Below are positions 1 through 55,101 of a DNA stretch of 55,101 nucleotides, one piece after another. Every line of letters begins with the position of its first letter. The first letter of the stretch is position 1. This DNA comes from a virus (taxonomy: Duplodnaviria > Caudoviricetes): IMG/VR virus record IMGVR_UViG_3300024265_000006, positions 1 through 55,101 of that record, one strand, 5' to 3'. The position numbers and the translations under genes are program-made. Under the pieces are notes generated by a model. The model was given only the letters and a program-made list of their open reading frames with translations, had not been told where the DNA came from and did no database searches.

Positions 1-127
1 ACTTTGTTCAATTTTTTGTGGCTTATTGTATCCTTCCATATCTGCCAGCTGCTTCATTGCAGCAAGTGGGGAGTGCTGCTTAATTTTAAATCCTTCCTTG
101 CCGGCGGTCACTTCGGCGATTGAGGCC
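1..127. repeat. Terminal direct repeat, left copy (assembly circularisation overlap)
   Basis: 1-127 is identical to 54975-55101; the length matches a common k-mer size and the repeat lies inside the terS frame. Confidence 0.95.
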
Positions 128-528
128 ATGGCGTTAGGGTCTTGCTGCGCTGATTCTTTTATTGCCCAAATCGTTTGTTCCGTTGGGTTGCCTTCATCGT
201 CCTTAGACTCACTCACGCTCCATTCAATTAAATCTGACATATTTACCCGCGAAAGATTAGAAAGTCTCTCTAGCATCTCCTGACGAGTCATGACGGCTGA
301 ACTGACGGCTTCCTGACTCATTGAGTCTAGAAATTTCTTAACCTTAGCATTTCTTAGCATCCTACTTACTATCGATTCTGCGGACGCTCTGTTTTTTGCC
401 TTTCCTTTCCCTGCGTAATAAGCATCAATGTCACTCATGCCTGCAATGACATTTATCGCAACTCTTTTTTGCAGCGGCGCTAAATCATCGAGCATTTTCT
501 TTTGCTCATCAGTCATCTCTCTACCCAT
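1..528 (-). CDS. terS: Terminase small subunit, 5' part (continues across the junction to 54894)
   Basis: Hand translation from ATG 528 (or 516): MGREMTDEQKKMLDDLAPLQKRVAINVIAGMSDIDAYYAGKGKAKNRASAESIVSRMLRNAKVKKFL...MTRQEMLERLSNLSR. It is open into the 54894-55085 ORF and lies directly upstream of terL. Confidence 0.88.
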   Translation of the reverse strand, partial: MGREMTDEQKKMLDDLAPLQKRVAINVIAGMSDIDAYYAGKGKAKNRASAESIVSRMLRNAKVKKFLDSMSQEAVSSAVMTRQEMLERLSNLSRVNMSDLIEWSVSESKDDEGNPTEQTIWAIKESAQQDPNAMASIAEVTAGKEGFKIKQHSPLAAMKQLADMEGYNKPQKIEQS

Positions 529-579
529 AAGGCGCGCCTGATTTAACAAACGCTTTATCGGTTAGCTTTGTATTTGCCA

Positions 580-837
580 TTAGTTAGCCTTCGGAGATTT
601 GTTTTTGTTTATATAATCAATTGCTTTTTGTCCTATTAGTTTTGGACTATTCCAGAACTGTATATAAGATCGATCATCCAAGCCGTGACCACAACAAGCG
701 TTCATTATCCATTTGTTCGGTAGGGTACCAGTACAACCATCATGTCCATCTTTGGTTGGCGGTTTCTTACATTTTGCGCAAATACCATACTGACCACTAC
801 CAGCCATTTCTGGCGTATACATGTTATCTTTACGCAT
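580..837 (-). CDS. Cys/His-rich hypothetical protein (CxxC...HDGC...NACCGHG)
   Basis: 85-aa ORF with a probable metal-binding motif; broken paralog at 4087-4364. Confidence 0.7.
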   Translation of the reverse strand: MRKDNMYTPEMAGSGQYGICAKCKKPPTKDGHDGCTGTLPNKWIMNACCGHGLDDRSYIQFWNSPKLIGQKAIDYINKNKSPKAN

Positions 838-871
838 AATAAACCCTCATTGATTATTAATGGTTAGTGTA

Positions 872-1462
872 TCACTTTATTGGGGATAATAAAAAACCCG
901 CCATGTCATGCTCGGGCTTCGCTTTATAAGTGTTGCGTAGTGCGACCAACAGTTGATCAAACCAACTGTCCGGCATGTCACCTGGGTCAAGCCCCTCAGG
1001 TAGAAAGATTGCTTCATCGGCAACCGTAGCAAGTTTCTTTCCTGCATTGTCGCCCTCACATAACGCCACCGTCCAGTAACCGAGACTTTTTAGCCAAGAT
1101 GCGAGGTGCTTAGGGTTATTTGTTAAAGTAGCAAGGGCATTCGCACCCTTTTGATGCAAGGGTGCGGCGTCAAAGATGCCTTCGACTAAAAACACTATAC
1201 GATTTAGAGGGTCCAATGTATCCAGGCCAAAGACTCCAAGTTTTGCTTTGCCGTCAACTTTACTTAATAGTGTGAAATATTTTGCTTCCGAAGGCCGTCC
1301 GTTAATCTTTTTTAACGCAAGAGGTCGGTATTGTTGAAAGCCCACGAGCTGACCTGAAAGATTCCATAAACCAAAGGTACAAATGTCCTCATGTTCATTC
1401 AACCAAACCCCCGAGTACAATCCTGGAGTTAACCTTCTTTGCTTTAAGTGCTCAACGATCAC
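872..1462 (-). CDS. Stand-alone TOPRIM-domain (primase-core-like) protein
   Basis: Motifs VFLVEGIFDA, LCEGDNAGKK and LPEGLDPGD match TOPRIM; no zinc-binding or helicase domain. Confidence 0.8.
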   Translation of the reverse strand: MIVEHLKQRRLTPGLYSGVWLNEHEDICTFGLWNLSGQLVGFQQYRPLALKKINGRPSEAKYFTLLSKVDGKAKLGVFGLDTLDPLNRIVFLVEGIFDAAPLHQKGANALATLTNNPKHLASWLKSLGYWTVALCEGDNAGKKLATVADEAIFLPEGLDPGDMPDSWFDQLLVALRNTYKAKPEHDMAGFLLSPIK

Positions 1463-1623
1463 AATTTATCCTCCAACTCATTAACCTGACTAACTAGCGT
1501 TTCGTGCTTTGGGTGGCTTGGTTTTTCTCGCGCCCGATAAGTCCTCAAAGCGATATCTTGAAGTTTGCAGAACTCATTAAGGTTGTAGCCCTTGTTTTTA
1601 ATCTTTCGAGTTAGTGTATTCAT
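1459..1623 (-). CDS. Small 54-aa protein, possible HTH (not in ORF track)
   Basis: Hand translation MNTLTRKIKNKGYNLNEFCKLQDIALRTYRAREKPSHPKHETLVSQVNELEDKL; overlaps the cca end, and its TGA overlaps the GTG start of the TOPRIM gene. Confidence 0.6.
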   Translation of the reverse strand: MNTLTRKIKNKGYNLNEFCKLQDIALRTYRAREKPSHPKHETLVSQVNELEDKL

Positions 1624-2851
1624 TATATACTCCTCTTATTGCGTCAATTCTTGAAACTCTAATGGCCTCACCTATAGCCAACCCTGACTTACCTTGATTT
1701 AACATTTTTGTTGATATTTCTTTTGTATCAACTCGCTTAACTGCCATTATGCAATCCCACATATAATCCTTTTGTGGGTAAGGCTTGTTAGGGTGGTCGC
1801 CACCACGACCTTTAGCATCAGCCTCACAAGCCTCTAAAAAGTGATAAAACCTTGCCTTCTTATCTATCGCATTAGTTGCCGTAAATAAGTTCATTATTGA
1901 TTTTGGGCGCATGGGTTTGTTTGCTCCTCGACCTAAACAACCATGAACCTTTGTATGGTATTCACATGTAATCAATGCAAGATCGCGATAGCTATTAGGA
2001 ACCTTCCATTTCTCACAAAAGGATCTAATGACATCAAGGCCTTTTATTTCATGTTGCAATGCATTGCCCGTTTCGCTATATGACAAAGGCTTACCAAAGT
2101 CATGGCACAAGCCAGCAAAAGCAACATGCGAACCAAAATTATTCGCGGCATAATTAACAACCATGGCAGTATGTATACCAACATTACCTTCTGGATGATG
2201 CTCTTTGTTTTGAGGGGTGGACCATAAAGCGTCAACCTCAGGGAACAAACCAAGCTCTGATAAGTTTGTAAAAAACAATCCAGCTCTATGACCGCTTAGA
2301 GCTTTCTCCATTTCCTTCCAGACCCTTTCTGGCGTTAAACTATCTAGATCACCTTGACTAGCCATGCTTTCAATTTTAATCATGGTGTTATCATCGATAG
2401 ACCAGTAGCCATTTAATGTAGATTGAAATCTAAACGCCCTAAGAATCCGAACTGGATCATCATTAAACGCATCTGATACATGCCTGATGATTTTATCGTT
2501 AATATCTGAGATACCTTGAAGTGGATCTATGTATTCACCAGTTTCGATATTTTTAGCTATGGCGTTAATAGTCAAGTCTCTACGGGATAAATCGTCCATA
2601 AGAGTTACGTCTTTGCCAAAATAACAATCGAAATCTTGGTATTTATCACCCGTGCTTTCTTCTGTTCTGGCTAGCGCATATTCATCGCCAGACTCAGGGT
2701 GTAGAAATACAGGGAAGTTGGATCCGACCTGTTTAAATCCTTTTGACAACATCTCTTCAGGAGTACTACCAACAACAACGTAGTCGAAATCTTTAGATAC
2801 TAGACCCAATAGCGTATCTCTAACCGCCCCACCAACCAAGTAAATCTTCAT
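1598..2851 (-). CDS. cca: Multifunctional CCA tRNA nucleotidyltransferase with HD phosphatase domain
   Basis: Class II NTase motifs YLVGGAVRD, DFDYVV, EYALARTE, DLSRRDLTINA, DDPVRILR and TPERVWKE, plus HD domain HHPEG...H...LCHDFGK; 417 aa, collinear with gammaproteobacterial Cca. Confidence 0.96.
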   Translation of the reverse strand: MKIYLVGGAVRDTLLGLVSKDFDYVVVGSTPEEMLSKGFKQVGSNFPVFLHPESGDEYALARTEESTGDKYQDFDCYFGKDVTLMDDLSRRDLTINAIAKNIETGEYIDPLQGISDINDKIIRHVSDAFNDDPVRILRAFRFQSTLNGYWSIDDNTMIKIESMASQGDLDSLTPERVWKEMEKALSGHRAGLFFTNLSELGLFPEVDALWSTPQNKEHHPEGNVGIHTAMVVNYAANNFGSHVAFAGLCHDFGKPLSYSETGNALQHEIKGLDVIRSFCEKWKVPNSYRDLALITCEYHTKVHGCLGRGANKPMRPKSIMNLFTATNAIDKKARFYHFLEACEADAKGRGGDHPNKPYPQKDYMWDCIMAVKRVDTKEISTKMLNQGKSGLAIGEAIRVSRIDAIRGVYNEYTNSKD

Positions 2852-2859
2852 AAATCCCC

Positions 2860-2979
2860 CTAATCAATAATGATAAAGAAAGTAATCAATGAGCCGGCAA
2901 AAGCCCATCCTGAATTATACTCAGAACCAATCAAAGCTAAAGCAATGCAAAGCGCTGTGTATATCATTTTATTGTTCAT
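2860..2979 (-). CDS. 39-aa hydrophobic peptide
   Basis: Hand translation MNNKMIYTALCIALALIGSEYNSGWAFAGSLITFFIIID fills the gap and overlaps the upstream stop. Confidence 0.45.
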   Translation of the reverse strand: MNNKMIYTALCIALALIGSEYNSGWAFAGSLITFFIIID

Positions 2980-3239
2980 GATTCCAATACCGTAACCTCA
3001 ATAGCTCCGTCCTTGTTACTGACTATAATCAATTCGTAAAGAGGTGTACATTCCCCCTCAGAAAGCTCCCGAAACATAGGGGATAGACCCTCACACTCAA
3101 ACCTGCGCCCCGACCAAAGGTGTTCTACTCGAACCGGTACAAAAGATATTTCACTAAGAATAGTAGCCACTTCATCTGGGTTACTTCCTAATAGGTCACC
3201 AGATATGTAAATTTTGCCAATATTACGTTGTGTCATCAT
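2976..3239 (-). CDS. Hypothetical phage protein
   Basis: 87-aa ORF in a tightly packed leftward operon. Confidence 0.6.
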   Translation of the reverse strand: MMTQRNIGKIYISGDLLGSNPDEVATILSEISFVPVRVEHLWSGRRFECEGLSPMFRELSEGECTPLYELIIVSNKDGAIEVTVLES

Positions 3240-3241
3240 GA

Positions 3242-3574
3242 TTATTTAATCCTCTTGTTGTTAACCAATCTAAAATCCATTAGCCACTGGCGTAACCCGT
3301 TAAAGTTAGTGGGCGGTTCGATAACTTCTATTGTTTGGCCGTGTTGGTTTTCCCAAACTTGACCAGATCTAATGCCGATACCTTTTAATTTCTTCCTTAT
3401 CGATCTTTGTTGTTTCTTTGTGCTTGAAGTGATGTGCCAATTATTGCATTTGTCGCAGATATAAAACTTTACCTTACCGCTTATTCCTTTATGTCTGCTG
3501 GTGCCGCTTCCTCTGCAAAAATTAGCTACATCACCTTTACTAGCAAATGACATCTTTTGGCAAGACATATTCAA
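3242..3574 (-). CDS. Hypothetical protein with zinc-finger-like motif (C...YxCxxCxxWH)
   Basis: SCQKMSF...FYICDKCNNWHITS. Confidence 0.6.
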   Translation of the reverse strand: MNMSCQKMSFASKGDVANFCRGSGTSRHKGISGKVKFYICDKCNNWHITSSTKKQQRSIRKKLKGIGIRSGQVWENQHGQTIEVIEPPTNFNGLRQWLMDFRLVNNKRIK

Positions 3575-3910
3575 CTACCCTTTAGATTTAATGATGCATT
3601 CAAGGATTGCGCGGGGTAATTGGTCCACATCGTCATAATCTACGACATGTTTAATATCCAAGTCGTCGGCGTAACGTTTGCTTTCCAAAAAAACACACCT
3701 CATACTTTGATAATCAACCTCAATCTCATACTTAAGCATCAACGGACCAAGTAAAAGCCAGTTGGTTAGTGGGTTGTATTCGATGAAGTTATCGTCAATC
3801 AACCCTCGTCCTGTTGGGATGGTCGTGTCGCCAAACCGCATGACAGACTCGCCCACTTCGACACCCTCAAGCTCGGCTATCTTTTTACATAAAGTTAAGT
3901 CATCCATCAC
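3575..3910 (-). CDS. NinX/DUF2591-like phage protein
   Basis: LCKKIAELEG...YNPLTNWLLLGPLMLKYEI...LPRAILECII; paralog at 28099-28455. Confidence 0.6.
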   Translation of the reverse strand: MMDDLTLCKKIAELEGVEVGESVMRFGDTTIPTGRGLIDDNFIEYNPLTNWLLLGPLMLKYEIEVDYQSMRCVFLESKRYADDLDIKHVVDYDDVDQLPRAILECIIKSKG

Positions 3911-4083
3911 TTACCCCTCCAAGACTTCGGATAGCCCGGGAAAGTTAACATCACTATGAACACAACAATTTGTATAACTACGGCAATAGCCATCCCGCTG
4001 CTTCTAACAAACTCGTTCCCCCCTACCCAGTAAATAAATAGAACTATTAAGCTAATTAAAAAGCTTACGATTATAATTTTCAT
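3907..4083 (-). CDS. 58-aa membrane protein with two hydrophobic segments
   Basis: Hand translation MKIIIVSFLISLIVLFIYWVGGNEFVRSSGMAIAVVIQIVVFIVMLTFPGYPKSWRGK; overlaps the next start. Confidence 0.55.
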   Translation of the reverse strand: MKIIIVSFLISLIVLFIYWVGGNEFVRSSGMAIAVVIQIVVFIVMLTFPGYPKSWRGK

Positions 4084-4086
4084 CAC

Positions 4087-4364
4087 TTACCCACCCTTTA
4101 GTTTCTTAATTAATTTTTTGGCCAATCGACCGTTAACTATTCGCGTACTCGGTAATTGAATATAAGCAGCTGAAGTTAAGCCATGGCCACAACAAGCATT
4201 CATAACGCCAGGCAACCATCGTGTTTTTCTTTTGTTGGTTCCAAGCCACAACGACCGCATGACCGCCAAACTTCATCAGATACCAACTGCTTATTGTCCG
4301 AGTAAACAAAACTGCCATTAATGTTGATTTCGATTTGGTGGCCTTTGCGTTGTGGCTTGGTCAT
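4087..4364 (-). pseudogene. Frameshifted paralog of the 580-837 Cys/His protein
   Basis: One frame from ATG 4364 reads ...CGRCGLEPTKEKHDGC then stops; another continues LPGVMNACCGHGLTSAAYIQL. About 10 nt appear to be missing at GGTTGCCTGG (~4209-4218). Confidence 0.7.
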
Positions 4365-4530
4365 TACTTAGTCCTTTAAATATTCAACCGTGCCATTCAT
4401 CCGCGCAATCTTAACAACCTTTGGCTTGCGATTGTTACGATCTGCTATCTGCCACATTGAGTTGCCGGTGATAGCCTTGCTTTTGATTGCGCTTTTGTTT
4501 ATGAGTAAATCTAATTTAACTTCAAACATA

Positions 4531-5649
4531 TTACTTACCTACCCATTTAACGCCGTGAATCTTACCGGCCTTGATTTCTTCAATTAAAAGCTTGGCATCG
4601 TCGTTTTCTTCAAAATACTCATTAATATATTGACTAGCGTTGTCTTCGTCTGTCTGGATTGGTTCAATTTTACCCTCATCACAAACGCTTAAATGATCGG
4701 ATCTAACATTTTCCATATCAACGTATCGGCCAATAATGCACGATGAGCTAATGCCAACGTACTCACATCGCTTACCAACATCATCTAAGTAGTGCATACC
4801 GATAGTTAACCGACTGCCAGAGTCTTTCATTGCCTGGGTGAATACTGGGGTTTCTACGACCGACGGTCCGTCATCTTCCGATTCATTTACTAGCGCCTTA
4901 GAAATAACCGAGTCGTTTGGTGTTTTGACTGAATCAAAATCAATATCACCACTAAGATTATTTAACTCAATAAATGCCGCGGCCATATCAGCAGCAGGAG
5001 TGGCCCAGTTGCTAGCGCTGAATGTTATAGGCTCTTTCATTGACGTTAACCAGCCAGCGAATGCGTAAAGCGCCGTAGCTGCGTTAATTTCTTTTTCAAT
5101 ATAATCAGGCTTCTTGCCGATTGGCGGCTTCCATAGCTCGGATCCGTGATATGAGTAACCTAAATTACCCAAAGTTTTTACCGCGGCTTTTTCGATGTTG
5201 GCTTTTTCATAATGCTCACCGTCGTTACCGTTCATTGTGATGTTATCCATCCGTTTAGCCTCCTGCTCTAGTTGCTCTGCTTGGTATTGTTTTAGCATTG
5301 ATTCTTTGTTAGGTTTCCATGTTTCGCCAACACCAATAGCTCCGCCTTCACCTTCCCAAAAGACAGATGAAGCGGGGATGTTTTCGCACAAATGATCGAA
5401 ATCAACATTAATCATCACATCATCACCCACTGGCTGCGTTCCGGTGTTTGGGCGGTCTGCGAATGATACGACGAAATAATCATTATCATGAATTGTAACG
5501 CCAGTGTATTTAAGGTTAAATGCCGCAGCTTGATCTTCTTCGTCAATCTCGAAGCTCTCATCTATTGATTCGGAATATAGAATATCGCCCAATACAAAAG
5601 GCGTAATCTTTCGGCTAAAATCGATTGGAATCATTGTTTTAGTGTCCAT
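4531..5649 (-). CDS. Hypothetical acidic, probably mosaic, phage protein
   Basis: 372-aa ORF with no recognised catalytic motif. Confidence 0.7.
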   Translation of the reverse strand: MDTKTMIPIDFSRKITPFVLGDILYSESIDESFEIDEEDQAAAFNLKYTGVTIHDNDYFVVSFADRPNTGTQPVGDDVMINVDFDHLCENIPASSVFWEGEGGAIGVGETWKPNKESMLKQYQAEQLEQEAKRMDNITMNGNDGEHYEKANIEKAAVKTLGNLGYSYHGSELWKPPIGKKPDYIEKEINAATALYAFAGWLTSMKEPITFSASNWATPAADMAAAFIELNNLSGDIDFDSVKTPNDSVISKALVNESEDDGPSVVETPVFTQAMKDSGSRLTIGMHYLDDVGKRCEYVGISSSCIIGRYVDMENVRSDHLSVCDEGKIEPIQTDEDNASQYINEYFEENDDAKLLIEEIKAGKIHGVKWVGK

Positions 5650-5734
5650 TTCGTTGCCTTGTGGCTGCGCGTATTTAGTGGTGCCATTTACCGTGTGAAA
5701 TTCGCGTCTTTCGTATTATCGTAAGTAAAATTGT

Positions 5735-5932
5735 TCATTTTGCGCCCACCTTAGCGTTAGCTGGAATTCCTGTAATGCCATCAATTTTTAGTATTGCATC
5801 AATGGTACCTAATATGTGCTTAATTAAAACAGGGTCATAACATAACTTACCATCCGCGCCACTTTCGCCCTGACTGTTCAGTGCGTTTCTGCACCCGATT
5901 AAATAACTTACTCTTTCGCTTTTCTTGCTCAT
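5735..5932 (-). CDS. Hypothetical protein
   Basis: 65-aa ORF with an AAGGAG RBS. Confidence 0.55.
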   Translation of the reverse strand: MSKKSERVSYLIGCRNALNSQGESGADGKLCYDPVLIKHILGTIDAILKIDGITGIPANAKVGAK

Positions 5933-5974
5933 TCATTACTCCTTTATTTTCTTAATTAATTTATTTCAAATATT

Positions 5975-6217
5975 CTAACCAGCAATCTGTGCTCTTATTT
6001 TTTTTCTAGCCATTTGAATGGCGTGATCGATCAAATCAATCATGGCATCATCGCCTTCTGGTGTTAATTCTGTTGAAAATGCATATGGACCTCGGCCGCG
6101 TGACCATTTCCATTCAAGAACCAAATTACCGCGTGAGCTTGTCTTAAGTTGTGTAAAGCACTCAACGGGACAGGCTGACTCCATCTTTTGAAGTATATCT
6201 ATTATGTTTTTAATCAT
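5975..6217 (-). CDS. Hypothetical protein
   Basis: 80-aa ORF with an AGGAG RBS; first gene after the 6284-6312 promoter. Confidence 0.6.
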   Translation of the reverse strand: MIKNIIDILQKMESACPVECFTQLKTSSRGNLVLEWKWSRGRGPYAFSTELTPEGDDAMIDLIDHAIQMARKKIRAQIAG

Positions 6218-6283
6218 GGTCGCTCCTGCTTGTATTGATAGTTATGGCCTTAGTGTTTAAGGCTTATTGTTATTTACTTAATC

Positions 6284-6312
6284 ACATTAAACCTTATTCT
6301 CCACTGCGTCAA
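6284..6312 (-). promoter_or_regulatory. Sigma70-like promoter TTGACG-17-TAATGT with GAATA spacer motif
   Basis: Near-identical architecture to the promoters at 9602-9630 and 14066-14093. Confidence 0.7.
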
Positions 6313-6354
6313 TAGCCTTTATGTGAAAGAATTCATTAATTAATAACGGTTTAT

Positions 6355-6606
6355 TTATTTGCCACTTAGCTTGACGTAACAATCATTAGAATGACCGCCA
6401 GCGACCGCTCCATCCCTTTGGGGGCAAGATAGGTAGACCACATCGCCATTCACTGTTTTTAGCTCAAGCCCTACCCAGTTTGAGCCTGGCTTATCATCTT
6501 CATGTTGCGGCTCTTTATTGGCTATTGATATAATCACGTATAATAAAAAAACAATAGGTGATGCGACCATTGCCCATAGCGCCAAATTTAAAGGTTTCAT
6601 TTTCAT
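6355..6606 (-). CDS. Hypothetical protein with N-terminal TM segment
   Basis: LALWAMVASPIVFLLYVIISI followed by a small Cys-pair domain. Confidence 0.6.
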   Translation of the reverse strand: MKMKPLNLALWAMVASPIVFLLYVIISIANKEPQHEDDKPGSNWVGLELKTVNGDVVYLSCPQRDGAVAGGHSNDCYVKLSGK

Positions 6607-6797
6607 TGGTTACCCCTTTATTTATTTTCAGCTTTAATTATATTTGTGGCAATACAGTTATTAATGAAGGTTCTATTCTTGTAGCCTGCTGGCAATAATG
6701 TTATTGCGAAATTTATTAACCAGATGGCCACCTTAATGCTTATTTGCTTGTGCATTGTCATTGTTGTTCCTTATTTATTTTTAAACATTAGTATCAA

Positions 6798-7163
6798 TTA
6801 TATTTTCAATTCCGCTTCATATTTTTCCGTTGAGCTCTGAATTTTTCTAATTATGTATTCGTTGTATTTTTCGACAAATAAGTTAACTGCCGCTCTGGAC
6901 GCTCTATTTTTGCCTTCCATGCCGCCCGTATAATCACTTATTGAAGAGTAAGGGTGGTTAGCGGTCCAGACGGTTCGGGTAACGCCAGTGGAGTTATTTG
7001 TTAAGCTTATGGTGTGCTCTTTACAATCAGAAAAAGAGAATTCACCGCTTAATGTTGTACCGAGCCACCAATCCCAGATATCACAATACGTCCCTTGGTA
7101 AAATCCCATTAATCTTAATACCAAAATTTCATGCATCCAGCTTACGCTTTTTAGTTTTTTCAT
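6798..7163 (-). CDS. Hypothetical protein
   Basis: 121-aa ORF with a GGAG RBS. Confidence 0.6.
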   Translation of the reverse strand: MKKLKSVSWMHEILVLRLMGFYQGTYCDIWDWWLGTTLSGEFSFSDCKEHTISLTNNSTGVTRTVWTANHPYSSISDYTGGMEGKNRASRAAVNLFVEKYNEYIIRKIQSSTEKYEAELKI

Positions 7164-7213
7164 TATTTATTCTCCAATTATTAAATTTAAATAGTGGTCA
7201 TTAGATACGTTAG

Positions 7214-7732
7214 TTATGGGCGCCAATCTGTTTCCCACTGGTTAATTTTCCCAACATTACAGTCCTCACATAATATTTGTAGGTTATTAAGATCTAATGC
7301 CGATTCGGGATGAGTTGATTTCGGTAAAATGTGATCAACATGCATTGTCAGACCATCCGACGGAGATCCGCCGCAACAACAGCATTTATTTCCGTACTTC
7401 TCAAACGCCTGGTATCTTAATATTTTCCAAGATCTGCTATTAAAGAACTCCTTTCTTGTTCTGTTAACCACTACGCAAGGCTTTTTAGTTTTTAGAAATG
7501 CCAACCTTCTTGCTAGCGACTTTATTTGCTGATTAGGGTGTATGTCACCCCTTACTACAACATCAAGCTTTGCTGACACACAAATAACTAATTCAAGCGT
7601 TGAGTATTTGCTTTTTGGCAAGCCAACGAATGAAGCACATTTTGCTATGGCGTCATCGATAGCGTTTAGGTTAGTAACCCTTCTTGCTTGCCGCTTTGCC
7701 TTCTTCTCTGATTTACTCAACTTAACTTTCAT
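7214..7732 (-). CDS. HNH endonuclease with basic N-terminal extension
   Basis: FFNSRSWKILR...CCCCG...HVDHILP...NLQILCEDCNVGK is a Zn-binding HNH signature; the first ~95 aa are Lys/Arg-rich. Confidence 0.92.
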   Translation of the reverse strand: MKVKLSKSEKKAKRQARRVTNLNAIDDAIAKCASFVGLPKSKYSTLELVICVSAKLDVVVRGDIHPNQQIKSLARRLAFLKTKKPCVVVNRTRKEFFNSRSWKILRYQAFEKYGNKCCCCGGSPSDGLTMHVDHILPKSTHPESALDLNNLQILCEDCNVGKINQWETDWRP

Positions 7733-7744
7733 ATTTAACCTCTT

Positions 7745-8200
7745 GAATAGATTCTTAGCGATATTAACCCTATACCAATAAAGGCATTAGGTAATATCAC
7801 AAAACTCTTGAATGAGTTCCCACGCGGCTAATATCTACCATAATTGTATTAGCTTGCCAGCCTTCCGCTTAATGAAGCGTCCTGTTAACTTGCTCTGGCT
7901 TTATTACTCAAGCGCTAGTTTGTAACTAAAGTTCTACTAGCTTTAAACCATAAAAGAACTGAGAGCATTACTGCCGACATATAAAGAATGGTCGAGTGGT
8001 AGAGGGGTGATTTAATTTGATGTGGTTTTGAATTGAACTTTGATTTGATGCACTGTTTACTTTCGTAAGGGCAATAAAAAAGGCCAATTGCTAAGTCCGA
8101 TACACGGGGTAGAGATATACATGTAGGAGTTTTCCCGCATGTATAAGACTTAACAATTAACCCTATGTATATTCTCTAATTAAACTAGGCCTCCTACAGC
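7745..8200 (-). ncRNA. Candidate structured noncoding leader RNA upstream of the HNH gene
   Basis: No ORF over 60 aa on the transcribed strand; at least eight predicted stems, one followed by U6; lies downstream of a consensus-like promoter. Confidence 0.5.
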
Positions 8201-8209
8201 CACAAAACA

Positions 8210-8238
8210 ATTATATCAAACTAGCGTTTATCCTTCAA
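8210..8238 (-). promoter_or_regulatory. Sigma70 promoter TTGAAG-17-TATAAT with extended -10 TG
   Basis: Minus strand reads ttgaag gataaacgctagtttga tataat. Confidence 0.75.
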
Positions 8239-8247
8239 CTTTTGAAT

Positions 8248-8439
8248 TTACTTATCACCCCGAGATAGAATGTAGATATTAGCAATGTTCATCATAATAA
8301 AATACGCAGCTCTACTAGGGCTTGACCAATTAGAAATCCAGAAATAATTAATATCCCATGCTATAAATGCCGCAACTACACACATTAAAAAGTGGCACAT
8401 AATTAATTTAACAACCCACAATAATGTCACATTCTTCAT
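8248..8439 (-). CDS. Small membrane protein
   Basis: 63 aa with two hydrophobic segments. Confidence 0.55.
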   Translation of the reverse strand: MKNVTLLWVVKLIMCHFLMCVVAAFIAWDINYFWISNWSSPSRAAYFIMMNIANIYILSRGDK

Positions 8440-8744
8440 GTCTTTTCTCCGCGAGCTTCGGCTAGTAGCGCGTCAATAGATGATGACAAGGCGTCAAGCT
8501 CGATTAACGGATGGGTATGCTTATCTAGCGCTAACAATGTTTCGCTTACTGATTTTAGCATTCTGTACATCTTAGGCGCTGCGGCGATCAGGTGAGCGTT
8601 AGCTTCTGTTCTAGCGTCGATATCCATACACCCACCGGCAGCATCGTACTTACCTGGTTTGCCATGTAATATTACGGTGTTTTTTACATAGTCGACATTT
8701 TTATTGACAACCGACCACTTGCCCTGTGTGAATTTCTCTTTCAT
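8436..8744 (-). CDS. Conserved phage hypothetical protein (FTxGxW...ANAHLIAAAP family)
   Basis: KFTQGKW and EANAHLIAAAPKMY motifs, common in phage early regions. Confidence 0.7.
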   Translation of the reverse strand: MKEKFTQGKWSVVNKNVDYVKNTVILHGKPGKYDAAGGCMDIDARTEANAHLIAAAPKMYRMLKSVSETLLALDKHTHPLIELDALSSSIDALLAEARGEKT

Positions 8745-8796
8745 CGTTATTTCCTTATTTGCACCGGCCGATTAATCAAAGCCGGTGGGTTTTTAT

Positions 8797-9090
8797 TTAA
8801 ATCAATCGAGATTCTAATTGTGAAATCAAATCATGAATATTCGATAGCTTGTCGCCAGCCATCCCAGGCAATCTATCTATGACCTGAATCAAGTTGTTAG
8901 GATTCATACTGACCTCTTTTGGCTTATCACCACTAGTCAACGCCTCTCCATAAACACCAAGTCTTTCGTTTAAGCTGTCCAATCGATTAAGAACATCATT
9001 AATCTGATGGTAAACAGACATTAGTGATACATACTTTTCTTCGGTGCATGACACTGCTTGTCCGCATGCGCTTTCTGTTGATTTATTCAT
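8797..9090 (-). CDS. Hypothetical coiled-coil protein
   Basis: 97-aa ORF with a GAGGA RBS. Confidence 0.6.
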   Translation of the reverse strand: MNKSTESACGQAVSCTEEKYVSLMSVYHQINDVLNRLDSLNERLGVYGEALTSGDKPKEVSMNPNNLIQVIDRLPGMAGDKLSNIHDLISQLESRLI

Positions 9091-9123
9091 GTTACTTTCC
9101 TCTTGTTATGTTTTATTGATTAA

Positions 9124-9540
9124 TTAAATATTAATACCGTTTAAATGATCTATCTCATGCTGAACGCAAAAAGCAGACAGAGCGCGAACTTTCTTTTTAA
9201 TCGGATTCCAGTTTTCATCAAATCCTTCAACTACAACAATGTTGTCTCGCTTCATTGTTGATTGCTTGCCTGGGAACGATAAGCAACCTTCTTCGCTATT
9301 CTTCACCTTGCCTGATAGCTTTGTTATTTCTGGGTTGATAATGGCCGTAGAAAAGCCGTTAGTGTGGACAACTATCACCCGCTTTAATACACCGACCTGA
9401 TTAGCAGCAAGGCCAATGCCGTTATTGTCTGCCATGATTCGCCACATTTCAGACACAAGCTCTTTTACATCGCTACCAAGTTCCACGTCGGCAGCCTTTT
9501 GGTGAAGCGTTGCGAAATCATTCTTTTTTAATTCGAGCAT
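9124..9540 (-). CDS. def: Peptide deformylase, minimal phage type
   Basis: All three PDF motifs are present: GIGLAANQVG, EGCLS and QHEIDHLNG; 138 aa, ending immediately after motif 3 in ...GINI. Confidence 0.97.
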   Translation of the reverse strand: MLELKKNDFATLHQKAADVELGSDVKELVSEMWRIMADNNGIGLAANQVGVLKRVIVVHTNGFSTAIINPEITKLSGKVKNSEEGCLSFPGKQSTMKRDNIVVVEGFDENWNPIKKKVRALSAFCVQHEIDHLNGINI

Positions 9541-9601
9541 GTCATCTCTCTTTATTTAATTACGACCCAATTAAAGGCCTTCTTTTTTTATTTACTCTTA
9601 G

Positions 9602-9630
9602 ACATTAATCGTTATTCTCTACGGTGTCAA
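9602..9630 (-). promoter_or_regulatory. Sigma70-like promoter TTGACA-17-TAATGT upstream of def
   Basis: Shares CTATTGACR-N7-GAATA with two other leftward promoters. Confidence 0.7.
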
Positions 9631-9647
9631 TAGGCTTATTGACATAA

Positions 9648-9669
9648 TAAAGCCCACTGTGCATGGGCT
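9648..9669 (-). terminator. Probable intrinsic terminator
   Basis: Minus strand AGCCCA-tgcacag-TGGGCT followed by TTATT. Confidence 0.55.
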
Positions 9670-9690
9670 AATTATTACAAGTTGAATAGT

Positions 9691-9840
9691 TGGAGCTGGT
9701 GGCCAGTAGTCTCTCGACATCCACCTAAAGGGATCAGATAACGCGCTGGTACGCGAGATAGTCTTGGCAGCGAATCCCGAGACGGCCCTCCTAAGGGTTA
9801 GGTTAATATTTGCACTATAGCCTCGCTTTGCAAGTGCGCC
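9691..9840 (-). ncRNA. Candidate GC-rich structured RNA
   Basis: Noncoding; 58/100 GC over 9691-9790 by hand count; several complementary pairs; sits between a stop codon and a terminator. Confidence 0.35.
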
Positions 9841-9849
9841 CAGTTACAT

Positions 9850-10056
9850 TTAGTCTTCAAGAAACCCATTAATCACTAGATGCCCAAAAACAACAACAAA
9901 CACTGACATGAAAAGACCTAGTAGATACTCGCCAAAGAAATGCGCTTCAGTAATTTCAGTCATTTCAAAAATATTTAAGCTAGTAAATACAATGCTTCCT
10001 GACCCAACAATAATGCAAACACATCCAAACCACGTCATTTTCATTATAAGCCTCAT
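9850..10056 (-). CDS. Small two-TM membrane protein
   Basis: 68 aa, hydrophobic. Confidence 0.55.
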   Translation of the reverse strand: MRLIMKMTWFGCVCIIVGSGSIVFTSLNIFEMTEITEAHFFGEYLLGLFMSVFVVVFGHLVINGFLED

Positions 10057-10286
10057 TTATTAAAAAATATAAAAATAGAATATGCTGACATCAACAACAA
10101 TGAAATTACGCATGCTTTACTAATTATTAACGAAATCCGCAAAGCGCCTTCATATTGTGATACAAATCCCGTACATGGATAATTTCCGTGACTTGGCCAT
10201 TCCGAAATACGACAGTTATGACAATGACATTTTGGCTTAGTGGCGTATTCTGTCTTTGGCTGAAGCGTTGGGTCAGTGTCACTCAT
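10053..10286 (-). CDS. Hypothetical Cys-rich protein with C-terminal TM
   Basis: CHCHNC...C followed by a hydrophobic tail. Confidence 0.55.
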   Translation of the reverse strand: MSDTDPTLQPKTEYATKPKCHCHNCRISEWPSHGNYPCTGFVSQYEGALRISLIISKACVISLLLMSAYSIFIFFNK

Positions 10287-10457
10287 CGTAAAGTTCCTCT
10301 TTTGTTATGCCCATTTCATTTAAAAACTTTGTTCTTCGAAAGCTTGGGTTGCCTCGCGTAACCTCTCGGCGCTCAGTGTTTGTTTGCGCTTCTGTGCTGC
10401 TGGCGCTGCGTTATTTTCATCAATTACATGCTGATCTATCGGGCTTTTAAAAGCCAT
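10279..10457 (-). pseudogene. Small ORF apparently broken by a 1-nt deletion
   Basis: MAFKSPIDQH...AFEEQSF* stops at 10320-10322; the -1 frame continues LNEMGITKEELYDE* and ends overlapping the next start. Confidence 0.45.
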
Positions 10458-10773
10458 CGTGCCAATCTCCGTTAGTTATTAAGCCGTTATTTGATATCAG
10501 AACCGGTTTTTGGTGGAGGTTTGTTTTCATCCATGACCAACCATCGGGCGGTAGAGGTAACGAACCATTACCCGGCCAATCACTTAACGATTTATCACAC
10601 CACTTTAGTGCTTCGTCGCGTGACATTGCTTTTCCTGTCGACTTGGCGAGGATCCAATTGCTAAGTGTGAATATTAAAGTACCAATCAAAGCAAATAATA
10701 CTGCCTGGTTTAAATCTGCTACCTGCTGGAACAAAATCATCAATAATACAAATTCAATTAATAATTTAAGCAT
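10447..10773 (-). CDS. Hypothetical membrane-anchored protein
   Basis: 108 aa with two N-terminal hydrophobic segments. Confidence 0.6.
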   Translation of the reverse strand: MLKLLIEFVLLMILFQQVADLNQAVLFALIGTLIFTLSNWILAKSTGKAMSRDEALKWCDKSLSDWPGNGSLPLPPDGWSWMKTNLHQKPVLISNNGLITNGDWHDGF

Positions 10774-10904
10774 AGGTTAATCTCCATAAAATAATACAAA
10801 TAATAACTTTGATTAAAAAGCCAGTTACAGCAAGAACAACAATATCTTCTTTGGGTGGGTAATCTTCTAATTTTTTCGGATGTAAGAACATGTTGATCTC
10901 TCCT

Positions 10905-11201
10905 TTACGATTTTTTAGGTTCGTAATCTCGTATTTTTTCAGCTGTTTCCTTGCTCAATCCACGCCCTACATACTCCATAGGATCTGATATTTTTAAATC
11001 AGACAAAAACTCAGGTAAATTATTTGGCAAATTTTCACAATTCCAAAACCACCATTGGTCAGAAATACTTTGAGGTGTGGCATGTTGATATGTTATACCA
11101 AGCTCTTCCATTACAGCTTGTGGATGATACATTACAGCTTGTGGATTACCTGACACCTTAGAGTCACGGGCGGCATAAAAGCAATATTTTAAGTGTTTCA
11201 T
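10905..11201 (-). CDS. Conserved phage hypothetical protein
   Basis: HPQAVMEELGITYQHATPQSISDQWWFWNCEN, with a short internal duplication (PQAVM x2). Confidence 0.65.
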   Translation of the reverse strand: MKHLKYCFYAARDSKVSGNPQAVMYHPQAVMEELGITYQHATPQSISDQWWFWNCENLPNNLPEFLSDLKISDPMEYVGRGLSKETAEKIRDYEPKKS

Positions 11202-11245
11202 AATAATCTCCGTTGTTGCTTTATAATCAACTTACGCCTTATTCC

Positions 11246-11491
11246 CTACAGTGTCAACAATATTATTACGCATAAAATAAGTAATCCAATAATTATAATG
11301 CGAGCTATTTTCATGCGATCGCTTGGCAGGCATTCAAGTCTTTTAAGGTAACGAAGTGGCCGAATAAATGTCGAACCGTCATGATCTATTTGTAGAGTGA
11401 CCTCTTGAAACACGTTCGACACTTTGATTATTGTCATGTGCCCGTAATCACGGCTAAAATACCTTCTACCGACTAACCCGCGCATCTGCAT
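11246..11491 (-). CDS. Hypothetical protein with C-terminal TM
   Basis: 81-aa ORF. Confidence 0.55.
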   Translation of the reverse strand: MQMRGLVGRRYFSRDYGHMTIIKVSNVFQEVTLQIDHDGSTFIRPLRYLKRLECLPSDRMKIARIIIIGLLILCVIILLTL

Positions 11492-11494
11492 GCC

Positions 11495-11698
11495 TTAATG
11501 CTTTGCGTTGCTAATAGGCAATTGAGCGCCTTCTGTGTCCTGCATTTCAACCTTTAGCTCACCCTTCCAAAATGCCTCGTCCATTGCGTAGTTTACCATA
11601 GCGTCATAATCCATACTTTCAATGTCAGCATCATCAAACATTATATCCAACTCGACATAACTTTTGCCTATTGTTAATTTAACTCGCTTTATTGGCAT
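11495..11698 (-). CDS. Hypothetical protein
   Basis: 67-aa ORF. Confidence 0.55.
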   Translation of the reverse strand: MPIKRVKLTIGKSYVELDIMFDDADIESMDYDAMVNYAMDEAFWKGELKVEMQDTEGAQLPISNAKH

Positions 11699-11728
11699 GA
11701 TGAAGACCTTCCATTTTAAGATTAATAG

Positions 11729-11920
11729 TTAAGTTTCATTAAGACTTTTAATCATAAGAGCTTCTTTCTTTTTGATGATTTCTTTATATTCATCACTACT
11801 TTTAACCTTCTTTAAGACTTCAATTTTTATCTCGTCTTGAATGCATTGTTCTAGCGAATCATCACCTCAACGTTCGATGAAGCCATCAAGATTAAATTCA
11901 ACACTTACTTTTAAGTCCAT
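11729..11920 (-). pseudogene. 63-codon ORF with an in-frame TGA at codon 18
   Basis: MDLKVSVEFNLDGFIER*GDDSLEQCIQDEIKIEVLKKVKSSDEYKEIIKKKEALMIKSLNET; TGA at 11867-11869. Confidence 0.55.
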
Positions 11921-11939
11921 AATTTTTCCGTCCTATTAA

Positions 11940-12368
11940 TTAAGAATTCATTTTTAAATAGTTATTATTAAATTTATTTAAAAAATCTTTCTCATTTAGT
12001 TCATGATTGCCCAACCATTTTGAGCCACCATTATGGTGGTATGTTGAACCATGTATTTCAGGGTTTTTGGAGGTTGTTTTTTTATTGTAACCTTGATTAC
12101 TGGTAGCACCATAAAAATGACCGCACGACTTAACTTTGATAGGATTAGTTAAAACAAAATCAAATAAACCATCATTGTTTTCAACAAAAACAAGATATCC
12201 TGACCTTGTTGGTATTGCCCATTGGTTTGATCCCGTAAACAATAGGTGGCTATTTCGCTTTGGTATAACGCGCGCAATTCGAACAGGAACTATTTTCCCT
12301 TTTTTGATGAATTCACCTTTAGCTTTAATTTCATCAATACTTTTAAATGGTTTATATATTGCGTTCAT
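11940..12368 (-). CDS. Hypothetical AT-rich protein
   Basis: 142-aa ORF with a GGAG RBS. Confidence 0.6.
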   Translation of the reverse strand: MNAIYKPFKSIDEIKAKGEFIKKGKIVPVRIARVIPKRNSHLLFTGSNQWAIPTRSGYLVFVENNDGLFDFVLTNPIKVKSCGHFYGATSNQGYNKKTTSKNPEIHGSTYHHNGGSKWLGNHELNEKDFLNKFNNNYLKMNS

Positions 12369-12390
12369 TTTATTCTCCGTTTAACATCAC

Positions 12391-12615
12391 TTAAGTGATT
12401 CCAATTAAATTATATGCGCCCTTAGGCGTATTAATTATAGTAGCGCCCGTAAAAATGCATGAGTGGCATCCTCCTAAAACTACTCCTGTCGCGTTCTGCG
12501 ATATACGTTTGGTTGGCCAATCTTTAAATATCTCAGCCTCAAGTTTTTCAACTGCGAGTTTTAGTGCGTTCTGACCTTTAATCGCTTCAGCATTATCCTT
12601 TGGTTGTACGGTCAT
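12391..12615 (-). CDS. Hypothetical protein
   Basis: 74-aa ORF overlapping the upstream stop. Confidence 0.5.
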   Translation of the reverse strand: MTVQPKDNAEAIKGQNALKLAVEKLEAEIFKDWPTKRISQNATGVVLGGCHSCIFTGATIINTPKGAYNLIGIT

Positions 12616-12929
12616 CGTTTTGAGCTCCTTTTAAATTTGCCGCGGCGTTGCTTGCGGTGGTTTGGTGTGTAATCTTGGTGGTTCGGCGCGAGGTGTATCC
12701 GTGGGTCATATGTCTCCTCCGGCATTATTAATTCCAGACTTAGATCTGGGATAAGTGTAGTTGTTATTTCCCACGGTGCAGATTGTCGAAATTCCTCGGC
12801 TGCTTTCCTAGCTGCTTGACCAAGACCAAGTATAGCAAGTATCATCGAGGCAGCTATATTGTGATCTACAATTAAAACCCTAATTGGCTCGCCAGCTCCG
12901 CAGCACGGGCAGTTTTTATGTGTACTCAT
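12612..12929 (-). CDS. Hypothetical protein
   Basis: 105 aa with N-terminal CPCCG and a basic C-terminus. Confidence 0.55.
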   Translation of the reverse strand: MSTHKNCPCCGAGEPIRVLIVDHNIAASMILAILGLGQAARKAAEEFRQSAPWEITTTLIPDLSLELIMPEETYDPRIHLAPNHQDYTPNHRKQRRGKFKRSSKR

Positions 12930-12969
12930 ATTCCACTCCTGATGGCTTTCATTAACTCATAGAGAAGCT

Positions 12970-13356
12970 CTAAATGCTCTTTAATGCATTAGATGCCGTC
13001 ATGTCCTCTTGCATTGATTTTACTTTTTCAACCCATGCTTCGAGCTCGGTTATCCGATCGCTCTGCAGCTTTATGTAATTAACTGAGATCTTGTCTACTT
13101 CTTCAAGCTCTGCAATGCGATGTTGATCGTCTTCGTAGGAATTAAACTTGTAGGCACAATAGTCCAATAACGGGCGCAACGGATCGGTCTCGTCCTCATC
13201 AGTCGGACCCTGACCTATTGCGCACATATCGAAATTTATATCACATTTACCACAATGTATTATGTGACAAGAATGCGGTTCGTCTGATTCGTTTCCGCAC
13301 CACGTCGCGGGGTCTCCACAAAACGGGCAGTTGCCAAGCTTAATGTCAATACTCAT
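12970..13356 (-). CDS. Lar-like (restriction alleviation) zinc-ribbon protein with coiled-coil tail
   Basis: LGNCPFCG...IHCGKC pattern typical of Lar-family phage proteins. Confidence 0.55.
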   Translation of the reverse strand: MSIDIKLGNCPFCGDPATWCGNESDEPHSCHIIHCGKCDINFDMCAIGQGPTDEDETDPLRPLLDYCAYKFNSYEDDQHRIAELEEVDKISVNYIKLQSDRITELEAWVEKVKSMQEDMTASNALKSI

Positions 13357-13643
13357 TATTTATCCTTATTTTTCACATGGCCAACGGCTAGAAAAACAAC
13401 ATCTTTTATTTTTGTTACATCGTCCTTTAAAGCGGTTGACATTACGTCACCAAGATCGTTATCAATATGAGATAGGCCACGGTGAACAGCAGTCGATGCG
13501 GTTAACGTTCTGGTGGCAATAAGAGTTTTACCTATGAAAAGGTCGGTTATAATTTTGCAGTCTAACGGGTATTGGTTGATCGTTACTTTAGATCGCTTTA
13601 ATAAATTATCAAAATGCTCTTTAGTTATGGTTTGCATAATCAC
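13356..13643 (-). CDS. Hypothetical protein
   Basis: 95-aa ORF coupled to both neighbours. Confidence 0.55.
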   Translation of the reverse strand: MIMQTITKEHFDNLLKRSKVTINQYPLDCKIITDLFIGKTLIATRTLTASTAVHRGLSHIDNDLGDVMSTALKDDVTKIKDVVFLAVGHVKNKDK

Positions 13644-14029
13644 ACCTTATTGAATGAGGCCAGGGCTCGCGCTTGCAATTCGTCACTGGCTTTTAATGCG
13701 TAGGGGTTTCTAGTGACAATACCCTGTGCGATGATGTTTAAATACATGGAGCTCGTTTTCGATTTTGAAGGAGTTACAATACCCCGGGCGATGACATTTA
13801 AGCGTTCGTGCTTAACAGCTTGGCGCATTACAGTGCTGCGCAATTGTGAGAGCTTACCCATGTATTTATTAACCAGCGACTCAGATACGCCAGCTCGCTT
13901 TGCAATTCCTCGACGGGTTATGCTGTCAACTCCATACTCAGCGGCTTCTTCTAATGCGGCTGCCAAAATATCGACTTTGCGAGCGTCAGGCTCCTTTCGA
14001 GTACGCATTGATTTTTCGTTGTTTGACAT
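13640..14029 (-). CDS. TetR-like HTH transcriptional regulator
   Basis: RKVDILAAALEEAAEYGVDSITRRGIAKRAGVSESLVNKYMG is a TetR N-terminal HTH. Confidence 0.85.
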   Translation of the reverse strand: MSNNEKSMRTRKEPDARKVDILAAALEEAAEYGVDSITRRGIAKRAGVSESLVNKYMGKLSQLRSTVMRQAVKHERLNVIARGIVTPSKSKTSSMYLNIIAQGIVTRNPYALKASDELQARALASFNKV

Positions 14030-14065
14030 GGTTTTCCTTAAAAATTAATTAATGACACAACAACC

Positions 14066-14093
14066 ATAGTAATACTATTCGCTATCGTGTCAA
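14066..14093 (-). promoter_or_regulatory. Promoter TTGACA-16-TACTAT overlapped by the inverted repeat ACTATT-N12-AATAGT
   Basis: Directly upstream of the TetR-like gene. Confidence 0.65.
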
Positions 14094-14221
14094 TAGTTAA
14101 TTACTCATCATCCTCTTCAAATTTATTAATTAAATATATTGAAATCGCAACGCATGTAACAGCGAATATAAATAATACAGACATCGCGACTGTGGTTAAA
14201 GTAAGCGCACGCATCGCTATA

Positions 14222-14422
14222 TCAAAGGTCAACATAATCTTTGGCCGGTTCAGGTTTTTTTTGGTCGTACTCTATGTATTCAGTTTCAGTAATTATAGCA
14301 TGAGCCATCACTAAGCCGTTTAGCATTGCTAGGCTCTGCTTGCAAATTAGGTGGTTCCCAGTTTTTTCTGCGTCAGCTATAAACTCAGCCAGCTTAATAA
14401 TATTTAATTCGTGTTTTGTCAT
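14222..14422 (-). CDS. Hypothetical protein
   Basis: 66-aa ORF with an AAGGA RBS. Confidence 0.55.
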   Translation of the reverse strand: MTKHELNIIKLAEFIADAEKTGNHLICKQSLAMLNGLVMAHAIITETEYIEYDQKKPEPAKDYVDL

Positions 14423-14450
14423 GTTAGTTCCTTTGTTGTTTTACTACTGG

Positions 14451-14471
14451 TAAAGCCCGAATTAACGGGCT
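14451..14471 (-). terminator. Probable intrinsic terminator
   Basis: Minus strand AGCCCG-ttaatt-CGGGCT-TTA. Confidence 0.55.
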
Positions 14472-14494
14472 GGTTTTGGTAGTCCAGAGCATTA

Positions 14495-14680
14495 TCAATG
14501 TTGAAGTTTTATAGATTGAATCTCGAATAAAACCTTATCATGACAATCATAACAAACATTTTCTTCGCTTGATTCTCCAGTTAAATTTCCTGAATTGTCG
14601 TCATCGTACTTGTCTGACTCGATTCGGAACTTATCACCTTCAACAATTTGCTTTTTACATATCGTGCATTTGAATTTCAT
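14495..14680 (-). CDS. Small zinc-finger-like protein (CxxC...CxxC)
   Basis: CTIC...CYDC. Confidence 0.55.
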   Translation of the reverse strand: MKFKCTICKKQIVEGDKFRIESDKYDDDNSGNLTGESSEENVCYDCHDKVLFEIQSIKLQH

Positions 14681-14700
14681 GTTTATTCCCTTAATTTATA

Positions 14701-14979
14701 TCACTTATCTGATTCATTATTAATGTGAGCCCAATCCAGCGCTTTGATTGCCTCAATCTTTCCAGCGATAACGTTTAACTTTGCCATATCTCTGTTTAGA
14801 TTAGACTGAGCGACCCCGTTAATCTTTGCGCTTTGGCTAATTGTGAAGCCCTTGGTTAAGTGATCGATAATTGCTTGGTGCATGTCCTCACTATCCATTT
14901 TGGTGAAGCTGATTATTAGCTCTACGCGCTTTTGGGGTTCACTTCCCTGGATTAGGTATTTCATATTACTTCTCGGCAT
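14701..14979 (-). CDS. PapB/FocB-family transcriptional regulator
   Basis: LIQGSEPQKRVELIISFTKMDSEDMHQAIIDHLTKG...NGVAQSNLNR follows the PapB pattern. Confidence 0.75.
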   Translation of the reverse strand: MPRSNMKYLIQGSEPQKRVELIISFTKMDSEDMHQAIIDHLTKGFTISQSAKINGVAQSNLNRDMAKLNVIAGKIEAIKALDWAHINNESDK

Positions 14980-15289
14980 CGCTAGGCGAGCTAATACTTA
15001 GCAGAGATTCAAAGCTAGCAATAATCCCTTTGTCTTTGCGAATAGAATTCTCCAACCTTTCTATTTGTGACTTAATAGTTACATCAAACAAGTCAGCATC
15101 AATGGCCACGGCTCCGTTTGATGTCCCGCCATTAATATAACAAACCGCCGGTTGAAGGTGTGATGCTGTAGCGGTTACCGCTAGAGCTTTCAATTTATCA
15201 ATAGTTTTTTCAGCATCTTCGATTTTCTTGATTTTATCTTTTATTAATTTCATATCGTTCTCGCTTCTACTTGTTAGTGGCTTACCCAT
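14966..15289 (-). CDS. Hypothetical coiled-coil protein
   Basis: 107-aa ORF. Confidence 0.6.
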   Translation of the reverse strand: MGKPLTSRSENDMKLIKDKIKKIEDAEKTIDKLKALAVTATASHLQPAVCYINGGTSNGAVAIDADLFDVTIKSQIERLENSIRKDKGIIASFESLLSISSPSDAEK

Positions 15290-15330
15290 AAGATAAGCCT
15301 TGTTTGTGGGTTTGGGTATTAGACCTTTGG

Positions 15331-16323
15331 CTAGTATCGAATGGTTACTGCCGGGATTAAGCCCTTGGCAATTGCTTTAACTATCGCTTTCGCCCCTACC
15401 TCATGAAATCCCAACGCCATAATAGCGTCTTTTGCTGCGTTGTTTTTAGCCATCTTATTATCTAAATCAGCCTCGCGAGCTGCCTGATTTCGCTTTTGTT
15501 GGTCGGCTAGAGCTTGCTGGCGTTTAGCTTCGGCTGCCTGGACATTTTTGGTGGCAATTAATTTGTCGTTGTAATCGTAAGCATCGCTGATGTATTCAAT
15601 CCATTCGTCAAGAGCTTGACGTTTGCGGGCTTCTTCTGCGGCTATCGCTGCCTGTCTATCAAAATCAATTTTGGCGTTGATTCCGTAAGCCTCAGCGATA
15701 TAAGTTAACCATTCGGCATCCTTGGTGGCTTGCTTTGCTGCGGCTTCACGCTGTTCGGCTGCGGCAGTATCAAGCTGTGCCTGTTTAATTTCAGCCGCAG
15801 CTTCTAGCTCGGCTTTGGCTGTTGCCTTGGCTGCCGCCTCAATTTTTGCCGTTTCAATTTCAGCCAATCGATCAGTTTCGGTCTGGGCTGCTTTTAGATC
15901 TCGATTTTCTTTTTCAAGATAACCCGCCTCTAAATCAGCATCGAACTTAACAAGATATGCCTTAACATCTTTTATTTGCTTCTGCTCGGCTTGGTAGTCA
16001 GTTAACGGTTGGCGCAATTCAGTTTGCAGATCGTTTAAAAAGTCCTTAACCTTTTTGCGGTTCGCGTCAATTTTCTTAGGGATAAGTTTGTATTCAGCCG
16101 CCAGTGCTTTTCCTTCATCTTCAAGAAATGTCTTACAATCGGTAACCTTGGTGATATTTTTTGTTATTTCACTGCGGGTTTTTGTTGTCGAAATATCAGG
16201 AACGTGAGCCCTAGCTTCTTTGGCTATTTCATCAAGGATTTGATCAACCGAATCGCCCTTGGTGAAAAACGGAATAATTTTTAATCCTTTAATTACCAAT
16301 AGTTCAGTTTTCATATTATTCAC
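15331..16323 (-). CDS. Conserved phage coiled-coil protein (often annotated TolA-like)
   Basis: VPDISTTKTR...PKKIDANRK...LRQPLT N-terminus, Ala/Glu/Lys-rich middle and AIAKGLIPAVTIRY C-terminus. Confidence 0.75.
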   Translation of the reverse strand: MNNMKTELLVIKGLKIIPFFTKGDSVDQILDEIAKEARAHVPDISTTKTRSEITKNITKVTDCKTFLEDEGKALAAEYKLIPKKIDANRKKVKDFLNDLQTELRQPLTDYQAEQKQIKDVKAYLVKFDADLEAGYLEKENRDLKAAQTETDRLAEIETAKIEAAAKATAKAELEAAAEIKQAQLDTAAAEQREAAAKQATKDAEWLTYIAEAYGINAKIDFDRQAAIAAEEARKRQALDEWIEYISDAYDYNDKLIATKNVQAAEAKRQQALADQQKRNQAAREADLDNKMAKNNAAKDAIMALGFHEVGAKAIVKAIAKGLIPAVTIRY

Positions 16324-16591
16324 CTTTCCCGATCAATTTTGAGATTGTGTTTAGCTTATCCAATGATGGTTCGCGAGTTTTATCATCCTCATTAATGAAT
16401 GACTCAATTAAAGATCTGATTTTTTCTTGGCGTTTACCGGTGAATTTAACGGAGTAATACCCATCAGATGCACTGATTAGATAACCATCCTTTTTTGAAG
16501 CCTGGTTAACCATGTTGATTTTTTTCTGTATATCTTCGCTTTGTTGTTCTACTGATTTAATCAGAAATTTTAAGTTTTCCATTTCATCCAC
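16316..16591 (-). CDS. Hypothetical protein
   Basis: 91-aa ORF. Confidence 0.55.
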   Translation of the reverse strand: MDEMENLKFLIKSVEQQSEDIQKKINMVNQASKKDGYLISASDGYYSVKFTGKRQEKIRSLIESFINEDDKTREPSLDKLNTISKLIGKGE

Positions 16592-16692
16592 CTGTTAGTT
16601 TGTTAGCCTCCATATTAGAGGTTGTTTATTGTTTTGTATCTACTACCTTAGTCTATGCCGCGCTGTTAACGCGGCTGTTGTTTATGTATTCG

Positions 16693-17193
16693 TCAAAATG
16701 GAATGTCGTCGTCCCATCCGTCATCTAAGTCAGGCGCTTGAGCTGGCTGCTGTTGCGGCGCTTGACGTTGCACTGGTTGCTGTTGGTAGCCACCTTGTGG
16801 AGCTGACTGTTGCTGTCTTGCTGGTTGCTGACCTTGGCCACTTGGCGGATCTAACATTTGCATAACACTTGAGAATCCATCTAAAACAATCTCAGTTGTA
16901 TAGCGATCGGCCCCGCTTTGATCTTTCCATTTGCGAGTCTGAAGTTTTCCCTCAATATAAATTTTCGAGCCTTTGCGCAAATACTCACCAGCGATTTCCG
17001 CGAGCTTGCCAAAGATAGCCACCCGATGCCATTCGGTTTTTTCTTTCTTCTCGCCTGTCTGCTTATCCTTCCACGCTTCAGAAGTTGCCAGAGAGATATT
17101 TGCAACAGCACCCCCGTTTCGCATATATCTTATTTCAGGATCTTGACCTAAAACCCCAAGGATTGTTACTTTATTTACTCCACGTTGTGCCAT
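16693..17193 (-). CDS. ssb: Single-stranded DNA-binding protein
   Basis: MAQRGVNKV...TEWHRV...[19 protein letters not shown], Gln-rich linker and DDDIPF tail. Confidence 0.98.
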
Positions 17194-17197
17194 GATG

Positions 17198-17779
17198 TTA
17201 CCCTTTAATTAGTTTATTTAATGATTCGATTTGCTGACCATTTAAGTTAGGCCATGCTTTAGCTATTGATCCTTGCCAGTTTTCTTGGACAAAACCGACA
17301 TCATTGTTTTTAATTGCCTCGTTGATTAAATCAATTTCGGGAGCCATTTGTTTAGCTGCTTTAGCCTGTATTTTGACGTTGCAGGCGTCTTCATCTTCTT
17401 GAGTCATGCCAATGATAGCTGTGTAAGCATAACGTCGCATATAGGTGATTGATGCGCCCATTGCTTGAGCTGGATTCTTGCCCGCACCGCCTTGAAGTAC
17501 CGCCTTTTCCATAACAAACGCGTCACGCATCCATTCTCCGCTTGAGTGAGTCAGCATAGTGGTTAAAGTTGTGCCTTTATCTGATTGCCCCAATAACTGA
17601 GTGACCGCCAAATTATGCTTTAAAAGCGGCTCACGTGCAGTTTCGATACATTGAGCAAGGTCGGCATATTTGTAACCGTGACCAGCCTTGCTTTTTGCTG
17701 CCATGGTTAGCTCGCCTTGAAACAATACGAAAGCAGCGAATAGCTCACTTGTTTTTTCTGACATTTCCATATTAATCAT
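17198..17779 (-). CDS. erf: ERF-family single-strand annealing recombinase
   Basis: YKYADL...THSSGEW...[13 protein letters not shown]...EDEDA. Confidence 0.92.
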
Positions 17780-17865
17780 TCCAGAAGGCGCGATCCGCCT
17801 CAGTTAGTTGCTCTAAAGTCAAGCCGATTCTTTCGGCGCATTCTTCCATAAACTTTAACTCCGAA

Positions 17866-18138
17866 TCATTCATGTCTAGCCCCTTTTGGATAAACCATGT
17901 CGGAAGTCAATGCCTTAACTTTGATAGCCTCGTTGTTTTGCTTTCGTAGCTTATACATTAACTCGCGGAACCTTTGATCTGAATCAACTCGCGCCTGCAC
18001 TCTTGCTTGATGCCGTAACGCTGAGTTTTCTACGCTAATCTTATCGCCTAGCGCTTCATGCTGCGCCATTTGCTCGATGGCTCCGGCCAATGCTTCGGCA
18101 TTAGTTGCATAACATCGGCGAGACATCAGGCCGCTCAC
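17866..18138 (-). CDS. Hypothetical protein
   Basis: 90-aa ORF. Confidence 0.5.
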   Translation of the reverse strand: MSGLMSRRCYATNAEALAGAIEQMAQHEALGDKISVENSALRHQARVQARVDSDQRFRELMYKLRKQNNEAIKVKALTSDMVYPKGARHE

Positions 18139-18299
18139 TTTTTGCCCCCAAATAACCGCCTGTGCTTTGCGGCCACTGCGTCAGCTAAAATCTTAGTGCG
18201 AGCCTTTCCAACTGGAATATTATCAACAGCTTTAATTTCCTGTTGTTGCTTAATTGTTAGGTCGGACATTTGAACGTCCATATTTTTAGTTTTCATTTG

Positions 18300-18456
18300 C
18301 TACCTCGCTTCGTTTTGATGCGTTCATAATTACACGCTATCAAATTACTGTCAACAACTTTATACCTTTAAAAATACCTTTGATTTATCCTTGAAAATAT
18401 ACTTGACTTACTAAAGCCTCACATAGTAACGTATCTAAAACAAAGGGAGAGCCACC
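18300..18456. promoter_or_regulatory. Divergent control region between the leftward and rightward arms
   Basis: Coding strand switches here; leftward TTGACA at ~18349-18354, rightward TTGACT at ~18403-18408, and ATACCTTT repeated at 18362 and 18374. Confidence 0.6.
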
Positions 18457-18675
18457 ATGACAGCACAGCAATTCACATACAGACCGGTAACAATCGATAT
18501 AGCAGGCCAAGAAATAGAGTTAGAAGTCTCTGGCGAGATAGATTCAAGCGGCAAAGTCTTTTTAGATGAGCTCTACCATAAAGCCGACAAAATCTATTCA
18601 GATCACGTTGAAGACATGCTAAAAATTCAGGTGGTTCGTGATTCGATTGAGAATCAGATAAAGGGGCGTAAATAA
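18457..18675 (+). CDS. Hypothetical protein
   Basis: 72 aa with a GGGAG RBS; first rightward gene. Confidence 0.65.
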   Translation: MTAQQFTYRPVTIDIAGQEIELEVSGEIDSSGKVFLDELYHKADKIYSDHVEDMLKIQVVRDSIENQIKGRK

Positions 18676-18908
18676 TGAGGCGGTTAACACAGCAAGAGAT
18701 TGATAAAGCGCCTGACTGGGCAACGCATTACTTCATTGGAGCAAGAAGTGAAAAGGTTATATTTATCAACAAGAGCAGTAAGCACTATAAATACCAAGGA
18801 GCCGTTGTAACTAGAAGTATTAGCGACGGTGACAACGATCTATTTATAAGAAAGTCAAAACCAATACTAAGCAAGCCGATCAAACTAACAGTGAGCGACT
18901 TATCATGA
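18675..18908 (+). CDS. Hypothetical protein, APxWATHY family
   Basis: MRRLTQQEIDKAPDWATHY; N-terminus shared with 25370-25738. Confidence 0.65.
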   Translation: MRRLTQQEIDKAPDWATHYFIGARSEKVIFINKSSKHYKYQGAVVTRSISDGDNDLFIRKSKPILSKPIKLTVSDLS

Positions 18909-19075
18909 ACTGGGATAAATTTTGTAATAGCCCGTGGGCTATCGTCTTAGCCGTCATTATAGGAGTAGCCATCAATGCCATATAAAAAACACGCAAAACG
19001 TTGGTTTTGGTTCTTGTTTGTAGTATTCGCAATTATCGAAGCCTATTCATTCGTTAATATAATTGAGGTGATGCA

Positions 19076-19384
19076 ATGGTAAATTTTAAATTCAAAGAAG
19101 GTGATTACGTTGAAATAATAAAATCACAATCAGGAAGTGAAGGGCACAGATTTATTATTAGTAAGTTTGGGGTTAAAAATCTAGTTAACGAAGATGGTAC
19201 GCTTTACGCAAAAGAACGCAAAAGCTATAAGACAGACTTGAAAACTACAAGTATCGGCAACTTTAAATGGTCGGAAGAGTCAAATTTAAAGCTAGTAAAC
19301 CCAGATACTGACGCTATATCAAAGTCAAGCTTCAGTGAAATTATAAACGAAATATCTAATTTCTCACTAATAACGGAGCAATAA
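19076..19384 (+). CDS. Hypothetical protein (SH3-like FKxGDxV start)
   Basis: 102 aa with a GAGG RBS. Confidence 0.6.
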   Translation: MVNFKFKEGDYVEIIKSQSGSEGHRFIISKFGVKNLVNEDGTLYAKERKSYKTDLKTTSIGNFKWSEESNLKLVNPDTDAISKSSFSEIINEISNFSLITEQ

Positions 19385-19386
19385 TC

Positions 19387-19584
19387 ATGGCAGATTTCAT
19401 ATTTAATCAAACACCAGACGAGCAGCAAGCCGGTCAGTTAAAAATCGAAGCCAACAGCATCAACAAGATTAGAAAGGCTAACGAGATGATTCAAACTAAA
19501 AAGGGTAACGCATTAAGAAAGCGAGCGGCCAATGCGGAAAACGCAGCCTGGTTATTAAACGAACTTAAAGAATCGTGGGAGTAA
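19387..19584 (+). CDS. Hypothetical protein
   Basis: 65 aa with a GGAG RBS. Confidence 0.55.
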   Translation: MADFIFNQTPDEQQAGQLKIEANSINKIRKANEMIQTKKGNALRKRAANAENAAWLLNELKESWE

Positions 19585-19587
19585 ATC

Positions 19588-19800
19588 ATGCCAGGTTTCG
19601 TAATTAACAAATCAAAGAATAGGCCATCAGTTAAGGTTGGCGACAAATACCCTAACAAGCACTCTAGCGACCAGGTAACCGTCACTATGTATTGCAACTA
19701 TAACAACGTAACAGTTAAATTCAGCGATGGTCGCGAGGGATTTGGTTCGGTGCTGGCGCTCAGGGCTGGGACAATTAGACCTATTGGAGAGGTAAAGTGA
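19588..19800 (+). CDS. Small protein resembling the N-terminal module of the 28799 endonuclease
   Basis: VKVGDKY...VTVKFSDG...LRAGTIR aligns by eye with VKLGGIY...VLVRFFDT...VKRGTVK. Confidence 0.55.
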   Translation: MPGFVINKSKNRPSVKVGDKYPNKHSSDQVTVTMYCNYNNVTVKFSDGREGFGSVLALRAGTIRPIGEVK

Positions 19801-19956
19801 GCGTATTAAAAGTTATCAAGAAAGTATCAGACGAAAAGCTCACATACAGCCTAATGAAATCTGACACAAAGTTTTATGTTCACATTAACAATCACGTCAA
19901 CAACGAGAACGCTGTGATAGTTCCATTATCAAAGCTGGGCGAATTACTAACACATA

Positions 19957-20442
19957 TTGAGGAGTGATAAAATGAGTAAACGATACGGAAGACAGCAGAA
20001 ACGGAAGCACAAAGCGTTAATTGAGGAGCTTCAAAAGCAAGTTGCTAACGTTTCCAGGGATATTAGCGTGGCAAAAAATATTATTGATGTTGCATACAAA
20101 ATTTGCCCAAATTCGATATGTTTCGAGCCTGCAAAAATCAATCAAAATACATGGGAATTTCGCGGCCATAGCGCAATGATTGTAAATCTCAACCCTTGGG
20201 ATCATGGCGGCGAGTCGGCGGGTATACAAATAGATGCCAGAGCAATAAACTTATATCAACTTGAGGCCGAATTAAGGGGTAGCGGTTTCGCTGACGCTAT
20301 TCACTTTGAAGCTTCTTTATGGTCAGAACGTGAAGGAGGATATAGATCAGCCTATCGAATAAGCAAAGAAGGTATTAAGTATGTAAGCAAGGATCGAACA
20401 ACAAGGGAGCTGGCCGAACATTTAGTTGGTCAAGTAATCTAG
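19957..20442 (+). CDS. Hypothetical protein
   Basis: ~156-161 aa; likely start MSKRYGR at 19972. Confidence 0.65.
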   Translation: MRSDKMSKRYGRQQKRKHKALIEELQKQVANVSRDISVAKNIIDVAYKICPNSICFEPAKINQNTWEFRGHSAMIVNLNPWDHGGESAGIQIDARAINLYQLEAELRGSGFADAIHFEASLWSEREGGYRSAYRISKEGIKYVSKDRTTRELAEHLVGQVI

Positions 20443-20492
20443 CACAATCAAGCGCTTTAACAACCACTAAACTATGACCGATAAAGGGGATA

Positions 20493-20723
20493 ATGATGAA
20501 ATGTAAACCGTCAAGCGAGTGGCACGAAGATTTAGGCGCATCAATTTTCATTAGCTTTAGCAAAGATGAAAGCGGTAATATTCTTGGTGAGCCACCAGAG
20601 CTTTATTACGGAAGCGGATATTTAGAGGAAGATTTCGACTTTGAAAAATGGACCCATTATATAGATGGCGACTTCAATTTTATATTTTCAGATGCCGACC
20701 CCTTAAATTTCCCACCACGGTAA
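20493..20723 (+). CDS. Hypothetical acidic protein
   Basis: 76 aa with a GGGG RBS. Confidence 0.6.
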   Translation: MMKCKPSSEWHEDLGASIFISFSKDESGNILGEPPELYYGSGYLEEDFDFEKWTHYIDGDFNFIFSDADPLNFPPR

Positions 20724-20732
20724 CCACCCACC

Positions 20733-20756
20733 AAGCCCTCACTCCGAGGGCTTTTT
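20733..20756 (+). terminator. Intrinsic terminator between convergent genes
   Basis: AAGCCCTC-actcc-GAGGGCTT-TTT. Confidence 0.75.
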
Positions 20757-20765
20757 GCCAAAAAG

Positions 20766-21068
20766 TTACGCTTTGTCGTGTAGGTTCTGTTTTAGAAGGT
20801 AGCCCTCAAGCTGCCAAATCTTATTAACAGCGTTTGATCTCGCAATCTTTCGCCCCAGTTCAGCGTTAAAGTTTTCAGGACTAGCACACGCAGACTCACC
20901 AATAACAGTGTAGCCATTTTCAAGTGTCAGCAAGCACGCGGTAAACGTTGTGCCAGCAAAAACATGATACTGCTCGGACGCGATAACTTGCTCTAGTCGC
21001 TCTGGTGTTACCCGTGGAGCCGTTAAGCCTTTTTCGATAATTTCTTTTTCAATCTTTAGATCAGTCAT
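20766..21068 (-). CDS. N4 Gp49/Sf6 gp66-family protein (Acb4-like nucleotide-sponge candidate)
   Basis: TAPRVTPERL...TACLLTLENGYTVIGESACASPENFNAELGRKIA...IWQLEGYLL is the family signature; likely start MTDLKIE at 21068. Confidence 0.85.
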   Translation of the reverse strand: MTDLKIEKEIIEKGLTAPRVTPERLEQVIASEQYHVFAGTTFTACLLTLENGYTVIGESACASPENFNAELGRKIARSNAVNKIWQLEGYLLKQNLHDKA

Positions 21069-21153
21069 TTTATCAATCTCTTTTTCAGTCTTGCCAAATT
21101 GGCCCATTAATTATAACACGTTTTCTTTTGCCAAAAACAAATCAATCAAAGTG

Positions 21154-21191
21154 TTGACGTGGACACGAATATAATTAATAATGTGTACACA
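21154..21191 (+). promoter_or_regulatory. Promoter region with GTGGACAC and TGTGTACACA palindromes
   Basis: TTGACG at 21154, AT-rich -10 region, near-palindrome at 21159-21166 and perfect 10-bp palindrome at 21182-21191. Confidence 0.6.
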
Positions 21192-21211
21192 ATCTAAATA
21201 AAGGAAGTGTC

Positions 21212-21493
21212 ATGCAAACTCAATCAGGATTAAAGGCAATAATACTAGTAACCGAGTTTAATCAATCAGTAGTTGTTGAAGAAACCAGCGGTAATATTAA
21301 CTTCATTGAAGATATAAAAAATTACAACGGTTACGTCGAAGATATTTTTTATGAAATGGAAACGCCGACCGAAAAAGGCTTTTATGAATTCAATGGCCAA
21401 GCTGATGTTAGCACTGATATTAACGGTCATATCGACGAGGTAAATTACTCAGGTGAATTCGTAAAAGTTGACGAGTTCAAATTCAAACAATAA
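21212..21493 (+). CDS. Hypothetical acidic protein
   Basis: 93 aa with an AAGGA RBS. Confidence 0.6.
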   Translation: MQTQSGLKAIILVTEFNQSVVVEETSGNINFIEDIKNYNGYVEDIFYEMETPTEKGFYEFNGQADVSTDINGHIDEVNYSGEFVKVDEFKFKQ

Positions 21494-21507
21494 AACAAGG
21501 AATCGCA

Positions 21508-21711
21508 ATGGAAAAGTTGAATGTAAGATTTAATGATGGCACAAAGGCAGAGATAAAATCTATCTCGCAGAAGACAGGGCTAAGCGAGTCAGTTATAGCA
21601 AGAGCGGCCTTAAACAGAGGACTAGGCAGACTTAACTCAATCATTGAACTAGAAAGCACGAAAGAATGCGTTGACGTTATTTCGACTTACGAACCGTTTT
21701 ACAACTCATAA
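21508..21711 (+). CDS. Ribbon-helix-helix (Arc/CopG-like) DNA-binding protein
   Basis: KLNVRF strand followed by ...TGLSESVIARAALNRGL. Confidence 0.65.
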   Translation: MEKLNVRFNDGTKAEIKSISQKTGLSESVIARAALNRGLGRLNSIIELESTKECVDVISTYEPFYNS

Positions 21712-21761
21712 AAAATCCCGCAGCAACGGGATAATTATTTAACTAAGAAGGTGATTGTATC

Positions 21762-22397
21762 ATGGAAAAATTATTTTACTTAACAAGTCGGCATGGCAAC
21801 TGCGGCGACAATGTAATGTTTCACAATAAAAACGGCGCAGGCTACGGCACCGATCTTGATGGTCTTCGCTTATACACCATTGAGAAAGCACAGGAAGAAC
21901 TAAATCATGACATAAGATCGTTACCCCTCCTAAAGTCTGCCGTCGACGCTGTATCTATCACAGCTGTTGATTGCCAATACATTGATAACAAGCTAACTGT
22001 TCATGATCAAAATGATGAGTATGTGGTTCAAATCAAACAATTGTGGAACGGAAATGACATTGCTTTTGCAGTGATGGGCGGTCATACGTTTGATTATGGT
22101 AAGGCGTCCGTGCTTTCTCTTGATGATGCCCAATCAATTAGTGGCGCAGATACTAACATTTGGGCTAAATCATATTTGGATAAAATTTGCCGTCGAACAT
22201 TTCAAGAGCAAAATATCAACACAAGAAAGATGATTACATGCCCGGGCATTAAATATAAGAAACCCAGAAAGCCAAGACCAACATCAGGCAAGGAACGCTG
22301 GAACTGTCCGTCATGCGGTCGAATATCTTGGCAATATAACCCGTATGATTTTGAAGGTTGTAACGATTACAGCTGTAAAGAGTGGAGATTTAATTAA
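21762..22397 (+). CDS. Conserved phage hypothetical protein with C-terminal zinc ribbon
   Basis: Two related G(D/N)x(V/I)xF...Y(G/T)xD modules and a CPSCG...C...C tail. Confidence 0.7.
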   Translation: MEKLFYLTSRHGNCGDNVMFHNKNGAGYGTDLDGLRLYTIEKAQEELNHDIRSLPLLKSAVDAVSITAVDCQYIDNKLTVHDQNDEYVVQIKQLWNGNDIAFAVMGGHTFDYGKASVLSLDDAQSISGADTNIWAKSYLDKICRRTFQEQNINTRKMITCPGIKYKKPRKPRPTSGKERWNCPSCGRISWQYNPYDFEGCNDYSCKEWRFN

Positions 22398-22468
22398 TGT
22401 CAGCTAAGTGGGCTTTTTGCCTTAGGATAAATAATACGTTTAATTTAAGGGAAAGTTTGATAAAGCCC

Positions 22469-22492
22469 AAGCCCGATTAATTCGGGTTTTTT
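22469..22492 (+). terminator. Intrinsic terminator
   Basis: GCCCGA-ttaat-TCGGGT-TTTTT. Confidence 0.75.
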
Positions 22493-22516
22493 ATTGCCTG
22501 TGTCAAATTAAATGTG

Positions 22517-22544
22517 TTGACCATTGTAAATATGTACGTATACT
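22517..22544 (+). promoter_or_regulatory. Promoter TTGACC-16-TATACT for the replication operon
   Basis: Upstream of the Phd-like gene; overlapped by TGTA/GTAC motifs. Confidence 0.6.
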
Positions 22545-22575
22545 TGTAGTGGTACCAATCAGATATGGAGTTAAT

Positions 22576-22737
22576 ATGTTTTTACAAGAATTTAATAGCA
22601 CATCAATGCAACGCAAACCTGCCGTTGTTTTTGATGCGGCACTTAAGCAACCTATTATTATTAGTCGTCAATCACATGAAAGCGTGGTTATGTTAAGCAA
22701 AAAAGAATACGCAAAATTAGTAAAAGCAGCGCAATAA
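22576..22737 (+). CDS. Phd/YefM-family antitoxin-like protein (orphan)
   Basis: FNSTSMQRKPAVVFDAALKQPIIISRQSHESVVMLSKKEYAKL matches the Phd/YefM fold pattern; GGAG RBS before ATG 22576. Confidence 0.8.
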   Translation: MFLQEFNSTSMQRKPAVVFDAALKQPIIISRQSHESVVMLSKKEYAKLVKAAQ

Positions 22738-22786
22738 AAAACCGGCCAGACACCGGTTAGTTAATTAAGCAACGAGGTAATTATAC

Positions 22787-23521
22787 ATGAGCAAGAATAA
22801 AAAATCATTCTTGATACATATTGATAGCTTGGACATCCTTGATGATCTTACCAATGAACAAGCTGGTGAGCTATTTAATGCCATTAGGTCGCATCAAGTT
22901 GGTGAAGAAATAGAGCTTCATGGCGTTGTAAGAATTGCATTTTCACCATTTAAAAACCAATTTAAGCGTGATGATGAAAAGTATCAAATTACGTGTAAAC
23001 GTAGAGCTGAAGCGGGTTCGCTAGGAGGCAAGCAAAAGGTAGCAAATGCTAGCAAAAGCAAGCAAACCATAGCAAACGTAGCAGATAATAAAACAAAGAA
23101 TAAGAATAAAACAAATAATGATAGTGATAGTGATCTTAAAGATCCTATGTCGTGCAAGCCCGACGTTGTGGAAATTATTAATCACATGAATTCGGTGATC
23201 GGGACTAAATACAAAACGTCAACCAAGTCACATATTCAAAATATTAGCGCTAGGTTGTCGGAAGGTCACAGTGTTGACGATTTGAAAAAAGTGATCGACT
23301 TTAAATATTCACAATGGGGGAATAGTCAAGAAATGGCAGGATTCCTTAGGCCTTCAACTTTATTTCAAACTAGTAAGTTTCAAGGATATTTAACGGCATC
23401 GAAAACTGTTAGCACAGGTCAACATCGAGACATTAACAAAATCGGCACTGACTTTTCACAGCCAGCAGGTTTTAAGAAAATGATATTTAACGATCAAGGG
23501 GAGCATATCGGATATGAGTGA
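22787..23521 (+). CDS. Phage replication initiator (DUF6291-like N-terminus, conserved phage C-terminal domain)
   Basis: KKSFLIH...LTNEQAGELF...DDEKY...R.EAG.LGG and ARLSEG...FLRPSTLF..SKFQGYL; internal iterons; upstream of a DnaC-like gene. Confidence 0.85.
   Translation: MSKNKKSFLIHIDSLDILDDLTNEQAGELFNAIRSHQVGEEIELHGVVRIAFSPFKNQFKRDDEKYQITCKRRAEAGSLGGKQKVANASKSKQTIANVADNKTKNKNKTNNDSDSDLKDPMSCKPDVVEIINHMNSVIGTKYKTSTKSHIQNISARLSEGHSVDDLKKVIDFKYSQWGNSQEMAGFLRPSTLFQTSKFQGYLTASKTVSTGQHRDINKIGTDFSQPAGFKKMIFNDQGEHIGYE
23031..23120 (+). repeat. Iteron-like AGCAAA repeats plus A-rich tract (probable origin)
   Basis: AGCAAA at 23031, 23041, 23051, 23061 and 23071 (10-bp phase) and AGCAGA at 23080, followed by an A/T-rich run. 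Confidence 0.7.
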
Positions 23522-23771
23522 AATAGGAGATGTATTCGCGGCCTTGGCTGAGCGGAAGAAATTAAAAAAGAAATCCAATATCGAGCATTCGACATACCTA
23601 CTTATCGACAAAGGATTTGATATCGACATTAGAAATAATGGCGCTCATTTGATTGTTAGCCACAACTCTAAGATTGCTGACTTTTGGCCTTCAACTGGAA
23701 AGTTTAATATTCGGGGTGAATCTGGCTATGGTCGAGGCGTTAAAAATCTAATAAAAAAGATGGGAGGTTAA
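23514..23771 (+). CDS. Conserved phage hypothetical protein
   Basis: NNGAHLIV...ADFWPSTGKF...GRGVKNLI. Confidence 0.7.
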   Translation: MSEIGDVFAALAERKKLKKKSNIEHSTYLLIDKGFDIDIRNNGAHLIVSHNSKIADFWPSTGKFNIRGESGYGRGVKNLIKKMGG

Positions 23772-23772
23772 G

Positions 23773-24504
23773 GTGTCAGATAAATCAACTTACAGGCGGT
23801 TGCTTGCCCAATCAACCAAAGAAAAGCCTAAGTATAGCTATCAGGATTTGCTAGCGCTACGACAGCAAGGCGAACGCGACACAACGCAGGCCTTCGTACA
23901 GCAACATGAAGAGCACGCCAGCAAATCGATTATAGGGCGCTCTGGTATATTGCCAATTCATCAAAGTTGCTCATTAAAAAGCTATGTCGTTAACTGCGAA
24001 GGGCAGCAATATGCCCGAGGCTATGCCGAATGGTTTATTAATAACTTTCACTTAAATAACGGCAGTAGCTTTATTTTTGGCGGCACTACCGGAACAGGCA
24101 AAAATCATTTGTCAGCAGCAATATGCAACGCGCTAATGGAACAAAGCAAGCGATGCCTGATAATCACAGTGTCAGAGCTGATGATGCGCTTAAACAGCTG
24201 CTACGGCGATAACGCCAAAATGACCGAGGAGCAATTTTTCGACGGCATGGTTAGATTAGACTTACTTGTCATTGATGAGGTTGGCTTGGGCAGAACATCA
24301 AACAACGCATCAAACAACGAGAAGCTGGCGATCAACCAAATTGTCGACAAGCGTTTATGCCATCTAAAGCCGACCGGAATATTAACCAATCTCGGCCAAG
24401 AAGAAATTAACACTCAATTAGGCGTCCGCATTATGGACAGAATGAGAAACGACGGCGGTCAGTGGGTTCAATTTAAATGGCCTAGCCACAGAAATCAGGG
24501 GTAA
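23773..24504 (+). CDS. dnaC: DnaC/IstB-like AAA+ helicase loader
   Basis: Walker A GTTGTGKNHL, Walker B LLVIDEVG, plus ILTNL and RIMDRM. Confidence 0.92.
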   Translation: MSDKSTYRRLLAQSTKEKPKYSYQDLLALRQQGERDTTQAFVQQHEEHASKSIIGRSGILPIHQSCSLKSYVVNCEGQQYARGYAEWFINNFHLNNGSSFIFGGTTGTGKNHLSAAICNALMEQSKRCLIITVSELMMRLNSCYGDNAKMTEEQFFDGMVRLDLLVIDEVGLGRTSNNASNNEKLAINQIVDKRLCHLKPTGILTNLGQEEINTQLGVRIMDRMRNDGGQWVQFKWPSHRNQG

Positions 24505-24510
24505 ATAATT

Positions 24511-25398
24511 ATGGAAGCAATAAAAATGAAATCACCAGCGCTAAGATATCACGGCGCGAAGTTTAGACTGTCACCTTGGGTTATAAGTCATTTTCCAGAA
24601 CATAAATATTATATTGAGCCATATGGCGGTGCTGCAGGTGTGCTTTTAAATAAGCCTCGATGTAAAGCAGAGGTATATAACGATTTGGATGGTGATATTG
24701 TTAATTTTTTCCAAGTGGTTAGAGATTCACATACCAGGCAGGAATTAATCGAAAAATTACAAATGACTCCGTACAGCCGTGATGAATTTGATAAGGCTTA
24801 TGAATATAGTGATGACGTTATTGAGCGAGCTAGACGAACAGCTATCAGAGCAACAATGGGATTTGGTTCTGGTGGCACTTCGATGAGTAAAACTGGATTT
24901 AGATCAGATCTAAAACGTGATTACGGAACAGCGATGGATTTATGGGTTAAGTATCCTGATTCTCTAGCTGCTGTTGGCCAACGCTTTCTAGGCGTTCAAA
25001 TTGAAAATAGACCTGCAGTTGATTTGATGCTTAAACATGATAACGAAGATACTCTTCATTATGTTGATCCTCCATATATGTTACACACAAGAAATTTAGG
25101 CAATCGAAATAGAACATATAGAAATGAACTTTCTGATAATGATCATTTCGAGTTACTGCAGGTGTTGAAAAAACTTTCTGGCCACATAGTTTTAAGCGGC
25201 TACGATACTGAACTATATAACGACATTTTAAGCGGATGGAAAAAAGAAATGAAACCATCTCGTATCAGCGCAGGGCGAGGCACTAAAACAAAAATCGAAT
25301 GCCTTTGGTTGAAAATTAATCAAACAACGGCCATTGATTTAACTGGCCAAGTCATCGAGGGTGATAATTATGAGAGAACTAACACAGAAAGAAATTGA
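24511..25398 (+). CDS. dam: Dam-like (D12 class) DNA adenine methyltransferase; specificity not established
   Basis: RYHGAK, YIEPYGGAA, EVYNDLD, YVDPPY and VLSGY. Confidence 0.92.
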   Translation: MEAIKMKSPALRYHGAKFRLSPWVISHFPEHKYYIEPYGGAAGVLLNKPRCKAEVYNDLDGDIVNFFQVVRDSHTRQELIEKLQMTPYSRDEFDKAYEYSDDVIERARRTAIRATMGFGSGGTSMSKTGFRSDLKRDYGTAMDLWVKYPDSLAAVGQRFLGVQIENRPAVDLMLKHDNEDTLHYVDPPYMLHTRNLGNRNRTYRNELSDNDHFELLQVLKKLSGHIVLSGYDTELYNDILSGWKKEMKPSRISAGRGTKTKIECLWLKINQTTAIDLTGQVIEGDNYERTNTERN

Positions 25399-25738
25399 TA
25401 ACGCGCCTAGTTGGGCAACGCATTATGATGCGGTTGGTGAAAGCATTATGTTTGAGTCGAAAGGTAGTACACAAATGATGATAAAGGGTGAGCTTGGTAA
25501 TTTTATACCTTTTGGGCCCGTTTCGGAACATTCAATACCAATCCCGCACAAAGAGTTTGATATTAGTGAGTATGAGTTTAGCGATTGCGATATTCAATCT
25601 GTGATGGTTGATGGTTGCGAGGGTCACGAATATATACACATTTCTTTCAAGGAAGAAACCATCGAGCTAACGCAAAGCCGATTCGACGTAATAGCAATGG
25701 CTAAAGCCCTCAAGTTAACAGCGGATGAATTGAAATGA
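25370..25738 (+). CDS. Hypothetical protein, APxWATHY family
   Basis: MRELTQKEIDNAPSWATHY. Confidence 0.65.
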   Translation: MRELTQKEIDNAPSWATHYDAVGESIMFESKGSTQMMIKGELGNFIPFGPVSEHSIPIPHKEFDISEYEFSDCDIQSVMVDGCEGHEYIHISFKEETIELTQSRFDVIAMAKALKLTADELK

Positions 25739-26055
25739 CAAAACTAATTAGACCAACAATGTATTTTTGCCGCCGTGGTGTTAATGATATCTTTTGGATA
25801 ATTAAGAAGATGCGGGCCATTCCCGAAGATAGGCGGCAGGAAGTAACTAATCATTATGAGAAGTTGCTCAAGTTCAATGAGGGGTATCCGGGGCGCGATG
25901 AAGCAAACGAATATCTTCGCTCAGTTGCCGAGGAGTACCGACCAGAGCGAAAAGTTGTTGAGCCAAAACCAAAGCCAAAGCGTAGTTTCGTTAGCAAGAA
26001 GCCAGAGCAAAAATATAATAGTTCGTGTGGACTTTGGCGCACAAAATTAGACTGA
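25735..26055 (+). CDS. Hypothetical protein
   Basis: 106 aa with ATGA overlap. Confidence 0.6.
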   Translation: MTKLIRPTMYFCRRGVNDIFWIIKKMRAIPEDRRQEVTNHYEKLLKFNEGYPGRDEANEYLRSVAEEYRPERKVVEPKPKPKRSFVSKKPEQKYNSSCGLWRTKLD

Positions 26056-26118
26056 TGTCAATTGGGCGATGGTCGAATACCAATAAATCACTTAGGTGAT
26101 ATATTTTAATAAAACAAA

Positions 26119-26508
26119 GTGGAGAGCAAAATGAAAAGAAAAGTATACACAGACGGTAACGGTTCAAGGCTTATTGCGGTTCAGGGCCTTGGTGAATATC
26201 TGCCAGCTAGTTATTTTAAAGAGCAACAACAAGAAATCGCAGAGCTAAAAGCGCAAATATCATTAATTAAGCGGCACGCTGATGGTTTGATGGATTCAAA
26301 TTCAGGGATTGATTATAGCGGTAAAATGGATTTCTTGTTAGATGCTATCGATAAAGCCCCGCAGCAATGCCTAGCATCAATTAATGCTGATGCTGTTAAT
26401 GAGTTTGCCAATGAATACTGCTTGCCATGTACAACTGATTATCAAGTTCAATTAAGCAAAGACGCTATGCATTACTGTGACAAACTCAAGGAGCAAAACA
26501 ATGGATAG
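26119..26508 (+). CDS. Hypothetical protein
   Basis: ~125-129 aa with a coiled-coil segment. Confidence 0.6.
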   Translation: MESKMKRKVYTDGNGSRLIAVQGLGEYLPASYFKEQQQEIAELKAQISLIKRHADGLMDSNSGIDYSGKMDFLLDAIDKAPQQCLASINADAVNEFANEYCLPCTTDYQVQLSKDAMHYCDKLKEQNNG

Positions 26509-26707
26509 TTCAATTGCACACATGATCGGGCATTGCAAAACGCGCGGGCAGCTTCAAGCGTTGTGGGAACACTTCGAGCTTGAGATTGATTTTAAAGCTG
26601 GCATTAATGGCATGAAGCGAACCGGGCCACGGACTACGGTTTATTTTATTCATGAGCCTGGGCAACCTGAGAGCCTAAGCATTGCTAATGAGTTGTTACG
26701 CGATTAG
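26501..26707 (+). CDS. Hypothetical protein
   Basis: Likely start MDSSIAH with an AGGAG RBS. Confidence 0.55.
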   Translation: MDSSIAHMIGHCKTRGQLQALWEHFELEIDFKAGINGMKRTGPRTTVYFIHEPGQPESLSIANELLRD

Positions 26708-26720
26708 TTAAATCACAGGA

Positions 26721-27044
26721 GTGATAAAGATGAACTCACAAGGCGAACACCCAACCCATGCCAAATGGCGCAAATTCACCAATGAAGATTTAGCGAAATT
26801 GCTTAATAATCCAGATGACGCAAAACTTAATGGTGATATGTTTTTCTTCACCGGCGAGGAATGCGACAACGGTCATATAGCGGTTCGATATTCAAGTTGT
26901 GACAACTGCGTAATGTGTGCTGATATTAGCCGGGCAAAGAAGGTGGCTAAGGATAAATTAAAGTATTGGGATGATCTATTTTCGCCAAAAACCGAATCTA
27001 ATTCTATAGCGCCTTTCGGAATTAAAAAGCTAGCCAACTATTAA
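26721..27044 (+). CDS. Zinc-finger-like phage protein
   Basis: FFTGEECDNGHIAVRYSSCDNCVMC. Confidence 0.65.
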   Translation: MIKMNSQGEHPTHAKWRKFTNEDLAKLLNNPDDAKLNGDMFFFTGEECDNGHIAVRYSSCDNCVMCADISRAKKVAKDKLKYWDDLFSPKTESNSIAPFGIKKLANY

Positions 27045-27061
27045 AATAAGGACAAGTGGAA

Positions 27062-27627
27062 ATGGAAAATATAAAATATAAAATAATTTATTGTGATCCA
27101 CCTTGGTCATTCAATAGCAAGAAAACAGGCGGCAATATGACCTCTGGTGCCCTTGCTAAATACCCAACAATGACCTTGGCCGAATTAAAAACATGGACGT
27201 TGCTAGTTTATGCGCTGATGATTGTATTTTGATTATGTGGTGGGTCGGCAGTCAGCCGCAAGAAGCTCTTGATTTATGTAAGGCTTGGGGCTTTACCGTT
27301 AAGAATCTGAACGGCTTTGTTTGGAATAAGTTAACCGTTAAAGGTCTGCCGTTTTTCGGCATGGGGTTTTATACCAGGGCCGGTAGCGAGTCCGCACTGA
27401 TTGCTATCAAAGGTAAAGCTGGTAGTTTGGTTGATGATCACGGAGTTAGAGCCGTAAGGTCTGCCATTGTTGGTAAGCACTCGAAGAAGCCTGGTGAATT
27501 CCGCGATGACATTGTTAAAATGTGTGGCGATGTTCCGCGGCTAGAAATGTTTGCCCGGGACGCTACCGAAGGGTGGGATTTATTCGGCAATGAAGTGGAT
27601 AGCTCTATAAATATATCTAACAAATAA
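27062..27627 (+). pseudogene. MT-A70-family adenine methyltransferase split by a frameshift
   Basis: ATG 27062 gives YKIIYCDPPW...YPTMTLAELK in one frame; MDVASL...WGF...FVWNK...GMGFYTR..SE...HSKKP...RLEMFAR..GWD.FGNE follows in the -1 frame from 27193; junction at the A5 run 27187-27191. Confidence 0.85.
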
Positions 27628-27665
27628 AAAGCCCACTCGCGAGGATGGGCAAAGAGAACTAACAA

Positions 27666-28109
27666 GTGAGGCTTGATGATATCATGAAAGAAGATTTCTG
27701 CCTAAGTATCGACACGTTGTCATCGTTCTTTAAGTTGTGCACTGAGCTTGTGCTAAAGGGCGGCAGATTTCGGGTGAAAATTGTTAAGTGGCGAGAAAAG
27801 CGAAGCGTTGACCAAAATAGCTTATATTGGAAATGGCTTACTGAGATAGCTAACACTGTCGAAGTTGGTAGCGATTATTACGACGCGGAAACATGGCATT
27901 GTTATTTTAAGCGCTACTTTTGTCCGGTTAAAGTGGTGCCGCTTCCGGTTGGTCAAACATCAGAGAGATCAACCAAGCGGCTGGACGTTGGCGAGATGCA
28001 TTTTTATTTAAACCGAATTGAGCAATGGGCGATCGACAAAATGATTGTATTGCCAATGCCCGACGACAACGAATACCAAAAATTAAAGGATAAATCAAAT
28101 GGACAGTAA
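27666..28109 (+). CDS. ninB: NinB/YbcN-family recombination protein
   Basis: KRSVDQNSLYWKWLTEIA...STKRLDVGEMHFYLNRIEQWA. Confidence 0.8.
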   Translation: MRLDDIMKEDFCLSIDTLSSFFKLCTELVLKGGRFRVKIVKWREKRSVDQNSLYWKWLTEIANTVEVGSDYYDAETWHCYFKRYFCPVKVVPLPVGQTSERSTKRLDVGEMHFYLNRIEQWAIDKMIVLPMPDDNEYQKLKDKSNGQ

Positions 28110-28455
28110 ATTAACAGATTTAGAATTGTGTAAAAAGATTGCCAGAATGGAAGGGTTGACGGTGGTAATGGTTGGCAACGTCGAATGTATTGAAAACCTT
28201 TATTCAGTAATTAGTAGCGGTTACGGAAATGGAAGAAGCGAAAGCCCTTTCTGGCCGATGATTGATAAAGCTTTGCTGTTTGACTTGGCTTTTAAATACG
28301 AGGTTAATACCTGCTTTGCGCACCGAGAGTGTTACATAATTGACGAGAACGCAGGTGAATTTGATAGCGGCACTCTTTGTGTGAGTAAGTTTAGCGACGA
28401 GGAGGGTTTGCCACGTGCAATCCTTGAATGTATCGCGGGGACTAGAAATGCCTAA
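28099..28455 (+). CDS. NinX/DUF2591-like phage protein
   Basis: LTDLELCKKIA...LPRAILECI; paralog of 3575-3910. Confidence 0.6.
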   Translation: MDSKLTDLELCKKIARMEGLTVVMVGNVECIENLYSVISSGYGNGRSESPFWPMIDKALLFDLAFKYEVNTCFAHRECYIIDENAGEFDSGTLCVSKFSDEEGLPRAILECIAGTRNA

Positions 28456-28729
28456 GTTAACGATAAGAACATCAGCTAAGAACGAATCATGTTCCTTGCG
28501 CGTAAGCCCTCAATGCTCGCACGATGAAGAAGGCAAAGTGGTGCTAGCGCATTTAAACTCAAACTATCGCGGCACGGGCTTTAAATCGCCTGATATCTTC
28601 GGCGTGTATGCTTGCCATAGCTGTCACGTATTACTTGATGCCAGTAAAGTTGATTACGAAGATCAGCAGCGATCCATGTTCGAGACTCTCATGAAGCTAA
28701 TAAGCAAAGGGCTAGTAGTAATAAAATAA
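28448..28729 (+). CDS. DUF1364 (YbcO-like) nuclease-fold protein
   Basis: RTSAKNESCSLR...C...VVLAH...GTGFKSPD...ACHSCH. Confidence 0.85.
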   Translation: MPKLTIRTSAKNESCSLRVSPQCSHDEEGKVVLAHLNSNYRGTGFKSPDIFGVYACHSCHVLLDASKVDYEDQQRSMFETLMKLISKGLVVIK

Positions 28730-28740
28730 CGACACCGCTA

Positions 28741-28790
28741 CCTCTGATCTCAGAGTTGTGATATAGTCATATACACATTAGAGATCGAGG
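28741..28790 (+). promoter_or_regulatory. RBS-sequestering inverted repeat with an internal extended -10
   Basis: CCTCTGATCTC (28741-28751) can pair with GAGATCGAGG (28781-28790); TG-a-TATAGT at 28759-28767 lies between the arms. Confidence 0.55.
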
Positions 28791-28798
28791 GTTTTATT

Positions 28799-29434
28799 AT
28801 GGTTAAACTTGGTGGGATTTACAAGTCACAGAAATACAGCGACATGATGGTTATTGAAATCATTAACGCTAAAAAAGTTCTTGTTAGATTTTTTGATACC
28901 GAATGTGAAGTTTTTACTCAGTCCGACAAGGTTAAGCGGGGCACGGTTAAAGATGTTATGCATCCAGTTTATTTTGGCGTTGGGTTCGTAGGCGCAAAAG
29001 GCAGCGATATAATCAGAAATAACAAGGCTAAAAACGTGTGGTATCACATGCTCTATAGGTGCTACTCGCCTAGGGCAAAGTTAACGCACCCCACGTACTC
29101 CGAGTGTTATGTATGCGATGAATGGCATAATTACTCTACATTCCTTAATTGGTACTCTGATAATTATGTAGATGGATTCCAGCTTGATAAGGACATAAAG
29201 ATTGAAGGTAACAAGATTTACAGCCCCGAAACCTGCATGTTCGTTTCACCAAAGGATAACGCAGCGAAAGCGCAAGCTAAAGACTACGTAGTGACAACTC
29301 CTAATGGTGATGAAATCCACGTCCATAATCTTGCGGACTTTTGTAGGGCTAACGACCTTGGCCAGCCAAACCTTGTTGCTACTATAAGCGGTAGGCGAGA
29401 TAACCATAAGGGCTACACCGCAAGGTATAAATAA
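28799..29434 (+). CDS. Free-standing HNH-type homing endonuclease
   Basis: WYHMLYRCY...VCDEWHNYSTF...LDKDI..GNKIYSPETCMFV...N with a C-terminal DNA-binding module. Confidence 0.85.
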   Translation: MVKLGGIYKSQKYSDMMVIEIINAKKVLVRFFDTECEVFTQSDKVKRGTVKDVMHPVYFGVGFVGAKGSDIIRNNKAKNVWYHMLYRCYSPRAKLTHPTYSECYVCDEWHNYSTFLNWYSDNYVDGFQLDKDIKIEGNKIYSPETCMFVSPKDNAAKAQAKDYVVTTPNGDEIHVHNLADFCRANDLGQPNLVATISGRRDNHKGYTARYK

Positions 29435-29482
29435 ACTTTAATGAAACTTGTTGATAAGGGGTTAGTGACTTATGAGAAATAA
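29435..29482 (+). pseudogene. Stranded original 3' end of the DUF1364 gene
   Basis: Reads TLMKLVDKGLVTYEK*, matching the current DUF1364 tail TLMKLISKGLVVIK* (28685-28729). Confidence 0.75.
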
Positions 29483-29780
29483 ATACAGAGCAATAAAAAC
29501 AACGGTCGACGGTATAAAGTTTGATTCAAAAAAAGAGGCGGCAAGATATCAAGAGCTTAAAATATTGGAAAAATCTGGACGCATTTTTGATTTAAAGCTT
29601 CAGCCAAAGTTTGATCTAATCGTTAATGGTAAGAAAGTCGGGTTTTACAGGGCGGATTTCGAGTACACCGAAAACGGCAAAAACGTTGTCGAGGATGTGA
29701 AAGGGATGAAGACGCCAATGTATAATTTTAAGAAAAAAATGATTAAAGCTATTTATGGGTTTGATATATTCGAAACTTGA
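29472..29780 (+). CDS. DUF1064-family PD-(D/E)xK nuclease
   Basis: NKYRA.KT.VDGIKFDSKKEA..Y...LQPKF...YRADF.Y....VVEDVKG. Confidence 0.9.
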   Translation: MRNKYRAIKTTVDGIKFDSKKEAARYQELKILEKSGRIFDLKLQPKFDLIVNGKKVGFYRADFEYTENGKNVVEDVKGMKTPMYNFKKKMIKAIYGFDIFET

Positions 29781-29789
29781 GGGGTTATA

Positions 29790-29993
29790 ATGCCAAACTT
29801 ACATCGTTCGTTTAATGCAATCTCAATTGCTAGACATGAAAAAATAAATCCTGGTGATGTCGTCTATCTTAAACCGATAGGTTTTAAATGGGGAACACCA
29901 ACGCTATACGCCGTGCTAGATCGGTTGACAGGAAATAAAACGTCGTGTCAAATCGATGGGAATCAGTTCAAAAATAGATTTAGGAGGGCATGA
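29790..29993 (+). CDS. Hypothetical protein
   Basis: 67 aa with a GAGG RBS; last rightward gene. Confidence 0.55.
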   Translation: MPNLHRSFNAISIARHEKINPGDVVYLKPIGFKWGTPTLYAVLDRLTGNKTSCQIDGNQFKNRFRRA

Positions 29994-30032
29994 ATAGTTA
30001 CTAACTAATATTTCAATTAGCGACAGGCCATT

Positions 30033-30287
30033 TTAATTAGGCTTGTTGCTTTTCTCTTTTTCTAATTCTTTCATGATTTCACGAGTTAATTCAGCGCGAT
30101 TTTTAGCAGATTCTTGTTTTCTCCAACGGTCTGCGCGAATGTGAAAGATAAGGCCGATAATAATACTGATCAATGTTAGTGATAAACCTATGATGATCGA
30201 GTACTCATTAATCGCTGTTACTATCCCTCCCGCTCCCGATGTTATCAGCGCTCCGTTGCCTATGTTGTTTGAGGTGTCGATGCTCAT
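30033..30287 (-). CDS. Small membrane protein, holin/antiholin-like
   Basis: Hydrophobic segment IIIGLSLTLISIIIGLIF followed by a charged tail; near the lysis genes. Confidence 0.55.
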   Translation of the reverse strand: MSIDTSNNIGNGALITSGAGGIVTAINEYSIIIGLSLTLISIIIGLIFHIRADRWRKQESAKNRAELTREIMKELEKEKSNKPN

Positions 30288-30727
30288 GCTCTTTTATTCC
30301 TCGGTAGATATTTACTGCCAACCCAACCGCCTGAATGGTAATTATAATAACAACTCCGTATTGTCGGAAGAATTCCAATAAGCTGGCATATAACCAATCC
30401 ATAGATTACGCTCTCGAAGTTAGAGTATATAAGAATATTCTCACCATGAGCAAAATCATACTCAAGTGCAGCATAAGCTGTTAAAACAAATAGTAATATA
30501 ATAGCTTGGTAAAATCCAATTGATGAGCTGCGTGATGACAAATACCAAGCTGCGGCCATCGCAAAAGTTGCTCGAGTAAAATAAAACAGATCGCCAGAAG
30601 CGTCTCCAAATGCAGTATTAATGCAAGTGGCAATGAAAAACACCGACATGCAAAGGTTTTCAGCCCTTGCGCGTTCGGGTATAGCAGCAAGCAAGAAAAT
30701 GATCGCGCAAGCTAGCTGGAATAACAT
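30284..30727 (-). CDS. Multi-pass membrane protein
   Basis: 147 aa with about five hydrophobic segments. Confidence 0.7.
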   Translation of the reverse strand: MLFQLACAIIFLLAAIPERARAENLCMSVFFIATCINTAFGDASGDLFYFTRATFAMAAAWYLSSRSSSIGFYQAIILLFVLTAYAALEYDFAHGENILIYSNFESVIYGLVICQLIGILPTIRSCYYNYHSGGWVGSKYLPRNKRA

Positions 30728-30807
30728 TACTTTTTAGGTCCAGTTGTTCTAAGGGGTCGCTTAGTCGGATCTGATTTATCCGCTGGCTTTTGAATTGAGT
30801 TTAACAT
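30727..30807 (-). CDS. 26-aa basic Pro-rich peptide
   Basis: MLNSIQKPADKSDPTKRPLRTTGPKK; AAGGA RBS; TAATG coupling to the membrane protein. Confidence 0.55.
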   Translation of the reverse strand: MLNSIQKPADKSDPTKRPLRTTGPKK

Positions 30808-30844
30808 TATTGAATCCTTGAGTTTTGGTGGGTAGTAAAATTGT

Positions 30845-30873
30845 ATTTTAACGCTTAAGTAGCGCGGATACAA
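30845..30873 (-). promoter_or_regulatory. Promoter TTGTAT-17-TAAAAT upstream of the peptide gene
   Basis: Read directly on the minus strand at the end of the holin-like gene. Confidence 0.45.
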
Positions 30874-31417
30874 TACCCGACAACCCTGACCGTGCCGGGT
30901 TGCCTTGTGAGGCATTCAGCTTGTCGGCCTGTTCGCCCTTAAGTATGCCAAAATATGCATTAAGTAAGCCCACAAACGGAAGCGTGACCGCTACGATAAA
31001 GGCCCACCCATCCGTCACACTCTTAAGAGGATCGTCGCTAGTAATGACGGCATAGGCCCAAATGCTTATCGCCACAATCTCGGCATACGCTACGACATAG
31101 AACGCGCCGAGCGCGATCTTAGGCCTGGTTGTATGTGTGGACGTGGCCTCTGCTGCTAACATTGCACGGTTAGACTCGCCAGCCTGCCGTAATTGTTCGA
31201 TTGTTACGTCGAATTGCTTATCCATTAGCGCGGCACGTTGATCGCTCGGTACGTGGATAAGTGCGTCTTGAACTTCTGAGCCCGTGGCATGCGCAGGCAG
31301 CTGCTTATCGTCTGGTAGTACTGCGTTGATCGCACCTACGATTAGTGATCCTGTACCAGGCAGTGCAGCCTGTAATGCCACCGATCCCACGTTTTTGATA
31401 ATATTCCAAAAGTCCAT
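30848..31417 (-). CDS. Holin-like protein (3-TM holin type)
   Basis: Coupled to the endolysin; TRPKIA followed by two TM segments and AYFG. Confidence 0.65.
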   Translation of the reverse strand: MDFWNIIKNVGSVALQAALPGTGSLIVGAINAVLPDDKQLPAHATGSEVQDALIHVPSDQRAALMDKQFDVTIEQLRQAGESNRAMLAAEATSTHTTRPKIALGAFYVVAYAEIVAISIWAYAVITSDDPLKSVTDGWAFIVAVTLPFVGLLNAYFGILKGEQADKLNASQGNPARSGLSGIVSALLKR

Positions 31418-31767
31418 TATTTGCATCCCCAATGTTCAAAACTAAAATGGTTACCGTCATTAAATCGACCACCCCAACGCGCATCAGGATCCATGCGCTC
31501 CCACTCCTCACCGAGATCTCGATAAGCTTCGTGGTTGCCGTCAGAGATGTAAACATCTTCGATGAATACATTAAGGTCCGTCGCTAATCGTAATTTGTGG
31601 ACGGATTTTGATGCCGCATATCCTTTTTTTACACCGTGTGCCCCAAATACTCGCGGGTCTCTATATGCATCGCCAAAGGTTAGGCCATAACCTTTGACTG
31701 TAGCGTAATTAATAAGTTGTGCTATACACCGTGTAAATCGTTGTTGCTTAGAACTTAGACTCATCAC
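31417..31767 (-). CDS. Endolysin, peptidase M15 family
   Basis: Zn-peptidase motifs GDAYRD, SVHKLRLATD and WGGRFNDGNHF. Confidence 0.9.
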   Translation of the reverse strand: MMSLSSKQQRFTRCIAQLINYATVKGYGLTFGDAYRDPRVFGAHGVKKGYAASKSVHKLRLATDLNVFIEDVYISDGNHEAYRDLGEEWERMDPDARWGGRFNDGNHFSFEHWGCK

Positions 31768-31779
31768 CCACCCTCCACA

Positions 31780-33663
31780 TTATTGGTCCAACTCAATTAC
31801 CATTCGACTTGATGTTATTGCTAATACAGGGGAAGTTCCTACTATTTTAGATACCAGCCTTACAACGTCACTTACGGCTAATATTAGGTCTATAGCCGCA
31901 GATCCAACTAATACCGTGTCGGACACAGGCGTCATCCCTACAAACCCTTGGTTGACCCCGTTCTTTTGTAGCTCAACAAAGCTAGTTCCCGCCGCGAGAA
32001 ACCCAGACCCGCTCACTGTTATTAGTATCTTTATGGCGTACACACCGGCGGTGGGCGTTGTGAACAAGCCCGTTGTTAAATTGTATAGCGATCTCTTGTC
32101 CTTCTCGGCGCTATTAAAAACTAACACAGTACCTGATGGGATAGCTTGTGTAGATGTGCCCCGTGCGACTAACGAGTATTCAGATGCGCCATCGTTTATG
32201 TTCCACGCTCCGCCATCAGTCCAATTACTTAGGATTCGTAAAAACTCGGGGTTAGTTCCGAATAAAGCAGGAGTAGTTGTAGGTATATAGTTATTAGTGA
32301 TAGCATTCTGTCCGGTCGTACCGTCGCAACGGATAGCGCAATCTATGATGCCGCCGTCGATGCTAATGCCCTTAGAGTTCTCAAAAAATATAGGAGACGT
32401 TGCGCCGCCATTGCCGAAAAAATGACAACCACTGAAAGTGTGACCATTAAGAACGCTAATCGCTTTCATGTTCCACTCGTTATTATGGTTTATTTGGGTG
32501 CCGATGAAGGAACCGTGCGCGTGATTCGAACCCGCGACCAGCGTAATACCCCGCGTGTTATCGACAATGTTGCCCCCCATGAATAACGAATTGCCTGCGC
32601 CGATGATGGCGCCGTCGAGGTTGCCTGCCGCGTTAAAGTTAGAGAACACGTTAAACTCGGACGAAGCCCCCGGGTCGATCTCAACGCCGACGCGCCCCTG
32701 ATGGGCCGCGCAGTCCGTGAATTGCCCTTGGTCGCCCCTCGGGGCAGGTGCCGACGCGCCCACCTGTACGTGTATGCCATGACTGCGCATGTTCTCTGCG
32801 GTGTACCCTTCGACACGGTAGCGTGAGCACCCTTTAACCACGAGCCCAATCTCCGCCCCAACATCTGATCCAGTAACTAAGGTGCCTTTACATATGGTAC
32901 GGCCTAAGATAGCCCAGCCGGCTATGTCATCAGCCTCGAGTATTGTAGTAAATGCCACACCATCTTGTTTTATAGTCGGGTTATGCATCATCCAAATTTG
33001 ACCAGCCCTGATCGAAGTCTTACTTTTATTTAAGTAAGTGCCTCTTGGAACTTCGACGTTAAGCGACGCCAATGCTGCCGCCTGAAAACCTGCCGCTGAA
33101 TCAAAGGTGGTTGTTCCGTCAAGGATTGCTGGATGCTCGGACGTGGGTATAAAGTCCAGTACGCTTACTCTTTCCCGTAATTTGTTGGAGACAGTACGTA
33201 ATAGTGCGGTTCCCGTAGCCTGATAAACTTCAAGCATTCTGAAATTACCAGCTGCTGTATCAAATCTTAAGCTAACCGTAACGCCTGAAAGTAACTCACC
33301 CCCGGTTAATGCGGTACCGTCTGGGCTTCTTATGTCCACAACTCCCACGCCAGATACGTTAATGGTTGACGCCCCTGTGTTATCGTTGCCAGGAATGAAA
33401 GATACCTTGGTCCCGTCGGCATATACTGTAAATGCCTGCTTGAGTCCGATTTGGGCTAGTATGTAAGCATCAGCAATACCCGATTCCGCATAAAAAGCAC
33501 CATTGGCGACGTACCCAGCGATAGCCTTACCTAGCTGATTTAAGTCCGCATTAGTTAACACTATGCCCAGATCTTCAATGATGTTCTGGACTTCGCTCAT
33601 CGGCTGTATAAATTGTGCCGCTGTAAGAGTGTCGCCGGTTAAGAAGTCGTTTAGATCTTCCAC
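31780..33663 (-). CDS. Tail fibre/tailspike with beta-helix body and C1q-like C-terminus
   Basis: Baseplate-attachment N-terminus (DLNQLGKAI), RERVSVLDF...FQAA...VPRGTY beta-helix start, and VFN...YNLTTGLFT.P.AGVY C1q-like end. Confidence 0.85.
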   Translation of the reverse strand: MEDLNDFLTGDTLTAAQFIQPMSEVQNIIEDLGIVLTNADLNQLGKAIAGYVANGAFYAESGIADAYILAQIGLKQAFTVYADGTKVSFIPGNDNTGASTINVSGVGVVDIRSPDGTALTGGELLSGVTVSLRFDTAAGNFRMLEVYQATGTALLRTVSNKLRERVSVLDFIPTSEHPAILDGTTTFDSAAGFQAAALASLNVEVPRGTYLNKSKTSIRAGQIWMMHNPTIKQDGVAFTTILEADDIAGWAILGRTICKGTLVTGSDVGAEIGLVVKGCSRYRVEGYTAENMRSHGIHVQVGASAPAPRGDQGQFTDCAAHQGRVGVEIDPGASSEFNVFSNFNAAGNLDGAIIGAGNSLFMGGNIVDNTRGITLVAGSNHAHGSFIGTQINHNNEWNMKAISVLNGHTFSGCHFFGNGGATSPIFFENSKGISIDGGIIDCAIRCDGTTGQNAITNNYIPTTTPALFGTNPEFLRILSNWTDGGAWNINDGASEYSLVARGTSTQAIPSGTVLVFNSAEKDKRSLYNLTTGLFTTPTAGVYAIKILITVSGSGFLAAGTSFVELQKNGVNQGFVGMTPVSDTVLVGSAAIDLILAVSDVVRLVSKIVGTSPVLAITSSRMVIELDQ

Positions 33664-33664
33664 T

Positions 33665-34237
33665 TTATATCTCCTGGAATAAAACCTTGCAGTTCGCAGG
33701 CTTCAATTTATTAAATAAACATTCTAACAAAACGGTAACGTCATCACCAAACGTGATCGGAAAAGTATAAGGAAACCGCTCAGGTAGCGTTAAGTTGATC
33801 ACTATGGTAAATCGGGCAGCCTTATTAGAAGAAAAAACAATGCCACTCTCGCTGCCAGCCAGTACAGTAGCTGTAACACCAAATATTAGCGCAACGTTTT
33901 CAAAGTCAGGTATTGTTTGAACTCCCAAAGCCGCCAACTTGGTTAACACGTTTTTACGACGGTTAGCGATATTTCCGGTAACCTTAAAGCAATCATCCGG
34001 GATGCCAAGGGCAGACTCCCATTCGGCAATAAATTTGACTGTCTGATCTGGGATGATTTCTTCGCTGTATTCCTTTAGTAGCCCATTGGCTCGAAATAAC
34101 TCGCCAGCCATGCCACGAAGTAACTTCCTGAAATTACTATCACTCACACTTTTAGACGCAAACAATATGCCCCCCGGTAAATAGTCCGCTAGGCTGTTAG
34201 TGTACTGCTCTAAATCTCTGCGCTCAAATAATGCCAT
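33665..34237 (-). CDS. Baseplate wedge protein, Mu gp48/YmfQ-like
   Basis: LADYLPGG...EWESALGIPD.C...LECLFNKLKPA. Confidence 0.85.
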   Translation of the reverse strand: MALFERRDLEQYTNSLADYLPGGILFASKSVSDSNFRKLLRGMAGELFRANGLLKEYSEEIIPDQTVKFIAEWESALGIPDDCFKVTGNIANRRKNVLTKLAALGVQTIPDFENVALIFGVTATVLAGSESGIVFSSNKAARFTIVINLTLPERFPYTFPITFGDDVTVLLECLFNKLKPANCKVLFQEI

Positions 34238-35799
34238 TAGCTAAACACCACGTTACCTAGTACGCCGATCTGGTTTGATGCGATGACAATATCGGCAGTG
34301 GGTGTGCTCAGATCAAAAGTTATGACCACATCGCCTGTCTCGGTGTCCACGGTGTTGAATATCGCGGACCGGTACGCATCCTCATCTATATTAACGCCGA
34401 CGGAAGTGTTCTCCGCATAGAATGCTTTTAGATTATTTACGATGGCAGCCTGCATTGTTGAAGTGTTTGGCGTCAACGAGCTGAACGTAAAGTCGGTGAT
34501 CACAGCCACCGGAGCCAAAACAAACAGGTCGTTATCCTCGTCAGTATTAGCTGGCAGTATTTCTTCTATTTTAGTCTTGACTGTTGCAACTTCGGAGCCA
34601 GACGGGATCGGATTAATGTCGTTATCTCGCATGAAGAAAACGCGCACCTGACCTATTGCCACGGTAACGGTTGAACTTATTGTGCCGGTCGCGGGACTAA
34701 CAGGTGTGTTTGGTACGATATAGTGAAATATCGTTGTACTCTCTGACAGTATCGGCGCATCAATTACATTATAATCTGCTTGGTTAGCGCCAGTGATCGT
34801 CACGGTTTGACCGCTCTGGAAATCTGCTGCGGCTGTTAATGTTACTGTTGCGACGTTGCCCAATCGAGTGATTGATGTTATCGCAGCTGTTCCTATAGTG
34901 AACCCTGCGGACTGAACGAATACCCGAGTGACGCCAGCAACCTCCTTCGCTTTGTCGCTTATATCCGAGGCATTGAAGTGTGCGACCGGATTTTGTATTC
35001 GGTCCAACATTCTGAGGCGCAGCGATGCATCTGTTTCCTGATCAGTGCCACCGCCTATAGCACCGAAATCCACCGTTAGCGTGTCATCGACATTAACGAT
35101 AGGGCTCTGCAACGTTAGCTCTTCGCCCGCGTCAAGGTTTGTAGCCACTCCGAAAGCATCCGATTGAACTGGAACGCTCGCAGAAGTAAACGCGGCCAAT
35201 ATTGTTCCGGTTGCCGGGGTTGCTGGCGAACCAACAACCTGGTACTCGAAAGTATTGAGCCCTGTGACGGTTATGGCTGCAGCGGTCACGTTGTACTCAG
35301 TCTCATTAGCTCCCGAAATAGTTACTGGTACATTGTTGGCTAGGCCGTGATTACTCACAGTTGTGGCTGTTGCAGTTTGTCCAGATCGTACTATTCCCGA
35401 TAGGCTAATCGACTGGGCTGAAATAGTTGCGCTACTTATCGATGTATAGTTCCCGCCTGAAGTGGACATTACAGTACCGTTTGGAACAATTGCCGCCGCT
35501 GTTCCAGTTGCGACGACGCTGCCGACGGCCTGTGTTGCAGCTAACCGTTGTTTACCCCATATCGCTGCCCATCGTAATAGCTTACCACCTATTCCGGTGG
35601 TTGCGGTATCCGGCAAGTTCTCTTTGATAGCCGCTAGTAACTGCAGGTAAAAATCAAATATCCTGTTGGCAAAGGAAGTAATTAGCGCAGATAGCCAAGA
35701 GTTTTTTAAAAATGGGTTGCTTTCGGGGAGCTCTCGCTGAACGTCAGTCTTAGCCCTATTTTCAACCACCGCTGCGCTTTCTGGTATTTCTAAGCTCAT
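34237..35799 (-). CDS. Baseplate J-like protein (Mu gp47) with two inserted beta modules
   Basis: LPDTAT...RLAATQAVG...GGGTDQETDASLRLRML...VAGVTRVFV. Confidence 0.9.
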   Translation of the reverse strand: MSLEIPESAAVVENRAKTDVQRELPESNPFLKNSWLSALITSFANRIFDFYLQLLAAIKENLPDTATTGIGGKLLRWAAIWGKQRLAATQAVGSVVATGTAAAIVPNGTVMSTSGGNYTSISSATISAQSISLSGIVRSGQTATATTVSNHGLANNVPVTISGANETEYNVTAAAITVTGLNTFEYQVVGSPATPATGTILAAFTSASVPVQSDAFGVATNLDAGEELTLQSPIVNVDDTLTVDFGAIGGGTDQETDASLRLRMLDRIQNPVAHFNASDISDKAKEVAGVTRVFVQSAGFTIGTAAITSITRLGNVATVTLTAAADFQSGQTVTITGANQADYNVIDAPILSESTTIFHYIVPNTPVSPATGTISSTVTVAIGQVRVFFMRDNDINPIPSGSEVATVKTKIEEILPANTDEDNDLFVLAPVAVITDFTFSSLTPNTSTMQAAIVNNLKAFYAENTSVGVNIDEDAYRSAIFNTVDTETGDVVITFDLSTPTADIVIASNQIGVLGNVVFS

Positions 35800-36255
35800 C
35801 TATCTTAGCCCCGTATTATTCCACAAATCAAAGAAACGCCGTTCGACTTCTGACCGACTGCGACGTATAACAATTTCAAGACTCACTTTACCATTTTTTA
35901 CAGTTGCGATCACCTCATCTACCGAAACAGCAAAGCCGTCATCGACAAGCCATTGCAGTGCCTTCCTTGCTTCGTCCTCGATTCTGTTAAGGTTTGATCT
36001 AGTCACCCTCGCTTGCTCGAACAACCAAAGCTTAGATCCATTTTCAAAATCTTTACCCTCGCTTCCTATCCATCCACGGCGCAATTGAGGCTCAACGACT
36101 TCTGAAGGATCAGCTCTGCGCTCACCAAGTAGGCTATATAACAAACTCGTATCAAAAAAATCATCAGTTAAAAGATCTCCGTCCGTGTCGATGGATATAT
36201 CATATAACTGAGTTGTTGGATCTATTGTTAACACGGCGTCTGTATCACCAGCCAT
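35800..36255 (-). CDS. Mu gp46-like baseplate protein
   Basis: SLLGERRA...RGWIG...GSKLWL...ALQWLVDDG. Confidence 0.9.
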   Translation of the reverse strand: MAGDTDAVLTIDPTTQLYDISIDTDGDLLTDDFFDTSLLYSLLGERRADPSEVVEPQLRRGWIGSEGKDFENGSKLWLFEQARVTRSNLNRIEDEARKALQWLVDDGFAVSVDEVIATVKNGKVSLEIVIRRSRSEVERRFFDLWNNTGLR

Positions 36256-36887
36256 TACTGTGGAACTCCTGTATTTTGCTGCGTGTCACCATTTGAATCA
36301 ACACCCTGCGCGTGAGTGTGTGTGCTACCAACATTAACGCCAGAGTTTGTCATTGCACCACCAAATGTAGCGGCGGCTGTAACCTCGAAAGCTCCATTAA
36401 CTTTTGTTAGCGGTGAAGTAAATTCTATTATTGTGCTTGCTATTAAATCTATACTGTCGGTTGCTGTTACGGTAGAGGTAGCGGAGGTTACATTAACATC
36501 ACCAGAGGCAGTAATATTTGCATCTTTACATTTGATGTTAACATTAGCAGTGCCATTGCCTCCCGTTTCAATATCAAGATCGCCGGTTTTTCTCCAAATA
36601 ATAAAGGCGCCGGTAGGTGGGTGATAAAAAGCAGCCTCACCATTAGCTAGCGTTGGCCGGTTCTTTGGAGTCCATGCTATTGCAGCTCTATTGTCTGGGT
36701 TGCCTTGGACAGCAAGCATTAATGCCAACGCATCAGCCGGTACGTTGCCGTGTAGCCCGTAAGGGAACACGATTAGACCATCGGCAACCTTGCCTAGGTA
36801 TTCCATCTGCTGAGTAGCGAATTGCTCAGTATCAGATCCTGCCTTTGTAATTCTAGCCCATCGAATTAGGTTTTTTATAATACTCAT
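36255..36887 (-). CDS. Baseplate central spike, Mu gp45-like
   Basis: PYGL...RPTLANGEAAFY and a C-terminal THTH metal-binding apex motif. Confidence 0.88.
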   Translation of the reverse strand: MSIIKNLIRWARITKAGSDTEQFATQQMEYLGKVADGLIVFPYGLHGNVPADALALMLAVQGNPDNRAAIAWTPKNRPTLANGEAAFYHPPTGAFIIWRKTGDLDIETGGNGTANVNIKCKDANITASGDVNVTSATSTVTATDSIDLIASTIIEFTSPLTKVNGAFEVTAAATFGGAMTNSGVNVGSTHTHAQGVDSNGDTQQNTGVPQ

Positions 36888-37987
36888 ATCGGTAATATCA
36901 ACCCTGCTGTTTTGCTTGTCTGTGGCTTTTCTAAGTCTAAACTGTAAGCTTTTTGATCAACAAAAGATAGGGAGGTTAATTCACCTCCATCATTGTCAAG
37001 AGTAAAAGTAACTGAGTTACAAAGCATTGGCTCAGATTTGCCCAGGTAGTCATCGACAATCTGGTAAAGTTTATTTATCTGCCATAAGTCAGACAAAGGA
37101 TCCGTTCGGTCAACCTGATATCCAGGGACCGTAACCGAATAAACTAGCCCGCGAGCTTTTCTTATATTGGCTTCCCACTTAGCGCGAGATTCGTTCTGAT
37201 CATCTGAATTTGGAGCCTCGGCTATTAATATTAACTGCCGGCCTATTCGGACATTGGGATCGGTTACCCCTCCGTCCTGTCCCGCTACCGAATCGAGGCC
37301 AATGTCACCGGCTGAGTTCAGAGCGAAGGGGTTTAGTTGCGAGGCGAATCGATAAACATTATATCGCCCCGTTGTGTCAAAGGAAAATGAACTAGCAAGC
37401 ACGTTGTTATCTGATGCGCCGATAATGTGTTGTATGCTGCCCAGTGCTGTTTCTGCGGATCCGCTGGTTATGACAATGTCACCATCACCGTTTGAGGTTA
37501 ATAACACTTGACGCTTGCGGCTATACTTTTCGATAAAATCAAATGCATTATCAGCAGGCTCCGGCGCTGCGACATCTTGAGCCTTGCTAAATGGCTCTGT
37601 TGTTACTTCTTCAATAACCTTAATGTCAGCACCAATATTTGAAATTATTTTCTCAATGATTTCTTTTAACGTAATTGGAGCCCTAAGATCGGATATTTTA
37701 TCAATGTTGCTATCTAGCAGGTCACCAGTTTTATCGCGTCCTTGTGTTCTGATTGTATGCTCTGAGGCGTTATAGTTAACCTCCACTACCTCAATAAACC
37801 CGGTTAAAACAGGGGTGTTATTAACAATCACCCGGCAGGATTCACCGCCTTGAAAGGGTAAAGCCACTCCATCAGCAGCAACAGCCTCAAAGCTGAATGT
37901 ATTTGATAGCGCATCAAGGCGAATTTCACAACTAGCCGCCGTGAAATTATCGTATTGAACGCCATTTACCTCGAGAAGAATGGTCAT
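36884..37987 (-). CDS. Baseplate hub, Mu gpP (gp44)-like
   Basis: LTGFIE...GRDKTGDLLD...LWQINKL; synteny. Confidence 0.88.
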   Translation of the reverse strand: MTILLEVNGVQYDNFTAASCEIRLDALSNTFSFEAVAADGVALPFQGGESCRVIVNNTPVLTGFIEVVEVNYNASEHTIRTQGRDKTGDLLDSNIDKISDLRAPITLKEIIEKIISNIGADIKVIEEVTTEPFSKAQDVAAPEPADNAFDFIEKYSRKRQVLLTSNGDGDIVITSGSAETALGSIQHIIGASDNNVLASSFSFDTTGRYNVYRFASQLNPFALNSAGDIGLDSVAGQDGGVTDPNVRIGRQLILIAEAPNSDDQNESRAKWEANIRKARGLVYSVTVPGYQVDRTDPLSDLWQINKLYQIVDDYLGKSEPMLCNSVTFTLDNDGGELTSLSFVDQKAYSLDLEKPQTSKTAGLILPI

Positions 37988-39210
37988 GCTGTTACGATCT
38001 CCACGGTTCCATCGACAAATGAAACGTCGGTTATACCATTCAATTCAAGGATCTGTGTCGCGCTAGTCGATTCAGCGTAGTACTGATAACTCAATACTCT
38101 GGCCGGGGTGGTATAAACATTAACTTCGATGATTTGTTTGAGTGTGATTTTCTGATCATCAAAAAATTGCTGAACGATTACTCGCATGTCAGTGGCCGCA
38201 GCGATTACCTCATTAGACGACCCCGAAGTCATAACCAGCTGGAACTGAACTTCAAGATCGTCGGCTGCCTCTTCAACTTCGCGCACATTCTCAAATTGAA
38301 TTTGCGAAACGTTCACGTAAGCAAAACCAAGCGTTGATGCGTTAACAGCACCATTGAGCACTGCCCGATTTTGTATGCGTTGAATGCGGCCTGCGGTAGT
38401 TGGTAAAATATTGTCCTCGTCGCTGCCACCGAACCCGAATAAACCAGCGAAGGCTTTGGATGTATTCTCAGCCGTGCCAAATAGCCCATCTATATTAGAA
38501 AAGAGATTATTAATACTAGTCGCAAGCCCTGACGGGTCGGTAATCAGACTATTAACATCAGCTGATAGTTCACCAATAAAACTGTTAAACTCGTTAATCT
38601 CATCGGCTTCCGCACCAAGGAACGAAGTTGCTTTAACAGCCTCGTCAATTATCTCGTTTATTTTATCTGCAGCGTCTCCGAAATTATTAGTAAATTTAGT
38701 TAGTACTGCGAAATTATTAGTAATGTCCGCGTTAACTGCGGCGTTAACTGAGTTATTGGCTTGGGTTAACTGAGATAATGCCGCAATCGTCTGCCGGGGA
38801 ATACCAGCATCATTCGAAACTTCAAAAGTAACATTTAAACGAGATCGGCCAAAGTCGGTGAAATCTTCGTTTATACTAAATGTCGTAGCTTTCACATTCT
38901 CGATACGACCATACAACGGGTGAATTAATTCTCCGGTCCCTTTACTTTCAATGACAGCAAGAATTGAATCTCTGTACTCAAAATACCCCTGACGGGTATT
39001 GGTGATACCGCCAGAAGTAGTAGTTCTCGGCGCGATAACAATTTGCAGGTTATAAGTTCTAGGTTTTAGCCCTTGGTCTTCAACTGTTTGGGTATCTCGA
39101 TTTGGAAATTCGTGTTTAACTGTTTTACGACCACCAGTAACAGATCCCGAATCAATGCGAATCGGGACGCCTTTGAAAAACCCATCGATGATACGTGTTG
39201 AGTCTGCCAT
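37984..39210 (-). CDS. Mu gpN-like DNA circularisation/tail protein
   Basis: FKGVP...GGRKTVKHEFPNRD...VEDQG...GELIHPLYG. Confidence 0.9.
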   Translation of the reverse strand: MADSTRIIDGFFKGVPIRIDSGSVTGGRKTVKHEFPNRDTQTVEDQGLKPRTYNLQIVIAPRTTTSGGITNTRQGYFEYRDSILAVIESKGTGELIHPLYGRIENVKATTFSINEDFTDFGRSRLNVTFEVSNDAGIPRQTIAALSQLTQANNSVNAAVNADITNNFAVLTKFTNNFGDAADKINEIIDEAVKATSFLGAEADEINEFNSFIGELSADVNSLITDPSGLATSINNLFSNIDGLFGTAENTSKAFAGLFGFGGSDEDNILPTTAGRIQRIQNRAVLNGAVNASTLGFAYVNVSQIQFENVREVEEAADDLEVQFQLVMTSGSSNEVIAAATDMRVIVQQFFDDQKITLKQIIEVNVYTTPARVLSYQYYAESTSATQILELNGITDVSFVDGTVEIVTA

Positions 39211-40697
39211 TATCTTGATAACACCATGTTAACGCCCATATTCAAACCGGGACCGCCTGAAGACTTAGATTTAATCGATTCTACTATGCCTTGAGGGGCG
39301 CGTATGTTTATATTTACATCGGCTTGTGATTTTATAGTACCCGTGCCAACACCTTGAGCCGTTCCGCCCTTTTCACGCTCGAACACACCCAGGAACTTAC
39401 CACCAATTGAGAAGGCATCCGCAAAAGAAGTTCTTTGAGATCCAAAAATGTCAAGCGTAGCCACTGACGCGGCCAGCTCACCTATTGCAGTCCCAACTCC
39501 TTTAAGTAGTGCTAGTGGTATCTTTATGGCATCACCTAGAATTCCAAGCACTTCAACAACGGCAGAAAGCGAGTCCCCTAAAGCGTCAATTTGTGAGGAA
39601 TCTATCGTATCGAAAAACTTACCAAGGTTAGTTACCTGCCTTGTTAGTACGGGTTCCAGCCTAAGGAATGTTCTAATAACAATATCGTTAAGAGATATCC
39701 CTAACCTTCTAATTTTGGTATTGAACGTGCTTAGTCGTTTTTCTGCTTGTTCAGATGCTATATTTGTGCCGGTTAATTCTTTTGTCCACTGCTTGATTAG
39801 CGGGATGTTGCTACGGAGTATTAAAATAGATCTTAAATTTTCCTCTCCGAACTCTTTAATAATTTGCGTGTTGGACAAACCAAGCTTTTCGATTATCTCA
39901 AGGCTTTTAATTATGCCTATTTTTGATGGGGCTAATTGGCCGCCAGCTATCTTTTCAAGTTTTGATAAAGTACCTCGTAATGCGGTGCCGGCTTCAGCTG
40001 CTTTTAATTCTGATTTAGCAAAAACTTGAATAATGGCATTTGTTTGCTCAAAGGTCAGGCCGAACTGAGAGGCAACAGTACCTGCGTTCTTTAATGCCTC
40101 GGCTGTTTCTGCCACTTGAGACGCGCCAACTTTAGCACCAGCAGCAATGACGTTAACAAACCTCTCTGCTTCTTCGGCTCCTTTACCGAATTGATTTAAT
40201 GCACCAACGGACGCCCTAACCGCATCAGGAACGGATATGCCAGCAGCATTTGCTAATAGAAGTGCTTGCTCAGTAACAATAGACAAGCCTTTTGGATCTT
40301 TAAGTAATTCAGATTTTGCCGATGCTATCGCGGTGAATGCGTTGGCCACATCAACCTGAGCTATGGCGGCGGACTTAGCGAGCCGCAAGGACTCGTCACT
40401 GAGAAACTTTAGATTTTCACCAGCCTCGCCGGTAATTGATGACAGGTCAGCTATTGCATCTTGGAAGGCGGCACCGCGGGTTAAGAACTCACGAATTCCG
40501 AACCCGGCAATGACGGCCCCAAGTGCATTTTTAGCCACATTCTTAAGGTTGCTAAAACTGCCAGATAATTTTTTATTGATAGTCCGCGCGGCTTTATCTG
40601 CGTTTTTATCAATGCCTTTCATCTGGCGAGCAATCGTTTTAGCCTGCTTTGAAAAGCTATCTTGCAACTTGATAATATAAGAAACTTTATTACCCAT
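39210..40697 (-). CDS. Tail tape measure protein (short, 495 aa)
   Basis: Ala/Gly-rich helical TP901-like core (AGTALRG); located after the chaperones. Confidence 0.9.
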   Translation of the reverse strand: MGNKVSYIIKLQDSFSKQAKTIARQMKGIDKNADKAARTINKKLSGSFSNLKNVAKNALGAVIAGFGIREFLTRGAAFQDAIADLSSITGEAGENLKFLSDESLRLAKSAAIAQVDVANAFTAIASAKSELLKDPKGLSIVTEQALLLANAAGISVPDAVRASVGALNQFGKGAEEAERFVNVIAAGAKVGASQVAETAEALKNAGTVASQFGLTFEQTNAIIQVFAKSELKAAEAGTALRGTLSKLEKIAGGQLAPSKIGIIKSLEIIEKLGLSNTQIIKEFGEENLRSILILRSNIPLIKQWTKELTGTNIASEQAEKRLSTFNTKIRRLGISLNDIVIRTFLRLEPVLTRQVTNLGKFFDTIDSSQIDALGDSLSAVVEVLGILGDAIKIPLALLKGVGTAIGELAASVATLDIFGSQRTSFADAFSIGGKFLGVFEREKGGTAQGVGTGTIKSQADVNINIRAPQGIVESIKSKSSGGPGLNMGVNMVLSR

Positions 40698-40902
40698 TGG
40701 ATTCCTCTGATGCTATGGAGTTAACCTGATTGATCGTTGCATACAGTTCAGACAGCGATACCGATTCCATCCATTGAATTGTATATGCGCCGTTGGTAAA
40801 TCTGCCAAGCTGAATGCAATTTCTAATCAGTTCGGCATCACTAACGGGCCTAACGCCGTTGGCACTTTTTGTAAGTGTGCGACTTAGGCTAGTGTAAAAT
40901 TT
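40690..40902 (-). CDS. Tail chaperone -1 frameshift extension (gpGT-like)
   Basis: Slippery heptamer A AAT TTT at 40902-40896; the -1 frame is open (YTSLSRTLTKSANGVRPVSDAELIRNCIQLGRF...) to a TAA overlapping the TMP start. Confidence 0.75.
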   Translation of the reverse strand, partial: KFYTSLSRTLTKSANGVRPVSDAELIRNCIQLGRFTNGAYTIQWMESVSLSELYATINQVNSIASEESNG

Positions 40903-41312
40903 GCAATGTATTCACCAACCATGTTTTCAAAATCATCTGGGCTCATCTTTTCCATTAATGGAGTGGTAAGTTTTTGCTCACCATCTACAAGGGCCACGTT
41001 TTCTTTTAGTAAAGCTCTGGCTTGCGCCCATACAACATTAGCTTCAACGCAAGCGCTGCCATAGATTGTTGCAATAATCATACTTGATGTTATTTGTTCA
41101 TCTTCTTTTGAATCTTCTGATTCATCGTCGCCTGAATCTTTAACAGCCTCTCTAACTATTCTGATAATTGACTGCTTAAGATCGGCAGCTTGTGAATGTT
41201 GTTTCATTGTTGGGGCAGTTAATGTAATAAATGCAGCATCTCGATTGTCACCTTTAAACGCATATTCAAACGGACTTTTTAGCTCATAAGTTATTTCTGT
41301 GACTTCTTTCAT
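40884..41312 (-). CDS. Tail assembly chaperone (gpG-like)
   Basis: Between tube and TMP; GAGG RBS before MKEVTE. Confidence 0.8.
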   Translation of the reverse strand: MKEVTEITYELKSPFEYAFKGDNRDAAFITLTAPTMKQHSQAADLKQSIIRIVREAVKDSGDDESEDSKEDEQITSSMIIATIYGSACVEANVVWAQARALLKENVALVDGEQKLTTPLMEKMSPDDFENMVGEYIANFTLA

Positions 41313-41354
41313 TTTTTTGGCCTCGATAGAAAGTTGGGGCATAAGCCCCGTTAA

Positions 41355-41744
41355 TTATTGTGCGGGGTTGCTGCGGAATTCTATTTCAATATTACCATCT
41401 GTAGAAGCGTTAGACTCTGGATCGTCAAGTATCGAAGCCTGAGTAAAAATTTTGGTAAAAGTAGAGCCTGTAGGCCCAACTAACTCTACTACATTATTAT
41501 TTTTATTGACTTTCCAGTCGCGTTTGTTTTTTTCGTTATCTTCGGTTGTTGGCATGGAGAATTTAACCATACCAAACTTTGTAGCTAGATCTTCTGAAAA
41601 AATCTGTTCAGTTTGGCCACCTCCGACCACAGCGTTGCGAACGCTGTACTCTCCAAACCCATCCTTCCATGATAGGGAGTCTGATGTATATCCTACAATG
41701 ACATTATTAATTAGAATGGCGATGTTATTTATTTGGTTTGACAT
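41355..41744 (-). CDS. Tail tube protein
   Basis: 129-aa beta-rich ORF immediately after the sheath. Confidence 0.8.
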   Translation of the reverse strand: MSNQINNIAILINNVIVGYTSDSLSWKDGFGEYSVRNAVVGGGQTEQIFSEDLATKFGMVKFSMPTTEDNEKNKRDWKVNKNNNVVELVGPTGSTFTKIFTQASILDDPESNASTDGNIEIEFRSNPAQ

Positions 41745-41761
41745 TATATGCCCCCTATTAA

Positions 41762-43318
41762 TTATGAAGTTGTTGAGAAGCTAATTTTCATCGTGCTAGC
41801 AATCTCGCGGATCTGAGTCACAAGAGGCACAATCATTTGGATTGTTACCTTTCCTAACGCCTTATCGATTGTTATAACTACATTATCGTTAAAGAAGTTT
41901 AGTGCATCTTCACCAGATTCTAGCAATACAAAATCTGGACCGCTTAGCTCTTGATACAAGCGCTTAAGGAATGATCTGATAACTTGCTCGTTCGCCATGT
42001 CCCGACCTTTGATAACATCACCTTCCGTTAGGCGTGATTGAGCAAAGCGAGATCGCAGATTGTTAAAGAAAAACTCTCGCGCCTGACTTGAGGTATCAAC
42101 GAAATTCAAGAACCCAAATGTTATGTCTGGATTGCCGGCAACATCAGTTTTATAGGTAGTTACAAACTCACCTGAAATAACCGTGTTATTAGCGATGTCG
42201 TTACCGATAACCGTAATGCCATCATCTTTTAGATCTTTAATTTCCGAGTCGTCAAAGCCGCGACCTGTTTGCATTGGAACGAGTTCAGCAAATGGCGTAT
42301 TGAAATACGGCTTAGATGCCAGTGCCGGACCGCCAAAGCTATCAAGAGGCCCGTTTGCTGTAATAACCAAGTCGGCAACACTGAATCCGTCAGTATCTAG
42401 CCGTAAACCTCGGAATCCTGCCCACTGTGAAGCGGTAACCATCGAAATCTCAACAATAGATGGGCCTGAATAATTGGTTTCGGTTTCTAGTTGATCACCG
42501 ATAATCACCAGGCTTTGGCTGTTCAATGCGGCACCAAGTACTTTAAGGTTTGATACCGTATCAGCCAAGGCAGTAAAGCCAACACCATCTAAAACCTTGC
42601 CGTCAGCGTTAAGTCGAGGATCAAGTAAAGATCTTAGTTCGGCAGTATCGTTAGGGTATGGCCAAACAATTGCTTGGTATCGCTTATCGCCTATTACATC
42701 AAATACAGCAGTTAAGGTCGGATCGGTTGCGCCGGATGCCATGCCTGTAACTGTGGTTGATATTCCTGCCACTGTCCCGCGTACTTCAAGCGGGATGCTA
42801 TTACCATATGTGCCGGCGTTGATTGCTGTCATCGTCACAGTGCCGGTAACATTAGCCGCAGTAACCGGAACGTCGAGATTGGCATTAACTGCCGCTTCGA
42901 TTGCCGCACCGACCGCTGTGGCCGTGTCAGTATCCGCAACTGCAACGCTGAATTTAAAGTTTCGTTCTGACCCGGCAATGACCGTTAGAGTTCCCGCTTC
43001 GGTAGCAGTGCCAGTAACCGCAATGGTGCCGGTAGCATCGACGCCTGAGCCGTTGTCATCCAGCGCTATCGCATCAACTTGTATCTGCTGGTTACGGACT
43101 TTGTTAGCTCGAATCATCGTTGCTAGCATGCCGTCACGACCAAATAGTGCGTCTTCTGCGCCGCCATTGGCGATAGATTCAACCAGTGCACCAGCAGTGG
43201 CAGAGCCAGCGGCAGTCTTTTGACCAACGAATAGGATTTTTTGTGCGGTATTGCCTACAGTTGCCGAGGCGTTAACGATATTTACCGTGACCTTTGGCTG
43301 GCGAATAGTGGTAGTCAT
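41762..43318 (-). CDS. Contractile tail sheath protein, Mu gpL-like
   Basis: ILFVGQK...LFGRDGMLA.M...ATGTI.VTGTATEAGTL...GATDP...TTYKTD. Confidence 0.92.
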   Translation of the reverse strand: MTTTIRQPKVTVNIVNASATVGNTAQKILFVGQKTAAGSATAGALVESIANGGAEDALFGRDGMLATMIRANKVRNQQIQVDAIALDDNGSGVDATGTIAVTGTATEAGTLTVIAGSERNFKFSVAVADTDTATAVGAAIEAAVNANLDVPVTAANVTGTVTMTAINAGTYGNSIPLEVRGTVAGISTTVTGMASGATDPTLTAVFDVIGDKRYQAIVWPYPNDTAELRSLLDPRLNADGKVLDGVGFTALADTVSNLKVLGAALNSQSLVIIGDQLETETNYSGPSIVEISMVTASQWAGFRGLRLDTDGFSVADLVITANGPLDSFGGPALASKPYFNTPFAELVPMQTGRGFDDSEIKDLKDDGITVIGNDIANNTVISGEFVTTYKTDVAGNPDITFGFLNFVDTSSQAREFFFNNLRSRFAQSRLTEGDVIKGRDMANEQVIRSFLKRLYQELSGPDFVLLESGEDALNFFNDNVVITIDKALGKVTIQMIVPLVTQIREIASTMKISFSTTS

Positions 43319-43497
43319 TTAGTTTTCTCCTGTTTTGACTTGGAGGCTTTAACCACCTCGACGCAATTATCAATCTTGGCATCCTTAAGACGGCGGCGCC
43401 AGAACTTCTCTAATGGTACTCCACAACTGTCTGTCTGTATAGTTACGGTATGTCCCGCTTCATATCCAGCCATGGGCTGATTTAATTTTAGTCTCAT
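43315..43497 (-). CDS. Small pre-sheath protein, DUF2635/Mu gp38-like
   Basis: GVPLEKFWRRRLKD. Confidence 0.75.
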   Translation of the reverse strand: MRLKLNQPMAGYEAGHTVTIQTDSCGVPLEKFWRRRLKDAKIDNCVEVVKASKSKQEKTK

Positions 43498-44582
43498 AAT
43501 GGTTGATCGTCCAAATCAATGTCAGTGTTAATCAAACCAGTGCCCACATCGTGAGCCTGATTCATCGTAATGTCTCTAAAGGCTACGTCTTCGTCAGCGC
43601 CAATTGTATCATCAATGCCCATTAATAACTGCATTTCAAATGTGTATCGGTGGATGTAGAAAGCGGTGTTGTACCCGTGTAGCCCGTGCTCATTAAACAT
43701 TAGGGCGTTATATTTTCCGCTTGCTAGTAAGCTGTCGAACTTTGCAAACAAGATACTTTGGCATATGGGCCTAAATAACTCCTGGGCTCGGTCCATTGCC
43801 TTGCGGCCCGATATTTGGCCTGATGTTGGGATAAACACAAATAGGCTCACGGTCTGCGCTAAAAATTGCTTGAAGTGGTTTGTGCGCTGAATGTTATCCG
43901 TTCCGTCAATTTCTAAGGTCCGGCTTTTATTGGCAACAGCATCATTAATTACAACGTATAACCACGCATCATCGGTGGCTTGCTTGGTGTATGATTCTAG
44001 GGCTCGTTCGTCGGTCGCCGCGCCTGATATTCTTGGCTGAGTCTTTGCGGTTATCGTTCCTGATGCCGGGGTAAACAATGTGCTATCGGTGATCTCATAT
44101 TCAAATGTTGTTGTTGTTGGTACAGCCGTGACCTTTTGAAGCCCGTTATAACTTTGCAAAGGGCTTGAGCCGTTTAATAACAAAGACGAGCCGGTTGAGC
44201 TTATTGGGCCACTATCGGCTATCTTGAATGTTATCGTGCGACGGTTTTTAACTTTTAAAAGCGTGAACGTCCCGTTAAATTCTGACTCGGTTGCTCCGCT
44301 AATTTCAACGGTAGTAAACGCGCCCTCGGTCATGTCGTGATCGGCACCAGTGACTAATGTAGCAACAATGCCAACCCTATCAATGCTGGTAATAGATATC
44401 GGCGTTTGAGCACCAACAACGTTAACTGATTTACCAACGGTTAAACCGTGCGCCGTGGTAGTGGTTGCGGTAACAGTGGTCCCGCTGCGAGTCAATGAGC
44501 TGACAGAAAACGAAGTCGTAAAATCGTCTACCAGTGCAGGTAACTTAGCGGATAATTGTAAAATAAAATCCTTTGCTCGCAT
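43494..44582 (-). CDS. Tail terminator/completion protein with nested beta-module insertion
   Basis: Synteny between the gp10-like gene and the sheath; C-terminal VAFRDI; ~155-aa Thr-rich insertion near the N-terminus. Confidence 0.7.
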   Translation of the reverse strand: MRAKDFILQLSAKLPALVDDFTTSFSVSSLTRSGTTVTATTTTAHGLTVGKSVNVVGAQTPISITSIDRVGIVATLVTGADHDMTEGAFTTVEISGATESEFNGTFTLLKVKNRRTITFKIADSGPISSTGSSLLLNGSSPLQSYNGLQKVTAVPTTTTFEYEITDSTLFTPASGTITAKTQPRISGAATDERALESYTKQATDDAWLYVVINDAVANKSRTLEIDGTDNIQRTNHFKQFLAQTVSLFVFIPTSGQISGRKAMDRAQELFRPICQSILFAKFDSLLASGKYNALMFNEHGLHGYNTAFYIHRYTFEMQLLMGIDDTIGADEDVAFRDITMNQAHDVGTGLINTDIDLDDQPL

Positions 44583-45052
44583 TATTTAAAAGCCTTATCG
44601 ATACCGTTTCCAAAATGTTGTGTCATGTTGCCCTGCTCTGCATTTAAAGCGTTAAGTAAGCTCGGCCTCGCTTTCATCTTGGTTGTGCCAAACTCAACAA
44701 ACTTGGCGTATTCTGGCGCCTCCTTGCCACTGCTAACACCATAACCGAATTCAATTTCGCTTGAGCCCTTTAATTGAAAACTCAATGACCGGCGCAATGT
44801 TCCGCTGCGATTAGCGTGTGTTTCACCTGGTGCGGATGATTGGTGACGCCTGCGCCGACCTGCTTTGTCTCGCCTAATATAAACAATACCAGTTTTTGCA
44901 CCTTTCAATATGTCACGACTAGCAACAGCAATAAGGCTATGCCCAACTTTAAACATGCCTTGGCGTAGGCCGCGCCTTGTTAGCTTTGGAATGTCTTTAA
45001 TAACACCAAATACCCGGTCATTTTGCCTGTCTTGTTTAAATTTAACCGTCAT
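44582..45052 (-). CDS. HK97 gp10-like neck/tail completion protein
   Basis: HQSSAPGE...SGTLRRS...YAKFVEFGTTKMKARP. Confidence 0.85.
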   Translation of the reverse strand: MTVKFKQDRQNDRVFGVIKDIPKLTRRGLRQGMFKVGHSLIAVASRDILKGAKTGIVYIRRDKAGRRRRHQSSAPGETHANRSGTLRRSLSFQLKGSSEIEFGYGVSSGKEAPEYAKFVEFGTTKMKARPSLLNALNAEQGNMTQHFGNGIDKAFK

Positions 45053-45060
45053 AACTCACC

Positions 45061-45450
45061 TTAAGCTTTGCTGGCTTCCTTGTTACCACGATCAGTGCAG
45101 TGGAGTAATTGATACTGCGATCGCTCATCCAGATTTTCAACTCGTAATATATCTAGGCGTCGCCCATCGGTAAATTTAACCCATGTCTCGGCGGTTACCG
45201 CCGCGTCAAAGTTAATATAAATCCAGTGGGTAATGTCAATCTCGGTCGATACGCCATCAAAGAACGTCTTGCCACTTACCGTTTGTATCATAGCGGGCAC
45301 AGGCGGGTTCGGTGCTGTAAACTCTTCATCGAAATCAACCGTGTCAAAATCTGGCGCCTGAATGGCGCGGTTCTCAAGTGTGATTACGTTATCAAGATCG
45401 CCCAGGCAGACTTTGCGGTTTTTTCTTCGTATAAATTGACATCTAGGCAT
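45061..45450 (-). CDS. Head-tail adaptor/head closure protein (SPP1 gp16-like)
   Basis: GDL...I..R...THWIYI...RRLDILRVENLDER. Confidence 0.75.
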   Translation of the reverse strand: MPRCQFIRRKNRKVCLGDLDNVITLENRAIQAPDFDTVDFDEEFTAPNPPVPAMIQTVSGKTFFDGVSTEIDITHWIYINFDAAVTAETWVKFTDGRRLDILRVENLDERSQYQLLHCTDRGNKEASKA

Positions 45451-45456
45451 AATTAA

Positions 45457-46269
45457 TTATTCTTGTAATTCGTGGCCCTGAGCCGTTAAGTGAAATCGAT
45501 CGTTTCCGACGGTTAGGTCATCTTGTATCAGAAGCTGCAACTCTTCCCCTAGCGATCCATCCAGCCTAATGACAACACCATGCTTTGATTGTCCACCCCA
45601 GGTTAATCGGGAAACAAAACCTGTTTTAGTGTTGCCGCCTTTAGGCTCCAAGAACCCATGGTCAAAGCCTTGTTCTATGAAGTCTGAGTTGGATTTGAAG
45701 TTGAATTCGTTTTTAAATGTCCCGTCTGAGTTTTTTACCCGCAGAACACATCCGTTAAGTAACTCCGCGGCACTTCCAAAAGTTGTAAAATCCATCGCGC
45801 CATTGTTGACTCCTCTTATCTCCAATATGACGCGCACCATGTCACCGACTTGATTCGGAAGTGGTAATACTGAAAATACTTGCGGAGTAACAGAGCCGTC
45901 AACTAAAAGATTTTTTGATGACGCTTGAACAATACTGCCCACAATGGTGTACACCCTGTTTACTGGCTGGTCAAGTGTAATCGTGGTGGCGGTAGTTCCC
46001 GTTGCCTCGGCCTGCATAAACTTCATAGAAGTGGTATCGGCCAATTCAATCACCTCCCCTGTCGTAACCCCGTGCCCTGCTAAAACGTTAATTACACGAC
46101 TATCAATCACTGTGTCGGCCGTCAATGTAAGCAGGGCTCTACCCAACAAGAATGGAACGGTCAAAACTGGTGATGTTTGATCCTGAATGAATGCCTTTAA
46201 TGCTGTATTGCCACGATCTGAAGTTTCAAAAGAATCTGACATCCGGGTATCATAATTTATTCCTAGCAT
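45457..46269 (-). CDS. Hypothetical virion-module protein
   Basis: 270-aa beta-rich ORF inside the head-neck cluster. Confidence 0.65.
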   Translation of the reverse strand: MLGINYDTRMSDSFETSDRGNTALKAFIQDQTSPVLTVPFLLGRALLTLTADTVIDSRVINVLAGHGVTTGEVIELADTTSMKFMQAEATGTTATTITLDQPVNRVYTIVGSIVQASSKNLLVDGSVTPQVFSVLPLPNQVGDMVRVILEIRGVNNGAMDFTTFGSAAELLNGCVLRVKNSDGTFKNEFNFKSNSDFIEQGFDHGFLEPKGGNTKTGFVSRLTWGGQSKHGVVIRLDGSLGEELQLLIQDDLTVGNDRFHLTAQGHELQE

Positions 46270-46273
46270 GCTG

Positions 46274-46528
46274 CTACCCTTCTGTTATTACTAACACTGC
46301 CGACAATCGAAGTGATCTGGCGAATATTTTTTGAGACCCTTCTATTCCATAAGTAATGTTTTTTTGGGGATGGATTACGTGACCTGATTTAACGGAGGCG
46401 TCAGGCTTTGTGGCAGCCTCGCGAACTCGGACATCATCTTCAGAGTCATTAGTTATTAACCCAGAAACTCCCTGCTGAACTTCAGTCCAGTCAATGTTGT
46501 CAACTGGAACATCTATCGTATCTGGCAT
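46274..46528 (-). CDS. Hypothetical virion-module protein
   Basis: 84-aa beta-rich ORF. Confidence 0.6.
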   Translation of the reverse strand: MPDTIDVPVDNIDWTEVQQGVSGLITNDSEDDVRVREAATKPDASVKSGHVIHPQKNITYGIEGSQKIFARSLRLSAVLVITEG

Positions 46529-46555
46529 TGCCTACCCCTAAATAAACGTCCTATT

Positions 46556-46846
46556 TTATTGAAGAATTTCCACAAACACATCATTGGCGCCAGTAGATCC
46601 GGTAAAGTCAGCACGTATACGAGTACCAATAGGTAAATAATCGAGCTTCAAGCTTCCGTTTGCCGTAAATGCTCCGCCTGGAAATAAAGCGAATCTACTT
46701 TGCGGATCCGCATCAGTGGCTAACTCAATATTAACTGTTCCAGTACCATAATTATCACCGCGAATAACAACTAATGCGGGGCCACCTCTAGATTTAAATT
46801 CATCTGATGTGGCGTCAACATCCACTTCGTTTAATAAAATGGTCAT
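46556..46846 (-). CDS. Hypothetical virion-module protein
   Basis: 96-aa beta-rich ORF. Confidence 0.6.
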   Translation of the reverse strand: MTILLNEVDVDATSDEFKSRGGPALVVIRGDNYGTGTVNIELATDADPQSRFALFPGGAFTANGSLKLDYLPIGTRIRADFTGSTGANDVFVEILQ

Positions 46847-47499
46847 AGGTTTTCAATCCTGTTCTGTAGATAAATAACTTTAGCGGCGGCTGGTACGGTT
46901 TCCGAAACATTTAACTCGTCGCAGTCGCCTTTGTTTTGCAACATTTGCGTGGCGTGGAGCATGATGGCCTCTTGAATACAATCTGGGACAAAAGTGTCAT
47001 CAACGCCAAAACCTGCAACAAATTCAATCTCAATCGCCTGCAACCGGTTATCGGCATCTGTCGGCCAGACTTGGTTGTCTCGCGTTAGTATTTTCGAGTA
47101 GTCATTTTCAAAAGTATTGTAAAAAACCGATGATGCCACTGTTGTTAGCACATCACCTTTCAAATACTTAACGCTGTTAACTGCCTGCAATTTAGATCGC
47201 CGCAGCTCAAAGCCGACATTACCTGAATTTGTTAAAGAACTCAGATTGAAAACTTCAGTGCCGGGGAAGTTATCCCGAAACGTTTTATAAGTTCGGTTAA
47301 TAAAATCACGTCTAGTCAATTGCTCGCCGTACTTGGTGGCCGCTTCCAAATAAAGTGTTAGCAGTAAGTCTGATACCGACGCATTCGTTTTGGCGTGAGC
47401 TTTAAACGTCGCCAAGGGGACTGCAGGGCCAGCCGGCGCCGCAATCACTTCATAAGTAAACGCTCTGCCGTGAAAAATCGGCCGGCTTCTGGCAAACAT
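46843..47499 (-). CDS. Head-tail connector protein (HK97 gp6/phiE125 gp8-like)
   Basis: AVPLATFKAH...LEAAT...EQLTRR...IEFVAGFG....VP..IQEAI. Confidence 0.85.
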   Translation of the reverse strand: MFARSRPIFHGRAFTYEVIAAPAGPAVPLATFKAHAKTNASVSDLLLTLYLEAATKYGEQLTRRDFINRTYKTFRDNFPGTEVFNLSSLTNSGNVGFELRRSKLQAVNSVKYLKGDVLTTVASSVFYNTFENDYSKILTRDNQVWPTDADNRLQAIEIEFVAGFGVDDTFVPDCIQEAIMLHATQMLQNKGDCDELNVSETVPAAAKVIYLQNRIENL

Positions 47500-47945
47500 T
47501 ATGACGGCAAAATTTCAAAGGTTACGACACCGTTTGATGTCGTAGTGCTTAAACCGTCTTTCACCACTTCAATTGCTTCAGCTGCTGTAATAACATTTAG
47601 AGCGCTCGGCGTTGATTGATCAACATCACCAATGGCAGAGCCAGACTGTGTGATTGTAATGCCCGCGCCTGTTACGGCAGTGCCACCAATCTCAAATGTA
47701 AGGCCAGCATCAGCAGCGGTAATAGCGGCATCAATGACGTTGCTAATTTTAACGATAGTGCCAGCAACGCCAGGCACAACGAATACGCTACCAGCGGTTG
47801 ATACGTCGCCAATTGCAACGGCAACAAGTTTGGTCTTCAAGTTAGCACCAGTAGGTGTCTTTACTGTACCGCCAAGTACCAATGGGTTATCAGTACTTCC
47901 ACCGGTTGGCTGTTCGAAACGGTTGTCTACATTTTCACCAGACAT
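47499..47945 (-). CDS. Probable capsid decoration/accessory virion protein
   Basis: 148 aa, Gly/Ala/Thr/Val-rich, downstream of the capsid gene. Confidence 0.55.
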   Translation of the reverse strand: MSGENVDNRFEQPTGGSTDNPLVLGGTVKTPTGANLKTKLVAVAIGDVSTAGSVFVVPGVAGTIVKISNVIDAAITAADAGLTFEIGGTAVTGAGITITQSGSAIGDVDQSTPSALNVITAAEAIEVVKDGLSTTTSNGVVTFEILPS

Positions 47946-47948
47946 GAT

Positions 47949-48194
47949 TTATTTCCCCTTTGGAGCTTTTCGGCTCTTTCTTGGATTTTCTTTGGTTTCA
48001 GGTTCAATTGTAATTTTTGGTTCAATTTCTTTTTGTGACTTCATGTCGTCATCGACGCCGTCACCATTATTGATAATTGAATCCGCCAAATAATCATCTA
48101 AGTGATATGTTTCATCTTTATTAAATTTCAAAACGGGCAAAGATGGTTTGGATTGGGCGTACTTACAATCTTGTGTAATTTTTACGTTTTTCAT
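47949..48194 (-). CDS. Small post-capsid protein
   Basis: 81 aa with a PETKE/basic tail typical of this position. Confidence 0.6.
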   Translation of the reverse strand: MKNVKITQDCKYAQSKPSLPVLKFNKDETYHLDDYLADSIINNGDGVDDDMKSQKEIEPKITIEPETKENPRKSRKAPKGK

Positions 48195-48213
48195 TGTCTA
48201 ATCCTTAATAAAG

Positions 48214-48231
48214 AAAGCCGCCGAAGCGGCT
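48214..48231 (-). terminator. Terminator after the capsid and decoration genes
   Basis: Minus strand AGCCGC-ttcg-GCGGCT-TTCTTT (UUCG loop). Confidence 0.8.
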
Positions 48232-48238
48232 CTCTCAA

Positions 48239-48658
48239 TTAAACAACTGGCATTACTTCGCCTTTCTGACTAACCACCGAAACAATATCGGCTCCGGTTG
48301 TAACGCCTGCCGCTACAACGTTAAGCCGCACAAACTGGAGGTTACTAATAACACCGATAGTGTTAAGGATTGCCCCACTTGCGCTAGCTGCTGTAGCTGT
48401 TAGCCCCGCGAGCGTACCGATCAGTTTATCGCTTCCATCCACAATTGCCACGGGCACTGTGAACGCCGAATCAACAGATTCCTCAAGCGTAAAGGTGTAG
48501 GAGCCATCGGTAAAGTTGTTCACTAAAACATTGAACATTAAACCGAGCTCGAAATCTGCGGTGTCAATAGCAAAACCATTAGTGGTTCCGTTACCTGTGA
48601 CCGCAACTGTTAAAGCGATGTTTTGTTGGATATCGCTTCTAATATCTTTAACTGCCAT
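48239..48658 (-). CDS. Probable capsid decoration (cement) protein
   Basis: 139-aa beta-rich ORF co-transcribed with the capsid gene before a terminator. Confidence 0.65.
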   Translation of the reverse strand: MAVKDIRSDIQQNIALTVAVTGNGTTNGFAIDTADFELGLMFNVLVNNFTDGSYTFTLEESVDSAFTVPVAIVDGSDKLIGTLAGLTATAASASGAILNTIGVISNLQFVRLNVVAAGVTTGADIVSVVSQKGEVMPVV

Positions 48659-48692
48659 GATTTATTCCTCTCTTAATCAGTTAAATTTAAGT

Positions 48693-49997
48693 TTATACGG
48701 CCAACTTCTGAATTTTGAGCGACTCGAAATTCGTTACGTCCCCGCCCGTGCGTTTGGTTGTGTAGAACTTAATGAAAGGCTTCTGGGTGAATTCGTCACG
48801 AATTACTCGGAACCCGATGCGGTCAAGGATTGTGTAGCCCACTGAGAAATCACCGTAGACCATTGACAGGGCATCTGATGCAACAATTGGCATGTCGTCC
48901 ATAAAGATTACTCGCTTACCAAGCAGTGTTAAGTCGTCACCAACTTTCATGCTTCTAGGATCTAGCAAGTAGGCGCCATTACCATCCTTCAGGGTAATAA
49001 TGTTTTCCCAAGCTGCGCGTTTAATACCAAACACCGCATTGGCCTGGTATGCTTCTATCAAACTATTCTGCAACTTCTTAACGCCGTCAGCCGTGAAGTC
49101 TCCAGCAGCACCTGAATTGACTTGCTCAATTTTGTTTCGCTCATAAGTACCAGCTACGGCCCAGGCTGGTAAGCTTAAGAAGCCACGAGGTTTTTGTGAG
49201 CCATCACCTGTCACAAATGCAGTGTTCTCATCCCGAGACATTTTATTTGTAACTTTACGGGACAACCAAGACTCAATATCAAAGCCGGCATCATCTAACA
49301 TCTTTTGTGTCGCGAGTGGTTGAGAGAATAGTTCATGCGCAGGGATAGTCAACAGACCGATATCTGGCGTACCTGTATTCCCTCGGCTTGAGGTTTCCCC
49401 AACCCACCCGCCAAATGATGCTTCATCATCATCAATAACAAACTCCATTGAATCGGAGGCTGTTGTTTCGATGTTGGCGATGTTACGGATTGGCGATGTT
49501 TCAAAGATCCGTTTAATCATCGTTGCCGAACGCTCTGGGCGGATAAAATAACCACCTTGAGGGTTAACACCGGCAATAAGGGTTTTAATCTCATTCTCTC
49601 GACGATGCTCAGGAACGCCATGGAATGATTTAGAACACATTGCAGTTACTACTGCTGCTGCCACGTCGTCATCCATTTTTTGTCCAGACCGTAAATAACG
49701 AGCCGTTTGTTCAGCAGCTTTCGATTCCATTTCTGAAGGTCCGTCACCTTGCGAGCCGCCAAGGCGTGAGACTGCCTTTTCGATGTATTCGGCGGTCTTT
49801 TCAACGGCGCCTAACTGCATCTGAAGCTTTTGGATTTCATCAGCTTGCTCTGCAGCTTTTTTTGAGGCTTTTTCTTCAACTTGAGCTATTAAAGTGTCAT
49901 GCTTTTTGCTCTCTTTTGTGGATGCGTCTTGCGCTTCAGCCACGGATTTTTGATATTCTGCGATTTTGTCGCCGAGTTCTTTTAGTTCAGTACTCAT
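48693..49997 (-). CDS. Major capsid protein, HK97 family
   Basis: Coiled-coil delta domain, GGYFIRPE, WVGET, AFVTGDGSQKPRGFL, YGDF and RTGG. Confidence 0.96.
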   Translation of the reverse strand: MSTELKELGDKIAEYQKSVAEAQDASTKESKKHDTLIAQVEEKASKKAAEQADEIQKLQMQLGAVEKTAEYIEKAVSRLGGSQGDGPSEMESKAAEQTARYLRSGQKMDDDVAAAVVTAMCSKSFHGVPEHRRENEIKTLIAGVNPQGGYFIRPERSATMIKRIFETSPIRNIANIETTASDSMEFVIDDDEASFGGWVGETSSRGNTGTPDIGLLTIPAHELFSQPLATQKMLDDAGFDIESWLSRKVTNKMSRDENTAFVTGDGSQKPRGFLSLPAWAVAGTYERNKIEQVNSGAAGDFTADGVKKLQNSLIEAYQANAVFGIKRAAWENIITLKDGNGAYLLDPRSMKVGDDLTLLGKRVIFMDDMPIVASDALSMVYGDFSVGYTILDRIGFRVIRDEFTQKPFIKFYTTKRTGGDVTNFESLKIQKLAV

Positions 49998-50731
49998 AAG
50001 AAGTTTACCCTTTGTGAAATTTTGCTGATTTCATTAGCTGCTATTGTATTGTCAAAATTAGAACTTATAGTTGCTAACGCCTTTTTCAGCTCAACATCAT
50101 CATCGACAGGCTCCCCCTGTAAAGATTCATTGAACTTATTTGATGCGGCAATCTCAGCCGCACATTTTGAGAGTCCTGCATCCCGCAGGAGTTTCTCGAA
50201 TTCACGTCGAGATGTAACATTTTTCACATCTTCGACATTAATTGTTTTAATAGCTGTGATAACAGCTTTTGGATTAGCAGGAAATGTCACTAGACTAACC
50301 TCTTTAAGGTCGACTTTTATAATCTTACGAATTCTAGGATCTTCCAAATCAAGCTCTTTTTCTAAGACAATAAAGCCAATAGACATTGTCTTAATTGATC
50401 CGATTCTTAATTGAGGTATTACACGACCTGAAACAAAAACATCTTCTTTCGGAAGCCTGACCTTTATAAATAATCCTTCAATGGTTTCTCTAATCTCAAT
50501 CGGCATCCCGATTGGTTCGTTAGAGTTATGCTGCCACAGGATTACAGGGAGTTGCTTTTCAATAGAATCTTTAAAAGCGCCTGGCATGACGATATCATCG
50601 ACCAAATCTAAATTGCCGAAGGTAGAGGCTAGGCCCTCAAATATAAAGAACTTATCATCTTGATCATCATCTTGAAGAGCCTTTATTTCGAAAGCGACAT
50701 CGATTCTGTCTAAATTCGATTTAGTTTTCAC
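49994..50731 (-). CDS. HK97-family prohead protease
   Basis: FEGLASTFGNLD..DD...GAF, LWQH, MSIGF and EVSLVTFPAN. Confidence 0.95.
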   Translation of the reverse strand: MKTKSNLDRIDVAFEIKALQDDDQDDKFFIFEGLASTFGNLDLVDDIVMPGAFKDSIEKQLPVILWQHNSNEPIGMPIEIRETIEGLFIKVRLPKEDVFVSGRVIPQLRIGSIKTMSIGFIVLEKELDLEDPRIRKIIKVDLKEVSLVTFPANPKAVITAIKTINVEDVKNVTSRREFEKLLRDAGLSKCAAEIAASNKFNESLQGEPVDDDVELKKALATISSNFDNTIAANEISKISQRVNFL

Positions 50732-50762
50732 ACTTACCTTCCTAATTTCATTTGTTATAAGG

Positions 50763-50790
50763 ATTCTACCATTGTGGCGGATTTACGCAA
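50763..50790 (-). promoter_or_regulatory. Promoter TTGCGT-16-TAGAAT (extended -10) for the protease-capsid operon
   Basis: Intergenic; read directly on the minus strand. Confidence 0.55.
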
Positions 50791-50793
50791 GTA

Positions 50794-51756
50794 TTAGGAC
50801 GTAAACCCAAATTCAGGTACTGCCACTTCGGTTTCAATTGATATCCGAGTCTCTGCATCAAAAATTGACCTTCTTGCGTTCAATACATCGTTTTTATCCC
50901 TAACACTGGCGCATCGACAATTTAGGACATTCGACAAAGAGGCTCCCTGACTGGTGTCCCCTGGTATTCTCAATAATTGACCGCCAACGTTAAAAGATTC
51001 GTTTATATTAACTTTCTGGCCATCAGCCTCAACGTGGCTGAAAGGAGAAACCCTGACTACTTCATCGCCAGCTGTAACCCATTCCTTTTCAACAGGCGGC
51101 GGAGTTAATCCCACAGGGAGCTCAGGCACAATAACTTGAGGTTGAGGTATTGCTAGCGCAGGCCTAGGGAGGGAGGCCTTGTTCCTAGTTAATATTGATG
51201 TCTCGGTCGATTTGGATGATTCAGATGCAACTTGAACTTCAGTTGTTGCAATCGTCCTAGTGCGACCTTTTAGTTTGCGTCGCAATAAAGCGCCGGCCGT
51301 TGCGGCCACCGCTATGGTGCTCACAATCTCCCCGGGCTCAGCTAATTCTTGCAACTGCCTGTTGGCCGATACGATTGATTGGGAGATATCACGTTGGTTT
51401 GTGCGCGTGATTATTTGAGACTGATCAATCACTCTAGCCGCAAAAAAAACAATTAGCGCATCTGTTATCAATGAGTTTTCTTTTTCGGTTGATTCTAAAT
51501 CTTCTGGCAATATGTCTCTAATTTGACTGCTGAACTCTTTTGCTGCGCGATTGTATTGATTATCTAACAACTCGGATAGTTCAGACTCGAACTCCCTCGC
51601 ATTGAGCACGACGCCATCACGCCCAAAGTCCAACACTGTTTTTTTGATTATTTGATTATTTAAACGAGTCAGCTTGCGAATGAAATCTTTTTCAAGTTTG
51701 ATCTTTGAGCGCAGATCCTCTCGAGCTTGATTTCTTGCTGCCTCGCTAGCTGCCAT
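50794..51756 (-). CDS. Minor head/head morphogenesis protein (SPP1 gp7/Mu gpF-like)
   Basis: RTIATTE...KEWVTAGDEVVR...H...DGQ...PGD...NCRC. Confidence 0.88.
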   Translation of the reverse strand: MAASEAARNQAREDLRSKIKLEKDFIRKLTRLNNQIIKKTVLDFGRDGVVLNAREFESELSELLDNQYNRAAKEFSSQIRDILPEDLESTEKENSLITDALIVFFAARVIDQSQIITRTNQRDISQSIVSANRQLQELAEPGEIVSTIAVAATAGALLRRKLKGRTRTIATTEVQVASESSKSTETSILTRNKASLPRPALAIPQPQVIVPELPVGLTPPPVEKEWVTAGDEVVRVSPFSHVEADGQKVNINESFNVGGQLLRIPGDTSQGASLSNVLNCRCASVRDKNDVLNARRSIFDAETRISIETEVAVPEFGFTS

Positions 51757-53099
51757 TATTCTTCATCACCTAATAAAGAATCAGTAGGCTCATCCTCTTC
51801 TCCGAGGTCAACACCCGCAGGCACTAAGGTGGCACTGATGAATACAACGTCGCCGCCCTCATCAAGAGGTTGATCGCCAATAACTGTTCTAATCTCGTTG
51901 ATAGTATTAACGTTCAGTTCACGCTGGCGCTTTGCGTTTTCAAGTACGCGCGGCCGTAGGACTGGTATATCACTTTCGGAGAATTTGAATACTAAGTTTT
52001 CAGTGTCTTTGTACCGGGGCAGTAGAAACCTGGTCAATTCATCATATAGGTATGTGGTTAGAGGCATAACCGCATTGTCGTAGAGTAACAATCCGCTGGT
52101 TTCCAAGTTATTTAATGTCATTGACTTATCTAATAACATTGCTAACGGAATGCCATAAACTACCGATATCCTACTTAGCATTGCCTCTTGTAGCTCTTTA
52201 AATTGCATGTCGGTATTTTTGGATTGAATATCTTTTATATCCATGCCGTCAAGGATAGGTGTGCCGCCGGCGTTCGTATCTCCTCGATATTTATCCGCCT
52301 GCTCTTGGAGCCTGTCCCATTGAACCTCGGTTAACTCTTCACCTCGATTGTTTACCCAGGCAACCGACATTCTTGATCCGCGCTTTAAAATACTCCAGTT
52401 GTTGTTGTTGCCAGATAGATACTGCTGAATCTCAAGAAAGATTGGTTTAGCCTTGCTCATCCCCCAAAAATTACCAGAGTTACGTTTAGGGTTGAATAAA
52501 CGCATGTGCCACAATTCACGGTCACGGGCTGTATTGTAATATCGAATCGACGTTTGATTGCCTTCCCTGGCCTCCTCAGCAAAAAACATATCTGAGATAC
52601 CGCTCGATGTAGCTGTCATCTGGATCCAGTCGGGCACGTTTAAAATACTAAATTTTGTGCTAGTGCCAAAGGTAATGTTTTGAGGGGGGATATTAATTAA
52701 TTCCAACGGCGGACGATCAACTCTACCCGTTGCCAGTATGAAATTATTTCCGGTAATATCAAAAAAGCTCACGTAAGAGTATGAGAATTCAAGCCCGGAA
52801 ATATCTGCGTTTGGATTTTTTAATAGATCTAAAACTGGGTGGCTATCAATAAACTCATCGGTAGAAGTATTAAAAAGTCGAATAGGGATCTGTGAGTAAT
52901 GCCTAGCTCGCATGTCAACAGCGTTATAGAAAGGCATTGAGTCCGAGTACATTTGAATAGCTGCAAATGCTGATAAGTCGCCGTTATTGCCATTCATTAG
53001 GAAATCAGCAAACGCTAATTGAGAGGTAATAATATTATTACTCTTCTTTTCTAGCGTAACGTCGTGTTGTTTTGATAAGTAACCATCTGGATATATCAT
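51756..53099 (-). CDS. Portal protein, HK97 family
   Basis: HPVLDLLKNPN, GNNF, G..NAG, DMQF, ISVVYGIP and TINEIR. Confidence 0.95.
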   Translation of the reverse strand: MIYPDGYLSKQHDVTLEKKSNNIITSQLAFADFLMNGNNGDLSAFAAIQMYSDSMPFYNAVDMRARHYSQIPIRLFNTSTDEFIDSHPVLDLLKNPNADISGLEFSYSYVSFFDITGNNFILATGRVDRPPLELINIPPQNITFGTSTKFSILNVPDWIQMTATSSGISDMFFAEEAREGNQTSIRYYNTARDRELWHMRLFNPKRNSGNFWGMSKAKPIFLEIQQYLSGNNNNWSILKRGSRMSVAWVNNRGEELTEVQWDRLQEQADKYRGDTNAGGTPILDGMDIKDIQSKNTDMQFKELQEAMLSRISVVYGIPLAMLLDKSMTLNNLETSGLLLYDNAVMPLTTYLYDELTRFLLPRYKDTENLVFKFSESDIPVLRPRVLENAKRQRELNVNTINEIRTVIGDQPLDEGGDVVFISATLVPAGVDLGEEDEPTDSLLGDEE

Positions 53100-53425
53100 T
53101 AATTATTTACCGTTAAGACCGCAGTGATGACTTGGATTATAATAATAACATAGATTAATTTATTCAGCACTTTGCAAATTATTACATTGATTTTTTCTGG
53201 CTTTTGCATTACTTCTGCTAGTTGGGATAGGTAAGCCACAACAATTACAACGAGCAACCCACTGGCCGCGACAAGATAAACGGGCGATACATTGTAGTTA
53301 TCAATCGACATCCCATAAAAAACTCCAACAATCCCAAATATTGCGGCAACGATACATGAAGTTATTTCTAATATTCCTGAAAGCAAGGCGTTCCCCTTTA
53401 TCATGATTTTTATATTGATGAGCAT
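53099..53425 (-). CDS. Three-TM membrane protein between terL and portal
   Basis: 108 aa, hydrophobic, TAATG-coupled to the portal. Confidence 0.6.
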   Translation of the reverse strand: MLINIKIMIKGNALLSGILEITSCIVAAIFGIVGVFYGMSIDNYNVSPVYLVAASGLLVVIVVAYLSQLAEVMQKPEKINVIICKVLNKLIYVIIIIQVITAVLTVNN

Positions 53426-53434
53426 AACACGAAA

Positions 53435-54904
53435 TTATATGATCATAACCCTTACCTTTCTAGCTTTCTGCAGTTGCGCTAGCTCAGATAGCGCCCACAC
53501 TACCGCATCCACACGGTTTGGAGACTTACCTTTTGCTTTACCGGTAAGCGGATCAAGATCCTGCATTTCATCCTCCATTAAGGATAGGCCTTCGTTATGC
53601 GCAACATAACCGAGCTCATACAATGCAGCAACTGGCTCAGACCTTGCAACCTTGCCTTTACTCGCGTGGACCCTGGTTATCTTACCTTTAAATCCGGCGT
53701 TTCTTAATGTTGACTCACACATGTCGCCGCCTTGATTTGTCTCTATCACTATTTCATTTGCATCGTATTTTTCATACGCAGCAATTGCAGCCTGAGCCCA
53801 TTCGAGAGTGCTACCATTGCGTGTAAAATCAGCATCAACAGAATACTGGTTTTCTTGGTGCTTATGAGCCACCACAACGCCATGTTCATCACTCGTAGCA
53901 TTGTTACTTACGGCCGGATCAACTGATACGACTGTTCTGGTTATCTCGCCGAATTTCTTCGCTCGCGCTCTCCGGATCATGTCATCAGTCCAAACTTGAT
54001 TATCTTCATTGCGCTCAAGTGGGTCTTGCATGTATTGGGCTCGGTGCTTGCGCCTGTGTGATTCAAGTGCCGCTCTGTGTTCTTCCCTGTGCTTAAATTC
54101 CCATAGCCAACCATCATCAAGGCCGTGTTTATATTCTATTCCATGAGTGTATTGCGATGGATATGCTTTTGAATTATCTATTTCAACGGGCAAATTTAGA
54201 TGATGCCACATCTCACCACTACCCCCACGCAACAAATATCCTGATAAGTCATTCCAGTGAATTCGTTGCATAATAACTAAAATTGGCACTTCTTCAATCA
54301 TCACGCGAGAAGATATTGTTTCGTTGTAGTTATTATTTACAGACTCTCGCTTAAGGTCAGAATATGCATCTTCAGGCTTTACTGGATCGTCAATAATCAG
54401 TGCGCCTGTGAAGTTATCAGCTGTATGCTCAGCAGTGCCAGCACGGAACCCTGTAACCTGACCCATTGTTGAGGTTGCTCTTACTCCGCCGCCGAATTCG
54501 TTCCACCAGGTTCCTTTGCTGTCGGCATCGTCTTGCGGTCGCATTGGCCACATCTCTTGGTATTCAATTGATTTGACCGTTATACGTGTCTTTGCCGAGT
54601 TATCTAGGGCGAGACCATCAGAGTAGGATAGATGAAGGAATTTTGCTCGTTTATTCCTGGCGAGACCGTTAGCCATAAAACTAATTGAAGCAATTTCTGT
54701 TTTTGTATAACCAGGAGGTATATTAATAATGCCTCTCTTGATTTTACCGTTAAACACGTCCTCCATAAATCTAAACATAACTTCGTGATGGGGTGCCACT
54801 ATCATTTTATTGCCAAGGCGTTGTTTAAAGAAATATCGAGTGGCATACTCGAGGCTTAATTCACACTCAATTTTTCTTACTTGCGTGATAGCTTCAGCAA
54901 TCAT
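53435..54904 (-). CDS. terL: Terminase large subunit
   Basis: INIPPGYTKTE Walker A variant, LIIDDPVK Walker B, MQRIH, nuclease VSVDPA and SPNRVDA. Confidence 0.96.
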   Translation of the reverse strand: MIAEAITQVRKIECELSLEYATRYFFKQRLGNKMIVAPHHEVMFRFMEDVFNGKIKRGIINIPPGYTKTEIASISFMANGLARNKRAKFLHLSYSDGLALDNSAKTRITVKSIEYQEMWPMRPQDDADSKGTWWNEFGGGVRATSTMGQVTGFRAGTAEHTADNFTGALIIDDPVKPEDAYSDLKRESVNNNYNETISSRVMIEEVPILVIMQRIHWNDLSGYLLRGGSGEMWHHLNLPVEIDNSKAYPSQYTHGIEYKHGLDDGWLWEFKHREEHRAALESHRRKHRAQYMQDPLERNEDNQVWTDDMIRRARAKKFGEITRTVVSVDPAVSNNATSDEHGVVVAHKHQENQYSVDADFTRNGSTLEWAQAAIAAYEKYDANEIVIETNQGGDMCESTLRNAGFKGKITRVHASKGKVARSEPVAALYELGYVAHNEGLSLMEDEMQDLDPLTGKAKGKSPNRVDAVVWALSELAQLQKARKVRVMII

Positions 54905-55101
54905 CTTTTTCAAGCATTTGTTTTCTTACTTCCATGAACTCTTCTTTGCTCAATTGAATTGAAGCCACTACGCCACTTTGTTCAATTTTTTGTGGCTTAT
55001 TGTATCCTTCCATATCTGCCAGCTGCTTCATTGCAGCAAGTGGGGAGTGCTGCTTAATTTTAAATCCTTCCTTGCCGGCGGTCACTTCGGCGATTGAGGC
55101 C
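54894..55101 (-). CDS. terS: Terminase small subunit, 3' part
   Basis: KIKQHSPLAAMKQLADMEGYNKPQKIE...; same frame as the ORF starting at 528; overlaps the terL start. Confidence 0.88.
   Translation of the reverse strand, partial: ASIAEVTAGKEGFKIKQHSPLAAMKQLADMEGYNKPQKIEQSGVVASIQLSKEEFMEVRKQMLEKDDC
54975..55101. repeat. Terminal direct repeat, right copy
   Basis: Identical to 1-127. Confidence 0.95.

Follow-up and report, generated by a model that had tools for sequence, protein, structure and literature searches.

A conserved, pseudoknotted RNA predicted in many marine phages, and a neighbouring HNH endonuclease gene that probably moves separately

Several described systems resemble a structured RNA lying beside a small phage nuclease gene. 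The HEARO RNA, or omega RNA of IscB, which we take to be Rfam family RF02033, belongs to a protein of roughly 400 aa or more in which a split RuvC domain carries an inserted HNH domain. The seg and mob genes of T4 are free-standing homing endonuclease genes, with SegB located in a tRNA gene cluster, and for other phage homing endonucleases RNA structure is reported to cover part of the Shine-Dalgarno sequence. GOLLD and ROOL, found in phages and prophages, are large RNAs with a complex structure and no established function, and both are presumably included in Rfam. In lambda, the late promoter pR' is followed by the 6S RNA and the terminator tR', which only antiterminated polymerase passes, and the put and EAR elements precede the terminators on which they act.

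Here, we analysed a window of 55,101 nt, the complete genome of a phage (IMG/VR record IMGVR_UViG_3300024265_000006). An earlier note on this DNA, made from the sequence, had singled out a noncoding stretch upstream of an HNH gene as the longest of the genome. Indeed, the gap at 7733-8247 is the longest ORF-free interval, and its part at 7782-8247 (466 nt) is the longest stretch free of ORFs of at least 40, 50 or 60 aa, against 309 nt for the runner-up. The features of the locus are the following.

7733-8247: ORF-free stretch of 515 nt, between the HNH ORF (7214-7732, minus strand) and a 63-aa ORF (8248-8439, minus strand)
8210-8238, minus strand: predicted sigma-70-type promoter (TTGAAG at 8238-8233, 17-nt spacer, TGnTATAAT with the -10 element at 8215-8210)
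8076-8163, minus strand: long imperfect hairpin followed by a T-run (8163-8147 pairs with 8098-8082, extra upper stem, TTTTTT at 8081-8076)
8057-8068, minus strand: TTAC-GAAA-GTAA tetraloop hairpin, seen in the sequence
7740-7998, minus strand: conserved structured RNA core of about 260 nt, placed by the match to model R1 and by pair counts
7214-7732, minus strand: HNH endonuclease ORF, 172 aa (predicted three-helix domain at residues 7-82, HNH at 96-172)
7169-7742, minus strand: HNH cassette, present or absent as one unit (ribosome-binding site, ORF and 3' spacer)
6798-7163, minus strand: downstream gene, 121 aa, directly after the RNA in an HNH-less allele; its product has no family match

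The earlier note had suggested comparing the fold of the gap with shuffled controls. The minus strand folded better than its controls (z -3.45, 0 of 100 shuffles as good), and the plus strand gave z -1.73. We then describe the core by the following elements.

7988-7993/7946-7951, minus strand: helix P1, covarying
7965-7974, minus strand: P1a, GNRA hairpin
7955-7960/7930-7935, minus strand: pseudoknot PK1, AGTTCT/AGAACT
7936-7941/7914-7919, minus strand: helix P2, covarying
7906-7912/7742-7748, minus strand: long-range helix P3, without changes on both sides
7895-7899/7856-7860, minus strand: helix P4, covarying
7875-7879/7866-7870, minus strand: helix P5, covarying, with compensatory variants in metagenomes
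7847-7853/7827-7833, minus strand: helix P6, covarying
7801-7820, minus strand: hairpin A, without compensatory changes, assessed by duplex comparison
7758-7800, minus strand: hairpin B, covarying
7805-7813, minus strand: direct repeat copy R1 (AUUCAAGAG), inside hairpin A
7740-7748, minus strand: direct repeat copy R2 (AUUCAAGAG), in the 3' strand of P3, overlapping the HNH Shine-Dalgarno sequence AAGAGG (7744-7739)

The family comprises 15 members from marine viral and metagenomic contigs and from cultured Vibrio phages, with a core of about 260-320 nt. The covariance model R1 (137 positions) aligned all 15 members and matches the window at 7823-7963 on the minus strand (111 bits, E about 1e-17). 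In the R1-model alignment, 92.2% of cells were paired, versus 67.2% after shuffling and 29-46% with partners slid, 19 of 25 pairs were changed on both sides, and none of 500 shuffles reached the observed values; this alignment is fitted to the model, and the shuffle controls keep the kinship among members. A MAFFT alignment, which is not structure-fitted, gave 89.9% paired cells versus 73.2% after shuffling, with both-sided changes in 20 of 33 pairs. Overall, 19-23 pairs carry such changes. Six stem helices covary (P1, P2, P4-P6 and hairpin B), together with PK1, where 4 of 5 pairs changed on both sides; in P3 and hairpin A, pairing is seen without compensatory changes. P1 is found in 15/15 members with differing sequences, and its strands pair better with their own partner (mean -9.7 kcal/mol) than in 210 cross pairings (-5.2). 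Natural variation tells the same, since in metagenomes 7878 C>T is found together with 7867 G>A, the two changes replacing a G-C by an A-U pair in P5. The covariation that the earlier note had asked for is strong, as seen in the R1-model and MAFFT alignments, in PK1, in P1 and among natural variants. Frequent G-U pairs are restricted to the minus strand, many unpaired nucleotides are invariant, and the helices are kept in modelled cores ranging from 37 to 56% G+C.

Most of the helices first drawn from the window sequence have a counterpart in this family. The stems at 7866-7879 and 7827-7853 and the long hairpin at 7758-7800 correspond to P5, P6 and hairpin B and are supported by family-wide pair counts, and the AGTTCT/AGAACT pairing is the conserved pseudoknot. 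The proposed closure of a multiloop by TGCTCT/AGAGCA did not fare as well: it has no counterpart in the relatives (alignments read by eye) and overlaps the covarying P4, and this helix is probably not real. A second pseudoknot, between GGGGCU of the P4 loop and GGCUCC, was considered by eye and is not claimed, its strands being nearly invariant and locus L019 breaking the pairing. As judged from sequence comparison, the core is a conserved, pseudoknotted, minus-strand RNA in many marine phages.

A lineage-specific direct repeat, R, is the hallmark of the family. Both copies, of 9-17 bp, are present in all members examined, equally in those without HNH, and flank an imperfect palindrome; the two copies of one lineage agree (mean score 8.8), unlike copies compared across lineages (4.8, sd 1.4, 204 pairs). 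In the window, ATTCAAGAG occurs at 7805-7813 and 7740-7748, the two positions already reported, and a third time at 46969-46977 (3 matches versus 0.51 expected). Matches to a possible trans target of R within the window were not above chance.

A cmscan of the window against Rfam 15, another of the checks proposed earlier, returned no match at the gathering threshold, and the sole weak match at E up to 10 (7100-8500) was to a microRNA model. On the related loci, Rfam gave nothing at the RNA and tRNAs only elsewhere, and ARAGORN found no tRNA or tmRNA gene in the window and none at the RNA in the related loci. A pattern scan of genome contigs produced one match, inside a coding gene, which model R1 does not confirm. 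A further group of loci, termed type B (L001, L004-L006, L103), was not detected by model R1 at E up to 1; we read these loci as akin to the core family from their shared layout, which in L001 includes GGCUCCG followed by R and, further on, UUCACCAA followed by R. The core RNA is not described in the full-text literature searched, and the supplementary candidate lists of PMC10690425 may include it. With no Rfam relative and no description found, the RNA class appears to be new, and its mode of action may be of a known kind.

The HNH assignment of the neighbouring protein was confirmed by Pfam (PF01844, E 3.3e-07, residues 117-162) and by matches to PHROG HNH families down to E 2.9e-15, with the HVDH motif and the Cys pairs invariant across HNH alignments. 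The N-terminal extension of about 95 aa noted earlier is a three-helix domain in the predicted structure, and the protein lacks a visible RuvC domain, as had been claimed: Pfam returned HNH and HNH_5 only, with no RuvC-family match at E up to 0.1. A fold search with the model of the HNH protein had its top match in the HNH protein of phage GVE2 (E 0.013), with none reaching E 0.001, and no solved structure matched the three-helix domain.

We then compared the occurrence of the RNA and of the HNH gene. RNA-first searches yielded 11 lineages, with HNH as the next gene in 3/11 and without it in 8/11. Among the IMG/VR contigs found by RNA patterns (n = 10), the next gene was HNH in 3, T5orf172 in 1 and another gene in 6; three further metagenome members with HNH next to the RNA were found via HNH. 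Seven Vibrio phage records contain the core, and none of these (0/7) gave a tblastn match to HNH, such matches being restricted to phages 2.095.A and 2.095.B. Adjacency was seen in the window, in L003, L019, L112, L073, L050 and L052 and in the type B loci L001 and L004-L006, and wherever it occurs, HNH lies just after R2. The genes that follow the RNA are unrelated (HNH, T5orf172, a phosphoesterase, a small ORF before a head-tail adaptor, and others of no assigned function), and no gene other than the HNH-like ones is common to the RNA-bearing loci among the partial contigs compared. Reciprocally, full-length HNH relatives lie behind leaders of about 20-230 nt without the RNA (L008/L026, L011/L022, L015/L024, L017, L023, L027/L028), and a model R1 search of these short-leader loci returned nothing. 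L015 and L023 share with L004 68 nt upstream of the promoter at 93-94% identity and lack the ~480 nt that precede HNH in L004.

The two elements also come apart at this very locus. In a metagenome contig of 455 nt (X6 record 24), a single contig of depth 6, position 7168 is joined to 7743, with 574 nt skipped and 16 other letters between. This HNH-less allele keeps the RNA and the downstream gene, and diverges from the window at 7743. In another run (X2), read depth was 190-620 over 7858-8153 and about 0 in the bins on either side; therefore, many phages there share the RNA and not its neighbours. RNA identity showed no clear correlation with HNH-domain identity (rho 0.18, p 0.45, 21 non-independent pairs), so that co-descent and repeated insertion are indistinguishable. 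The adjacency of RNA and HNH (3/11, plus one T5orf172) is above chance and fits homing-type insertion better than a guide or scaffold role, and the most fitting reading of the HNH gene is a free-standing homing-type endonuclease that has entered between the 3' end of the RNA and the next gene. Given an adjacency far above random, some functional link between the two is nevertheless conceivable.

Upstream of the core, the promoter recognized previously (TTGAAG-17-TATAAT) is present, with 10/12 consensus matches and a TG ahead of the -10 element, in a region where promoter-like sites show no excess (9 versus 10.0 expected from shuffles); transcription is predicted to start near 8203. A metagenome contig (X3 record 13) retains 8199-8238, with the adjoining 195 nt replaced. 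The hairpin at 8163-8082 and its TTTTTT look like an intrinsic terminator. Hairpin and T-run thus agree with the terminator-like 5' domain of the earlier note, but a terminator scan of 6500-9500 returned 0 sites, which we attribute to the large apical loop of the hairpin. The TTAC-GAAA-GTAA tetraloop, also pointed out before, is in the sequence; the relative L109 has the same hairpin, which is absent from the remaining members.

Taken together, we consider it probable that a self-contained RNA module, shared by unrelated marine phages, occupies the gap, and that the HNH gene is a separate mobile cassette and not its partner. Host RNA polymerase would start near 8203, and many transcripts would stop at the hairpin with the T-run; those reading through would carry the core onward into the HNH and downstream genes. 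No terminator follows the core, and the next gene begins shortly after R2 in most members (sequences read by eye). The folded core would persist as a stable RNA, acting whichever gene comes next, and we lean slightly towards a stand-alone, trans-acting or processed RNA. The HNH cassette would have entered at a precise point, with repeat R2 on one side and the next gene's ribosome-binding site on the other. Since P3 takes up part of the HNH Shine-Dalgarno sequence with its 3' strand in this phage, the fold would probably hold translation of the nuclease low. In mixed infections, the nuclease would probably cut HNH-less relatives near the junction, and repair would then copy the cassette.

A serious, though less probable, alternative is a core acting in cis, as a 5' untranslated regulator (responding to ligand, protein or transcription kinetics) of read-through into the next gene or of its translation, whose hairpin A 5' strand would pair alternatively with either repeat copy. 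Core and following gene always share their orientation and no terminator separates them, and in the window the Shine-Dalgarno sequence is overlapped by R2 and by P3 through its 3' strand; however, compact phage genomes would give co-orientation and short spacing anyway, and the overlap with the ribosome-binding site is found in some members only, clearly in the window and L073. Alternative pairing predicts two similar segments for one strand, and the 5' strand of hairpin A pairs with its own R1 at a mean of -9.4 kcal/mol versus -7.2 across lineages, but its pairing with R2 barely beats the cross-lineage value (-6.6 versus -5.7, sd 2.2), and we did not retain it. The same comparison bears on hairpin A itself, drawn earlier as a stem at 7803-7818: the duplex comparison supports it, although its own pairings are barely above the cross-lineage ones. 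Moreover, the downstream genes are unrelated, and the HNH insertion parts the RNA from its former neighbour, which is evidently tolerated. A riboswitch would be marked by downstream genes of common function, or by an expression platform that in most members overlaps a terminator or a ribosome-binding site, and neither was found.

Rather unlikely is a more specific version of a trans-acting RNA, in which the core would be a ribozyme or RNP scaffold with R (here 8-14 nt), placed after conserved CCG and CCA, as a programmable target-pairing element, or else a processed RNA with a tRNA-like end (conserved helix plus ACCA), perhaps extended or charged, with HNH and T5orf172 exploiting or targeting R. 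CCA after P3 is strongly conserved in the core family, the window itself being without it. ACCA after P3 is accompanied by a third pair that is G-U in 9/15 members and G-C in 4/15. A tRNA-Ala-like end was considered and rejected: ACCA and G-U are suggestive only, the window is without CCA, and ARAGORN and Rfam find no cloverleaf at the RNA.

We regard as unlikely a late-type promoter-terminator unit in the style of lambda pR'-6S RNA-tR', with a constitutive promoter and with the core as the long leader of the antiterminated transcript or a cis-acting put/EAR-like RNA. In 8/15 members, a promoter is followed about 125 nt on by a strong, stable hairpin with a T-run, upstream of the core, but 7/15 are without this arrangement, and the 5' hairpins of the 8 are mutually unrelated in sequence. 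The genome position also varies, the RNA module sitting amid small early-type genes here and being flanked by head genes in phages HS5 and 2.095.A. No antiterminator gene was identified, and the core lies downstream of the terminator-like hairpin, whereas put and EAR lie upstream.

The earlier note had proposed a candidate module of RNA and nuclease, with HEARO/IscB as precedent, the RNA being a guide, scaffold or antitoxin for the compact HNH protein; R might then act as a guide-like specificity segment. The adjacency is recurrent, with HNH directly after R2, and R differs by lineage, as a guide would. This proposal was not supported, and we now judge it very improbable: the RNA lacks HNH next to it in 8/11 lineages, HNH lacks the RNA in 6 lineages, and an HNH-less allele exists at this very locus. 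Furthermore, the repeat is equally present in HNH-free members, no HEARO or other Rfam match was obtained, and the protein has only the three-helix and HNH domains, its closest structural neighbour being a phage HNH.

There is very little to recommend a DNA-level element, such as an origin, a packaging site or a remnant of recombination or transposition (hairpin B as a miniature element, R as its target duplication). Direct repeats do flank an imperfect palindrome, but the compensatory changes include many G-U pairs, which are valid on the transcribed strand only. A miniature inverted-repeat element with target duplication was rejected, since both repeat copies are found in all members examined, with no empty site, and old duplicates should drift, yet the copies match within lineages (8.8 versus 4.8 between). 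A cos or pac site beside a terminase-associated HNH was likewise rejected for this genome, the terminase gene being far off at 53435-54913. Finally, a decayed ORF or chance spacer structure can be practically dismissed: small ORFs do overlap the gap (39 aa at 7968-8087, minus strand; 37 aa at 7812-7925, plus strand; and the end of a 79-aa ORF at 7542-7781, plus strand), but base pairs and not codons are conserved, open frames reach a maximum of 30-71 codons per core without a consistent frame, and the helices are kept across members of 37-56% G+C.

To our knowledge, large RNAs with complex folds are rare, and almost all known ones serve catalysis, scaffolding or similarly fundamental jobs. A pseudoknotted core with many invariant unpaired nucleotides, moving as one unit between unrelated marine phages and outconserving the neighbouring genes, is a promising place to look for new RNA biochemistry. 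Cultured carriers, which make the RNA testable, include Pseudoalteromonas phage HS5 and Vibrio phages from the Nahant collection; Vibrio phage 1.206.O has the RNA without HNH, and Vibrio phage 2.095.A has type B RNA with HNH. The locus also offers a clean natural case of what appears to be a homing-type HNH gene inserted by an RNA gene, and indicates that an HNH gene beside a structured RNA does not by itself point to an RNA-guided nuclease.

How does this locus compare with the described systems? As in ToxIN, a type III toxin-antitoxin system, a promoter, a direct-repeat RNA, a terminator-like hairpin and a protein gene lie on one predicted transcript; here, however, the hairpin precedes the repeats, which are only two, short and inside a large fold, and the downstream gene varies and is no ToxN-type RNase. 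The strong promoter with a terminator-like hairpin within about 125 nt, ahead of genes, recalls lambda pR', but no Q-like factor is known here, the genome position is variable, and a conserved structured core follows the terminator-like hairpin. With HEARO/IscB, the locus shares a structured RNA of a few hundred nt directly upstream of an HNH-protein gene in mobile DNA. By contrast, the RNA matches no Rfam model, the 172-aa protein gave no RuvC-family match in Pfam, and RNA and nuclease gene occur apart, without obligate co-occurrence. Like GOLLD and ROOL, the core is a complex, pseudoknotted phage RNA spreading among unrelated phages; it differs from them in having no Rfam match, in its smaller size (core of about 260-320 nt), in its lineage-specific direct repeat and conserved CCA after P3, and in that no tRNA gene adjoins it in the loci checked. 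The HNH gene, for its part a candidate homing endonuclease gene, differs from known ones in the N-terminal three-helix domain of its product, which matches no solved structure. It resembles them in its catalytic motif (PF01844) and in being a compact nuclease gene that brings its own ribosome-binding site and is present or absent as an exact unit between conserved neighbours (one contig). Its Shine-Dalgarno sequence lies partly within RNA structure (P3), as in other phage homing endonucleases, and, like SegB, it adjoins a conserved RNA gene.

The record is complete, with 55,101 bases and direct terminal repeats, and the RNA and the neighboring HNH gene lie in a minus-strand gene block that extends from ~18.1 kb down through position 1. 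A primase gene and a tRNA nucleotidyltransferase gene (1598-2851) are located downstream of this locus, and the terminase, portal and major head genes are found at 48.7-54.9 kb. The divergent switch between minus- and plus-strand gene blocks (18138-19076) coincides with the turn of the cumulative GC skew. The phage also encodes a peptide deformylase (9124-9540, minus strand; PHROG E 2e-36). The tRNA nucleotidyltransferase is a CCA-adding enzyme (minus strand; PHROG E 6.5e-135), yet ARAGORN detected no tRNA or tmRNA gene in the whole 55-kb genome. The locus comprises:

8238-8210, minus strand: promoter-like site, TTGAAG-17-TATAAT with TG
~7998 to 7740, minus strand: core of the structured RNA
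7214-7732, minus strand: HNH ORF, 172 aa, with a Pfam HNH match at residues 117-162 (E 3.3e-07)

No credible ORF was found upstream of the HNH ORF (7733-8247). Indeed, the 466 nt at 7782-8247 are the genome's longest stretch free of ORFs of at least 40 aa (runner-up, 309 nt), as the earlier note had claimed. Folding exceeded that of shuffled sequence on the minus strand (z -3.45) and was weaker on the plus strand (z -1.73). The Rfam scan that the note had proposed returned nothing at the gathering threshold; with the limit relaxed to E 10, a microRNA model gave the sole match, a weak one. The RNA matches no Rfam 15 family.

Alignment of the long gaps upstream of HNH relatives revealed compensatory helices. 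In the model-fitted alignment (n = 15), standard pairs occupied 92.2% of cells, as opposed to 67.2% in shuffles and 29-46% with slid partners, and 19 of 25 pairs had changed on both sides; none of 500 shuffles, which leave the members' relatedness in place, reached the observed values. A MAFFT alignment, not fitted to the structure and spanning the 3' two-thirds of the RNA, gave 89.9% pairing against 73.2% in shuffles, with both-side changes in 20/33 pairs, including 6/8 in hairpin B. In this alignment the long-range helix P3 was 83% paired, its changes being solely between G-U and G-C; its third pair is G-U in 9/15 members. P1 is present in all 15 members with differing sequences, and its duplex energy averaged -9.7 kcal/mol with the own partner versus -5.2 across 210 cross pairings. 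The AGTTCT/AGAACT pairing noticed earlier proved to be a pseudoknot that links the internal loop of P1 with the loop of P2 (71.6% paired, both-side changes in 4/5 pairs). The proposed TGCTCT/AGAGCA helix, by contrast, is unconserved and clashes with P4. The G+C content of the modeled core spans 37-56% across members, with many G-U pairs, which are possible on the RNA strand only. In addition, two metagenome variants, C>T at 7878 and G>A at 7867, co-occur (runs X3 and X4), converting a P5 G-C pair to A-U, and this compensatory change provides independent support for the structure.

The repeat that the note had spotted, ATTCAAGAG at 7805-7813 and, next to the ribosome-binding site, at 7740-7748, turned out to be a family-wide feature of fixed position. 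In all members examined, copy 1 directly follows a conserved GGCUCC(G), copy 2 comes 65-87 nt further downstream, immediately behind (U)CACCA, and hairpin B separates the two; the repeat was found automatically in 13/15 members and by eye in the other two, one with an indel. Its sequence differs among lineages and agrees within each, the copies scoring on average 8.8 within a lineage versus 4.8 (sd 1.4) over 204 cross-lineage pairs. Copy 2 of the window doubles as the P3 3' strand and overlaps the HNH Shine-Dalgarno sequence. Alternative pairing, tested as an explanation for the repeat, received weak support, and an old target-site duplication was rejected, as it would not hold both copies alike.

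Upstream of the core, the promoter-like site proposed earlier is present, but the number of such sites in the region does not exceed that of shuffles. In 8/15 members a promoter is followed by a stable hairpin and a T-run, the hairpin sequences being unrelated. Judged by its sequence, this element resembles a terminator, one that most transcripts would encounter ahead of the core; a terminator scan tool did not call the 5' hairpin. It may yield a separate ~125-nt RNA, impose a need for antitermination, or simply be leaky. In one X3 contig (record 13), 188 different letters replace 8003-8199 (5' hairpin and linker) with promoter (8199-8238) and core kept, suggesting that this segment is a swappable cassette. 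In two loci, short stretches resembling a tRNA T-arm and 3' end occupy the site just 5' of the core where the promoter and hairpin usually stand (L105, ~12830-12870; L111, ~2620-2660; both minus strand); neither ARAGORN nor Rfam called a tRNA there.

Searches that started from the RNA showed that it also occurs where the HNH is absent. With the RNA region of locus L003, blastn matched unannotated gaps of seven Vibrio phage records, and in the two inspected (1.206.O and 1.064.O) a ~517-nt gap precedes a 65-aa ORF; tblastn with the HNH at E 1e-20 or better returned phages 2.095.A and 2.095.B only. Two degenerate patterns from the conserved core found ten IMG/VR contigs, all confirmed by R1, a covariance model built on the central 137 positions, which also matched three HNH-collected metagenome loci (L073, L050, L052). 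In bacterial genome contigs, a single pattern match inside a coding gene, unconfirmed by R1, was dismissed as chance. The ten contigs and the 1.206.O group constitute 11 RNA-first lineages. The gene that immediately follows the RNA is this HNH in three (L106 = L003; L110 = L019; L112), T5orf172/MUG113 nuclease-like in one (L104), and something else in seven (a phosphoesterase, a small ORF before a head-tail adaptor, unknowns). In L113, the ORF downstream of the RNA (from ~11272) starts like the upstream 199-aa ORF (MNICNK..., ~9078-9677), both on the RNA strand; the module seems, from the sequence that the contig covers, to sit between two paralogous genes. A further subtype, termed type B and comprising L001, L004-L006 and Pseudoalteromonas phage HS5, escaped detection by R1 and appears, by reading, to share the main family's layout. 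The HS5 copy (L103 1459-2027; NC_070825.1 ~20726-21294) has a gene for a minor head protein on one side and two DNA methyltransferase genes on the other, and two tiny opposite-strand ORFs annotated inside it are probably not genes.

Full-length HNH relatives (53-67% identity) occur in IMG/VR, metagenomes (best 80 of 151 kept) and Vibrio phage 2.095.A. Their upstream gaps are either long (~440-660 nt: window, L001, L003, L004/L005, L006, L007, L019) or short (~60-230 nt: L008/L026, L011/L022, L015/L024, L017, L023, L027/L028). A 68-nt block is common to L015, L023 and L004 (93-94% identity); at its end, L004 and L006 carry ~480 extra nt and L015 and L023 run straight into the HNH, indicating that the nuclease needs no long RNA. 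The ~570-nt gap of L007 holds a tRNA-Gly(UCC) gene (2854-2927) ~70 nt 5' of the HNH, and the RNA model gave no match in its remainder (~2426-2853).

Contigs of four marine metagenome runs were compared with 6600-8800 at a likeness of at least 80%. In one X6 contig (record 24; depth 6, 455 nt long), 7168 and 7743 are joined with 16 other letters between them; this contig thus lacks exactly the HNH cassette (ribosome-binding site, ORF and 3' spacer), whereas the RNA (7743-7998) is kept, together with the first part of the gene that follows. In run X2, depth reached 190-620 over 7858-8153 but dropped to 0 or close to it in the bins on both flanks, showing that many phages of that sample share the RNA and not its neighbors. 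The predicted HNH structure (mean pLDDT 83.9) comprises a three-helix N-terminal domain and the HNH domain; no Foldseek match reached E 0.001, and the HNH of phage GVE2 came nearest (E 0.013). RNA and HNH-domain identities were not clearly correlated, which is compatible with both repeated insertion and co-descent with loss. The RNA-nuclease partnership put forward in the earlier note is thus unsupported, given the HNH-less X6 allele, the short-leader HNHs and the minority of RNA-first lineages with this HNH. From these sequence comparisons, the HNH is best taken as a gene of the homing type that has entered next to an RNA module, itself conserved and mobile, at the module's 3' edge.

As to the RNA itself, we favor a stand-alone processed RNA, a reading we hold at slightly better than even, over a cis-acting leader, which is possible although rather doubtful. 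No description was found in the literature, the candidate lists in the PMC10690425 supplements lying outside the comparison, nor in the parts of two bioRxiv preprints reached by term. The observation stands: the RNA is genuine and, judging by Rfam 15 and the literature searches, undescribed. A conserved CCA follows P3 in most relatives, though not in the window copy, and this conserved helix followed by ACCA recalls the acceptor end of a tRNA.
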